Below, one piece after another: positions 1-64,000 of a DNA stretch of 64,000 bases. Within the stretch, counting starts at the first letter, position 1. Every line of letters starts with the position of its first letter. A model generated the notes under the pieces. That model was given only the letters and a program-made list of their open reading frames with translations. It was not told the origin of the DNA and did no database searches. This DNA comes from Cetorhinus maximus (Eukaryota), in NCBI RefSeq assembly GCF_964194155.1, contig NC_135898.1, forward strand, positions 48,360,001-48,424,000, given 5' to 3'. Position numbers and translations under genes: made by a program.

Positions 1-180
1 ACCCTGAACCAATAAAACAAAAAGGTGAAGCATACTCAGCCCTCGACGACAAAAATGAAATTTATCTCATTTTGACAACTCCCAACTATTTACATAAACT
101 TCCCTGGTCTTCATTCCCAGACCAGTATAGCTAAAGTAAACATAAATTCGCCTGTGCCCAGTCCCTCTTGTGCTCATATA

Positions 181-222
181 AAAGCAAAATACTGCGGATG
201 CTGGAAATCTGAAACAAAAATA
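181..222 (-). mobile_element. Penelope-like pseudo-LTR tail fragment
   Basis: aaagcaaaatactgcggatgctggaaatctgaaacaaaaa matches the ends of the longer copies at 4373-4616, 19534-19630 and 42671-42953. Confidence 0.55.
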
Positions 223-224
223 CC

Positions 225-998
225 ACACCACACAAGTGCCAGGCAATGACCACCTCCAACAAGAGAGAATCTAACCATCTCCACGTGCCATTCAATAGCA
301 TTACCATCGCTGAATGCCCCACGATCAACATCCTGGGGGTTACCATTGACCAGAAACTAAACTGGGTCAGCCATATAAATACCATGGCTGCAAGCACAGG
401 TCAGAGGCTGGGAATTCTGCGGTGAGTAATACACTCCTGACTCCGCAAAGCCTGTCTACCACCTACAAGGTGCAAGTCAGGAGTGTGATGGAACACTGTC
501 CATTTGCCTGGATGAGTGCAGCTCCAACAACACTCAAGAAGCTCGACACCATCCAGGACAAAGTAGCCTGCTTGATTGGCACCACATCCACAAACATTCT
601 CTCCCTCCACCACCGGCGAACAGTGACAGCAGTGTGTATCATCTACAAGATGCACTGCAGAAACTCACCAAGGCTCATTTGACAGCACCTTCCAAACCCG
701 CAACCTCTACCATCTAGAAGGGCAAGGGCAGCAGATGCACAGGAACATCACCACCTGCAAATTCCCCTCCAAGTGAAACACCATCCTAACTTGGAAATGT
801 ATCATGGTTCCTTCAGTGTTGCTGGGACAAAATCCTGGAACTCCCTTCCTAACAGCACCGTGGGTGTACCTATACCACATGGACTGCAGTAGTTCAAGAA
901 GTCAACTCACCACCACCTTCTCAAGGGAAACTAAGGATGGGCAATAAGTGGTGGCCTCACAAGAGACGCCCACATCCAGTGAACAAATGAAAAAAAAT
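225..998 (+). mobile_element. CR1-clade LINE, 5'-truncated 3' fragment (family 1)
   Basis: RT C-terminal peptide SLSTTYKVQVRSVMEHCPFAW..LDTIQDK..SLHHRR; conserved 3' tail ggatgggcaataa..gcccacatcc followed by an A-tract; homologous to 9296-10893, 11978-12932, 20670-21400. Confidence 0.9.
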
Positions 999-1409
999 GT
1001 TCCCATGTCAGAGCATTTTCCATCTGTTTCCCATTGTGCATTCTTGGAATGTGTAACTTTTGCCACTAAATAAACAAGAGAGGGTCACTTTGTAAATGAA
1101 AATTCCTGCCTGCTGTACATTCTTCCTCACCTCATGTAAAATGTTATTTTGTAATCCTGCTACTTCTGCCTAACTTGCTGTGTCACTTTCCTGTGTCATT
1201 GCAGCATTTGCTGTATATATAGGTATATGCAACAGCTGACACTTTCTTTCATGCCTACATATGACCTGTGCTGCCACTTGTCTCTGAGTTTGGTCATATG
1301 TTCAATCTTTGACTAACCATTAGAGCAAAATGTGACCATTTTAGCCACATGCATGAATTTTAGTAGAAGATATGCTACATACTCATCGATACAGGTCAAC
1401 CGAACCATA

Positions 1410-2088
1410 GGCCAGGATATTGCCCTCATCGGGCAGGCTCGGTGGGGTCGGGCCGGAACGGTCAGGTAGCTGACCGCCACCCGCTATCAGGGCCCAACCA
1501 CGATTTCACGCTGGCAGGCCAATTAAGGCCCACCCAGCGTGAAACACGTGCTGCAGCGCTCAGCGCTGCCTGTGTGGGTGGGGGGAGGGTGAGCAGGGAA
1601 CTTCCCATATGCGTGCAGGCGTGCGCAGGAAAAGCTCCCTGACACACAGAGCTGCCTCAGGGAGATGAAGATTTTGAAAAATTATAAAGAAAGATTTTAA
1701 GGATGTTAACAACATATCCCCTCATGTGACTATGTCACATGAGCAGGGACATGTTAGAAATTAGTCTGAGATTGTTTTTCATGATTGAAACCTCATCCCG
1801 CCCATGGATGAGTTTTTGCAAAAATCCCAAGGCCACTTGGCCTTTTCGCCTGCCCACCAACTGTAAGGTTGGACTGGTAGTGAAAATTTTAATTCAATTA
1901 CATCTTAATGACCTTAATGGGCCTTTTAATTGTCGGCTGGCGTGCTGCCGACTCCCGCGCGCGCACTCTGACCGGAATATTGTGCGAGTGTGAGATGACA
2001 TTGGGACGTTCACCCGTGGTCATCGCACGTCATTTTACGTTCATTCAGGTCGGGCACACGCCCACATGATGAGTGAAAAATTCTGGGC
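1410..2088. mobile_element. Harbinger/PIF non-autonomous element (MITE-like), family B
   Basis: Imperfect TIRs ggccaggatatt / aaaattctgggc; 3-bp TSD ATA (1407-1409, 2089-2091); subterminal motifs (tttcacgctggcaggccaattaaggcccacc; tcgggcacacgccc) shared with 44113-48859. Confidence 0.85.
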
Positions 2089-2768
2089 ATAAAATAGTTA
2101 CTGCACAGAAGAAGATCATTTGGCCCATCATGTCCATGCTGGTTCTCTGCATGTGCAACTCAGCTTGTTCCCCTTCCCCCATCTTTTTGCTTCAGTCCTG
2201 CAAATTGTTTCCCTTCAGGTGCTTATCCAAATTACTTTGGATAAAGCCAAGATTGAATCAACCTTCACCACATTCTCTGGCAGTGCATTCCAGAGCTTAA
2301 CCACTCACTGCGTAAAAAAAGTTTTTCTTCACGTCACTATTTGTTCTTTTGCCATGCACCTCATATTGGTGTCCTCCGGTTCTTGACCCTGCCACCATTG
2401 GGAACAGTTTCTCCCTATCTGCTCTGTCTAGATCCCTTGTGATCTGAGCACTTCCATCAAATCTCCTCTCAACCTTCTCTAAGGAGAACAACCACAGATT
2501 CTGCAATCCATCCGCATAACTGAAGCTCCTCGTCCCCCCGGAACCATTCTCATGAATCTTTTGTGCACCCTTTCTAAAGTGTTCACATCCTTCCTAAAGT
2601 GCGGTGCCCAGAATTGGACATGTTACTCCAGTTGAGACCAAACCACTGTTTTCTAACTTCCTTGCTTTTGCCTCGATTTGTAAAGCCCAGGATCCTGTAT
2701 GCCTTATTAACAAGTTTCTCAACCTGCCCTGACACCTTCAATGAGTTATGTACAATATGCCTCAGGTG
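2089..2768 (-). mobile_element. CR1 LINE 3' fragment (HER1-like, family 2)
   Basis: Minus-strand LFSLEK..RR..DLDRADREKLFPM and KNFF peptides typical of the CR1 ORF2 C-terminus, plus 3' tail. Confidence 0.8.
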
Positions 2769-3792
2769 TGTATTAATTTAACAAATATCTATCATCATTT
2801 AGTAACTAAGAGAGTGAAACACTCACAGCAATCAAGAAACACTCACAAACTCTGCTTTATGTTTTACTACCTTACCAACAAAAGTGCAAAACGGTTCAAG
2901 TAACACATGGATTCACCATGTGAATAAAAATACCGAGATCCCATGTCTATTGGCAGAACTATCACTCATTTTTAGTTTACTAATCAGAAATGCAATTAGT
3001 TAAAGCTGGATTCCCAATTAGCTGTTTGTGGTTCATGGCTAATTTATTGGACAATACAGCTTTAGCAAACAGCTAGGAGAGACCCAATGAGCCAAATGGC
3101 CCTTCTGTGTGCTGTAAGTAACTATAATCCTGTTTTTTGCTTTAGAAAATCAAGATACTTGGGGGTAGCTTTATGTGGGAATTCCATTGGGGTAAAAAAA
3201 ATGATCATAAATCCAAGTGTTGATAAATGAATGAGGGTGAAAGGATAAAGGGTGATGGTGGAAAGGGTGAAGGATCTGACAGGGTAGACAGGAAGCAACA
3301 ATTTCCTCTTTTGGGAGAGTCTAATGCAAGGAGAAATTACCCTAAAATTAGAGCTGTACCATTCCGGGATAATGCCAGTGTAGTTTTCAATTGTTCTGTG
3401 TTTGATTATGTGTATTTGTTTACTATTCATGCTCACTGTGCTTGATTAGTTAAACATGAGAAAAGTAAACAAACCTTAGAGGTTGCTGGAAGCAAAAAGC
3501 TGTAAGCATGGAACAGGCATTAAAAAAAATCTCTTGTTACCTTGGGAATGATAAAGTCCCATCATTCGGGGGGGTTACGTTCTGTGAAATCTCTCAAATG
3601 GAAAAATCGCGAACAGGGAACATGCTTTTGAAAGGGATTCAATTACATAGGTTCCAGCCATGCAAGGGCAGTACTGGTTTGGGCAGTTACTCTCCAGAAA
3701 AACTGTATTGCAGTATCTGTACAGGACAGATAGGGGATCTTCTGAACAATATATCAGTGAAAATTTAAAATTGAATAGAGCCTTTATTGCAG

Positions 3793-3986
3793 TTCTGGAT
3801 CCAGCAATTAGGACATTTCTGGGTTAACCCCTTCGTTCGGGCTGCACTTCAGCTGAAATCATTCCAGTCTCTGCTCCGTCATGATTGCCGTCTCCCCAGG
3901 GAAAGAAGAGAGATGGAGAAGAAACTGCCGATAAGCAAACATTGCTCACGCGATGAGCGACGCTGCGTGCAAAGTACAAAGTATTG
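3793..3986 (+). CDS. Candidate host exon (unidentified), possibly carrying a start codon at 3913 (MEKKLPISKHCSRDERRCVQSTKYW...)
   Basis: Acceptor cctttattgcAG at 3791-3792, donor tattg|GTaaat at 3987; one frame open throughout; good Kozak context gagATGG; locally CpG-rich non-repeat sequence. Confidence 0.4.
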
Positions 3987-4109
3987 GTAAATGAAAATGT
4001 GAATGAGGAAGTCGCAAACAACGGAACTTTATTGGAAATAAAATTCTTACATAGAAGCTGGTGTGTCATCTCTGCGTAGCTCCGAGATATAAAATATAAA
4101 AAAGTTAGG

Positions 4110-4345
4110 AAGAATTTGTTCACACAAAGTTAATGGAAACCTGAAATTAGCCCCCCAAAAAACTTCAGGATCAGTCACTTGAAAATTGCAAAACTGGGTT
4201 TGGTGGTTTAGGTGTGGGCATTAAGGAATAAAGAACCAAAATGGACAAATGAAGTTGAGATACATATCAGCTTGAAACAAATTGAATGGTGGAACTGACT
4301 TATGGGGCTGAATGGTCTACCCAGCTTTCTGCATTTCTTATGTAA
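4110..4345 (+). mobile_element. Degenerate CR1 (HER1-like) 3' tail
   Basis: ttcacacaaagt..gggctgaatggtctac..ttctatg tail pattern. Confidence 0.5.
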
Positions 4346-4372
4346 AAGTAAGTGATGAATTGAATATTGACA

Positions 4373-4616
4373 TTAAAGCAAAAAACTGCGGATGCTGGAA
4401 ATCCAAAACAAAAATTAAAATACCTGGAAAAACTCAGCAGGTCTGGCAGTATCTGCAGAGAGGAGCACAGTTAACGTTTCGAGTCCGAATGACCCTTCAA
4501 CAGAACTTACAGAACTTACAGTTCTGTTGAAAGGTCATTCGGACTCGAAACGTTAACTGTGCTCCTCTCCGCAGATGCTGCCAGACCTGCTGAGTTTTTC
4601 CAGGTATTTTTGTTTT
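4373..4616. mobile_element. Penelope-like inverted pseudo-LTR (palindromic) insertion
   Basis: About 95-bp inverted arms (~4412-4507 and ~4520-4612) around a short spacer; 17-bp TSD tgaattgaatattgaca (4356-4372, 4617-4633). Confidence 0.8.
4519..4559 (+). ncRNA. Minimal type I hammerhead ribozyme-like motif (mirror copy on the minus strand at ~4468-4507)
   Basis: cagtt-CTGTTGA-aaggtcattcggactc-GAAAC-GTT-aactg: stem I cagtt/aactg, stem II hairpin, palindromic ACGT stem III; A6 replaced by U. Confidence 0.55.
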
Positions 4617-6332
4617 TGAATTGAATATTGACACTTGCTGACTGTGGTGGCAGATTCAAGTACTAATAGCTGAACCCATGTGTTTAATAGAAATAGGAGT
4701 AATAGTGCAACACATATTTTATGTGAATATAAGAAAATATGGAAGAAGAATGTTTGGACCATTGTCTCCTCCACATCCTGAAATGCCTGCTAAAGACATG
4801 AGATCATAATCATTTAAGTAATTTAGTAACAGTCATGGGCACAGTTTTCTTTTACAGGAATGGAGAGCCCTTGATTAGATGATTTACCCACAATTCATAG
4901 CATAAAAAGAGATATAATGGTAACCAGGTGGTGTAAGGAATTAAGTACAAAGTAATCTGACCAGAGAAATAAATAACAGCTGAAAAACATTCACAGTAAT
5001 TAAAGGGAGAAAAGGGTAATGGAATGTAATGAAAAAAAATGACTTCACCTCTGGCTTCAGATCCTCTTTTATAAATATTGCCAATTCCACAGATAATAAT
5101 GAGAATTTGTGCCAATGTTATTTCTTTGCATTCATTGTGGTAAATCTCCTTTCTGACTATTTCTCTAAAATTAAGCACTTCCAATTCATTCGGTGCCCCA
5201 AAAGAACCGCCTTTTTGGGGAAAAAATTGAGATAAGAAACTGCATTCGACAATAGGTTGTTATTTCCACATTAGGTGAGAAACTGCTTTGATCACAATGA
5301 ATAGTGACAACATAAACACCCTTAACAAGGAATGGTCTTGAAATTACACTGTGGGATATTCACGTTACCAATGCTTAATGCACTTATACCAAAATTTTCT
5401 ATCCATCCTTTTAGTAGAGGATGAAGTCCATTTATTTTAAATGGGTCAATGCCAACATCAGGAGGAATTTCAGGTGCTGGTATGCTAATAACCCATGGCT
5501 AATGTTTTTGCACTTTCACTACATACAGAAGCCTCACGTCAATTCTCACTCCATGGCTTCCAAGCTTAACAGTCCAGTAAAACTATTGCACACTGCTAAC
5601 AGTATGATGCTTAGACCAAGTCATCTAGGGCACATCACCCTATAATTGTTTCATTGTGAACCATGCACAAGTGTTTGCAATTCATCATTAATTCCGCTTA
5701 ACGTTTGTCAGTGTGAATACAGTATTTGAAGTCACATTGTTCAAAATCTGAACTGGGAGAAGTAATTGTTGCCCCTGCTGAAATTTAAAGTCAACAGCTT
5801 CCAAGCACACGTGCTTCTATTAAAGAAAAATTGTGCTTTTAGCTGTTGGCACACATCCCATTGAACACACTGACCACCAACATCTGGAAGCAAATATCAT
5901 GTCCTGTGCAGCAACAAGACAATTTCCTATGGGAACGACTTTTTTTTTAAAAAAAAAGCTTGTACTGGATCTAGAACAGAGATTGTATGCATCCAGTGAC
6001 TAAATATTTAGCCAATTGCAAATCATGAAAATTAACATTTGAGTTAGCATTTCTTTCCTCCTGGAAAAGCTGTTTCCATAAAAACATGAACCCTTTTGGG
6101 TATCTAAAGTGAGGAGAAAGTGTTCTTCAGATGATTTTATTTTAAAGCAGGTGTTCACATCAGAAATGTTATATGGCTTAGTTGGGACTCCTGAATGCCT
6201 TCAAACTATTTTTTTCAATCAGATGCCGAATGTTTAGAACAGATGATAAAAATGTTAAAATACAGTCAGACTTTAGAAGACACGCTTTAAAAAAACTGCC
6301 TGGAATTCAGGAGTACAAATACTAACAATATT

Positions 6333-7137
6333 GGGCCAAAATCCACTGTAACTGGCAAATGAACAGCAGCAACTGTTTGTTTGACTTGCCCTTAGCTGTT
6401 TAATTTCCATCCACAAGTTGGTGTAGGTAGGAAAGCCAAATGGTGCAGGACATTTGGGACCTGAGTGAACAGGGCAAGCAACTGCATATCACCTTATCTG
6501 AGCGGGTTGAGGAATCATTACTGAACAGTGCAAAATCTAAGGCAGGAATTGTCAATTAGAATAGTAAATTCAATGTTAAATCATGTACAGAAAGCAAAAT
6601 AAAGAGAGAGGAAAGATTGAATTAAGGGTGAGAGATAAGATACATAAAGAAAAAGTTAAAAAACTTTTTAAAATTTCCAGAAACACTGAAAAAATGAAGG
6701 AATGAGATACCACACTTTTAAAAGTTAAATTTTGGTGCCAGAGATGTTGCTTTGCAATCGTTAAAACTTATCACATGAATGCAAACAGAACTTAGGTTGA
6801 AATGGACAAGCCCAAACTTTCTGTGGCAAGTTTACTTCACATTTGCAATGCAAGTATAGGAACTTCAAGCCAAAATGCCATTCTCAGGAAGATAATGGTG
6901 AATGGGTAGCAACTCCTGAATTTTTTTTAACCTAACCTCACATCTGCCTTCACCTGAAGTTACTGCCTGATTTGCACATAAATAAAAGTAAGAGCCATTA
7001 GCTTCAATGATGGGCCTGAGCTTCTCTGGAGTAACAATCAGCATCAGATTGCTACTCCATGCACAATTATTTATGTTAACTTTTTTTCCCAGCCTGTCTT
7101 GCCCGACCTTCCGACTCAAGCCAAGCAAAATCCAGGC
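6333..7137. mobile_element. Old non-autonomous DNA-transposon-like repeat (Harbinger-type ends)
   Basis: Ends gggccaaaat / aaaatccaggc; internal gggacctgagtgaacagggcaagca recurs inverted at ~16138-16165. Confidence 0.5.
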
Positions 7138-7289
7138 AGTGTAGCATGTCCACTAGGCCCAGAGTCAAAGTGCAGGGAAGAATCAAAATAAACGAGGCCA
7201 AGCCCCTTTTTTATGGCACTAGCTGCCATAAACCGGGTAAACTTAAGGCCCATTGAAATTTAAGGGTCCTTGACAGACCAGGGAGAAGG

Positions 7290-8530
7290 TAAGTGTCAAA
7301 GGTAAGTGGATAGGATTTAGGGAGTGATGAGGGGGGGGTGGGAATTGGAGGTTGGGGGGCTGGATTGGAGGTTGGTGGGGTGGGGGAATCAGAGGTCCGG
7401 GGCTTGGATTCGGTCAGGCCTGGGCCTGCAGGGGGGCAGGGTGTCGGTTCTCGGCGGGGGAGGGTTGGGCCTGAGGGTTGGTGGAAGGGTGGGTGTCAGG
7501 CCTCAGAGGGGGGGAGGGTGGACATCAGGGAGGTGAGGGAAGGGTTTTAGGCCTCTATGGGGGTCAGGCCTGCAGGGGGTGGGGGCGCAGTGCCAGGCCT
7601 CAGTGTGGTCAGGTCTGCGAGGAGTGGGGGGAGGATGTAGGCCTGCGGTGCGGGGGAGTCGGGACTGCAGAGGGGGTCAGGCCTCGGTTCTGTGGAGTGG
7701 GCTCACATCTCAGAAGAGTGGGGGGAGGGTGTCAGGGCGGGGAAGGCCTCGGCAGGAGTGCTGCCTGATCTCTGGTCGGGTCACTTCTGGCCTCTGGTGG
7801 ATGGGTGGAGTGTATTGGGACTCAGGGAGGGGGTTCAGCCCTGCGGGGGGTGGGAGCGAAGATGTTCGGCCTCAGGTGTGGTTGGACCTGTGGGTGGGAT
7901 CAGGCCTCAGATGGGGGTTCGGGCCTGCGGGGTGGAGGTAGGGTGGGAGGATCTGGCCTGTGGGTGAGGGGAGGGGAGGGGAGGGTTGGACCTGCAAGGG
8001 TGCAAGTTCAGACCTCAGGGGGCTGAGTGGAGCATGTCGGGGAGGTGTCTGACCTTGCGGTGGGTCAGGTCGGGCCTGGGGTATTAATGTGAGAGGTGGG
8101 TGTTGTCCCTTGGGGTGGGTCAGGTCTGCATGGGGTGTGGAGGGCGGAGTGTGTCGGGCCGCAGGGAGGAAGGTGTCGGGCATCGATTGGGGTCAGGCCT
8201 GTGAGAGCTAGTCAGACTTTTGGGGGCTGCGGGAGAGGGTGTTGGGCCTCAGGAGGGGGACATCAGGGAGGGCCTTGTTGGGGGGTCAGGCCCTGCGGTG
8301 GGTGTTCGGTCGGGTGCTGATATTCAGGCGCACCAGTGAGGGCTGGAAGGTGGGATTGGAGTCCCGTGCGGATGTGGGGAACCCATGGGGCGAGCTGTCG
8401 GAAGGTGGGGGGAGACCCCTGGGGGTCGGGGGTGTGGGGATTGTCCAGTGGGGGTGGGTAGTCGGGAATTGTGGGGAACCTCCTGAAGGGTTGGGAGGTG
8501 GAGGGAGTCCTTTGGGGGTGGGTCTGTACA
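7290..8530 (+). repeat. G-rich degenerate minisatellite with recurrent ggtcAGGCCT cores
   Basis: Strong G skew, many G3-G7 runs, about 20 aggcct/gggcct motifs. Confidence 0.8.
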
Positions 8531-9295
8531 ATGCTTACGCAAATGTTAGAGGTGGTTTTAATTCTTCTAACTTTTTCTGGGTGGCGATTGATGTAACCCA
8601 GGCAGAACCATCTGAAGTTTGCAATTTAATCGCAATTTCGGATGGTTCCCAGTGCAGGGCATTGCCCAGGGAAAGTTTGCGCTCCTGAGCAATTGTTGTG
8701 CAAACCCTTACCTGGGAACTTCCTAAGGGGATTCCCCAGTGCATCTTTGAGGTACCCCTCAATCTGACACTGGGGAGCTCGGAAGTTATCTTGATAGTAA
8801 ATGCAGTCCCAATGTTTGAAATATAACAGGTAAACTGTAACAAACCTCCGCTAATCACATAGGTTGTCTTGACCATTTAACCACCACCTTTTGCTTCTGT
8901 TTTTCTCTTTGTTCCTTCAAGTTGTACAGTTTCAATTCTGGCACTGATTTTGTCTACTTATTCTGAAGCCCATTTATCATGTCAGGTTCTAAAGGCAATG
9001 GAGGTTCTTCAATACCTTACTCTTGTGGTCACTTTTTGGGCGGTGTTTAAAGATGATGAGGAGGATCTTGCCCACTGGCTGGAGAACCGGTGAGAGCCCC
9101 CTGTCACCTCCTCCGGAGAAGGCCAACAAATTAGGTCCCAAAAAAGCACTCAAGGAGATGGTGGGGGACCATCGCACGGATCAAGGGCCCCAGCAGCAGA
9201 AATCCAGCCTTTCCACGAGCTGCAAATCAAAGGCCAGCAGCTGTGTTCTACAGGCAGTAGCAGAGGTGCTTCAACCTGAATGGGAAGGTCTGAAT

Positions 9296-10893
9296 TTTTT
9301 TTATTCATTCGTGCGATGTTGGCATCACTGGCTAAGTCAGCACTTACTGTCCATCTCTAATTGCCCTTGAGAAGATGGTGATGAACTGCCTTCTTGAACT
9401 GCTGCAGACCATGAGGTGTAGGTACACCCACAGTGCTGTTAGGGAAGGAGTTCCAGGATTTTGTCCCAGCAACAGTGAAGGAACGGTGATATAATTCCAA
9501 GACAGGGTGGTGTTTTGCTTGGAGGGGAACTTCCAGGTGGTGGTGTTCCCATGTGTTTGCTGCACTTGCCCTTCTAGATGGTAGCGGTCGTGAGTTTGGA
9601 AGGTGCTGTCTAAGGAGCCTTGGTGAGTTTCTACAGAGCATCTTGTAGATAGCACACACTGCTGCTACTGTGCGTCAATGGTGGTCACTCGTGGAGTGAG
9701 TGAATGTGTGTGGATGGTGTGCCAATCAAGCGGGCTGCTTTGTCCTGGATGGTGTCAAGCTTCTTGAGTGTTGTGGGAGCTGCACTCATCCAGGCAAGTG
9801 GGGAGTATTCCATCACACTCCTGACTTGTGCCTTGTGGATGGTGGACAGGCTCTGGGGAGTCAGGAGATGAATTACTTGCCGCAGGGTTCCTAGCCTTTG
9901 ACCTACTGTTGTAGCCACAGTATTTATATGGCTAGTCCAGTTCAGTTTCTGGTCAATGGTAACCACCCAGGATGTTGATAGTGGAGGATTCAGTTTTGGT
10001 AATACCATTGAATGTCAAGGGGTGAAGGTTAGATTCTCTCTTGTTGGAGATGGTCATTGCCTGGCACTTGTGTGGCACAAATGTTACTTGCCATTTGTTG
10101 GCCCACACCTGGATATTGTCCAGGTCTTGCTGCATTTGGACATGGACTGCTTCAGTATCTGAGGAGTCGCAAATGGTGCTGAACATTGTGCAATCATCAG
10201 CAAACATCCTCACTTCAGGTCATTGACCAAAGGAAGGTCATTGATGAAGCAGCTGAAGATGGTTGGGCCGAAGACACTACCATGAGGAACTCCTGCAGTG
10301 ATGTCATGGAACTGAGATGATTGACAACAACCACAACCATCTTCCATTGTGCTAGGTATGACTCCAACCAGTGGAGAGTTGTCCCCCTGATTCCCATTGA
10401 CCCCAGTTTCGTTAGGGCTCCTTGGTGCCACACTCGGTCAAATATTGCCTTGATGTCAAGAGCAGTCACTCTCACCTCACCTCAGGAGTTCAGCTCTTTT
10501 GTCCATGTTTGAACCAAGGCTGTAATGAGGTCAGGAGCTGAGTGGCCCTGGCAGAACCCAAACTGAACATCAGTGAGCAGGTTATTGCTAAGCAAATACC
10601 ACTTGATAGCACAGTTAATGACCCCTGATGATCGAGAGTAGGCTGATGGGGCGGTAATTGGCTGGGTTGGATTTGTACTGCCTTTTGTGGACAGGACATA
10701 ACCGGGCAATTTTCCACACAGTCGGGTAGATGCCAGTGTTGTAGCTGTACTGGAACAGCTTGGCTATGGGTGTGGCAAGTTCTGGAGCACAAGTTTTCGG
10801 CATTATTGCTGGAATGTTGTCAGGGCCCATAGCCTTTGCACTATCCAGTGTCTTCAGCTATTTCTTGATATAACGTGGAGTGACTCGAATTGA
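9296..10893 (-). mobile_element. CR1-clade LINE family 1, 1.6-kb 3' portion with RT core (decayed)
   Basis: Minus ORFs GPDNIPA..ANYRPISLLS, QFGFCQGHSAPDL, ALDIKAIFDRVWH, GVPHGSVFGP, MFADD, frameshifted. Confidence 0.92.
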
Positions 10894-11729
10894 CTGACCT
10901 TGGTTACTATCTCACTTGGAAGATGGTACATCTGATAATGTTGCATTCTTTCAGCACGGCACTGGAGTATCAGCCAGATTTTCATCTTCGTAACCTGAAC
11001 CTGTCGATTTTTCATTCACCAAATCTTTCTTGGTTTTACTGTCCTACTGATACTCCTCACTCCTGTTTCTAATTTGCCAGGCAATGAAAATAATTTTTTT
11101 ACTGTTTACCTTATCAAAATTTTCATAACTTTAGATATCCTGTCAACCTCTTTCCTTCCTGCGATAAAAAGGCCCAATGTTTTTGAGGCTTCAAACTTTG
11201 AAGCCTCATTTCAGTGCTATTCGAATAAACCTTCACTGTACCTTTTCCAGGGCTCTAATATCCTTCCCATAAGATATGAAGAGCATGCCCAGAGTGGAAC
11301 AAAATACTTCACTGGTGACTCAACCAACATTCAACATTATTTCTCAGCTTTTATATTCAATGTCTCTACATATAGAACCCAGCCTCCTACTGAATTGTTA
11401 TGGCCTTTTGTGCCTGCTGACTCACATTCAAAGACTTACGTATCTGCACCCTAGATATGTATTTTCCCCCACCCCACTTCACCAACTCTAACAAAGTGCA
11501 AAACCACAGGATATTGATGATGAGTAAAGGCTCCCTGTAAAAAATACAACTTTTTGATGGAAAATACTTTAGTAACTTCCTGAAGTGTATAAATGATAGT
11601 ACCATAAAAATATTTATATATTTAACAGATAATTGACTTATCACGTATACATATAATTGACATATCATAGATAGCAACTAATTAAATGAAATTATTTCTA
11701 GATTTTGGAACCCAAACTTGACATCCTTT

Positions 11730-11890
11730 CACAGGCAGATTTTTGTCTCACAGGGAATCAAGGGGTATGGAGAGTAGGTGGAAAAGTAGAGTTGAAGCCC
11801 GTGATCCACCATGATCGTATTGAGTGGCGGAACAGGCTCGATAGGCCATATGGTCTTCTCCTGCTCCTAGTTTTTATGCTCTTATGTTCT
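11730..11890 (+). mobile_element. CR1 (HER1-like) 3' tail
   Basis: ggaatcaaggggtatgg..ccatgatcgtattgagtggcggaacaggctcg..tcctgctcct..cttatgttct. Confidence 0.7.
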
Positions 11891-11977
11891 CAAAACTTAA
11901 GAAATTCATATTTATATTCATTCAATAAGAATGGGTTGAAAATTCTCCACTGATTAGAGTTATACCTATCAAAAAGA

Positions 11978-12932
11978 TGCTGTGGTTGCTGGAGGCAAAT
12001 CATCTCAGCCCCGGGACATCACTGCAGGAATTCCTCAGGGTACTGAACTGGACCCAACTGTCTTCAGCAATGATCTTCTGTCCGACATAAAGTAAGAAAT
12101 GGGGATGTTTTCTGATGATTCACAATACCATTCACAACTCTTCAGATATTCAGCAGTCCGTCCACACATGCAGCAAGCAGGATAACATTCAGGCTTGGCC
12201 TGATTAGTGCTCCACAAGTGCCAGGCAATGACCATCTCCCCTTGCCTTTCTATGGCATTTTCATTGCTGAATCCTCCACCGTTGACCAGAAACTGAACTG
12301 GACTAGCCATATAAATACTGTGGCAACAAGAGCAGGTTAGACACTGGGAATTCTGCAACAAGTAACTCACCTGCTGACTCCCCAGAGCCTGTCCACAATC
12401 TACAAGGCACAAGTCAGGAGTGTGATGGAATGCCCCCCACTTGCCTGGATGAGTGCAACTCCAACAACACTCAAGAAGCTCAACACCATCCAAGACAAAG
12501 CAGCCCGCTCGATTGGCACCGTATCCACCACTTTAAACATTCACTCCCTCCATCACCAGCACGCAATGGCAGCAGCGTGTACCATCCACAAAATGTACTG
12601 CAGCAACTCGCCAAAGCTCCTTTGACAGCACTTTCCAAACCTGCGACCTCTACCACCTATAAGGACAAGGGCAGCAGATGCATGGGAACACCACCACCTG
12701 TAAGTTCCCCTGCAAGTCACTCACCATTCTGACTTGGAACTATATTGCCGTTCCTACTGGGTCAAAATCCTGGAACTCCCTTCCTAACAGCACTGTGGGT
12801 GTACCTACACCACATGGACTGCAGCGGTTCAAGAAGCCGGCTCAGCACCAGCTTCTTAAGGGCAGTTAGGAATGGGCAACAAATGCTGGTGTTGCCAATG
12901 ACGCACACTTCCTAAGGGTGAATATATAAAAA
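11978..12932 (+). mobile_element. CR1-clade LINE family 1, 3' fragment
   Basis: gaattcctcagggt (GVPQG-like), degenerate FADD, VMECPPLAWMS..LKKLNTIQDKAAR, conserved tail. Confidence 0.9.
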
Positions 12933-14049
12933 GAAACATGCTTAAGAATAGCAAAGTCAGTACAAAATATTATCAAAATGGACATGTGTTAATTGTAGTA
13001 GCTACATTTCTGGTAATCCAGGGTTCTTGTTATGTTGATAACTAAGACCTGTCTATTAACAATTATGAAGTACCTTAAATGATTGCAAATATCAAATGAC
13101 AAGTTCTTCTGGGAGATGCCAATGATAAACATTACAGCAGTTTAAACAAATGGAATAGTGATTCCAAATCCTACTATACCATCATGACTACACTTCAAAA
13201 GTACTTCATCGCCGGTAAAGTACTTTGGGAGATCATAAGGTTGTGAAAAGCACTATAAAAATGCAAGTCTTTCTTTAAAAAGAGGCAATGTCCTGTTGTG
13301 CTTTTTCAGACAGGTGGTTGAATTGGGTTTATTAATGCCACATTTTAATTGAAGAAAGCTGTTAGTTTGCACCATTTCATCACATCAAAAAGGATGATAT
13401 AAGGACAGCTGAGACATAAGCAAACACCAACCTCTGTTCATTGCAACAAATCAAAGTGTTACCACTGAGAAATCTCAGATAAGCAAAAAGTCCTTGCACA
13501 GCAAACAGAAATAAATCCGGACATTTATCTTTGGCTCCAAGCAATCAAGGTCAGGTTTATTCCCAAGAAGTCACCCAGTGAGATTTGAATAAATAAGTAC
13601 AGAAGTGTTATATGCATTTGGGTTGAGAGTGTGCCGAAAGTTGCAGCCTTAATTAATCCATCTTATTTAGATTAATCTCTAATGCCATTATGGTTTATTA
13701 TCACATTAAATTCATTATCACTTCAATTAAAGAGTTTCTGGGAACAGATGGTAAAGAGCAAACAATTTCCTTGAGGAGTTGTTGTGCATCCCAAGGAAGC
13801 TAAGCGAAGAGGGTCAGATTCTTCGTTTTGTTCAGCTTGCTGCTAGTTTGGTGTTTTTGTTTATAGGGCCATGGGGAACTGATGTGTTCTGCTTCATGTG
13901 TTAGGAAAGTCATTTGTCTGATTGTTTGATGAATAATTACAGCTGATGCAATTACTCATTTTAAGCAAAGCCGTTTTTGGCTGCTACTTTAAATATCACC
14001 ACTGCATACATCAACCGTAAGTGTTTTTATTTTTCCTGATTGTTAGTGA

Positions 14050-15500
14050 TCTGACGACTCAGCCCAACCTCACCACCACCTCTCACAACCCCTCCACCGT
14101 CTCTAAGTTAACTGCTTGTCTGGCATTCAGTACCAGATAAGCAGAAATTTCCTCCAATTAAATATTTGGAAACCCAAAGCCATTGGCTTCAGTCCCCACC
14201 TTGAAGTCCATTCCCTAGCTATTGACTTCATCCTTCTCTGGCAATTGTCTAAGGCTGAAACAGACTATTCAAAACCTTGGGCAGAATTTTGCCCTTGGCG
14301 TTCAGGATCGGTGGGGGCGGTCGGGAGGCTGACCACCGCCCGCGATCAGCAGCGCTCCGCAATTTTATGCGGGCGGGACAATTAAGGCCCACCCAGCGTG
14401 ATACGCGAGCAGCAGTGCTGAGCGCTGCCTGTGCAGGCAGGGGGGAGGGTGAGCAGGCCTAGCACGAACTTTGCACATGCGCACGAGAGAGCACTGAATA
14501 ATCTTCCTGAGTCACAGAGCTGCCTCTGTCACATGAGCAGGGACATGTTTTTAATTAAAAATTAAAGTTTTCGTTTCTTTTGTCTTTGATTTTGGAAACC
14601 GCATCCCGCGGGGATGAGGTGTCCAAAAAAGTGCAAAGGCCGCTTGGCCTTTATGCCTGCTCACCAACTGTTAGATTGAACGAGCAGTAAAAAATTCAGC
14701 ACAATTGATAACTTAATGGACTTAATAGGCAGGCGTGCTGCCAGCTTTGGGTTGACATTGGCATGCTCAGCCGACACCATCGCATGTCATTTCACGCTCG
14801 GTCGGGTCGGGCGCATGCCCACCCACCAAGCTAAAAATCCTGCCCCTTGATATCTTATTTGACCCCAAGATGGGCTTCCAACCATACATCTGCACTATGA
14901 CTAAGATCACCTATTTCCACCTCCATAACATTGCCTGACTTTGCACTGTCTTAACTAATCCATTCCTGAAACCCTTATGTGTGCGTGTGTTACCTCTAGA
15001 CTTGCCTACTCCAATGCATTCTTGGCCAGCCTCCCATTCTTCAACTCACGCAAACTTGATGTAATGCAAAACTCTGCTGCCTATGTGCTAATCCGTACCA
15101 AGCCCTGTTTCCCTTTCATCCCTGTGTTCACTGACCTTGGCTCCCGGTCAAGCAATGCCTCGATTTTAAAATTCTCATCCTTGTTTTCAAATCCCCCCAT
15201 GGCATCGGCCCTCCCTGCCTCTGTAACTCTTCCAGCCACACAATGCTCTGACATATCTGTGAATTTCTCATTTTGGTCACTGGCGCATCCTCAGTTGTAA
15301 CCACTCCACTATTGGAGACTGCCCTTCAGCTGCTGCAGATCTAAGGTTTGCAATTCCCCCTCTAAATGTCTCTGCCCTTTAACCTCACTTTTCTCCTTTA
15401 AGACAGTCCTTAAAACCTACCTCTTTGATCAAGCTCTAATATTTCAGTAAATGGCTAGTTGTCAAATTTTGTTTGATAATACTCCTGTGAAACACCTTGA
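14050..15500 (+). mobile_element. L2-clade LINE fragment, interrupted by a Harbinger MITE
   Basis: DDTQL-like remnant, NFLQLNIWKPKAI, FVTSRLDY-like, ttttaaaattctcatcct, tail ctcctgtgaaacaccttgagatg. Confidence 0.75.
14279..14845. mobile_element. Harbinger MITE, family B
   Basis: TIRs gggcagaatttt / aaaatcctgccc; TSD CTT (14276-14278, 14846-14848); homologous to 1410-2088. Confidence 0.88.
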
Positions 15501-15949
15501 GATGCTGGTGGCAATGTGCAGAATTTGTTAATCACAAAATATGGGTTTCTATAGTGAAAAAGCATGACGGGCAATAGGGTGGGTAGGCCTTTTGCTAGAT
15601 TCCTGAACTTTTGGGTACTATCAGGAATTTTACTCCCCCCCACCCCCCACTTCTCCCCAGCAGGGAAATTGGCTTCTCACCCCTTGATATATCCATTATC
15701 TTTATATAATTGTCAGGGAGGCATGAGTGGATCCCGGGAAACTTGTCTTGACCTCAAATATAATGGACCCAGGAGCGGGGTGGCAGTGCACCCTAAAGCC
15801 ATGATGGTAAGCCTGCTCTTGACACTGTTTCAGGTAGTGGGCACCTTTATCTCTCTTTAAATATCCTAGAGGGCTTATGGAGAGTCTATATTCAGCAAAA
15901 TTACAAGTGTGGAGTCTAATTCCTTCAAGCTCTACATCTTTAGGGGAGA

Positions 15950-16297
15950 TTTTAAAATGTTAAATTTACTTTTTCCTCAATGCCTTTTTTCCTCTTTTAA
16001 TCCAATCTTTCTTTCATTCTTTATATTTCTCTTCCTGGTTTGACATTGAATTTGCCACTTTTAACATAGTCTCCTTTTCAGTCTTGGTGCTACTTATTTC
16101 ACAGTCCTTCAGTCTAACTGGTTAAAGAGATACACAGATGCCTGCCCTATTCACTCAGGTCCCAGATGCCCCATTTCCCTTGCTGCATCGCAATTTCAGT
16201 AACTTTGCAGGCAAAAATGTTTTGAGCTGAAGGGTGAAGGTATAAGACTAACTAACACCAACACCATTAGATGCCTTGCTGCAGCAAAATCAGGTCC
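15950..16297 (-). mobile_element. Inverted partial copy of the 6333-7137 repeat
   Basis: tgccctattcactcaggtccca is the reverse complement of the 6455-6480 motif; ends aaaatcaggtcc. Confidence 0.45.
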
Positions 16298-17321
16298 TAT
16301 ATTCAATATATTAGGTACTAAATCAGGGTTCACAGCATGACCTGCACTCTGTCAATCCATAAATTCTTACTGACTCAATAAAAATTTAGGTTTTGCTGTT
16401 AGAATATTACAGATTATGAGTGCATATAATTTACAGCGTTTGTTCTCAAAGCAATGTTCACAATTAACTTAATTTCACAATTAAAAAAGTAAGAATATTC
16501 ATGATATAAACTTTTACAATTTCCACAAATCAAAAGTAGGGAGAAGAAATGTTCCACCAGAGATTTACATCCACATCTTTGGCAGTGATCCGCAACAATA
16601 TTTTTTCATTAGCACTTTATTTTAATTAGGCAAAGCTGCTAATTAAACCATCCCACATATTTATAAATACATATAAATGTGTGTATGTACCACATTTCTT
16701 TGCTTAGAAAATACAACTTCAGATTAATTTTATGATTCATTTAGTGCCTCTGTATGTGTTTTGACAAAGTTTATCTTTGCAAAGGATAAAAATAAATTCT
16801 GAAAATGCTGCAAATTTGAAACCGCCAACAGGAACATACTGGAAATTCCTATTGGGTCAGTCAACATTTGAAAGATAACGAAGATTTGAGTCATGAGCCA
16901 TCTATAGCAATAAACTACCTTCCACTTTTAAATGCTCAATGCAATTGCTCTGCATTTCCAACCTTTCCATTCTTGTATATAAAGCAAGTAAAGATGATGA
17001 GAGAAGATTTCCATAGGGGTCTCTGAATCTCTTTGTATACAATGCAGCAGAAGAGCAGAATCCCTAGCGAAATGGTAGAAAAACCCAATTGTAGCTGAAT
17101 TATGGTGGGAAGTGGGGAAAATCCCTGTGGAAATTCCAGGTGCTCATGAGTTAAACCTCTGGGGGGGTTACTTTCTTCCATTTTGATTCGACGAGAGGAT
17201 AAACCATGGCTTGAATTTTTCGCTCGTTGAGCGCATATGGGCAACTATCCCCCGACTGCGATTGGCCCTCGACAGCGATTTCACGCTGACTGGCCAATTA
17301 ATGACCAGCCAGTGTGAAATA

Positions 17322-17516
17322 CACCCTGTGCCCTCTTTTGTGAAGACAGAACCAAAATATGTGTTCAATTTTCTGCTATTTCTTTGTTCCCCATTATAAT
17401 TTCCCCCGTTTTTGACTGTAAGGGACTTATGTTTGTCTTCGCTAATCTTTTTCTCTTCACATATTTATAGAAGCTTTTACAGTCAGTTTTTATGTTCCTT
17501 GCAAGTTTACTCTCAA
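17322..17516 (-). mobile_element. CR1 ORF2 internal fragment
   Basis: ESKLARNIKTDCKSFYKYVKRKR..GEIIMGNKE..NTYFGSVFTKE. Confidence 0.8.
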
Positions 17517-18486
17517 AACCAAAATATGCCAAGAAGGAAAAGTTATTCCATGAGTTATGTATATTTGGATGAGAAACTTGTTCGTTCATGCCAAGAGGAA
17601 TACATATAGCACCATAAAGGAGGAAATATTCTCCATGCTCTAAATTCCCCATTTAGTATCTAAAGGTTGGGCAGAGGAACAGCAATGGATTAGAAATATA
17701 CAGAAGTACATTAGTGCAGAAAGATTTTTCATCAAAATGAAGTTTTATTAATACATTCACAAGCTTAGTGAAGTCAGATTTAGCAAACACTTGACTCAGA
17801 AACATCTAATCAAGCAGGTCAAAGGCCTTCTTAACATTTATTTTAACATCAACAATTGTGCGCAATGTGGTGCAAAATGTTGAAAATCTTGCCAATATCC
17901 TCCTTTGATTATTTATATTTAAGGTAGTTGGTTTGTTCCAGGGAGTTACCTTGAGTGGTTTGTTCAATGTCACATTTACTTTCTTTTCTTGGTTCAGCCT
18001 GTTCAACATTTAAATATAGAGAAAAAATATATTTTTTCTACCATATATTTCAAATAACATATTCATTTTGTTCACCTTGGTGTATTTTATCTCATTGTTA
18101 CAGCAGTTCATTGTTAAAAAACACATTGCAATATATTATTCATGTTAATTTATGTACACTGTGTGGTATGTTTGTATAATTTAGCCAACTAAATATAAGA
18201 TAAACAGACTGTTACAATGCCATCATCCAAATTGCCCTAACTAAACTTTAAATCACAATTCAACATTACCAATTAATTGAAAGCCAAGTGAATAGCCTGG
18301 ATTTTATCAGCTAGGGGGACCAAATTTTTTGAAGCAGCTTCCCACCTGCCCTCGACAGAAGGAATACCGACCAATTTTAATGGCCCCGGATCATTTAAAC
18401 TCCATTAGCTGACTGTGTGATGGGAAATTGTGCCCAGTAAGTGTCAGGGTCATCAGCCAGGGCCATTTCATTAGTGGAATTATCCT

Positions 18487-18950
18487 ACCTCATCCTTCTT
18501 GAGTTGCTTACAGCCTTTGACCACACCATCCTCCTCCAACATTTCTCCTCTGTCCTCCAACTAGGTTCAATTATTCTCTCTTGGTTCCATTCTTAGCTAT
18601 CTAATCATATCCAGAGTATCACTTGCAATGGTTTCTCTCCCTGCTCCTGCACCGTTCCCTCTGGTGTCCCCCGTGGATCAATCCCTGGCCCCCTTCTATT
18701 TCTAATCTAAATGCTGTCCCTCGACAACATCATCCTAAAGCACAGCTTTAGTTTTCAGATGTACGTTGACAATACCCAGCACTACCTCTCTCTCTCTACT
18801 CCTCCACTGTTGTTAAATTATCGGACTACTTATCCAACATCCAGCACTGGATGATCAAAAATTTCCTCCAATTAAATGCTCGGAAGACTGAAGTTATTGT
18901 TTTCAGTCCCTGCTCCAGATTCCGCTCCCTAGCTACCGACTCCATCCCTC
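18487..18950 (+). mobile_element. L2 LINE RT fragment
   Basis: Remnants of LILL..AAFD, ggtgtcccccgtggatc (GVP.GS), YVDNTQ (YADD-like), NFLQLNARKTEVI. Confidence 0.8.
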
Positions 18951-19330
18951 ATTCAGTTCAATGATTTCTCAAGATTGCCATCTGCAGGGATTTCAACAGC
19001 GCACCCTGTGGAGGAGGAGAGCATCACTGATGGCAGCTTCTGGGTTCCCACAATGGCGCATGTGCAAACCCCAGAGGTTGATGTCAGTTTCACAGTTACA
19101 GTGATGGTGAACAATGATGGTTTCACTGTCATTACAACTGTAGAAGTTGGGCCATTATGTTTTGGAAACTGTGTCAATGGCTGTGTGATTTTGGACTGCC
19201 TGGGTTACATATGCTAATGGCAGTGTACATTGTGAATTTGTAATGACTCTAATGATGTTGGGATTTTGGGATTGTCAAACTTAATTCATGCCAGTTCTTA
19301 CAGCCAGCAGGTCGGGGGAGACAATTATCT

Positions 19331-20197
19331 TGTCAGTCTGAATTAGATTCAAATCCTGGTCCAGTATCTAATGCACTACATCACCCAGTCCCTATTTTAA
19401 TGACACTTTGAGGTTAGAGTGCCAATTAGAATTTCCAAGTTCCACAATCATGCTAATGGCCTTGTCCCATCAGCATGACTGTGTTGTTGCTAATTTGGAT
19501 GGAACGTGACTACGGCAACATGATAGCAGTGTTAAAAGCAAAATACTGCGGATGCTGGAAACCTGAAACAAAAACAGAAAATGTGGGAAAAACTCAGCAG
19601 GTCTAGCAGCATCTGTGGAGAGAGAAACGAGATAGCAGTGTTCATGGGAGTGTGAAGCGATTGAGACTACAATAATGATTTACGATTGAAATGAGATATG
19701 CCTTACAGTTTATGTTAGGAGTGTGTAGCAGTTTGAACTTGGTATGCCCTTATTAATTGCAGTATGAGTTTGAGCTATCTGCATTATTACAATGTAGCAT
19801 TGAAGATCTCAGGTTAATAGCAGTTTAAGGCCAGAATGCCTGCCTTAGGTTTGAGGTTGGTATGTGTATGTTGATGGTCCTGTGCTGTACTTCTGCCTTT
19901 ACTCATTCCAGTGTGGTAATAAGATCTGCTCTGGTTGTGTGTAGTGATATCATAAATGTGTTTGTAAATTTTTGTGCTGTTCAGTGTTTCTACCAAAACG
20001 ATAAGCGTTCCTTCAGTATTAACGCCTGAGGAAAATGTCTCATAAGAGTTTAAAATGTCAGTCTGAACTGGATTCAATGCCTGGTCTGGTGCACTACATC
20101 ACCCAGCTCCCTATTTTAATGACACTTTGAGATTAAAATGCCAATTAGAATTTCCAAGTTCCACAATCATGCTAATAGCCTTGCCCCATCAGCATGA
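19331..20197 (+). repeat. About 145-bp local direct repeat (19331-19478 and 20056-20197)
   Basis: Shared block gtcagtctgaa..ccctattttaatgacactttgag..gccaattagaatttccaagttccacaatcatgctaa..catcagcatgac. Confidence 0.85.
19534..19630 (-). mobile_element. Penelope-like pseudo-LTR tail insertion
   Basis: Same family as 4373; 12-bp TSD gatagcagtgtt (19522-19533, 19631-19642). Confidence 0.75.
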
Positions 20198-20669
20198 CAA
20201 TAGAAACCAATCTCACTCCATACTACTTTGTGTTACCGGTGTCTTCTATTTTCCTCTGTACTCACTGGCTACATGGTCTGAAGTGAAGGATATTCTTATA
20301 GGTTAAAATGTAATATTTATCAATTGATACATAATCTACTTGCATTACTACTAATATATTACTATTACTAGATATTACTATTTAGCAATAGTTACCAATA
20401 AAAAGTGAAAAATAGCACTACAACGCACAGCTAGGGCAATGAATAGAAACTTGGGGGTGAACTTTAACCTCAAAGATGGGTGGCTTGGGGTCAGGTGAGA
20501 TTATCAAATTTAAATATCTCAAACCTGTCCCCAACCCACCTCCAACCCACTCACTTGCAGGTTTAAAGGAGACAAATCAAGGGGCAGGCAGGCAGTTAAC
20601 CTGCTCCCAGGGGGTGGATCGGCAATTTAAATATTTTAGGGAAGCTGGTGGCCTCAGATTTAACTTGCT

Positions 20670-21400
20670 TTAACCATCTCCCCTCGCCATTCAGTGGCAT
20701 TACCATTGCTGAATCCCCCACTATCAACATCCTGGGGGTTACTATTGACCAGAAACTGAATTGGACTAGCCATATAAATACTGTGGCTACAAGAGCAGGT
20801 CAGGGGCTAGGAATCCTGTGGTGAGTAACTCACCTCCTGACTCCCCAAAGCCTGTTCACCATCTACAAGGCACAAGTCAGGAGTGGGATGGAATACTCAC
20901 CAATTACCTCATTGAGTGCAGCTCCAACAACACTCAGGAAGCTCGACACCATCCAGGACAAAGCAGTCTGCTTGATTGGCACCCCATCCACCACCTTAAA
21001 CATTCACTCCCTCCACCACCGACCTACTGTGGCAGTAGTTATACCATCTCCAAGATGCACTGCAGCATCTCACCAAGGCTCCTTTGACAGCACCTTCTAA
21101 ACCTGTGACCTCTACCACCTAGAAGGACAAGGGCAGCAGATGCACAGGAACACCACGCTGCAAGTTCCCTTCTAAGTCAAACACCATCCGGACTTGGAAA
21201 TATATCACCGTTCCTTCAGTGTCACTGGGTCAAAATCCTGGAACTCCCTCCCTAACAGCACTATGGGTGTACCTACACCACATGGATTGCAGCGGTTCAA
21301 GAAGGCAGCTCACCAACACCTTCTCAAGGGCAATTAGGGATGAACAATAAATGCTGGCCTAGCCAGTGACACCCACATCCCATAAAATAATAAATAAAAT
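20670..21400 (+). mobile_element. CR1-clade LINE family 1, 3' fragment
   Basis: MEYSPITSLSAAPTTLRKLDTIQDKA..SLHHR; tail ending (taaa)n. Confidence 0.9.
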
Positions 21401-22079
21401 AGCTATGTCTGGTCTGTTCACTAAAAAATGTTCCACTTCTCCCTAATGGGAAAGATAATGGATGACCTTAAATGATCTTGCCCATTCTATTCCAATTTTT
21501 TCTGCAATTAGTCCACTGAAGGGGTTCAACATTTTGCAGACATCTTTACAGCTCTGGCAGGGTGACAGTGCCTTCCAACTGAGTCAAATCATTGCATTCA
21601 TTCCGAAGAAGAGAAAGCCAATTTTAGCTAAGCAAGGTGAGTTGGAAGGAAGGTAACAATCCTTGAGAAAGAACATGAATAAATAGGGTCAAGTCTCAGA
21701 TAGAAAAGCAGCTATCCAGTGCTCCAGACAGAATAACTATGACAATGGAAACAAACCTCACTGCCTGTTAGCTCACTCTACGAACGTACAAATTAGAAGC
21801 AGGAGTGGGCCATTCAGCCCCTCGAGCCTGCTCCGCCATTTCATAAGATCATGGTTGATCTGATAGTAACCTAAATCTGCATCCCACCTACTGCCGATAA
21901 CCTATCGCCCCCTGCTTACCAAGAATCTATCCGCCTCTGGCTTAAAAATATTCAAAGACTCTGCTTCCACCACCTTTTGAGGGAGAGAGTTCCAAAAACT
22001 CACAACCCTCTGAGTGAAAAAGTTTCACCTCATCTCTGTTTTAAATGGGTAACCCCTTATTTTTAAACAGTGACCCCTT

Positions 22080-22929
22080 GGCCGGAACTTTACATCCCCG
22101 CGGGCGGGCACATGCCCAAGCCAAATGGGCGTAAGGTTGTGCGAGATGACATCGGGCGAGCATCCCAACGTCATCACATACTCGCTTGGCAGGCGCACCT
22201 AAAAGTCAATAGAGCGCCCGCCGACAATTAAGTGGGCAATTAAGCTCATTAACGCCCAATTAAAAGCGATTTTTTTTGTAGCCTATCCTACCTTACGGTT
22301 GGCGGACGGGCCAATTGGCCTTTACATTTTTGATGAAACCTCATCCAAGGGTGGGATGAAACCTCCATTAAGGTTTAAAATAAAAAGAAATAACTGGGGA
22401 CTTTTCTTATGATGTGTGCTTTCAGGTGATTGATGGTGCTGCTTGAACATTTTTTGCAGCACTTTGTACTTTCTTTTATTATTTGGAGGTCTGCAGCTCC
22501 CTGAGGCATCTGTTCGCCTTTCTTTCATTCTTTCATTCATGGGATGTGGGTGTTGCTGGCTAGGCCAACATTTATTGCCCATCCCTAATAATCCTCATTT
22601 AGAGGACATTTAAGAGTCAACCACATTGCTATGGGTCTGGAGTCACATGTAGGCCAGACCAGTTAATTATGGCACATTTCTTTCCCTAAAAGATATTAGG
22701 GGGCTCAGTGGAAGTGCTCACCAGCGCCCCTGGTGATGTTGGTGCTCACCCTCTTCCCGTCCCCAACGACAGTGCTGAGCCTTTCTCCAGGCGCGTTTCA
22801 CATTAGCTGGCTGTTACTTGGCCAGCCAGCGTAAGATCACATTCACAGCATGATCTCGGCCGGGCGCAGGTTTTACGTCCACTTCCGGCCGCATGACTTC
22901 AGGCGCACCCCAAGGGCAAAATTCAGGCC
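22080..22929. mobile_element. Harbinger MITE, family B (opposite orientation), containing a SINE
   Basis: TIRs ggccggaacttt / aaaattcaggcc; TSD CTT/CTA. Confidence 0.8.
22519..22700 (-). mobile_element. SINE 3' half (CR1-family-1 tail)
   Basis: Reverse complement of 58700-58880 (gagtcaaccacattgc..ggtctggagtcacatgtaggccagacc). Confidence 0.8.
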
Positions 22930-24729
22930 CTAGTTCTAGATTCTCCTACAAGAGGAAACATCCTCTCTACAGCCACCCTGTCAAGGCCCCTCAAACTATT
23001 ATATGTTTCAATCAAGTGCCCTGCTATAATTTCTTTAATAATAGATTCTAACATTTTCCCTACGACAGATGTTGAGCTAACTGGCCTGTAGTTTCCTGCT
23101 TTCTGTCTCCATCCCTTTTTGAGCGCAATGAATTCTAGTGCAGTGAACAGTGAAAGCATTCAGTAGCCTCAATTCAGTAACCTGACAAAGATTAAGATCA
23201 ACAGTTTCTCAGAGGGCATTTTAAAAGCTTTTGTTCAATTGCGACAAATTATATCGAATTGTTTATCAATATCCCCGGAATACAATTAGTGGCTTTTAAT
23301 GGGTCGCATACTCCCCATGTTAAGAAGTCTCTCTTCAGTAAATAACAGAATGCCAGTATCTTTCAGACTGTAAAGAACCAGAGAGCAATTGCCTCCTTAA
23401 TAAACTTAAAACAAATTCCTCAGGTTAGCATACCTCTATAATAATGAAATATGAAATAATATTAATGAAATATGAAGTACTGCACAATTGCCTCTGATCT
23501 AGTCTCATTTCGGTAAGCCAATCTCTCACCACTTTCCTCAGCTGTAATTTCAATCAAGGACATGGTTGCACAGGTTGGGGTGGGAGACAGTTTTGCCTGA
23601 AAACCTAAAGTTCAGGGTTCCCCACATGTTGTGGAGCTTTCACTCAAAGAAGGCATTGCCACCCAGAAGACAACCTGTTTGCTGGACTTGGCTTCTTGGC
23701 CATTGTCCCAGTGAGTGAACATGCAGCTGCCACTGAGAGCTTGGGGGTTCGGTCTTATCCCTGGTCCCAGGGGAGTAGTCTGAACTTGTGGGGATCCAAT
23801 CCCTGACTCATGGGGGTCAGATTGTTGAAGGTAATCTGATCTAGGTAGTGGTAATCTGATCTAGCGAACATTGATCCAAGGCAAGAGGATAAGCTTGGAT
23901 GGTTGGGGAAAACACTCCTGCTCCTCCCAGTCTATAAGCAGTGTTCTAAGAATTCTTACCTCCTTCCCAAAGCTGTTCTCACTTCCCTTCAGCTGCCTGG
24001 TTTCCTGATGCCTGGGAAACATTGCCAGCCAGGGTTAAAGCAGGTTAAACCCTGCTTTCAATGTCACTGTCTATGCCTGGTCACCAGATATATCTTCGCG
24101 CAAGCATTTTCATCTTCAATATGCCTGGATGTGCACTGTGAAGCTCTGTCAAGAGTGTCTCTCTTCCTTGCGAGGGGATGACGACTCTTAATCCCCACAA
24201 CAAGATTCCATCTTGACAACTTAACTCTGTTTTTCAGGCATGGAATGATCTCATCTCTTCAGACAACTGGTGAATTCGACCACCTTTGCAATACAAGGTC
24301 TTTGACTTTCGACAAAATTGGATCTCTGTTTGTCCAATTCCTTATTTGTTTCACATACACAGGCGAAGAGTCCAAGAAATTCATCACAAGTACAACTTCT
24401 TGTGGCACTGGAGCATGTACAATGCTGTCTGGTAACGGGAGACAGCTGAATGCATCCACATTTGCAATATGCGCCCCAGGACGGTGCATAAAGGTGTACT
24501 CATACGCAGATAATATCAAAGCCCAATGTTGAATTTTTGCTGAGGCTATTGGTGGAACACTTTATCTTCACTGAATAAACCCAACAATAATGAAATGTTG
24601 TCCATGCAGATACTAATGGAATTTCTTCACTCCAAATACCACCAACAAACCTTCCTTTTCCAGTTGGGAATAACCCTTCGCGGCTGCAGAGAGGGTTCAG
24701 GAGACATAACTGATTGGCCTTTCTGGTCT

Positions 24730-25122
24730 GATTCTTGTCTTTCCTTTTGCTGTTTGCCACAGAGTTGTGTCTTGTCCTTAATTTTGATTTCACAATCGGC
24801 CAAATTTCTCTCTGGTGAATCTTAACTTGGTTCAGTTCGGTGGTTGCGCTACCCATGGTTTCATTATCCACTCGCATCTTGAAAAGTTCCACGACTTTTC
24901 CTTCTAATGCCTCTTTTGCTTCATTCAGCTGATTCTTCAGCTCTTCAGTCTCCCTCTTGTATGTCTTGGCTTCCTCCTGAACATTGAACATTGTTGAGTC
25001 TTCTCAGCCAACTGCTTCTTCAGTTTGTTCAGAGTGGCACTAAATTCATTTTGTTTCTCTTCATGATTTTCCAGTGGAACCAACTCTGACCTGAGGGATC
25101 CTTGTATCCTGTGAAGGTCCTT
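24730..25122 (-). pseudogene. Captured coiled-coil host-gene fragment, UACA/RAI14/ANKRD24-family-like
   Basis: IQGSLRSELVPLENHEEKQNEFSATLNKLKKQLAEKTQQC/NVQEEAKTYKRETEELKNQL aligns by eye with the recalled UACA coiled coil; it occupies the position of RT. Confidence 0.6.
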
Positions 25123-25639
25123 CGATTCTTCTAAATTATTCCAAAATACACTGTCATATTCCCTTAACAGCCCAGGAATTCGTCCTGTTCTCACATGAAA
25201 TATTCCAGACCAGTTGAACTTAATTTTTTGTAACCAACCACGGCCCAAAAAATAAGGTCCTTCTCCTGTTACAATGATCACTGGAAGCTGGGCTTTCTGT
25301 TGCCTATAGGACACGGGTACTGTGGTGATGCCTTTTGCCTGTATGGACTTTCCAGTGTATGTCTTCAACTGAGCTGTTGTTCGCTCCAGATTCAGTGGCT
25401 GGATACCTTCATTTAGATATTTTAATGTGTGTTCTCCCACCACTCTGGTTGATGCTCCCGTATCTACCTCCATGACTCGAGGCTTCCCATTCACTTGAAG
25501 GGTGACAATTATTGGTTCAGTTTTTACTGCTTTGACATTGTCCAGGGAATAGATATTGGTATCGGAAGCTTCAGGTTCGGTTATGTCACTTCAATACTTT
25601 TGGTCTGCTGTCTGATGGGCTGTCTCGGTTTCACCCTAC

Positions 25640-26412
25640 ATTGCATCATAACGTGCCCCTATTAACGGCAGTAATGGCATTCTGCCTCCTCGAACCTGCA
25701 GGTTCCCAGTACATGGTTACCCCCACATTTGTAACAGATTAACTTTGGAGTCGTTGCTGAAATGCTTCCAATAAGCCTTTTCATTTTTCGAGCAGTAGAA
25801 ACTGTCTCCCGCTTCGTTTCCGTCCTTCTGGTTTTTGCACCATGCCTGGCAGTATATTCCAGCCCCAATTGAAGAACAGCGCTATGCTGCACATTCTATA
25901 AAGCCCGTGAGTCCATCGCAGCACTTTCCATGGCTAGCACTATTTCCATACTTCAAATCAATGTTAACTTCTGCAAGTAAACAGCGCTGAATGCTGTTGT
26001 CATGACCACCACAAACTAACCAATCCCGCAACATATTATTGAGTGCCTCTCCAAAATCGCAGCATTCAGTCAACTGCTTCAACTTCACTATATAAGTTGT
26101 GATGGACTCTCCCGGGGCCCTTACTCTGGAGTTAAATTTAAACTTCTGCATTATTACCAATGGCTTTGGCTGAAAATGCGTCTTCATGAGGTCTACCAAT
26201 CCGTTAAAAGACTTAGAATTGGGTATATTCAGGGCTGTCAGATTGCGGGTGAGGTTGTACGTCTTGCTACCACAGACACTCAGAAGAATTGCTTTTTGTT
26301 TCTCCTCCGTGGTAATTTTGTAAATCACGAAATAAAACCCAAAGCACTTTACATACTGGCTCCGGTCGTTAATGGACACGTCATGAGGATCAATCCTGCC
26401 AAAGAGTGACAT
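25640..26412 (-). pseudogene. gag: gag (decayed)
   Basis: MSLFGRID..KAILLSVCGSKTY..HFQPKP..KFNSRVRAPGESI..CDFG..MLRDWLVCG; CYKCGGNH..C..CHYC knuckles; frameshifts. Confidence 0.85.
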
Positions 26413-26510
26413 GACTGGTGAGTACGCTTTTCTGTTTCCCCTAAGGCTTGATGTATTCATGTTAACAGGGCGAGGTGCAGCGCCGGAGCTATTTTACCCT
26501 CATCACCAAA

Positions 26511-26720
26511 TGTAATGACTTGACGTACCGGACAGGTTTCTACTTGAAATAGATAACTTTATTACAGAGAGCTTTTAGAAGCTACATGCTTGAACCAGAT
26601 CCACGACCTGAAAGCTCTATCCCCCTGGATTACCTGCACTTAGGACTCATTTGTCAAAAACAATCACATGACCCCTAATAGGCAGTAGGAAAGGTTATAC
26701 CTTCAAGCGCTATAATAACG
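26511..26720 (-). repeat. 5' LTR of Gypsy A
   Basis: Starts tgtaatg immediately beside the PBS and ends ataacg; tttatt (AATAAA on the minus strand). Confidence 0.7.
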
Positions 26721-27024
26721 CTTAGATTGCAGTTGCCATCTGTGTTCAGAACATATATAATACGGTTTAAAGAACCAAATGACTTGTCGCATTTTAACCA
26801 ATTTCACAATTAATGTGTTTTGAAGCTGTATACATTTTAACAGGAAACATTGTTGTTGCAATATTGAGGTAGATTTCAACTATCAGGAGGCCAAACAGCA
26901 GATCACGCCAGTAGGCCAACCAATAGTTCCAGAAGGAAGCCTGGAGACTCTTATCAACAAATATACAGGCAGCTTCACATCCTGAATGTCAGGAGGTTGA
27001 ACCTACCAGGTAACAGCTGGCTAG

Positions 27025-27122
27025 TCTGCTGATGAAAGTCCATCGACCTGGAACGTAAACTCTGTTTCTCTCCACAGATGCTGCCTGACCTACTGAGTTT
27101 TTCCAGCATTTCTTGTTTTTAA
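27025..27122 (+). mobile_element. Penelope-like pseudo-LTR fragment with degenerate hammerhead
   Basis: CTGATGA-aagtccatcgacct-GGAAC-gtaaactctgtttctctccacagatgctgcc. Confidence 0.6.
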
Positions 27123-28586
27123 GTCTGGGCCGTGGTTGCGTTTGCAAGGTGCGAGGGGGCTTGGGGTCTGTAGCAGTCCACATTATTATCCTGGGGCTTG
27201 GAGGAGCACAACCTTTGCCCAAGGACCTCTTCTGGTGTTCAGGCAGATTTTAATTAGTGGCAACAATAGGGAGTTAAAATGGTATTGGAGTGCTTAGTAG
27301 GTCATGCGTGACTGGGTATCCTGGCTCCTTATTCAGGTAAGGACTTTGGTCATCTAGCAGAAAGCTGGAAATATGGCAGTGGTGTGGGATTATGCTTTAG
27401 TTATACAGGGCATTGGTGAGACCACATCTCAAGTACTGGGTGTAATTTCCCATGCCCGCTGCCATCGGGCATGCTTGGCAGCGTGAGCAGACAATATGGC
27501 GCAAAGGCCAGAAATCAGTTTCACGATGTCTGGCACCAGTTTGTAATCGTCCACTCAGCCCGTCAATGGCGGGCCACGTTTCCCACCATTGAATGCTGGG
27601 AACCTCATTATAATACATCTGCATATCATTATAAGGCCAGCCCACCAGAATCATCTGCCCACGCTGGATTGTCCGCCCATCACACTGATGTGTTTCACAA
27701 CAGTATATATAAGGCGTGCACTTGGCAGGCTGCACTTTGAAGGGACCTCGGAGCTGAGTGCACAGTAATGTTGTACAGCGCTTACCCTTGCACCCACGGC
27801 ATGCCTATTGGACTTCAAAGTTGAGGCGTGTCGGAGGAGAGGGGGGAAAGGGCTGCCCTGCAGTTGAGGCAACTTGGGGGTTGGTGGGGGGCAAGGGATG
27901 CTCTGTGGTTGAACGTGGTGCACAAGTAGGTGCGGGGCAGGGGAGAGTGAAGTGGCCATGCTTGAGGAAAACCTTGTATAAAGTGACCATTCCTCAGCAG
28001 CTAAAGCAGTTCAGATACATCCACATTGACATGCATGGAGTCGGGCCTCTAGCTTATCTGCCCACTCAAGCAATGCAGAGGCATGAAAATGTCACCAAGC
28101 GCTCCAGAGCTTTTCACCCTTTGGACACAGACTGCAAACTAATGAGCATTTTAGTGGACTGCAGACATTTGGATGACTGGGCATGTTGTACAATCTCCTT
28201 GCTAATGCTGGCCATGGAGCAGTCACTGGTGGATGTGCTCACAGTCCCTTGAATGTCAGCATCCCAGTTTGGACCAGCCTACCCCATGGTTCAGGCTAAC
28301 AGTGGAGCCTTGCAGTGCAGGTTAGGAGAATGCCTGTGCCTGAGTTGAGAGCTCAGCATGCAGTCCAATGGGCAAAGCTGCCGCCAATCAGTCAGGTGGA
28401 GTGGGGCGGAGGTGGTTGGGGTTTCAGGCAGCCATGCAGCGCACTAATGTCTAGACATCCAAGTGGTGGCCAGCCCTCTTCAGGATGTGTTAAGGGGCCT
28501 TCAGACTTAGTCAAGAGAGGTTCTTAGTACACCCATGCTAACCTACACGTCTCTCTTTCATCCTGCAGGTAGAGTACATCAGGAGC

Positions 28587-30144
28587 ATGGAGCCTAGTAA
28601 ATTAGCTGTGTGCCTCATGAATTACAGAGAGCAAAGACGTCAGAGAAGAGAGCAATGATGGTGCCTGGCTGGGCAGAGGGGGGAGCAGCACCCTCAAGAA
28701 GGGGCAGCTGGGGCCTCCACACATGCCTCTGAACAGCCACAGCGAGCCGTCATTCGTCAACGGCTGACTAGACCCAGGGTCTATAGACATCACCTTCATT
28801 CCTGCAGATGACCGATAACTAGTGTTTGCCGAAGACTGCGCATGTCTAGGGAACCGGTCGGTCACATTGTCAGCTACTGCATTTGGTGCCATGGACACAT
28901 GGAGGGCATCCACTGCCAGTGGCTGTGAAAGTGACCGCGGGGTTCAATTTCTACGCCAGTGGCTTCTTTCAGGGCTCCACAGGTGACTTCTGTGGGATAT
29001 CACAAACCTCCACCCACAAGTGCATCCATGAGATCACGGATGCCATCTACGGGAGGGCACACAACTTTGTTCATTTTGCCCAGAACCAGGACAGCCAGAA
29101 TGCAAGAGCGATTGGATTTGCCCAGGTCTCGGGTTTCCCACAGGTGCAGCGTACGATCGATTGCACTCACGTGGCACTCAGATCTCCAGAACAACACATG
29201 CTCAACTATGTCAATCGCAAGGGATCCCATTTGCAGGATGTGCTGCTGGTGTGTGACCTCCAGAAACATATCCTGTAGGTGTGCGCACGGTTTCCAGGGA
29301 GTGTCCATGATGCCTACATTCTCAGTCGGTTACAGATCCCTGGAATCCTCCAGGGTCCACAGTAGCTGCAGGGTTGGCTCCTTGGGGACAAGGGCTACCC
29401 GCCGAGGATGTGGCTGATGACACCCGTGCAATGGCCTCAGACTGCAGCAGAGCGACGGTATAACAAGGCTCATGTTGCAGCTCACAACTTGGTAGAGCAG
29501 ACCATCGGGATGCTGAAGATGAGTTTCCGGCGGCTGGACCGGTCTGGTGGAGCCCTGCAATACAGTCCAAAGAGGGTGTTACATGTCGTCATCGCCTGCT
29601 CCGCCCTTTACAACCTGGCACTGCAACGGGGAGAGGAGCTGGCTGAGGAGGAGATGGAGGAGGTCTCCTCTGATGAGGAGGATGTCAACAGTGATGAGAG
29701 TGAGGAGGATCCCGAAGGCAACGATGACAGCGATGAGGCCCTCTGTTGAATCCAGTGCCCTTGGTTTTTTGGGGCTAAAGGATCCAGGTTGCACGCTTGT
29801 TTCAGGGTGACCAAGTACAGAGGCAGAGTACATCAGGAGATCGTTGTTAGAATGAACATGTGCTGTTTATTTACAAACTAAACTCTGCAGCTATACTTGT
29901 GTGCTCACAACATAAAACTCTGTCTTCACTCATCGGTGACTAACTCAAGACCCTCCACAAAGAGGTAACCCACGCTACATTGCAATTGGATATTAAGATC
30001 ATGTGATTTTACATTACAATACTTGTCTTAAAGGTGCATTACATGTCAGATTACTTCATCCCTCACACTGGCCAGATGAGGCAGGTGCACTCGGGAGGCC
30101 CTCAAAGCCACTAGATTTGTGGAGGATGATGATAAGATGCAGTG
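28587..30144 (+). pseudogene. HARBI1-like DDE transposase (stops, frameshifts, LTR insertion)
   Basis: FYASGFFQ..CGISQ..GFPQVQRTIDCTHVAL..YVNRKG..PGSVHD..LLGDKGYP..RYNKAH..VEQTIGMLK..ACSALYNLA; acidic tail; preceded by a 5'UTR intron with acceptor at 28567-28568. Confidence 0.92.
29744..30058 (-). mobile_element. Solo LTR (Gypsy)
   Basis: TG..CA; 6-bp TSD gccctc/tccctc; shares agatcatgtgat and cttaaaggt.cattaca with the LTR at 54626. Confidence 0.7.
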
Positions 30145-30848
30145 AGGAGACACCATAGATCCTCACATTGCATCTATGAATGTTTGACTCCAATCTGTTT
30201 ATGGAAGCGCACATCCCCTCTCTGTGATAAGGCTCCTGTTATAGAGATGCAGTGGAGGCCCTAATAGTCACTCAATTGCAGAAGGATGATGATGACATGC
30301 AGTGAGGATACTCCATAGATCTTCATATAACCTCTGAGAATGTTGGACTCCTGTCTGGCTGAGGGCAGTTCGCTTGCGTTCTGTTATCAGGGTCATATCA
30401 CAGAGACGCAGCCATGAAACTTTAGAAGCATCTGATCCTTTGTCCACCTTCAGGAGCACAGCATCAGTGGTCACAGATGCTGAAGAGATGGGGGCCAGCC
30501 CCTCCTTAAAGATGCTGGGAACACACAGAGAGAATGAGAGAACTCTGTGGTATTTGCCCACTACATTCTGGCAGCAATGACAAGCACCACCGAGATGCAG
30601 ACATCAGTAATGTTTCCAGGGAGTGTGAGGCCGGACCATCACTTTGGTCTGAAGGCTGGAGAAAGCACAGGGAAGAGGCCCTGGACTGAGAGAATTACTT
30701 TTATCCTGTGAGAAAGGTTTCACGTTTGAGTGACAAGAACACTGCTCATCAGAACAAGGAGCCACAGGCAGGGAGACATTCTTTGGAGTTTATTTACAAT
30801 CGTGAACATTATGTATAAGTGAATAACACCTGTGCCCAGGCAGTGCAG

Positions 30849-31422
30849 CTAATTCTTCTTAATTTTCCTAACCCTGCCGCTACACCTTGGTTCTAGGTAT
30901 TCCTCCACCGGTCTGTGACCTCTCCCTATTGTTGTGTGCCAGCTTGTCCTGCATGAATAGGCATGGAGAGAGTGTAAGCAGGACACCTGCCGGGCCAGAT
31001 GATAAGTATGCCTGGCATGTGTGGGTGGTGAATGGTCCCATGGACGAGATGAGGACAGTGAAGGTGTATATGAGAGATTGAATGGTGATGTCCCTTGCAC
31101 TGGCAGTGAGTGAGGGCCCTGTGGATGTGTGATGGGTTTGTAAGTGTGTGAGGTGAAAGTGATGAGAAGAGTGACTTACCCTGGCAGAACGGAGGAGATC
31201 ATTCATCCTCTTGTGGCACTAGGTGGCTGTCCTCTTTTGCAGGATATTGGCACTGGCCACCACTGCCTTGGCCTCCCAAGCTGGATTAGTGATGCTGCTG
31301 CCCCTCCTGAGGCCAGAGCAGGGGTAGAGGACATCACGACGGGCTTCCACTGTGTCCAAAAGGTGCTCGACGGATGTGTCACTGAAGTGAAGTGCTGCAG
31401 TCTTTTTGCCTTTTGGGGCCAT
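30849..31422 (-). pseudogene. Harbinger Myb/SANT-like DNA-binding protein gene, two exons, 3' part deleted
   Basis: MAPKGKK..FSDTSVEHLLDTVEARRDVLYP..AWE..KRMNDLLRSAR, GT(31179)..AG(30949) intron, DKLAHNNRERSQTGGG. Confidence 0.85.
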
Positions 31423-33089
31423 CCAGTCTCCCATGCGGCAGTCCTGGGCTGGAAGCACTGAGAGGTGTGTGCATGGCTGCACTTTAAATGTAGTGCCCGG
31501 CGTGATGAAGCAGCAAGATGATGGCGAATGAGAGCCTGCCCGCCATGGAAACGGCATGTTTCCCGGGAATGCATAATTAATGCGGCGGGTTTGGGACGAT
31601 ATGGCGTGAGAAGCCGCCATTGCGGCCGGCGGGTAAAATGCCGTTTTCCCCGCCCACGGCCTCACAGTGCAAATCTGGGCCGATTCCGCCCACTGTGTGC
31701 AGTTTTGGTCTCCTTATTTAAATAAGGATATAAATGCGTTGGAGGCAGTTCAGAGGAGGTTTACTAGATTTGTACCTGGAATGAGTGGGTTGTCTTATGA
31801 GGAAAGGTTGGACACTGGAGTTTAGAAGGTTGAGGAGTGACTTGATTGAAGTATCTAAGATCCTGGATGGTCTTGACAAAATGGACGTGGAAAGGATGTT
31901 CTCTCTTGTGGATGAGTCCAGAACTAGTGGGCACTGTTTTAAAAGTAGGCGTTGCCCTTTTAGGACAGAGATGAGGAAAAATTTTTTCTCTCAGAGGGTT
32001 GTACGACTTTGGAACTCTCTGCCTCAGAAGGCGGTGGAGGTGGGGGTCATTGAACATTTTTAAGGCAGAGACAGATAGATTCTTGTTAGGCAGGGGAATC
32101 AGGAGTAGATGGGAATGTGGAATTTGAAACACAAGCAGACCAGCCATGACCTTGATGAACGGCGGGGCAGGCTCAAGGGGCCAAATGGCCTACTTCTGCT
32201 CCTGTTTCATATGTTTGCATGTTAACATGGAGGCAAGTCCTTCACCTCCTATTGACTCCACTATGCTGCCTTATTTCTGCTGAGCAGGAGATATTAAAAT
32301 TTCTTTGTCTTTTTCGATTCACCATAGACATAACAACAATAGATGCATTTGTTTAACAGAAACACAGATGCAGCTTTAAAGGCAAAAGTAATAAAGTAAG
32401 TTTTAATTTGCAGATTTTCATTAGGCTGCTGCCTAAAACAATGTAATCACAGTGTGGCCTGTTGGGACAACTAACATATTTCGCTGTTCACAGGTGAGTT
32501 AAAGCATGCCAAGTTAGGCAAAGTTTCTTATTAACAGGCATAATTATAACATGGCTTTCAAGCAGAAGTAATTAAAATGATCACATCTACAGTGATTTCC
32601 AGAATTAAACCATGAGCAGGGAAGTGGTGTCTATTCAATTTGCACAGAGAGCCTTAGGTGACTTTATTATCACCTGAGATGTGGAGTTTCTAAGGAACAG
32701 CTGGTCTGGAAGAGGAGGATGAAAGCTTGTGATTAAATGAGAATGCATCATCAATTGCACCAAATATTTCCTGATCAAACCTTTTGAACTTTCATTGTTG
32801 AAGCACAGCAACTTTCCAGGCTAATGTGGATAGCACCAAGAGTGGATGCAAAGGACAAAGTACATTTGTGTGTGTTCAGCTGATGTTGGGGCAAAAGATA
32901 ATGTAAACTGCATCTATAAACTTTGTACTCCACATGCACATTATGAAGACTGTGGCAATACCAAGACACCAGAATTTGTTAATAGATCACAATCAAGTGT
33001 GAATTCATCCGCTTATTAATAAGCATATTCTCTCACTCTGTTTCAGTGTTATTGGAGGGAAAGTAAAAGGCAAATGAGGGAAAGGTGCG

Positions 33090-33735
33090 CATACATACAC
33101 ACACACACACACACACACACTCTTACAGACATACAGACACACACTNNNNNNNNNNNNNNNNNNNNNNNNNNNNNNNNNNNNNNNNNNNNNNNNNNNNNNN
33201 NNNNNNNNNNNNNNNNNNNNNNNNNNNNNNNNNNNNNNNNNNNNNNNNNNNNNNNNNNNNNNNNNNNNNNNNNNNNNNNNNNNNNNACACACACTCATAC
33301 AGGCATTCANNNNNNNNNNNNNNNNNNNNNNNNNNNNNNNNNNNNNNNNNNNNNNNNNNNNNNNNNNNNNNNNNNNNNNNNNNNNNNNNNNNNNNNNNNN
33401 NNNNNNNNNNNNNNNNNNNNNNNNNNNNNNNNNNNNNNNNNNNNNNNNNNNNNNNNNNNNNNNNNNNNNNNNNNNNNCACGCACGCACACACGCGCGCAC
33501 ACCTGCGTGCACACCCGCACACACACATGTTCTCAAACACACATGCACACACGCACTCTCACACATACACATACCCACACACACATACGCACTCAAACAC
33601 TCACACACATACACACATGCTCACATGCATGCACGCACACACACACGCACACACATGCACACATTCACATGGACTCACCAGCACCACCACCCCCGCCGGC
33701 CCCCCCACACACACACACAGGCACACACACACACA
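33090..33735. repeat. Imperfect (CA)n microsatellite with two assembly gaps (N)
   Basis: Directly visible. Confidence 0.97.
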
Positions 33736-34107
33736 GAAACATTAAAATAGGCACATGTACAGATAAAAACACCAAGAAACAGAATTTTTAAAAAGATGTA
33801 GACATGAAACATAAAAATGAATTGTGAAAGAGTGAAAAGAGAAAACTGAAGCAAAGAGGAACAGATTTTAAAATTACCAAAGTTTTGCAAGTAGGGCTGC
33901 AGCCCACCTTGCATCACAAACTTGAAATTCCAATGCTGCCACCCTTTAATTATGAAGTGTCAAGAATTCAGATGCTGTCTTCAGGCTTTTCATGTCCAAG
34001 AGACAGCATCTGCTGAAATGTAGATAAATCTATTATACAGTGTTTAGCTTACCTGTGGATCGATTTCCAGGTGACTGACTGGCAGCTGTTAACAATGGAA
34101 ATCTGGT

Positions 34108-34704
34108 GGGCTGAATATTGCCATGTACTGGCAAGTCCTGACGCTGGGGCAGAATGTGGGAGTCATATCAGAGGGCAGACAGTTCAGCACCCTCAGCCCA
34201 TTAGTGATGCCATTGCTGAGGCTGCAGCTTCAGGGAGAGAGCACCTGAATGCTGGAGCACCCTTGAAGGGAGTTGAGGTAAATTGGGGGTATAGCTGAGG
34301 CAAGTTGCCAGGCTCCGGCGTTCGAGGGGGAGGGAGTGGTGGCGGTCTGTGGAGCACTGGCGGCGCTGTTGCTGCGAGGGTGGCCATTGCCACTGGGTGC
34401 CTCTCTGTGGGCCACAGAGTGCCCATAAACGATGGCCCCGCCCACAGAACTTGCTGGCAGGCTGCCAGGTTTCACTCAGCGGCCTCCCCGTACGGCAGTG
34501 GGCTCTCCTAATGCAAGGAAAATGGCTGCAGAGGCAAGAAGTGGCCCTGAGTTGAACACTTTATGTAGCCCTCTTGACCGTCATGCTGGCCATTTGGCAC
34601 GGCAGTGGGAAGGCATCGGATCGGCCTCCTGACGTAAACCCTCACCATTTTGCCAGTCCTCCCATTTCCCAGCCCACCCACAAAGGGCCTGGAAAATTCA
34701 GCTA
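34108..34704. mobile_element. Harbinger-type non-autonomous element
   Basis: Ends gggctgaatatt / aaaattcagct; GC-rich interior; TSD not clear. Confidence 0.55.
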
Positions 34705-36005
34705 CTTGTCTCTCTACCAAAGATGATGCCATGTCCACATGGACTATCAGTAAATGACGGGGATGGGAGAGGGGGGTGCATAAAATGGAAATAAATTACA
34801 AAGATATCAGGAAGCCTTATCAACTTGACCCTTTAATCATACCAGCGATTGCAGAAGAGGGGGCATTGTATAATTGAAACATTTGATTTCTTTTGCGAAG
34901 ATTTCAGCAGAAGATTGCATGGCAACCCTCATAAGTTTCAAGGTGGTTTTCAGTTCTGTTCATCCAGTAACTTGGGAAAAATTAAGCAAAATAAACATAC
35001 AGCTTTAAGTTTCAGGCTCCTGGGCAATGACTAATCCATAAGAATGTTCCATAAGTATCATTACATGATATCATTAACCTGAGAGAGATATTATTCTAAA
35101 ACATCTTGGACTGACAGAATTACAGAAGCTTGAACCAACATGTTCAAGAGAGGAAGGGAATAACCATTATTCATTCAAGCTTACCTTTGTTCCAAGCAAC
35201 TGCATCTTGTTTAGAAACTGGAAATAAAATTAACTCTGTATGAACATCCAGATGTACATAGGAAGCTGGGCTAAATCCGATCTGCCAACCATGGGAGGTC
35301 ACGGGGCAGATGAACCTCCCAGTCCAGCATTCTGTTGAAGCAGCTGACCAGATATCATGCTTTTCGCAGTGAAGATGGCTATCTGTCTAGAACTTTGTGC
35401 ACAAATTTGATTTTAAGCGAATTCCTGACTGTGGAACAGCAATGAAGCAAGGTTGGCCAGCTGTGGGGTGATGGGGGTCTGGGGTTGGCGGGGTTGACAC
35501 AGGTCGTTGTGGGGGAAGTCAAGATTTGGCCTGGGCTGGGAACTGGGGAACACTGACTCACCTGGTCCAAAGGCTAAGCTGGGAACCACAGCTGGTAGGC
35601 CAAGCTTGGAAGGTGTCAGAGACTCCTGGGAGTGAGATGGAATTGGTCCTCAAACGCTGTGTTGGCCGACTTCAACATTATTTGGGAGTGAGGGGGAAGG
35701 TTCTAGACCATCCCTCGGCCTCCTCCGCCCCTTCTATTGGTTTCGAAACCTGGTTGTTTCAATGTGAAACACTATTCAAGATGGTAAACAGCTGGTAATT
35801 ATTACTTAGCGTAAGCATTTTAAAAAAAAAGCTTTGAGAATTTCCTGTTAAAAAACAATTATCATTCCTGCTTCAAATGAAGAAAACCTCTCAATGGATT
35901 GTTTGAACATGGACATACAATAATGCTTCCCTTAGGGCTGTGCAAAATGGGTACTTTCCATTTACTGTATTTCCTGTTGAGTTGTATTATTGAAGATGAG
36001 ACAAG

Positions 36006-37340
36006 GGACAGAATGGTCCCAGATTTGCACCAGGTGCAGTCGCAGGCGGGAAAAAGGACGTTTTACCTGCCGGCCGCAATGGTGGCTTTTCTCATCGTAT
36101 TGTCCCATTCCTGCCTTATTAATTCTGCAGCCACAGGAAACACGCTGTCTCCCTGGCGGGCGGCCTCTGATTTGCCCACCATGCCGTTACCTCGCCACTT
36201 CTTCACACAGGGCACCGTATTTAAACTGCAGCCGCGCACACACTTCTCAATGCTCACAGCCCAGGAGGGCTCCGGTGAAGACATGGCCCCAAAAGCCAAG
36301 AAGAGTGCAGCCCCCTCCTCCCTCCCCCCCAATTCAGTGACACATCCCTGGGACACCTGGATGCTGTGGAGACCCACTGCAATGTCCTCTATCCCCGGTC
36401 TGGCCACAAGAGGCCCATCAATCTCACCACTCCAGCTTGGGAGGCAGTGGCAGAGGTGGTCAGTGCCAATGCTGCACACAAGAGGTTGGCCATCCAGTAC
36501 AGAAAATAGATGAATTATCTCATCCGTGCCACCAGGGTAAGTTAACCATTTTATCACTCTAAACTCACACACTCACAAGCCCATCACACACTAGCGTCTC
36601 ACTCACTGCCAGCTCAAGGGACATCGCCACTCACTCTCTCACACACACCCTCACATCTCCATCTGGCCTCATCTCCTCCGCAAACTGCCTCCTCAGCCCT
36701 CACCATCTTGAGGTCGCTTACACAGATCAATATGTGCCCCTCACACACACCCTGGGATAATCCCTTTCCCCAGTACAGCCCACACCCTGCATACTCTTCC
36801 CTTGCCTGAGGCCACTTCTCCCCCTTCCCCAAACAAGCCCCAGCCCTGCAGCCGTTGAAAAGCCTTACGGCTGATCCAGTAGGTAGAGACCTGCCCATGA
36901 GCCCCTCCTAAAAGTGATGTGGTGCTGCCTGCGAAGCCTGGCGCTGATGACCACAAGTGCTGCCCGAATCAAGGTAGGCAAACAAACCTCGAAGTCCTGA
37001 GCCAAGTGCAGCTCGCCAAGTGCACGTCACTTATGTACAGTTGTGAAACACGTCGGCGTGATTGTGCCCGGATGATCCAGTGTGGGTGGAGGTGGTGGGG
37101 GTGGGGGGTGGGGGGTTGATTCCAGCGAGCAAAGCTTATAATTAGATGCATATGTATTAAAATGAGGTTCCTAACGTGCAGTGGCGGGAAACGTGGCCCG
37201 TCATTGACAGGCAGAGCGGACAATCACAAAGTGGTTTCAGGATGGCCTGAAACTGATTTTTGGTCTTCTCGCCATTTTGTGCCCCCCCCACCCCCAGCCG
37301 CCATGATGCCCGATGCCAACGGGGCCAGAAAATTCCGGCC
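36006..37340. mobile_element. Harbinger family A internal-deletion derivative
   Basis: Ends ggacagaat / aattccggcc; TSD AAG; keeps Myb exon 1 (MAPKAKK..KMNYLIRATR|gtaag) and the nuclease promoter end; inverted relative to 27438-31691. Confidence 0.88.
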
Positions 37341-38567
37341 AAGGTTTCTACATAGATGTCTATCCCTGGAGACTAAGAAAAGGATAATGGCCCACTGTAT
37401 GTTTCGGGAAAATAAAGACAGTAGAGCAACAGAACTAAAAAATGTTTCTGCTGACATTACTTGTGGAGAATTGCAGGAGAAAAAATGTCCAGAAAGAGGA
37501 ACTTGAGCAAAGTGAAGCAGTAGCTTCCTAGATTTGAAGTTTAAGCAGCACAAATGGTGAGAAGTGGCAAAATGCTAGCAAATACCTTTTTAATATTCTC
37601 CTTCACCTAAACTCACTGTGAGCTATGGGACTTATTTTGACCATTTTAGAGACACCAGGGAGCAATTTTCCAGGCTTGTTTTTTCTTTCAACAACGTCTA
37701 TAAAAGTAGCTGAAGAGTGGAATGCACAGTGTCACTTAATACAAGTTTTAACAGGATAAATTTGTTTTTCATCTCACGATAAAGGCCATCTTCTCATGGT
37801 ACCAATTTCCATTTAAACTGGTAAACGGCTTGAACTAAAGGTTATGCTCTCCTAGACCGACACAAACTATAAAATGTCACCATCTTGATAGTGGCAGGGC
37901 AGTTTCTATTTTAGACGTGTGATGCCTGAGTCACACCAATCCATCAATCTTTATTTTGCAAAGAGAATTGGGTTGCCTTATTTAGAAGTAAAGGCTGTTG
38001 ACAAGGATAACAGGATACATCTAATTCTTTTATACCTTGGCAAACAGAGAATGTCCCTTTTCTATTAGAACTCACTCAACCAGAGATGGTGCATCTTGCA
38101 GAGCAACTGCAATTTCTGTCCCTCTAAGGGGACAGTGTGAGGCAATGCTTCAGTCGTCCTTGCATGTAGATTCTTCAAACATTATTGCTCATCTCACTGT
38201 GTGGACTTGTTTAAGGACTAGCTTTGCCTGTTATTGTGACAGTTTGAAATTTTTTTTAATGTTGTGCCTCTCTGTGGGTTACAGTTGTGCCACTTATTCA
38301 AAGGAGGAGAGGGATTGAAGGGGATTGAGAAGTGGAGAGGGAACATGTTAATTATTGTTCTGTGAATAGAAAATGCTGGAAATACACAGATCAGTTTGCA
38401 CTTTTCTCATTTTACAAGGAGAAAAGATATTTCGGGTGTGTGTTCTTCATGCAGCTTCGGTTAACAGACAAATGGCATTTTAGTAAAAGTGGAAGAAATA
38501 GAGGGTGAAAGGGGCTAGAGAAATGGAGGGAAGCAGTGGAGATGCCAATTACTAAAACAGCGTTAAT

Positions 38568-38729
38568 GGCCTTGATTTTAACTCCCCTCTCCCCACACCT
38601 CTCACCCCATTGACAGGCGGGAGAGGATCAGTGCAATCAATGGAGAGTAATATTGGGCAGAGTGTAAAACCAACCTTCTACCCAATTCCATGGGTATCCT
38701 GCCCAGCAAGTTAGGTTAAATTTGCTCCC
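38568..38729. mobile_element. Short Harbinger-type MITE
   Basis: ggccttgattttaac / gttaaatttgctccc; TSD AAT/ATT. Confidence 0.45.
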
Positions 38730-39080
38730 ATTATTGTAAATGGATTAAAGTCAGTGCTTAATTACTGGGAGAATCTAGACATCTGACATAGTGTGCCTTA
38801 TAAATGGCTCCTCTGGAAAGGGTGAGCTTGTCCATGGGGCTTATCTCGGACTGGCAGGAAAACAAAATTGTTATAATGGTGAGTTTGTTCTTGGTTATTT
38901 TAACAAGATCTGATTACAATTAGACTGTAGTTGTGCCCCATTTAGCAGGCATTTTACTGCACTCCCTGAGCGGTTACAATGATACATCTCCTATTATTTA
39001 AATATGCTACGAAGTCCAAAACTGCTTTGCAATTTAAGGGCAAGTTGATTAGCTGGACGCAGCAGCAGACTCTTCCATAC

Positions 39081-39168
39081 CTGACATCTGAGTGAACTTT
39101 GATAAATCATTTGGTTCTGAACATCTTTTCATTGTTTCCGGGAAGATCATCCTATTGTAGCCGGAGCT
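39081..39168 (-). other. Weak candidate exon in unique sequence
   Basis: Minus strand ttgctctttgtttaAG..cag|GTatgg; one open frame SSGYNRMIFPETMKRCSEPNDLSKFTQMS. Confidence 0.15.
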
Positions 39169-40789
39169 CTTAAACAAAGAGCAAGTGTCTCGATCCAAAT
39201 GAGGTATAGCATTTCCTCAATCATTGACAAAATGCTAATTCTGATCATTTACATGGGAGCTTTTTGTTATTGCTTTTATCATATTATCTCTTTCGACTCA
39301 ATTTCCAGAGCAGCTGTAGCTCAAACATTGACCGACTGCCTATTACAGTAGTGTAATCAAGAGCGAAGGCCTTGTAATTATTCTGCATTAATTCCAGATC
39401 AGGTAACATACAGCCCAAAATATCACAATGGCATCCCAGTTCTTGTTCAGAATGAGAAAACTGACCATGAAGCTGATTTGGGGTGTCATCAAAAATGACT
39501 TCGCTGATCTACACATGAAAGTCTTCCATCTTGAGATAATGTTTCGTGTGTTTAATGTAAATGTCACTACCCTTCACTGGGGCTTAATGGTCTCATTTTG
39601 AGTTAGCACTAAGGCATGATATGAACCAAACTAGGCACCTGCACACTGCTGGAGAGAAAACAAAGGCATTTAATTTGTAGGCCATGCAGAACAAAGGTTG
39701 CCCCTGGCATTCCCAGAGCCCTCAATGCTACTCCATATTCTAGGCTTGAGTGAACACTGATAAGTGATAACCCAACATATGGCCAAAGTTAAAGAGTTCC
39801 TTTTGTTACGGAACTGTCTGTAAACCTAATTCATGATATAAAAGCAGGTAATTCATGCCACCGCTACAAGATTGTGATTTTTATCTCCATGGTAACACTG
39901 ACTGGGTAACTCACTTAATGTGGCAACTGTACATTCTGTTTGTCTCACTCATGTTCTTCTGAGGGGGTTTCAGAAATAGTTGTTTTGTATAATCTCGCCA
40001 TGCTTTTTAAATCTGAAAGAGAATTAAAACCTTTGCCCATCACCAGATAACATCAGTAAGATACTGTGGGATAGGAATTAGATCTGTTTTCCAAGTATAA
40101 AAGCTAATTTTGAGGACCAACATCCTGCACCCCAAAGATGCTTGAAAGGCATGTGGCTTGATGTTGGGTTGGCTCATTTTTCAGGCACCTGGGGTGTAGC
40201 CACCTAAAACAGGCTTTAGGCCGCTGTTTAAAGACTCCTCTCTTAAATTAGGGTGTCCTAATGGAGCAGGCGCCAAACGTGCTGTGCTCATCTGGCACTG
40301 GCTAACAAACAACTACTACTGAGAAGCCGAGTAATTTTCCTTTTGACATTTGATGTAGAGTCAACATGAGCAGGAATGCCCCTTCCATCTTCACAGCACA
40401 TCTGACAGCCATGGCCATCCAGCGACCCCTCCCACTCTCCTAGCCTTTCTGCCAGCACTCACCTGAGGACAGCTGCCAATGAGGCAACAGGTAGCCCAAA
40501 ATTGGATTCCACAATGAGGGCGATAGGTGCTGGCTAACTCATTGGAAATAATATTAGGCCTGAGGACCAATTTCAGGAGCTTCTCAGGCCAGTCTCGTCT
40601 GGCTCATGTGGTTCCCCCAGCTGGTGGTGTGGTGCAATTCTCAGCCAGCAAAATTAAATCTTGCTTCAAGCTGCAAATCATATTTGAACAACCAGGAAAA
40701 ACTCTCCATATCTGGCACTTACACCTAAGTACATAATAATCCTCCTGGCTGGAAAATTTAGAATATTTTGAGAGCACAGGCAGGACTAT

Positions 40790-40995
40790 CTACAATCTCA
40801 AAGCATGCAGCAGTTGAGGCGAATAGCATAGATGCATTTAAAGGGAAGTTAAGTAAACACATGAGGGAGAAATAAATAGAAGGTTAGGCTGATCAGGCTG
40901 GATGAAATAGGGTGGAAGGATCATAAACACTGACATGGGCCAGCTGGGCCGAACGTTCTTTTCAGTGTTGATATTTCTATGTAATTCTATGTGAT
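40790..40995 (+). mobile_element. CR1 (HER1-like) 3' tail
   Basis: gaggcgaatagcatagatgcatttaaagggaag..gggccgaa..tctatgtaattctatg. Confidence 0.7.
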
Positions 40996-42670
40996 TAGAA
41001 AAGGTTTATAAAATGCCTAAGAAGTAGAGTGGAGCCTGTGAGCATATTTTAGAACTGGCTTGACTTTGGATGTTCAAAGCTATTTTCCAATGCCAAATCT
41101 TAACTTTCGAACAATTGCCACCAGGGAGAAATACACCCAACGGCATCTTTCATTGACTTCCCAGAGATCCATTTGTCAGTTTGGAGGGTTTTTTTTTAAA
41201 TACTGTGACAATTCCCTCTCTTGTTTGGTCATTTCCTAATTACGCTAACAGATATCATCGGTTTAGCAGTGACAGTAACACTTCCATTAGTCTCCGTGCC
41301 CCTTGTTTCTCAGTGGAACATTGGGCCACTCCTTATGTAACCTTCTGGGTTGGGTTGGGCTGCCTTCAATTTGTGTTGTGGCCTAGACCTGATGAAGTGG
41401 TGCGGGGCAGAGATACTGGCGGGAGTGCCAGTGCCTTCAGGGGGCAAACAGTTAAAACTATTGGAGTAAAGGAAGGGACAATTGTTATTATTTATTAATA
41501 TAAAATTGTAAAATAATTATTTTTAAAATACATATATATTGGGAAAAAACCCATTTCACAACACAGTTAGAACTTCTATACTCCATCTGTTGTGTTAATT
41601 GATTTAATTTATCTTGGGTTCATGGTTTTAAAATATCCAATGACAATGATCTCTTTTACTCCACTTTCTTTATCTGATTCTGACTGCAACAGTTTAGCAT
41701 GATGCTTATTATCCGCATTATTCTGCTTGCCCTGGGTTTTACCATTAATTATCCATTCTCAGATATACTAGTTTGAATCAGCACTACTACATTCTGGGTG
41801 ATCTGGTCCATTCACTCCTTTTGCTGTGCTACCCATACTGCTCCTCAATGATAAAAATATATTTTTTCTGACTATGCACTCACAATTCTCTGCGTTAATT
41901 TGGATCTAATCTCCTGGTAATCCCTTAACATGGATACTGTCCACGTTCACATCTATCAAAAGAAGCCGCTTTCTTTCATCAGGAATAACTTAGGGATGGT
42001 AGAGGCCTCGCTAGGAGAAAGAAAGCAGGAGAGGACAAAGCAAAGTGGAGTGGAGGTTGGCAGAAAGTATAAGTTGCAAAATTGGCATGACCTAGCGTTC
42101 GGTTCTCAATTGTTCTGAATATGAACATTTTGACTTACAGAATTATAACTGGAGGATGAAGTATACTTGTCTTTAAATTTTCCTCTTTGTTATGAGGAGG
42201 CTTTTTATCAGCAATAAATGTATTGTGTGATGTTTTCCAAACAGTTCTCTCTCTGCAACAGTTGACTTTCATTAACTACACCTGTTTAATGTTGGTGTAA
42301 ATCGCCCCCACATGCTTACAGGATGTAGCCTGGACTGACACATTACGTTATACAAAGCCCATGCCTTCTGAAGTAACATTATAACAACAGTCTGGTAGCA
42401 TTTTGTTTTACAGGTTGCATCTGACGAGCTAATTCTTGCACCATGTGATCAAGCGTCACACTGTCACTATAATTTTCCTAAACTAAATGTTCGCATCTAG
42501 ATTAATTTTGGTGGGGGAATCAGGAATCAGATTACCAACCACTAGCACGGGGTCATTTAATAACATTTCACATAGGAAGAGAAGCTGTGAAGCTTCGCTT
42601 GAAGTTTGATATCACTCCGCTGAAGTGCCTTGGGATGTTTTCCTACCTTAAAGGTGCTATTGAAATGCAG

Positions 42671-42953
42671 AAAGTAGTGGAAAAACTCAGCCAGCCTGGC
42701 AACATCTGTGGAGAGAGAAACAGAGTTAATGGCCAGGATTTTCCAGTCCGGTTGTGGCGGGCCCCACCGCGCGAGATTCAATGGGACCGGATGATCCTGG
42801 TGGCAGGTGGGGTCGAAAAATCCCACCCAATGTTTCGAATCCAATATGACTCTTCTTCAGAGCGTTAACTCTGTTTCTTTCTCCAAAGATGCTGAGTTTT
42901 TCCAGCACTTTCTGTTTTTAGTTTCAGGTCTCCAGCATCCACAGTATTTTGCT
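42671..42953. mobile_element. Penelope-like palindromic insertion inside an L2 tail, itself interrupted by a MITE
   Basis: Inverted arms; minus-strand CTGAAGA..GAAAC hammerhead core at ~42832-42860; TSD-like ctattgaaatgca / ctatctaaatgca. Confidence 0.7.
42731..42828. mobile_element. 98-bp Harbinger-type MITE
   Basis: ggccaggatttt / aaaatcccaccc; TSD AAT. Confidence 0.7.
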
Positions 42954-43194
42954 TCTATCTAAATGCACATTGTTGTTGAGCTGCAAAAAATGCATGTGTT
43001 GATAAATGACATTCTTCACAACCTGCCTATGTACCTACAAGTGCCCACTCTCACTCACCCTGACAATAGGATTCATGCTCAGCATTGCACCAAAAATGGA
43101 AAACTAGACCTCAAAAGCTGATAATGGTTAATATTTTTACTGTTTAATATGATGTGCCCAAGGATGCATTTGCCTCTGTGTGAAACAATGTTAT

Positions 43195-43800
43195 GACAAC
43201 AGTAAGTGGCATTTACATGGTGCCTTTTACATATGAAGGTGCTTCACAGGAGTGCTATCAAACAAAAGTTGATATGTGAGCTAAGGCAGGTATTATTAGG
43301 CCTGACAACTAATTAAGGAGAGTGTTAAAGGGAGAGAGAGAGAGAGACAGACAGATAGACAGGAGGAGGGAGAGAGAAGTTTAAGGGGGGAATTCCAGTG
43401 CTTAGACATAGCTGAAGGCACGGCCACCTGTGGTAGGGTGAAGGGAGTGGGGATGCTTAAGGCCTGAGTTGAGAGACTGAAAGCTCTCAGAGGTTTGTAG
43501 AACTGGAGGAGGTTACTGAAATAGGGAAGGGAAAAGCCATGTAGGAATTTGAAAATAAGGATGAGAATTTTAAACTTGAACTGTCGGTGGACCGTGAGCA
43601 CATTGATGGGTGCACGGGGTTTGGTCTGGGTTAGGATATAAGCAACAAAATTTTGAATGAGCTTGATAAGAGAGGGTGGGAGATGGGAGGCCAGCTGGAA
43701 AGCATTGGAGCAGACAATCTAGAGATAGCAACAGTATGAATGAGGATGTCAGCAGCAAAATGGGTCACTGCGGGTTTGGCCAGATACAACAATGTTATGC
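43195..43800 (-). mobile_element. L2 LINE 3' fragment
   Basis: Minus strand FKFKILILIFKFLHG, ISRLDYSNAF-like; L2 tail. Confidence 0.75.
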
Positions 43801-44412
43801 TTTCACTAATTGTGCAGTTGACTTCACGTACCAAATATTATATAACACTGAATTCCTGTCATTCCCACTATTTACTCAACATTGCTCATCAAATTCCAAA
43901 CTATGGAATGGCAGAGGAGGGATAAAGAAAAAAGCTCCACCTATTCCCTGGGATAACTCATTTTAGCTTGTCCGAAGCAAGCATGTGATGTAGAAAGTAT
44001 AACATCAGTACATTTGAGATATGGTTTAGAGCCCAAGAATAGGATGCACAACAACTGAGAATAGACAATCAGGAGTCATCTTCTGAGGACCCTCAGAAGG
44101 AATATAATCCATGGACATAATTTTGAGTCCCCAGTGGGTGGGCGCGATCGGTGGGTCCAGGAGCAGCTGGGAAAGTTGCGACCGCCCGCGATCAGCCCCC
44201 AACCGCAATTTCACGCTGGCAGGTCAATTAAGGCCCACCGAGCGTGAACGGCGGCTCCTCAATGGTCGGGAAGGGGTGGACGAGGGTGGGGGCCTGTTGG
44301 CCGCCGGGTCCAATGGCGACCTGGCGGCTGGTTTAAAAGCAGCACAGTCAGGCTCTGGAAGGCTGCCAGCGATGAAGACATCTTTGGTGTTGTCAACATG
44401 AGATTATAAAGC

Positions 44413-46265
44413 ATGGATTCAAATGTGGCTGCAGCTGCCAGACAGGAGGGCAGATCGGGTGGGCACTCAGCTCCCCTGTTTTCTGATGGAGGAGGGGGCT
44501 GCCAGGAGGATCACCCTTGTTCCCAGGGACGGAAGGAGGAGGCCACCGCACCTTACAAAAAGAGCTTGGGAGGAGGTGTCAGCCGAGGTCAGCAGCCATG
44601 ATGTGGTGCGGCGCACCTGGGCCCAGGTCCGCAAGAGGTTTAATGACCTGCTGCACTGGGGAAGAATGAGTACCGTGTTGGCATGGATCAGTGTGTTGAA
44701 GCGTTAAGGTCTGGCCATCCTCCCGTGGGGCTCAGGGGTGTTAGAGTCTGGGTGCTAATTGTCAATGACGCCGGAGCTGGCCAAGAGGGTGAGCCCTGGC
44801 TGCTTGGACTGAGTGCCTTGCGGCTCGAGTGCCACGACTCAGATGTGCCCTGTAAGGTGTTCCTCAGGTGGGTTGGCCAAGCTGCAATGGCGCTGCAGGT
44901 AGAGAGGGGACTAATTAATGCGCCTCTATCCTTTCAGGAGAAGACGGCCCATAACATCATTGAACAGTCGCAGAGCAGCGGTGGCCCTGCAAACCTCTTA
45001 ATCCTAACCATATACGAGCAGGACACCTTGGAGTTGGAGAGGCGCTCGGTCAACTGGTCGTGGAGAGGCTCGGGTGTCACATGAAGGTAAGAGTGCAGTG
45101 CACAGAGGTAAGGACTTCGGATGGTGCAAACATTCTTGTTTAGTCTCATAATTTTTGGGAGCCTCAAAACAGCAGGCCCCATTGATCATTGAAAAACAAT
45201 GGCACCATGAGGCAGATCTCCATTGTCTCACCAGGGTGCCTGACATGCACAGTGACAGTGTGATGACTTAAACTAATAATATGTCATTTTTCTCCCTTAG
45301 GTTTGCCACCACACAGGACCCCGAAGAGCCACCCGTGACGCTAGAGGACGGTCAGGCTTCACATGCACCTGTGTCACACCCGCTCTCTGAACCAGGCACC
45401 AGCACAAATACCAACACCTCGGTGAGCGTTAAATCTTCGGCTAGAATGTCGGAGCACAGTGGTGAGGGAACTTCACATTCACTTGAGGTGCAGGCAGAGG
45501 CAGAGAGTGTCCAGGGAACTGACAGTCGGAGGACTGCTGGGGACCAGGATGATGCTCAGTCAAAGGCGGATGTTGAGCCTCTGGAGTCATCCATTAAGCA
45601 GCTGATGCTGGATGTTCAGCGAGATGTGGGGGAGGATCTGGCAGAGATCCATGAGGGAATGCGTGCCAAGGTCTCTGTTGTGGAGGAGTCCATGTGGAGC
45701 ATCAGCACTATGTTGACTTTCATGGCCAAGCGCACTGCCTCCTCCATTGAGAAAGTGACAACTCTCATGGAGAAGCCGCTCCAGGAACAGAATCAGGAGC
45801 TCCTGGGGTGTGATCGGATCTGCAAGCTCCTCACACAGGCTCTGACCTCAGGTGGTCAGTGTCTGTGTGGGAGATGAATGAGACACCCAGTATTCAAGCT
45901 AGGTGTCCTTCCATTAATGGTGAGCAAGGAGGTCCAGAGCGACCTCACATTGGCACATGTGATGGCAGCCTGCCATCTATGCGGGCTCCTCTCAGGGTGC
46001 TCTGGATGATGGCAGCAGCTCCTCCGCCCCTCTGCCAGTGACCGTGGCATCTGATGAGGCTGCGGTAACTGGGGAGATGCCAGACGTGGCACTGGCCACT
46101 CCCTCCCAGGCGGGGCCAACATAGGCTCCACTGGTCAGGGGACGACTGCCAAGGTCATCACGGCCAACAAGACAGCAGAGTCAGCAGGCTGCCTGCAATG
46201 CCAGTGCCAGCAAGGGGGAGGCACCAAGACGTAATACCCACGAAACGTAAGTTTAAGGCATTATG
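44413..46265 (+). pseudogene. Harbinger Myb/SANT-like gene, three exons
   Basis: KRAWEEVSAEVSS..RRTWAQVRKRFNDL; exon 2 from 44938 EKTAHN..GGPA; donor 45087, acceptor 45299-45300; S/T-rich linker, coiled coil, basic C-terminus. Confidence 0.85.
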
Positions 46266-46845
46266 AACACAAGAGGGACTGGTCATGGGCAATCTTCCGT
46301 TGTGCACTGTTTTGTTTAATTTAACTGGTCTGGGGTTGAAGACCAGAGAAGATTCTGTTAATTTCTTTTGACTGTCAACATGAGATAAATTTTCTTTTGT
46401 CATAATGGCCTGAGTATGCTTCACCTGTTTTATTTAATGTGGTGCAGGGTACGCCAGTAAGTAATGCTGGACGTGAGTGGCTCAAAACTTTATTGCACAG
46501 GCAGGGAGTGGACTTTGGAATCAAAGGAAAGGGTTTTTTCAGACACCCGGGATGGAGGCAGCAGCTGTGGCATGAGGTGGTAGCGCTTATTTGGCAGCCA
46601 AGCTGAAGGAGCATTGGATCAAGGCATCCCTGGTGTCCCTGCCTCCCTGGAGGTTACCGAGGTCTGCCTCCACGCCCTCAGTGTTCTCCTCACTGTGCTC
46701 CTCTTCTGACTCACTAATGGATTCATCATCTGTGGCCTGTGTAGCTGCTTCAAGGTCCTCTTCCTCCAGTGGGTCCCCCCTTGCCAATGAGAGATTGTGG
46801 AGAACGCAGCATGCAATCACTATCAGTGACACCAGCTCCGGGAGT

Positions 46846-47101
46846 CATAATAATTATGGTTTTATTTACTGTGCAATGTACCTTTAAGAACAATACATGT
46901 TAGGCAAGATCACATGATCTTTAGTAACCAATAGGAGAGTAGCGCAGGCTACCTCAGCAGTCAGTGTAAAGATAGAGTTGGAGTTGAAAGCACATGTGTA
47001 GCTGTTGATGAGTATATTGTAAATAAACTTAATGTTTCCACCCAAGAGGTGTCTGCAGATCAACTCTATCACTAATAGTACAACTCGGCCAACCTACAAT
47101 A
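46846..47101 (+). mobile_element. Solo LTR of Gypsy B family
   Basis: Reverse complement of 54626-54880; 6-bp TSD gggagt/ggggat. Confidence 0.88.
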
Positions 47102-48062
47102 GGGGATATTGTAGTTCTCCCCCTGAATGGTCCAGGCATCGGAAGCGAATCTTCAGAAGACCTATGGTTCTCTCTGTCACTGCCCTTGTGGAGGCGTGAC
47201 TCCTATTATAACGCTGCTCTGCATCTGTTCTTGGGCGGCGGAGAGGTGTCATATCCACCTCTTCAATGGATAGCCCTTGTCACCCAGCAGCCATCCATCC
47301 AGTTTGCCTGGAGCACTGATGAGCCTCGGCACCTGAGAGTGTCTGAGGATATAAGCGTCTTGGGAGCTGCCAGGGTACCTTGGGCAGACTTGTAGGATCA
47401 GCATCCTGTGATCAAACGCTATCTGCACGTTCATGGAGTGGAAGCCCTTCCTGTTGACGAAGACACCGGGCTCACCCGCTGGCGCCTTGATGGCCACATG
47501 TGTACAGTCTATTGCACCCTGGACACGGGGGAAGCCAGCAATGGCCGCGAAGCCTCTGGCTCGCTGTATCTGGCTGGCCTCATCCACACGGAAATGAATG
47601 AAAGTCAATACCCGCCTGAACAGAGCTTCTGTCACCATCTTGATGCAACTGTGGACAGCTGATTGAGAGACTTCACACAGAACCCCCACTGACCCCTGGA
47701 AAGATTCGTATGCACGGAAGTTGAGGGTCACTGTAACCTCCAGAGCCACTGGCATGGGGTGTCCACCCATACAGTCAGAGGTGATCTCAGGCCCAATGAT
47801 CAGACAAATGGAGGTCACTGTCTCCCTTGAGAGGCAGAGCCTCCTTCGGCATTGCATCTCACATATTGAGGTAGCTGCATCGCTGCCTGTAAACCCTGGC
47901 AGCAGGATAGTGGTGTCTTCTGCAGCCCCTAACGCCTTGGACTGCCAGCTGGCCCTGCGCCCCTTGTGCCTGCGCCTCTCCGCCCACAGGTCACTTCCTC
48001 GAAAGCTGCACTGGGACACCTGGCCTCCTCTCATTTCTGCCCCTCTCTTCCTCCTCAGAGGA

Positions 48063-48311
48063 GTTTTTTCTTTACTCGTTCATGGGATGTGGGCTTTGCT
48101 GGCTCAGCCAGCATTTATTGCCCATCCCCAAGTGCCCTTGTTCAGAGGATATTTAAGAGTCAATCACATTGCTGTTGGTCTGGAGTCACATGTAGGCCGA
48201 CTAGGTAAAGGTGGCAGATTTCCTTTTCTAATGGACATTAGTGAGCCAGATGGGTTTTCATGGCAATCGGCAATGGTTTCACGGTCACCATTAGACTTTT
48301 AATTCCAGATT
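48063..48311 (-). mobile_element. SINE (5'-truncated) with CR1-family-1 tail
   Basis: Reverse-complement homology to 58640-58880. Confidence 0.82.
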
Positions 48312-49083
48312 AGGTACCACCAGTGGAAACCACAATCCCCATTACCAGGGGAACAGAAGGCTGTCTGATACCTGGAAGGGTCCTCACAGCCTGAATCCTC
48401 CAGGGACCTTTGGAGACACCAAGGAATCCTGAAATGAAGCCTGGGAATGCTAGTAATGAAGCCCCGAACAGGGATGAAGCTGCCATATACTAATGAGTCA
48501 CCAGCAGCAAACTATCTACCAAAATCCTCACTACTCACAATGGCAACGCTGCTGACCCTTTTTATCCCATCCGTGGATGCGGTTTTTGAAATTGTCAGCT
48601 GGCCGCCTGCCTGTTTTGCCTGTGCGAAGAGCGTGAAATCGCATGGGCAATGAAAAGTCAGCGTCAATTGACTTTTTAATGGCCTTAACTGACCTCTTAA
48701 TTAATGTCGGGCGCGGCTCCAGTACCAGCGCGCACCTGCCGACCGAAATATCGCACAAGTGCACAATGATGTCAGGATGCTTGCCCAACATCATCACGCA
48801 CTATTTTACGCTCGAGCGGGTCGGGCACATGCCCGCCTGATCAGGGAAAAATTCTGTCCTATATTCCAAAGAACTTTATCATGTATTTCATTTACACCAC
48901 ATTGTGACAAAAGTGATTTGCTAAGATTAGCAAGGTATAAGATTCTTTAATTCTGTCAATGTACAAAAAAAAACAGCTTCACTCATTCAGTTATTGTTGA
49001 AATTTGTTGGTCTAAGTGTTCAAGGAAGGGAGGTTAAACAACTCAATTCAAATACAAACATCCTTTAGGATTTATCAAGCTAG

Positions 49084-49171
49084 GGGTGGAATTTTCGATT
49101 TGGGTCGAGCTGTTCAAAAGTCCATTGACTTTGGCAGGACCATAAAATCCTGCCAGCGTCGAAATCCACCC
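49084..49171. mobile_element. 88-bp Harbinger-type MITE
   Basis: gggtggaattttcga / tcgaaatccaccc; TSD TAG/TAT. Confidence 0.65.
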
Positions 49172-49407
49172 TATGTTTTTGATTGGTAGACCTCTTTTTG
49201 ATTTAACACAGTTATCGAAATTCATTTGGTCTTGGTTACTTTGTTGAAGTCTGCAATTTGTCAGCCTTTTGTAAATGAAGCCCAAGGCATAATATCTGGT
49301 GTGTCTTGAGCCCATCTGTTCCACTGCAAACGACACATTAAATACATTGCGCATGGATTGTAAAGTAGTTTAGATGAGTTACTTTATGTTTTTGGTTATC
49401 AGGTTCA

Positions 49408-49678
49408 CGTTGTCCAGTGAACGCTTGCTGCGCCTTTGTTATTAACACATTAGTTGGTGCTTGAAACAATATGGGCAGAGAGATCGATTAACTGAACTAA
49501 CACTGGTAGTTTATTGGAACCAAGAACAGAGCACGAACACCATGTGTGCTTCTTCAATCACTTCCAGCTCTAGATTTATTTACCCAAGAAGCCCAAGCTG
49601 TGTAGCGATTGGTCAATACAGTCACATGGTCAAATAACTACATTCTCTTAAAGGTACATAGCACTCCATTTTACCACA
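49408..49678 (-). mobile_element. Solo LTR (related Gypsy subfamily)
   Basis: cgttg..ccaca; 6-bp TSD ggttca/agttca; shares catgtgtgcttc, attggt and cttaaaggtacat with the LTR at 54626. Confidence 0.65.
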
Positions 49679-52600
49679 AGTTCACTGTTGACTTTTTTTA
49701 AAAATTGCTTTTGTAGTTTGTTCTTTATTATATAAATAATCAAGTGTGGCAAAGTGACAGATAACACTAAGCCAGTGTGAACATTACAGAAGATTATATG
49801 TCGCCACATTCATAGTAGGTGAGTGACTTCCCTCACTTCCCATGTTGCGGGAGGTTTTCATTGATGAATGGGTAGCATTATGCCTACATTTGTTGAAAAC
49901 CATCGTTTCCCTGCAACTACCAATAGTAGCAGGTCAAAGTGAACTTAACAGAAGGAAAATGTAATAGGGTGTGGGTTTTTTTCAGCAGTTTCTCACGAAG
50001 GCTTGTAAACTCATGTCGACTGTTGACTAAAGTATTATGCGAAGACTTAGACTTTCAGCCAAGAATCAAAGGCAAGAAAAAGCAACATGCAAATTATTCC
50101 ATGCTATTAGCACACATCCCTTAGGGACTCAATCACATGCAGGGCAGGCAGAGTCCTGTTGAATGGCCTATGGTATTGCAAACGCCTACAGAAAGATAAA
50201 ATCTAAATGAAGAGGCAAAGGCCATCAGTGGCGGCCACTGCCAAGACTGTAATGAGCAGGAGAAAAGACAAAATAAATCATTAAGTTGTAATGAGAGAAC
50301 ATCAAGCTTGGGTGAAAAGTTCAAGAATGGTTATGAGGGAAAGGGGGAAAGTGATTGTGACGCAGGTAGAATACTACTAACTGAGTCAGCCAGCTTCCTC
50401 AAGTATTTCATATGCTCGTTTTTGTTTAACAGCCAATGTTTAAAATACATTATAATGCAATGTTTAAAAGTGAAACACTCTTCAGATTTTTGAAATGCTT
50501 TCATTATTACTCATTTATAATATTCATAGATTATGAGACAGATCTTGTTTAAAATATTAAAGGAAAACATTAAAAATGTAAGAAAGACTTAAAAGCCTAT
50601 TCTGCGGTATGCAACCAATTTTCAGAAATATTACAGCTGCATATATGCACATAACTTTTGATTGCATTTATATGAGAGGAACATGATTAGCAAGTTAAAT
50701 ATACTGTAATACCGTCTTCACTATCCTGCAATCGCTATTTCCCAGCATACTTTCCACACTGTGGAAGAAAAAAAGTCCTTAAAATGGTACTTTTAAGATT
50801 GCTGTGCGATAGAGGCTGCAGCAGTAATTATGAGCAGTGAAGCATGGAATCAATACATAATGCCTATTTAGATATAGCAGATTAACTTAACTACCACGTT
50901 TAATGGTCTCTAAGCACTTTCTAAAAAAAAATTCTTCAATCATCTTTTTTTAATTTTGCTATTTTACACATTCTTATTTGGTTTTCCTGTGACTCAGCAG
51001 CAGTTTTGAATTAATTTTTGATAGCGGGCTATATGATTATGATACTTGAGCTGTACATCCTTCATCACCCTTTGTCCTCTGTCTCGCTAAGTGGGTCTGT
51101 TTGCCAGCATTTCACTACGGAAAAGAGCTAGATTTACCACCAATCGACTTTGAATGGACGAAATGTCTAGTCCATTAAGGTAAAGTACAGACTACAATAT
51201 GCAGCACTCTAGGCCATTTACCAAGCATCAAATGACTGTCATACACAATGGGGTGAATTTTGTGCTGATTGCGCAGGCACAAAAAGGCCACAAAAAGAAT
51301 TGAATAATTATATGAGCAGGCCTAAAGCTTGTTTTGAGCAACACAATTCTTCACTTTGGCTGCATTTTGTGTGCTGCAGAGAGCACAATTAGGGTGTGTT
51401 TTATAAATTCATGCTCTCGACACCAAGCTCCATCTGGAATACGATCAGGAATTTGGTCAGGGAGGTAAGTGGCCATTAAAGGATTTTCTAACCAAATTTC
51501 ATTTGTTTTCTGCATTTCAGGAAGTGGAAGAGATGTTGATGGCAGTGATGTGGTCATTTGACCAGCATATTCTTACTCCCCTTCTGCCACCCCCATTTGC
51601 TGCATCTCACCTGCGCACGTGTCTCACCCAGTGCTCCCTCTTCAAGCTTGATAACTGCACCCTCTGGAATATGTGCAGCAGAGCTTGTACCTGATAATGT
51701 CCATGACAGAGACACAGGGGCAGTGTCTTTGAGTTGCTGGTAGGCTGCTCTTCCAGGCTCATTATGAAAGGCAACAAATTAACATTGCAATGTTGGCTGA
51801 AAGAGGTACTTTCAAGCACAGCTTACCTTGTGATAGATTGTAGGCTATATTTATAAGTTTGTTTGCGTTCCTGTATGATAGTGAGCATGAAGAGACAAGA
51901 AGAAAAAGCATAATAGTACTATCATAAAGCTAATGGAAAAAGCTTGGAGTTTCACATCCCCCATTTCTCTCGATTCTTATTGGAAGTGTAAAGGGCTGTG
52001 ACTCCTTGCTCCATTTGGGATCTGTTCCCTCACATCATGCACATGACCTTGAGATGTTCTGAGTTGAAGGAGCATGTAAAGTGGTAGATTTATATCTCAC
52101 CCACAACCAATCTGAATGTCAGAAAGTGACCCTGTGCCACACAACTTTGCTGGGTCCAAATCAGTGGATATGTGAAGCTTTGAAAACTTTCAATACGCCA
52201 GGGCTACCAGTTGTAAGTTTCAGTTTGAAAATAAATCATTCTTAATGAATGAGGTGCTATGAAAGAGTTGCAATATTTCAAGGGTACAACATGGGCCAGC
52301 AGTAAGTGCACAACTGGGTGACAGGCAGTGGTTATGTATAGATGGGCCACCTCCTGGTTAGTCACACTTTTGGATAACTTTTCTTGGTGGCGGCATGAGG
52401 TGTGTCATCTTGTTCTGCATCCCAGGTACAGTGTGGTATTAGCTTTAACTCTGGAAAATATCCTGAGCCTAGATGCCATACTACTGTGCTCTGGGGAGAC
52501 TGTCCTTTAGTACAAAAAATAGCCTTTCCATACTTCGTATAGTAACAGATTTATTTCTCCAAACACCAATCAGGGTTGAGAGCTGAATCAGGTTCCTACA

Positions 52601-53549
52601 GAATCCATTTCATGTCTCCACATTGGTTTGCATTCCCATTCTTTCTGTTACTTATTGTGCACGGAGCCAGCAGGAAAGCTGGAAATATTCAATACCATTT
52701 ATAACCTTTGTTCCCATATGCAGACACTTAAATTTTCCCAACAGCTCCTTAAGAGACACCGGGAAGTATTTCTCTAAACAGCAGATGATGAAAAGATGGA
52801 GTAGCTTGCCAGGAATGCTGATTGAAGCCAGCGTGCTGGACTCACTTAAATGTTAAATGCCGCTATGGAGAGATGGTAAGACTGGTGTTCTGAAAGAATG
52901 AGCCAAAAGGGCATCCTTCATCCAAGCCTAATTTGCAACAACATAAACAGCTGGTTACGTTAATATATAAATACACTTGTACTTCATATGTAGGTGTTAT
53001 TGCTGAAAAGGAGGTTCCTTATTGGTTCATTTCATTATGATAAACAAAATATATGACTATGCTTGCAAAACTTTTAATGGTCATTGCAAGCTAAGTAACC
53101 TCAGTAGTGCTTAGCAGTTAGTGTTCTCATCATTACAAATCCCAACTCCTTAAAGCAGAAGTACATTTTTAATACATGGTTTATTTGCTTTAATGAGAAT
53201 GCATTCAGATTTATTCATGTTAGTTTGTAAGCTGTGAAGGGGATGGTGATGTTTCACTTCTGTGTAACGACACTGCTAGCAACCTTGAAATAATAGCAGA
53301 TATATATTAGTCAGTTCATGGAATTGCAATGCCAGAGTGCTCTGCCTGCACAAGTATTTTTAGCCCAGAGAAGGTCTGTGCCTTCTCCTGTAGTTAACCA
53401 ATTCACAATGAGTCCAGGAAACACTTGGATCTGAAAAAAAAATTAATCAATTTGATGAAAAATAAGCAAGTGCACAATCATTTAGATTATCAAACCTGTT
53501 CCTTCCACAGACCTACTAGGCTCTGTTTTATATGCTCTATGTTTTATAT

Positions 53550-54030
53550 ATGTCATAGTGTGATACGCACATAAGAAGGTCAATTCAGCCCGTGCCAGCT
53601 CTTTGATAGAAATATCCCATTAGTCTCACTCCCCTGCTCTTTTCCCAAAGCCCCATAATTCTTCCCCCAAGTATTTATCCAATTATCTTTTGAGTGTTGC
53701 TATTCAATTGGCTTCCACTGCCCTTTCAGGCAGCACATTCCAGGTCACAATAACTTGCTGTGTAAGAAGATGTTTCCACATCTCAGCTCTGGTTCTTTTG
53801 CCAATCACCTTAAATCTGTGTCCTCTGTTTACCAACACTCTTTTGCTGCTCAAAACAGTTTCTCTGTATTTACTTTGCCAAACCATCATGATTTTGAACA
53901 CCTCGATCAAATCTCCTTCAAATCCTAAAACAACCCGAGCTTCTCTTGTGTCTCCACTTAACTACCATTCTCAGACCATTTTAGTAAATCTCTGTGGTCT
54001 CTCGCTGAGGCCTTGACACCCGTCCTGAAG
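53550..54030 (-). mobile_element. CR1 (HER1-like) 3' fragment
   Basis: LIEVFKIM..NRGHRFKVIGKR..WNVLPERAVEA. Confidence 0.8.
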
Positions 54031-54056
54031 TTAAGCCAACATACAGTTAAGCAAAA

Positions 54057-54290
54057 TACCTCTTTGTTCTTTTGTCTATGACATCTTTTGGCTATCTCCG
54101 CCTTTCACTGGCCCTCTGTCCAGCTCTAACTGTCCCACACCCCCCTTAAACCAGTATATATTTCACCTCTTTTCTAATTTTCCTTAGTTCTGTTGAAGAG
54201 TCATACGGACTCGAAACATTAACTGTGCTCCTCTCCGCAGATGCTGTCAGACCTGCTGAGTTTTTCCAGGTATTTTTATTTTTGTTTTTG
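54057..54290 (+). mobile_element. Penelope-like pseudo-LTR insertion with hammerhead motif
   Basis: agtt-CTGTTGA-agagtcatacggactc-GAAAC-att-aact; 16-bp TSD atacagttaagcaaaa (54041-54056, 54291-54306). Confidence 0.78.
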
Positions 54291-54967
54291 ATACAGTTAA
54301 GCAAAACATTTTGAATCAAGTAAGTACCAGTGTAGTCATATATCACAAGCTAATGATAGCCTAGGGCGAAAGAGATTGGGATTCAGAAACCCAATCAGCT
54401 TGTTATGCTGGCTTTCTGTTCCCTTCTAGGTCACTGTGCTGGAAGCCACCAATCAACTTTTACTAGAACATTTTCAAGGTTGATAATTATATTATAATGG
54501 CAAGGAAAGGGGTGAGGCAGGAGGCTGTCAGGTCCGTGTGATAATTTTGATAAACACAACTTAAAAAGTGGCAATAATTCCATCTCCTCTGATTTCTCTT
54601 AATCCCAAAAGTCAATTAAGGTACTTGTTGTAGGGTGGCCAAGTTGTACTATTAGTGATAGAGTTGATCTGCAGTCACTTCTTGGGTGGAAACTTAAGTT
54701 TATTTACAATATATTCAGCAACAACTACATGTGTGCTTCTAACTCCAACTCTATCTCTACACTGACTGCTGAGGTTGCCCACACTACTCTCCTATTGGTT
54801 ACTACAGATCATGTGATCTTCCCTAACAAGCATTATTCTTAAAGGTACATTACACACTAAATAAAATCATAATTATTATATTCCTCCCCCAATTAACTCG
54901 GCTATACATTTTATATTTACAACCACATATTTTTCAAGACACATAACATTTACGCTGGGTAAGGAAT

Positions 54968-57900
54968 TTACAAGTTCAGTCTTTCAGGTGGTTTCCTGGT
55001 ACGTGTGGAACGTCGCAGCTCTACAACTTCAGATTCTTTGTCAGGAACTTCCTTTTCTGGAGTTGCCTGAACATCAGGTGCTGCGGTGGGCACCTGCAGT
55101 TCTGTATCCTCAACTCTTACAGGAACATCAGACATGTCAGTCCTGGGTTGAATATCCTCAACAGGAAACGCAGACCTGGTCATGGTCACTGGTGGAACCA
55201 TATCTTGATGATTTGTTTCTCTCTTCCTTAAATTGTCCACATGTTTATGGATGATCCGGCCTTCCACCTCTACGTGGTAAAATAGAGGTCCAGTCACCGC
55301 AGTCATTTCACCCAGTAACCACTTTGGTCCTTCCCTGAAGTTCTTCACGTATACCGGCTCTCCCACGGTAAACTTCCTCTCACGATTATGCCAGTCGTGT
55401 CTAGTTTTCTGGCTCTTTTCCACGTTCCCCTCTACATTCGGCATTATTAAGCTCAATCTCGTCCTGAGACAGCGTTTCAACAATAACTCCGCAGTGTGAC
55501 ACCTGTTGTTGTGTGAGGAGTGGTCCTGTAATGAAAAAGAAAGCGTGCTGGCTTGGTTGCTAAGGAATCGCCAGTTAGCTTTTTCATGCCTCCCTTGAAC
55601 GTTTGAACCCTCCTTTCAGCAAGTCTGTTTGAGGAAGGGTGGTACGGTGCAGTTTTCACATGAGAGATACCGTTGAAGCTGATAAACTGTTGAGCTCAGA
55701 ACTCGTAAATATTGTGCCATCAGCAGAAACAATTACTTCTGGTAGTCCGTGAGTGGCAAAGCTCTGACATATTTTCTCAATTGTAGCAGCCAACATTGGT
55801 GACTTCACCTCATATACGCCCAACCAGTTTGAATGGACATCGACAATGAGCAGAAACATTGTTCCCAGGAGAGGTCCAGCATAGTCAATGTGTAACCATA
55901 CCCAGGGCCTACCTGGCCACTCTCATGGGTGTAATGGAGCTGTCACTGGCAACTTTTGCAGGTGCTAACAATGCACACATGATAGCTGCGTGTTATGGTC
56001 TTCATTTGGGAAATTCCTGGATGGGTAACGTGTAGTTCAATTAAGTGGCTCCCTTCCCATTGGAGGAACTATCACTCGTGCTCCCCACAATAAGATGCTA
56101 TCCTGGCTGGTTATTTCATGTCTTCTGTTGAAGTCAGGTTTCATTTAATCAGATACGGGCTCCTGTGACCAACCATGTAGCACTTGTTCTTGTACTTGAG
56201 ATAGGACCGGGTCCCGCCTTGTCCAGTCTCTGATCAGTCGAGCACATATCGGCGAGGAATCTAAGAAATTTAACAGTAAAGTAAGTTCCTGTGGAACTGG
56301 GATGTGCTCATCATTTTCTTGTAAAGGCAAACGACTAAGGGCATCAGCGTTTGTAATTTAATTGCCAGGCCTATGTACGAAAGTGTATTCGTATGCTGCC
56401 AGAATTAAAGCCCATCATTATATTCTTGCTGAGGTTATGGGTGGTATAACCTTGTCCTCACTAAACAATCCTAGAAATGGTTTATGGTCTGAAACTATTG
56501 CAAAACGATGGCCATGTACATACTGGTGAAATTTCTTGACATCAAAGATGGTGGATAGGCCTTTTTCTATCTGCGAGTATCCCTTTTCTCCTGTGGTGAG
56601 CATTCTTGATACGTAACCTATTGGCTGTTCCGTGCCATCATGCAATGAGAGAGCACTACTCCCACTCCGTAGGGATTTGTGTCACATGTCAGCACCAATT
56701 CTTTCATCTGGCCATAATGCACTAATAGGTTGGATGAGTACAACAATTGTTTCATCTTTATGAAAGCTTGTTTCCGGGGCACCTCCCAAGACCGACGTTT
56801 TTTTTTGATTAGAGAATGCAGGAGGGGCCAGCACTATAGACAAATTGGGTAAGAAATGCCCTTAATAGTTTGTCATTCCTAGGAATGATCTGAGCTCTGA
56901 GGCGTTCTTTGGCGCAGGTGCCTCTCTTATGGCTCTCACTTTCTCCTCAACCGGGTGGAGGCCCTGCGAATCTACCCAGTGACCCAAATAGATTACCTCC
57001 CTCACTTGGAATGTACTTTTTTTTTTAAAATGCATCCCAGCATGCAAGAAACATTTTAAGACTTCTTCTAAGTTTGCCAAATGCTCTTTTTCAGAGAATC
57101 CTGTCACCAATACATTGTCTAAATAGACTTCAACCTGGGGCAGTCCTGCAGTAAGCTTTCCATTGTTCTCTGCAAGATGGCACAAGTGGAGGAGACACCA
57201 AAAGGCAATTGTGTATATTGGCACAACCCTTTGTGCGTATTAATTGTGACAAATTGCCAGGAGGCATTATCCAACTCTAATTGTTGATAAGCATGACTCA
57301 TGTCAAGCTTTGTGTACATTGTACCTCCCGCCAGCTTGGCATTCAGGTCTTTGATTTTTGGAATGGGGTGCCTGTCTAGTTCAGCTACTTTATTAACCTT
57401 CAGTTTGTAGTCTCCACAAATTCGGACGCTTTGGTTGGGTTTAAGGGCGGGGACTATGGCTGCTGCCCATTCTGAGAATTGAACAGGTTGTATAACACCC
57501 AGTTCCTCTAGTCTGTTCAGTTCAATGTCGACTTTTTCTCACAGGCCATATGGCACCGGTCTCACCTTCATGAAGCGAGGGGTTGTTTCTGGATCCACAT
57601 AAATCTTGGCCTGCAGGCCCTGGATTTTCCTCAGTCCATCCCTGAAGACAGTGGTGTACTTTCTAAGTAGCTCTGGTAGCCAACTTGTTCTCAACTGGAA
57701 AATTTCAGACCATTCTAACTTAATCTACTTTAACCAGGAGGCTTGGCCCTTCACCTGCTACCACCATCAAGGGTATCTTTGTCAATTGGCTTCCATAATA
57801 GACAGTTACTCTGCTTATGTCCTTTACTTGAATGTCTTCACCCGTATCTGTTTTTAGCTTGGCATCTGTTTCTTCTAAACTTAATTGATCTTCCCTGATA

Positions 57901-58030
57901 TTGCTGTGAGATTATCCAGTACCCTGTCATTCATTATTCAAATATCTGAAGGTATGTTCCCCAATTACTGTAGTGGAAGCTCCCGTGTCCACTTCCATTC
58001 TAACAGGTTTGCCATTTACTTTCACTGTAA
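54968..58030 (-). pseudogene. pol: pol (protease-RT-RNase H-integrase), frameshifted
   Basis: MEVDTGAS; KLDMSHAYQQ..LPFGVSS; YLDN (YLDD); SFLGMTNY; YSQIEK; SDHKP; IDYAGP; APYHPSSNRLAER; ends RRSTRTRKPPERLNL. Confidence 0.92.
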
Positions 58031-58526
58031 CAAATATTGGTTCCGTCTTTCCAACTTTCAGATTAAACAACGAGTAAGTGTCTGAATTCATTGTTTCAGG
58101 CTCTTCTACATTGTAGATTTCTTTGGGCTTCTCCTTTTGTTTATAAGCCTGCTTGAATCTTTCCTTGTACTGCCTCATCACATCAATTTCCAGGAGAATC
58201 GTAGCATTCGATTTTTTTAAACTGCCAATTGCTAAAAGACAGCTCGTTTCCACCTCTATTAAAATTATCTTTTGGTTTCGCTACTAAGTTATTTTTCTTT
58301 ATTCTTCGGCTAGCGGGGGCTGTTTCCCACTTCTTGGCAGAGTCTCGCTTTTTCGCGCCTCTTTCAGCTGATGTTTTCCCGCCCGATGTGGAGGACGGAG
58401 CCATTTTGCACACCCTGTCTTGCTTTTGAATCTCTCAATGCACTTCTCGTGGCCAGCGCTATCTCTAGCACCTTCTTGAAACCCAGATTCACTTCGGACA
58501 ATAATCTTTTCTGAGTAGAGGGGTAA

Positions 58527-58880
58527 GTGATGGCATAGTGGTATTGTCGCTGGACTAGTAACCCAGAGACCCAGGGTAATGCTCTGGGGACCTGAGGTTT
58601 GAATCCCGCCACGGCAGATGGTGAAATTTGAATTCAATAAAAAATCTGCAATTAGAAGTCTAATGCTGACCATGAAACCATTGTCAATTGTTGTTACAAA
58701 CCCACTAATGTCATTTAGGGAAGGAAATCTGCTGTCCTTACCTGGTCTGACTGACATGTGACTCCAGACCCACAGGAATGTGGTTGACTCTTAAATGCCC
58801 TCTGAACAAGGGCAATTAGGGACAGATAATAAATTCTGGCCTAGCCAGTGATGCCCACATCCCATGAATGAATAAAAAAA
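58527..58880 (+). mobile_element. Near full-length tRNA-derived SINE with CR1-family-1 3' tail
   Basis: Box A tggcatagtggt, box B ggtttgaatccc, central domain, tail homologous to the LINE ends at 21330-21400. Confidence 0.85.
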
Positions 58881-59480
58881 TGTGCCTAAGAAGTATTATT
58901 CTTAAAGGTACGTTACACACTAAATAAAACCACAATTACTAATAATACTGGACATATATTATTGGTGGTTATATAAGGTTTTGTAATTAACACCTCATTC
59001 TGTACCGTGCCTGATTTAAAAGACTTAAATTATACCTCCTGCAGGATTTTGAAATCTTGCATTTCTTTAACACTTTACATGTCATGCAAACATAAAAATG
59101 AGGAGCAGGAAAAGACCAGCTCATCCAGCAAGCCTGCCTCAGACTCATGCTGACTGGAGCATCATGATCAATCCCCTCCCCTCTCTGTTCCCACCTCTGC
59201 AGCCATGTAATCCCTTGCATGAAGTAAAAATAATCGTGCCAATAAGGGGAAAAAGAACTATTGAAATTTTCTCTCTGACCCTTTCATTCCAAGGAATCAC
59301 ATGGATCATGCTTACGTGCCAAAATACCTAGAGTATTACAAAAAGATCAAACTAATCTTAAGCGCAAATTGTAAAACAGCAGACTGAAATTACTTTATAA
59401 TTGAATTATTTACAGAAATGCAGAAAAAGAAAACTTCTAGATCTTCCCTGATATTGCTGTGAGATTATCCAGTACCCTGT

Positions 59481-59960
59481 CATAAAATCATATTGCACAG
59501 AAGGAGGCCATTTGCCCCATTGTGCTTGTGCCTGCTCTTTGAAAGAGTTAGTAAGGGGAAGAACAGCCTCTTCTCATCCTTATGTCACTATCCAATTGCA
59601 CCTTTGCCCCTGATCTCTCTTCATTAACCCCCTACCTATTTCTCCTCCCCCAGTATTTATCCAGTTCCCTTTTGAAAAATACTATTTAATCTGCTTCTCC
59701 CACACTTTCAGGGACTGTATTCCAGATCACAACAACTCACTGTGTAAAAAAAATAAAAACTTCTCCACGTTTGCCCCTCAGGTTCTTTTGCCAATGATTA
59801 ACCTGTGTCTACAGGTTACCAAATCCTCTGCCAGTGGAAAGAGGCTCTCCCTTTTACCCAATATCAAAACCCCACATAACTTTGAACACTTCTATTAAAT
59901 CTCCCCTTAACTTTCTCTAAGAAAAACAACCCCAGTCTTTCCACTGTGTAATACCTGAAG
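59481..59960 (-). mobile_element. CR1 (HER1-like) 3' fragment
   Basis: cacagaaggaggccatt tail; aaatctccccttaac..ctctaagaaaaacaacccc. Confidence 0.75.
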
Positions 59961-59977
59961 CACTGCAGTGGGTCACT

Positions 59978-60223
59978 CATTGTAAGGTGGCCGAGTTGTA
60001 CTATTAATGATAAAGAAATATCTGCAGGTCAACTCTAAGTTTATTTACGATATCCTCAGCAACAACTACACGTGGCTGCTTTGAATTCAAACTCTATCTC
60101 CACACTGACTGGTGGGGCAGCCCACACTACTCTCCAATTGGTTACTACAGAGCATGTGATCTTGCCTCACAAATATTATTCTTAAAGGTACATTACACAC
60201 TAAATAAAACCATTATTATTATG
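59978..60223 (-). mobile_element. Solo LTR of Gypsy B family
   Basis: Colinear with 54626-54880; 6-bp TSD gtcact/gtcacc. Confidence 0.88.
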
Positions 60224-61421
60224 GTCACCTACCACTGTAATTAACAGATGGGCTCAAGGTAAAGATATAGAGACCTTACAGAAGTTATGCAACTTACACA
60301 TGTTACTTGTAAGATTGTTAGCTCTAAGTTCACAAAGCTTGTTTAAGACTTAAGCAACTCTGTTACTCCCAACCTCAAAATCTCTTATTCTCACTTGTTT
60401 CCACAATAAAATACAGATTTCTTTTCAGTACTCCATCTCACAGTGGATTGGCATTACTCATTTAAAGATGCCAATACTTTATTCTATCCTCCTCCCCCCT
60501 CAAAGGCTTCCTTCATTTTTTTTAAATCATTCATCAAATGATAAAAAAGATCTTTTCTTCCCCCCTAATACTTCTCTGTACTAACCAGGAGATGTTTTTT
60601 TGGCCCACATTATGGAGCAATCAATCACCAATAGCTCCACAAGGACATAATCTTTATGGTCCATCCAGCCCAGCTGATTGAGTTCACCCACACACCCAAA
60701 GTATCAAAGCACCTCATAAATGTCCATCTCCCTGGCATACAACCACAACTTGCATTTATGTAGCACCTTTAATGTAGAAAAGCATCCCAAGCTGCTTGAC
60801 GGAAATATAATCATCATCAATTTTACCTCAGCAGCAACAAAAACCTTTCTGTGGGGTAAAATTCAACCCCACACAACACCGAGGCCAATGGCCTACACTT
60901 TCTGAGCAAGATTTCAAACTCCCTTTTATGATTCCAAGTTCTTTGCATCTGTTTGGTCCTTTCTCTTGAACATATGGGTGCAATCATGAACTCATCAGCT
61001 AAATGGGCCATCACTAAAAGGCTGTGAAGACAAAATTGAGGATTTCTGATTAGAGTAAATAAGGAGAAACTGTTTCCACTTACAGGAGGAACCAGAGGAC
61101 ACAGCCACTGACAAAAAAAAAACAGAAGGGGGAGATGAAGAAACTTTGGGTGGAATTGTCCCAGGTTTACACTAAGTGTAGTAACGGGTGGAAAGAAGAA
61201 CGTTTTACCCGCCAGCTACAATGGTGGTTTTTCACGCCATATCGTCCCATTCCCACCTCCTAAATGCATTCCTGGGAAATACGCCGGGTCGCTGGCAGGG
61301 TGGCCTCTGATTCACCCGCCCTGCCATAACCTCAGGTCTTCAGTACACCGGACGCCATATTTAAAGGCTGCCCCTGAACAGAGCTAGCACCCTTCAAAGT
61401 ATAGGAAGCTGCTGGGAACTG

Positions 61422-62800
61422 ATGGCTGCCATAGGGAGGGAACATGCTGCCCCCAAATTGAGTGACGCCTCCATCGAGCTCCTACTGGACACAGTGGAGG
61501 CCCACCTCGATGACACCATCGCGATGTCCCCTACCCCCACTCAAGGCAAAGACCGGCAAGCAAGATCACCAATCCAGCATTGGAAGCAGTGGCAGTGATG
61601 GTCAGCACCAATGCCCTGCAAAAAAGGACAGCCATCCACTGCAAGAAGAGGATGAATGGTCTCATCCATTCCAGCAGGGTAAATCACTCTTCAACTCACA
61701 CACTCACAAACCCATCACACATCCACAGGGATCTCATACCTCAAGGGACAACACCACTAACTCTCACACACATCCTCACATCCCCATCAGGCTCATATCC
61801 TCTGGAGCTCACATCCTCATCCTGTCCATGGCTCCACCCACCACATAAACATTCCACGCAGTGCCATGTGTCCTGCTCACACTCTTGCCAACTGTTTTCA
61901 TGCAGGAGAAGCCTGCTCATAACGGCAGGGAGAGGTCCCAGACCGGGGGGGTGGAGCGGCCCACATTAGACTCCTCACTCACCTTGAGGAAGGAGTATGC
62001 CATCATGCTGACTGGTGAAGACGTGGACCATGCCAACAGCAACGGTGAGGTCGGTGGCGAACACCCTCATGAAGATCCTGCATCACACCATCCCTCTCTC
62101 AACGCAACTGTCTCGCCCCTGCTGCCATGCACTAATTATCTCTATTTCGGTTTACAAGGAGCTCTGCCAAGCAACCGACACCCTCAGCCAGCCAGTCCCT
62201 CAGCTCCATCCAGGTCCTTGCCTCTAGCCAAGAGGAGACCTCCTCCATTGAAGAGCGGGAAATAAGTAGCTTGGAAAACCAGCCACAGCACTTACCCACA
62301 CCCTCCACCAGCACAGAGACACACACCTCAGTGGGACCTAGTTCTAGAGCAGGCTTGGGTTCACAAATTGGTGGTCACCGCATGACACGTGTCCGCAGCA
62401 GGAGGAGGCAGAATCAGCGGAGCTCCCTGGCAATCAGAGGACTGCTGGGGAACAGGCATCTGTGAGGTCTGAGTCAGATGATAAGCCTCTGGATTCGGCC
62501 TTCCAACTCATCCTGGAGAGTCAGCAGAAGACCTGGGAACATCACGCAAAGCTGTTGGAAGCCCTCAGCAGAGTGGCACACAAGTTGGAGGAGTAGGTCC
62601 ACCTGCTGTCTGATGAAGTGGTGCCCACATGTGTGTGTTTGGAATTCTCCATGGGGAGGATGGCAGATGCCATGGAGACCCTGGTCCAGCAGAAAGTGGA
62701 GATGCGTGCAAACCTGCACTCCATCGTAGGAGCCATAGGTGAGTTCCTGCAGTGACAACGTGAGGGGTAAACAGGGCAACTCGATGCCCCTTCAGGTGCT
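61422..62800 (+). pseudogene. Harbinger Myb/SANT-like gene (decayed)
   Basis: LEAVAVMVSTNALQKRTAIHCKKRMNGLIHSSR|GT(61679)..AG(61905)|EKPAHNGRERSQTGG; downstream coiled-coil exon. Confidence 0.8.
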
Positions 62801-62849
62801 CCTTCCCCTCAACCTCGTCCTCTGTCACCCCAGGGGGTGCAGCTGAATT

Positions 62850-63330
62850 CCCACCAACCACCTTCACCCTCCCAACCTACCAGCTCACTCTGCCCTCTCT
62901 CATACTCACCATTTCCTACTACCATGCCCACCCCTTACCCCATTATTCACCTTTCTCCCGCCTCCTTTCGAATTCCTTCCTCCCCCGGGCTCCTTTCCCC
63001 CTCCGAATTCCTTTCTCCCCAGAAGTCCTACCCCTCTCTGAACTCCTTCCCACCTCCAAACTTCTTCTCTCACACCTTCCTCCCCCCTTACACTTACCTC
63101 CTCAGCTGCCACATTCTCTCCCGTTACACCCTCCTGCCCCATACTCCCTCCCCCTCTCTCCCAACCTCAGCCCCTGATACCATCATTCCCCCCCACAACC
63201 TAACCCCCCAACACTATTGTTGCCCTCCTCCCAACCTCAGCCCCCGGCACCATCGCTCCCCCTCCCAATCTTACCACCCCTCCCCTGCACCCACCCCCCC
63301 CTCCCCCCCACACAGGTACACCTTCCTCTC
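62850..63330. repeat. C-rich low-complexity tract (G-rich on the minus strand)
   Basis: Many C3-C7 runs, recurrent aacctcagcccc. Confidence 0.8.
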
Positions 63331-64000
63331 CCAGTCAAACCTAGACCTTCCTGTCCACCTCCTCGATGATCATCCATAACAGCCCATGGCCAAGACCTGA
63401 TGTTCTGAAGCAGACCCCAGCCGTCAATGGTGACCCTCCACCTTCCATGAGCGGCTTCGCGCTGGAGCCATATCCATGAGAATCCACTCAGCATGCGATG
63501 CACGTGTTCCTCTAGGGTCCGGTAGCTGTAGGCCTCCAGCGTCTTCTTCACCTCGGATGTCCGCAATGCAAACAAGGCCCTAATGGTAAGTCCCGACTTC
63601 TGCATGTCACACTTGTCCAGACGTGCTCTGGGCCGGCTCGTTTTCCTGCCAATGTGCCGGATGACCCAGCATGGGGGGATGATTCCCGCAAGCAGGACTT
63701 ACAATGATATGTGGATGTACTAAAATGACGTTCCCAATGTGCGGTGGCAGGAAAGGCAGCCCGCCATTGACGGGCAGAGCGGACAATCACAAACTGGTTT
63801 CACAACGTCGTGAAACCGATTTTGGGCCTTCTTGCCATATTGTCCGCCCATACCTGTCATGACAGCAGATGCCAAAAAGGAAGGATAATTCCGGCCTTTG
63901 TCTTTTAAGCAGCAAATTACTTTGATCTGTAATTCACAGGCTGATTGGCTGGTGGAAACAGATTCAATAGTAACTTTCAGAGGAGAATTGGAGAAATAGC

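What the first reader, a model, noticed from the sequence alone, without database searches (positions are those of the whole stretch)
24730..25122. Gypsy retrotransposon whose RT is replaced by a captured host coiled-coil segment (UACA-like), in frame with the protease
Seen: element A runs LTR-PBS-gag-protease. Exactly where the sister element B continues into RT (B: ..VFRDGLRKIQGLQAKIYVDP.., ~57610), A switches to about 390 bp of K/E/Q/L-rich heptad sequence, then resumes pol at RNase H (RPISYVS..KGYSQLEKEG, ~24730). About 1 kb of RT is missing. ORF 24937-25494 reads uninterrupted from the protease into the insert, although a 1-nt deletion relative to the pol frame seems to lie just before the junction. 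From recall of the human protein, the insert (IQGSLRSELVPLENHEEKQNEFSATLNKLKKQLAEKTQQ..QEEAKTYKRETEELK) aligns essentially gap-free with the UACA coiled coil (IQECIKVKYAPIVSFEECERKFKATEKELKDQLSEQTQK..EEEVKKNKQENDKLK). Inference: template switching onto a co-packaged host mRNA made a non-autonomous transducing element encoding a Gag-PR-coiled-coil chimera, reminiscent of retroviral oncogene capture.
Basis: partly seen in the sequence, partly recalled or inferred. Interest (0 to 1): 0.85.

Follow-up and report, generated by a model that had tools for sequence, protein, structure and literature searches.

The report
Gypsy element carrying second-hand host coiled-coil
This is a dead copy of an old, many-copy shark jumping-gene family in which the reverse-transcriptase gene is replaced by scraps of the host UACA gene, likely picked up second-hand from another jumping-gene family that had strung pieces of three host genes (UACA, ninein, TPR) into one reading frame.

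Summary
The insert is real and UACA-derived (81% and 76% nucleotide identity to two parts of the host's giant UACA exon), and it replaces about 1 kb of RT. It is not a one-off: at least 34 dispersed copies (family A; LTRs, 5-bp TSDs, LTR identity 76-88%) share both junctions, and the RT-bearing parent family is in the genome. But it was not taken straight from UACA mRNA. The same 150-codon UACA deletion, a 92-nt linker and the start of a ninein piece occur in a second LTR family (X, at least 110 copies, unrelated LTRs) whose truncated Gag is followed by UACA, ninein and intron-less TPR pieces; all 14 recurrent X junctions keep the frame. X-type chimeras also occur in catshark. So A most likely got a cassette from X by template switching. 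All sampled copies are broken. An open frame was probably selected; amino-acid constraint is weak and no function is shown. Closest known: LTR-mediated retrocopies and maize Bs1; new are the copy number, three coiled-coil donors in frame with Gag, and cassette transfer between families.

The parts
26511..26714 (-). 5' LTR of family A (~205 nt)
   Evidence: matches both LTRs of full-length copy L055; family LTRs TG..CA, 5-bp TSDs in other copies
26497..26510 (-). primer-binding site (TGG.. directly after the LTR); tRNA not identified
   Evidence: sequence; same position in A copies
25521..26412 (-). gag with zinc knuckle, broken in this copy (frameshifts near 25947 and 25587, stops)
   Evidence: (Retrotrans_gag E 0.022)
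25124..25520 (-). aspartic protease and start of the PR-RT linker, open and in frame with the insert
   Evidence: PF13975 E 6.3e-6; 85-88% to parent copies
24933..25123 (-). UACA piece 1 (host exon nt 1665-1856, aa ~962-1026); private frameshift near 24979
   Evidence: 155/192 nt identical to host exon
24831..24941 (-). UACA piece 2 (host exon nt 2298-2408, aa ~1173-1210), joined to piece 1 at a 9-nt repeat (24941-24933)
   Evidence: 84/111 nt; same junction in 27 of 60 X copies
24737..24830 (-). ~92-nt linker shared with family X, source unknown; the family-wide frame offset between cargo and RH-INT lies here
24720..24736 (-). first ~17 nt of X's ninein piece; its last 7 nt are the microhomology with the parent's RNase H
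24049..24726 (-). RNase H C-terminal part and start of integrase; element truncated at 24049 (rest of INT and 3' LTR absent from the window)

Best explanation
The window holds a decayed copy of a non-autonomous Gypsy family (A) whose RT is replaced by a ~400-nt host-derived coiled-coil cassette that was likely copied, by two template switches during reverse transcription, from the RNA of a second LTR family (X) rather than from host mRNA. Shown: X is LTR-PBS-truncated Gag-UACA-linker-ninein-TPR-LTR with no pol found; its TPR part lacks introns, so mRNA was the original template; its cargo was shortened at short (4-20 nt) overlaps that keep the frame; A carries X's own UACA deletion, linker and ninein start; A spread by retrotransposition (dispersed copies, 5-bp TSDs). 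Inferred: co-packaging of X RNA with the Gypsy parent; RT supplied in trans by the parent; later crossovers moved the cassette onto at least two parent subfamilies. At family level Gag-PR-cargo is one frame that stops ~20 codons into RNase H DNA, with RH-INT in another frame. The cargo most likely acted as a tolerated, frame-keeping tail (selection for a long translatable Gag frame, for example for RNA stability or cis-packaging) more than as a specific mimic of the host proteins; purine-rich coiled-coil mRNAs would be captured repeatedly because they share short in-frame repeats.
For: Host matches. TPR exon-exon junctions crossed inside one alignment in 53 of 60 X copies, six different junctions. 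U1856-U2298 junction in 27 of 60 X copies and in A; linker and ninein start shared. A and X LTRs show no match at E<0.01. Of 29 other protease hits 22 continue into RT, 6 into the insert, 1 interrupted. 3' junction: 7-nt microhomology (Ser-Glu in both ninein piece and RNase H); 5' junction imperfect but in frame. A cargo forms one clade, 100/100 (17 A vs 26 X rows), while 4 of 17 (gag+PR) and 4 of 16 (RH+INT) A rows sit inside a parent subfamily. 14 of 14 distinct recurrent X junctions in frame against a microhomology null of 0.55-0.71 each; rare junctions 29 of 47 in frame. No fixed stop in 639 cargo codon columns except one CpG-decay column, 4.0 expected if neutral. Donor pieces are 38-44% A, 64-70% purine.
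Against: Tree is unrooted and A is sister to, not nested in, the sampled X copies, so the exact donor subfamily is not in hand; direction X to A rests on structure. X's autonomous helper was not found. The A insert shows some amino-acid constraint (odds ratio 0.37, p 0.009), which a pure filler would not need. RH and INT in A also show synonymous-biased shared variants, part of them A-specific, which is odd for an untranslated frame and is only partly explained by crossovers with parents. The linker's source is unknown.
Confidence: 0.75

Rival explanations
1. Same origin, but the coiled coil was a selected functional module: fused to Gag (X) or Gag-PR (A) it would oligomerise particles or steer them to the centrosome or nuclear pore, using stalks taken from ninein, TPR and UACA, giving the RT-less elements an advantage; this is why it was kept, reshuffled and passed between families.
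For: Three independent donors are all long coiled-coil proteins; frame kept at 14 of 14 junctions; no fixed stops; A insert odds ratio 0.37, shifted frames 1.03 and 2.19; transitions in X shared vs rare p 0.022; cassette on two parent backgrounds; an earlier unchecked scan note describes a shark element carrying CLIP1 coiled coil.
Against: Stratified test on 110 X copies: odds ratios 0.95, 0.88, 0.64, none significant; A cargo p 0.53 on 18 copies and p 0.18 at the higher frequency cut; cargo is freely deleted and reordered among X variants; microhomology alone makes most joins in frame.
Confidence: 0.2
2. Direct capture of host UACA mRNA by the Gypsy parent, with X arising separately.
For: Insert is 76-81% identical to the host exon; A cargo is its own clade.
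Against: A shares with X an identical 150-codon deletion, a non-UACA linker and a ninein start; at 50 UACA residues conserved in host and two outgroups 4 are changed alike in A and X; X carries the longer, less deleted forms.
Confidence: 0.03
3. DNA-level event (gene conversion or repair-templated insertion between an integrated X copy and an integrated Gypsy copy) made the founder, which was then amplified.
For: Microhomology junctions can also arise in DNA repair; nothing at the A junctions proves an RNA step.
Against: Replacement (not insertion) bounded by short in-frame similarities is the template-switch signature (Tan et al. 2016, PMC5131818); both partners are LTR elements; TPR part of X needed RNA.
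Confidence: 0.07

Closest known systems
LTR-mediated retrocopies of animals (Tan et al. 2016, PMC5131818; abstract, passages and Discussion read)
   Same: Part of the element's internal ORFs replaced by partial mRNA; short similarities at switch points; several parental genes combined; further rounds as non-autonomous elements.
   Different: Their cases are young, low-copy loci. Here: 34 and 110 verified copies (thousands of first-look candidates), old, shared with catshark, three coiled-coil donors in frame with Gag, and a cassette passed from one LTR family to an unrelated one.
Maize Bs1 (seen only as described in PMC5131818 Discussion and passages of PMC13317346; primary paper not held)
   Same: LTR element carrying pieces of three host genes forming a hybrid ORF; copies share switch points.
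   Different: Bs1 has 1-5 copies, one donor out of frame, and is transcribed and translated; here copy number is far higher, all donors are in frame and all are coiled coils, and every sampled copy is broken.
Non-autonomous LTR elements that keep only Gag (TR-GAG; definition recalled, papers seen in search listing only)
   Same: X keeps LTRs, PBS, PPT and a Gag-like start, no pol found.
   Different: X's Gag is cut to its N-terminal part and extended by host cargo; A keeps gag, PR, RH and INT and lacks only RT.
Acutely transforming retroviruses with v-onc (recalled)
   Same: Replication-defective, helper-dependent, Gag fused to host sequence by template switching.
   Different: Gypsy retrotransposon without env; cargo has no catalytic or signalling domain; no evidence of an effect on the host.

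Membership tests
Ty3/Gypsy LTR retrotransposon (non-autonomous derivative) | TG..CA LTRs, PBS, PPT, TSD | tested here: met
   15 of 20 A copies with both LTRs; perfect 5-bp TSD in 3, one mismatch in 4; this copy has only the 5' LTR
Ty3/Gypsy LTR retrotransposon (non-autonomous derivative) | order gag-PR-RT-RH-INT | tested here: met
   parent copies PR-RT-RH in 22 of 29 protease hits; A colinear except RT
Ty3/Gypsy LTR retrotransposon (non-autonomous derivative) | RT present (autonomy) | tested here: not met
   4008 vs 4605 majority-held columns; RT replaced
LTR-mediated retrocopy (Tan et al. 2016) | host sequence replaces part of internal ORFs, inside LTRs | tested here: met
LTR-mediated retrocopy (Tan et al. 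2016) | intron loss showing an mRNA template | tested here: met
   for TPR in X (53 of 60 copies); not testable for the window insert, whose UACA pieces lie within one host exon
LTR-mediated retrocopy (Tan et al. 2016) | microsimilarity at switch points | tested here: met
   9 nt UACA-UACA, 7 nt ninein-RH, imperfect at the 5' junction; modal overlaps of 2-24 nt at most X junctions; no simulation of chance was run for the A junctions
LTR-mediated retrocopy (Tan et al. 2016) | direct capture from host mRNA at this element | tested here: not met
   cassette shares X-specific deletion, linker and ninein start
LTR-mediated retrocopy (Tan et al. 2016) | transcription from the LTR | not testable with these tools
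   no RNA holder listed
Bs1-type functional chimeric gene | intact hybrid ORF that is translated | tested here: not met
   0 of 18 A copies and not the window copy have a stop-free PR-to-cargo frame; sample is a small part of the family
TR-GAG-like element (family X) | Gag-like ORF between LTRs, no pol | tested here: inconclusive
   no Gag Pfam hit; atlas neighbours are Retrotrans_gag clusters at 0.90-0.95; no pol seen in the copies read
v-onc transducing retrovirus | env and infectious spread; cargo with growth effect | tested here: not met
   A is 4.0 kb with INT running to near the 3' LTR, no room for env; effect on host not testable

The most novel reading that the evidence does not exclude
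A shark LTR lineage serially harvested coiled-coil stalks from nuclear-basket and centrosome proteins (TPR, ninein, UACA) into a selected Gag-fused module that helped RT-less elements outcompete their helpers, and this module travelled as a cassette between unrelated Gypsy families for over a hundred million years: a selfish element building a synthetic scaffold protein from host parts.
Probability: 0.2. Interest if true: 0.85.

Novelty: new variant of a known kind. Interest (0 to 1): 0.62.

Why it matters
It is a large natural record of LTR-driven exon shuffling in a vertebrate: three host genes stitched in frame, trimmed step by step, amplified to hundreds or thousands of copies and handed to a second family. 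It shows recombination between unrelated LTR families, makes testable why coiled-coil mRNAs are captured repeatedly (sequence bias or function), and warns that such copies contaminate shark gene models and may be a small-RNA source against essential genes.

Tried and rejected
Linker searched in the genome: 30 of 30 fetched hits were X copies; atlas gave nothing above 0.85; protein representatives gave only ninein and catshark X copies. PDB: only generic coiled coils, E>0.08. Pfam on the window insert: generic coiled coils only. No RNA holder listed for the stretch; run X20 is only guessed to be RNA. Raw N/S contrast between singletons (about 4) and shared variants (1.0-2.6) looked like strong selection but shrank after control for mutation class. 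No canonical slippery heptamer seen by eye in the overlap of the two frames. Element B as parent: rejected. Literature: six searches for a published description listed none that describes these families in title or abstract; Repbase/Dfam could not be searched. Folding and complex prediction not run: a long coiled coil would be uninformative.

Full report
Setting. The window is G000:C21:48360001-48424000 of a 4.0-Gb genome. Its UACA exon is 95% identical to the Carcharodon protein, so the host is most likely a lamniform shark.

The observation. On the minus strand lie a 5' LTR (26714-26511), PBS, gag, protease, an insert (25123 to about 24720), RNase H and the start of integrase; the element is cut off at 24049 and the rest is not in the window. 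A natural copy with an open insert frame (L003) hit three proteins among 766 candidates, all shark UACA, in two separate blocks. The host exon was found (L031); the window insert matches it at nt 1665-1856 (155/192) and 2298-2408 (84/111), the two blocks overlapping in a 9-nt repeat, so 150 codons are skipped. The last ~110 nt are not UACA. This copy is dead: indels near 25947, 25587, 24979, 24818, 24584 and 24559 against columns held by most copies. There is no indel between protease and junction (348 columns in both A and parent).

Family A. The insert with both junctions matched 39 other places at 86-89% (40 scored of 3313 first-look candidates; a lower bound). Twenty were fetched whole: 15 have both ~210-nt LTRs, 76-88% alike; 3 have perfect 5-bp TSDs and 4 differ by one letter; length about 4.0 kb. 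So the cassette was amplified by retrotransposition long ago. A search with the protease alone gave 29 other loci: 22 run on into RT, 6 into the insert, 1 is interrupted. The RT-bearing parent is 85-88% identical; element B in the window is a more distant family. Counted column by column over 18 of the 20 copies, gag, protease and cargo form one frame of about 600 codons that ends about 20 codons into RNase H DNA (stop in 14 of 18); RH-INT lies in another frame; the other stop columns show a CpG-decay pattern. The offset lies in the linker and is seen in all 34 aligned copies. No sampled copy (0 of 18) is stop-free from protease to cargo end. Contigs of run X3, another organism, cover this same locus, both junctions included, at flank-like depth and few differences: the insertion is older than that split and is no misassembly.

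Family X, the likely donor. The UACA search also returned many repeats with longer UACA pieces that do not match A's flanks. They are LTR elements of about 3-4.5 kb when uninterrupted (27 of 60 with an LTR pair, 74-91% alike) whose LTRs do not match A's. After a Gag-like N-terminal piece (atlas neighbours Retrotrans_gag; no Gag Pfam hit) come UACA nt 859-2409 with various deletions, a 92-nt linker, ninein (five shark ninein hits, 57-67%; host exon at C19) and TPR (PF25481 above cut-off; host gene at C18). In 53 of 60 copies at least one TPR exon-exon junction lies inside a single alignment, six junctions in all: the template was spliced mRNA. Of 30 loci found by the Gag piece alone, 27 carry such cargo within 1.5 kb; 110 distinct X copies were held in the end. 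A's insert equals X's UACA 1665-1856, 2298-2409, linker and the first ~17 nt of ninein. The UACA deletion is in 27 of 60 X copies. At the 3' end the ninein piece and the parent's RNase H share 7 nt in the same Ser-Glu frame; the 5' similarity is imperfect but in frame, and A there has X's derived residues rather than the host's. A's cargo is one clade against 26 X copies (17 of 34 A copies used, unrooted), but its flanks are not: 4 of 17 (gag+PR) and 4 of 16 (RH+INT) A rows fall inside a parent subfamily, so the cassette moved among parent backgrounds.

Age. Four Scyliorhinus hypothetical proteins are X-type UACA-linker-ninein(-TPR) chimeras. At 28 UACA residues where host and Carcharodon differ from Heterodontus and Heptranchias, X has the outgroup state in 18, the lamniform state in 8, another in 2. 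Capture therefore likely predates the lamniform-carcharhiniform split.

Was the cargo frame selected? For: the 21 junction rows reduce to 14 distinct recurrent junctions, all in frame by majority (one row, U1864-U2290 in 3 copies, read out of frame; I treat it as an alignment extension of U1856-U2298 and did not realign it). Exact 6-10-nt repeats among the donors are in frame 55-71% of the time, giving about 0.005-0.009 for 14 of 14 at the 8-10-nt rates; rare junctions are in frame 29 of 47, as the null expects. No fixed stop in 639 codon columns except one CpG column, 4.0 expected (P 0.019 for none, 0.094 for at most one). A's insert: odds ratio 0.37 for common non-synonymous variants (17 S, 18 N; p 0.009), shifted frames 1.03 and 2.19. 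Against: the same stratified test on 110 X copies gave 0.95, 0.88 and 0.64, none significant; A cargo p 0.53 on 18 copies and 0.18 at a higher cut; host-versus-element dN/dS of 0.18-0.35 includes the host's own branch and proves nothing. Reading: the frame was probably kept; the residues mattered little. Unexplained: RH and INT in A also show synonymous-biased shared variants, 26 S to 34 N even among A-specific ones, although out of frame with Gag; crossovers with unsampled parent subfamilies may explain it, translation by an unknown route is not excluded.

Mechanism. Shown: mRNA origin of TPR, stepwise in-frame trimming, shared cassette, replacement of RT, amplification. Inferred: template switching in particles that held both RNAs, as modelled by Tan et al. 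2016 (PMC5131818; abstract, passages and Discussion read), RT in trans from the parent, selection for a long open Gag frame. That ninein is centrosomal and UACA perinuclear or cytoskeletal is recalled; 'nuclear basket' is in the TPR hit's name.

Known and new. It works like an LTR-mediated multi-gene retrocopy (Bs1 in maize: three donors, 1-5 copies, per PMC5131818 and passages of PMC13317346). It is not a direct retrocopy of UACA, not an intact chimeric gene, and not a v-onc virus. Six paper searches (listings only) showed no description of these families; repeat libraries and supplements were not searchable or not read, so an existing unannotated consensus is possible. Verdict: real, new variant of a known kind, interest 0.62.

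Noticed in passing
L071-L090, L169-L238 (family X): Modular variants: UACA 2331-2409 and linker placed before UACA 925-1932; UACA joined directly to ninein or TPR; very short forms; at least two LTR types carry the cargo.
   Followed up: partly
P0006: A predicted shark CLCA1-like protein starts with ~100 residues of X-type cargo (UACA, ninein, TPR pieces): probably a gene model that took in an element copy, or exonisation.
   Followed up: no
P0012, P0013, P0014, P0016: Scyliorhinus torazame 'hypothetical proteins' are X copies, not genes of their own.
   Followed up: partly
window 54968-58280 (-): Element B: broken Gypsy with PR, RT (PF00078), RH, INT; a different family from A (~60% aa).
   Followed up: partly
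window 28850-29749 (+) and 47249-48079 (-): Broken ORFs that look like PIF/Harbinger transposases (recalled motifs, not tested), with Myb-like ORFs at about 31144-31713, 36063-36572, 44402-44707 and 61462-61969.
   Followed up: no
family A, RH-INT (window 24726-24049): Synonymous-biased variation in a frame that is cut off from the Gag frame in all copies.
   Followed up: partly
L074 3' of UACA; window 24830-24737: 92-nt linker and a ~50-codon piece before UACA in X have no known source; CLIP1 was tested and not supported.
   Followed up: yes
L087 oriented 6300-7900: An X copy sits inside another Gypsy element with Gag, PR and RT remnants; could be a relative of X's helper.
   Followed up: no
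window 4401-4626: 107-nt inverted repeat, 93% complementary, 12 nt apart, made of two SINE-like copies.
   Followed up: no
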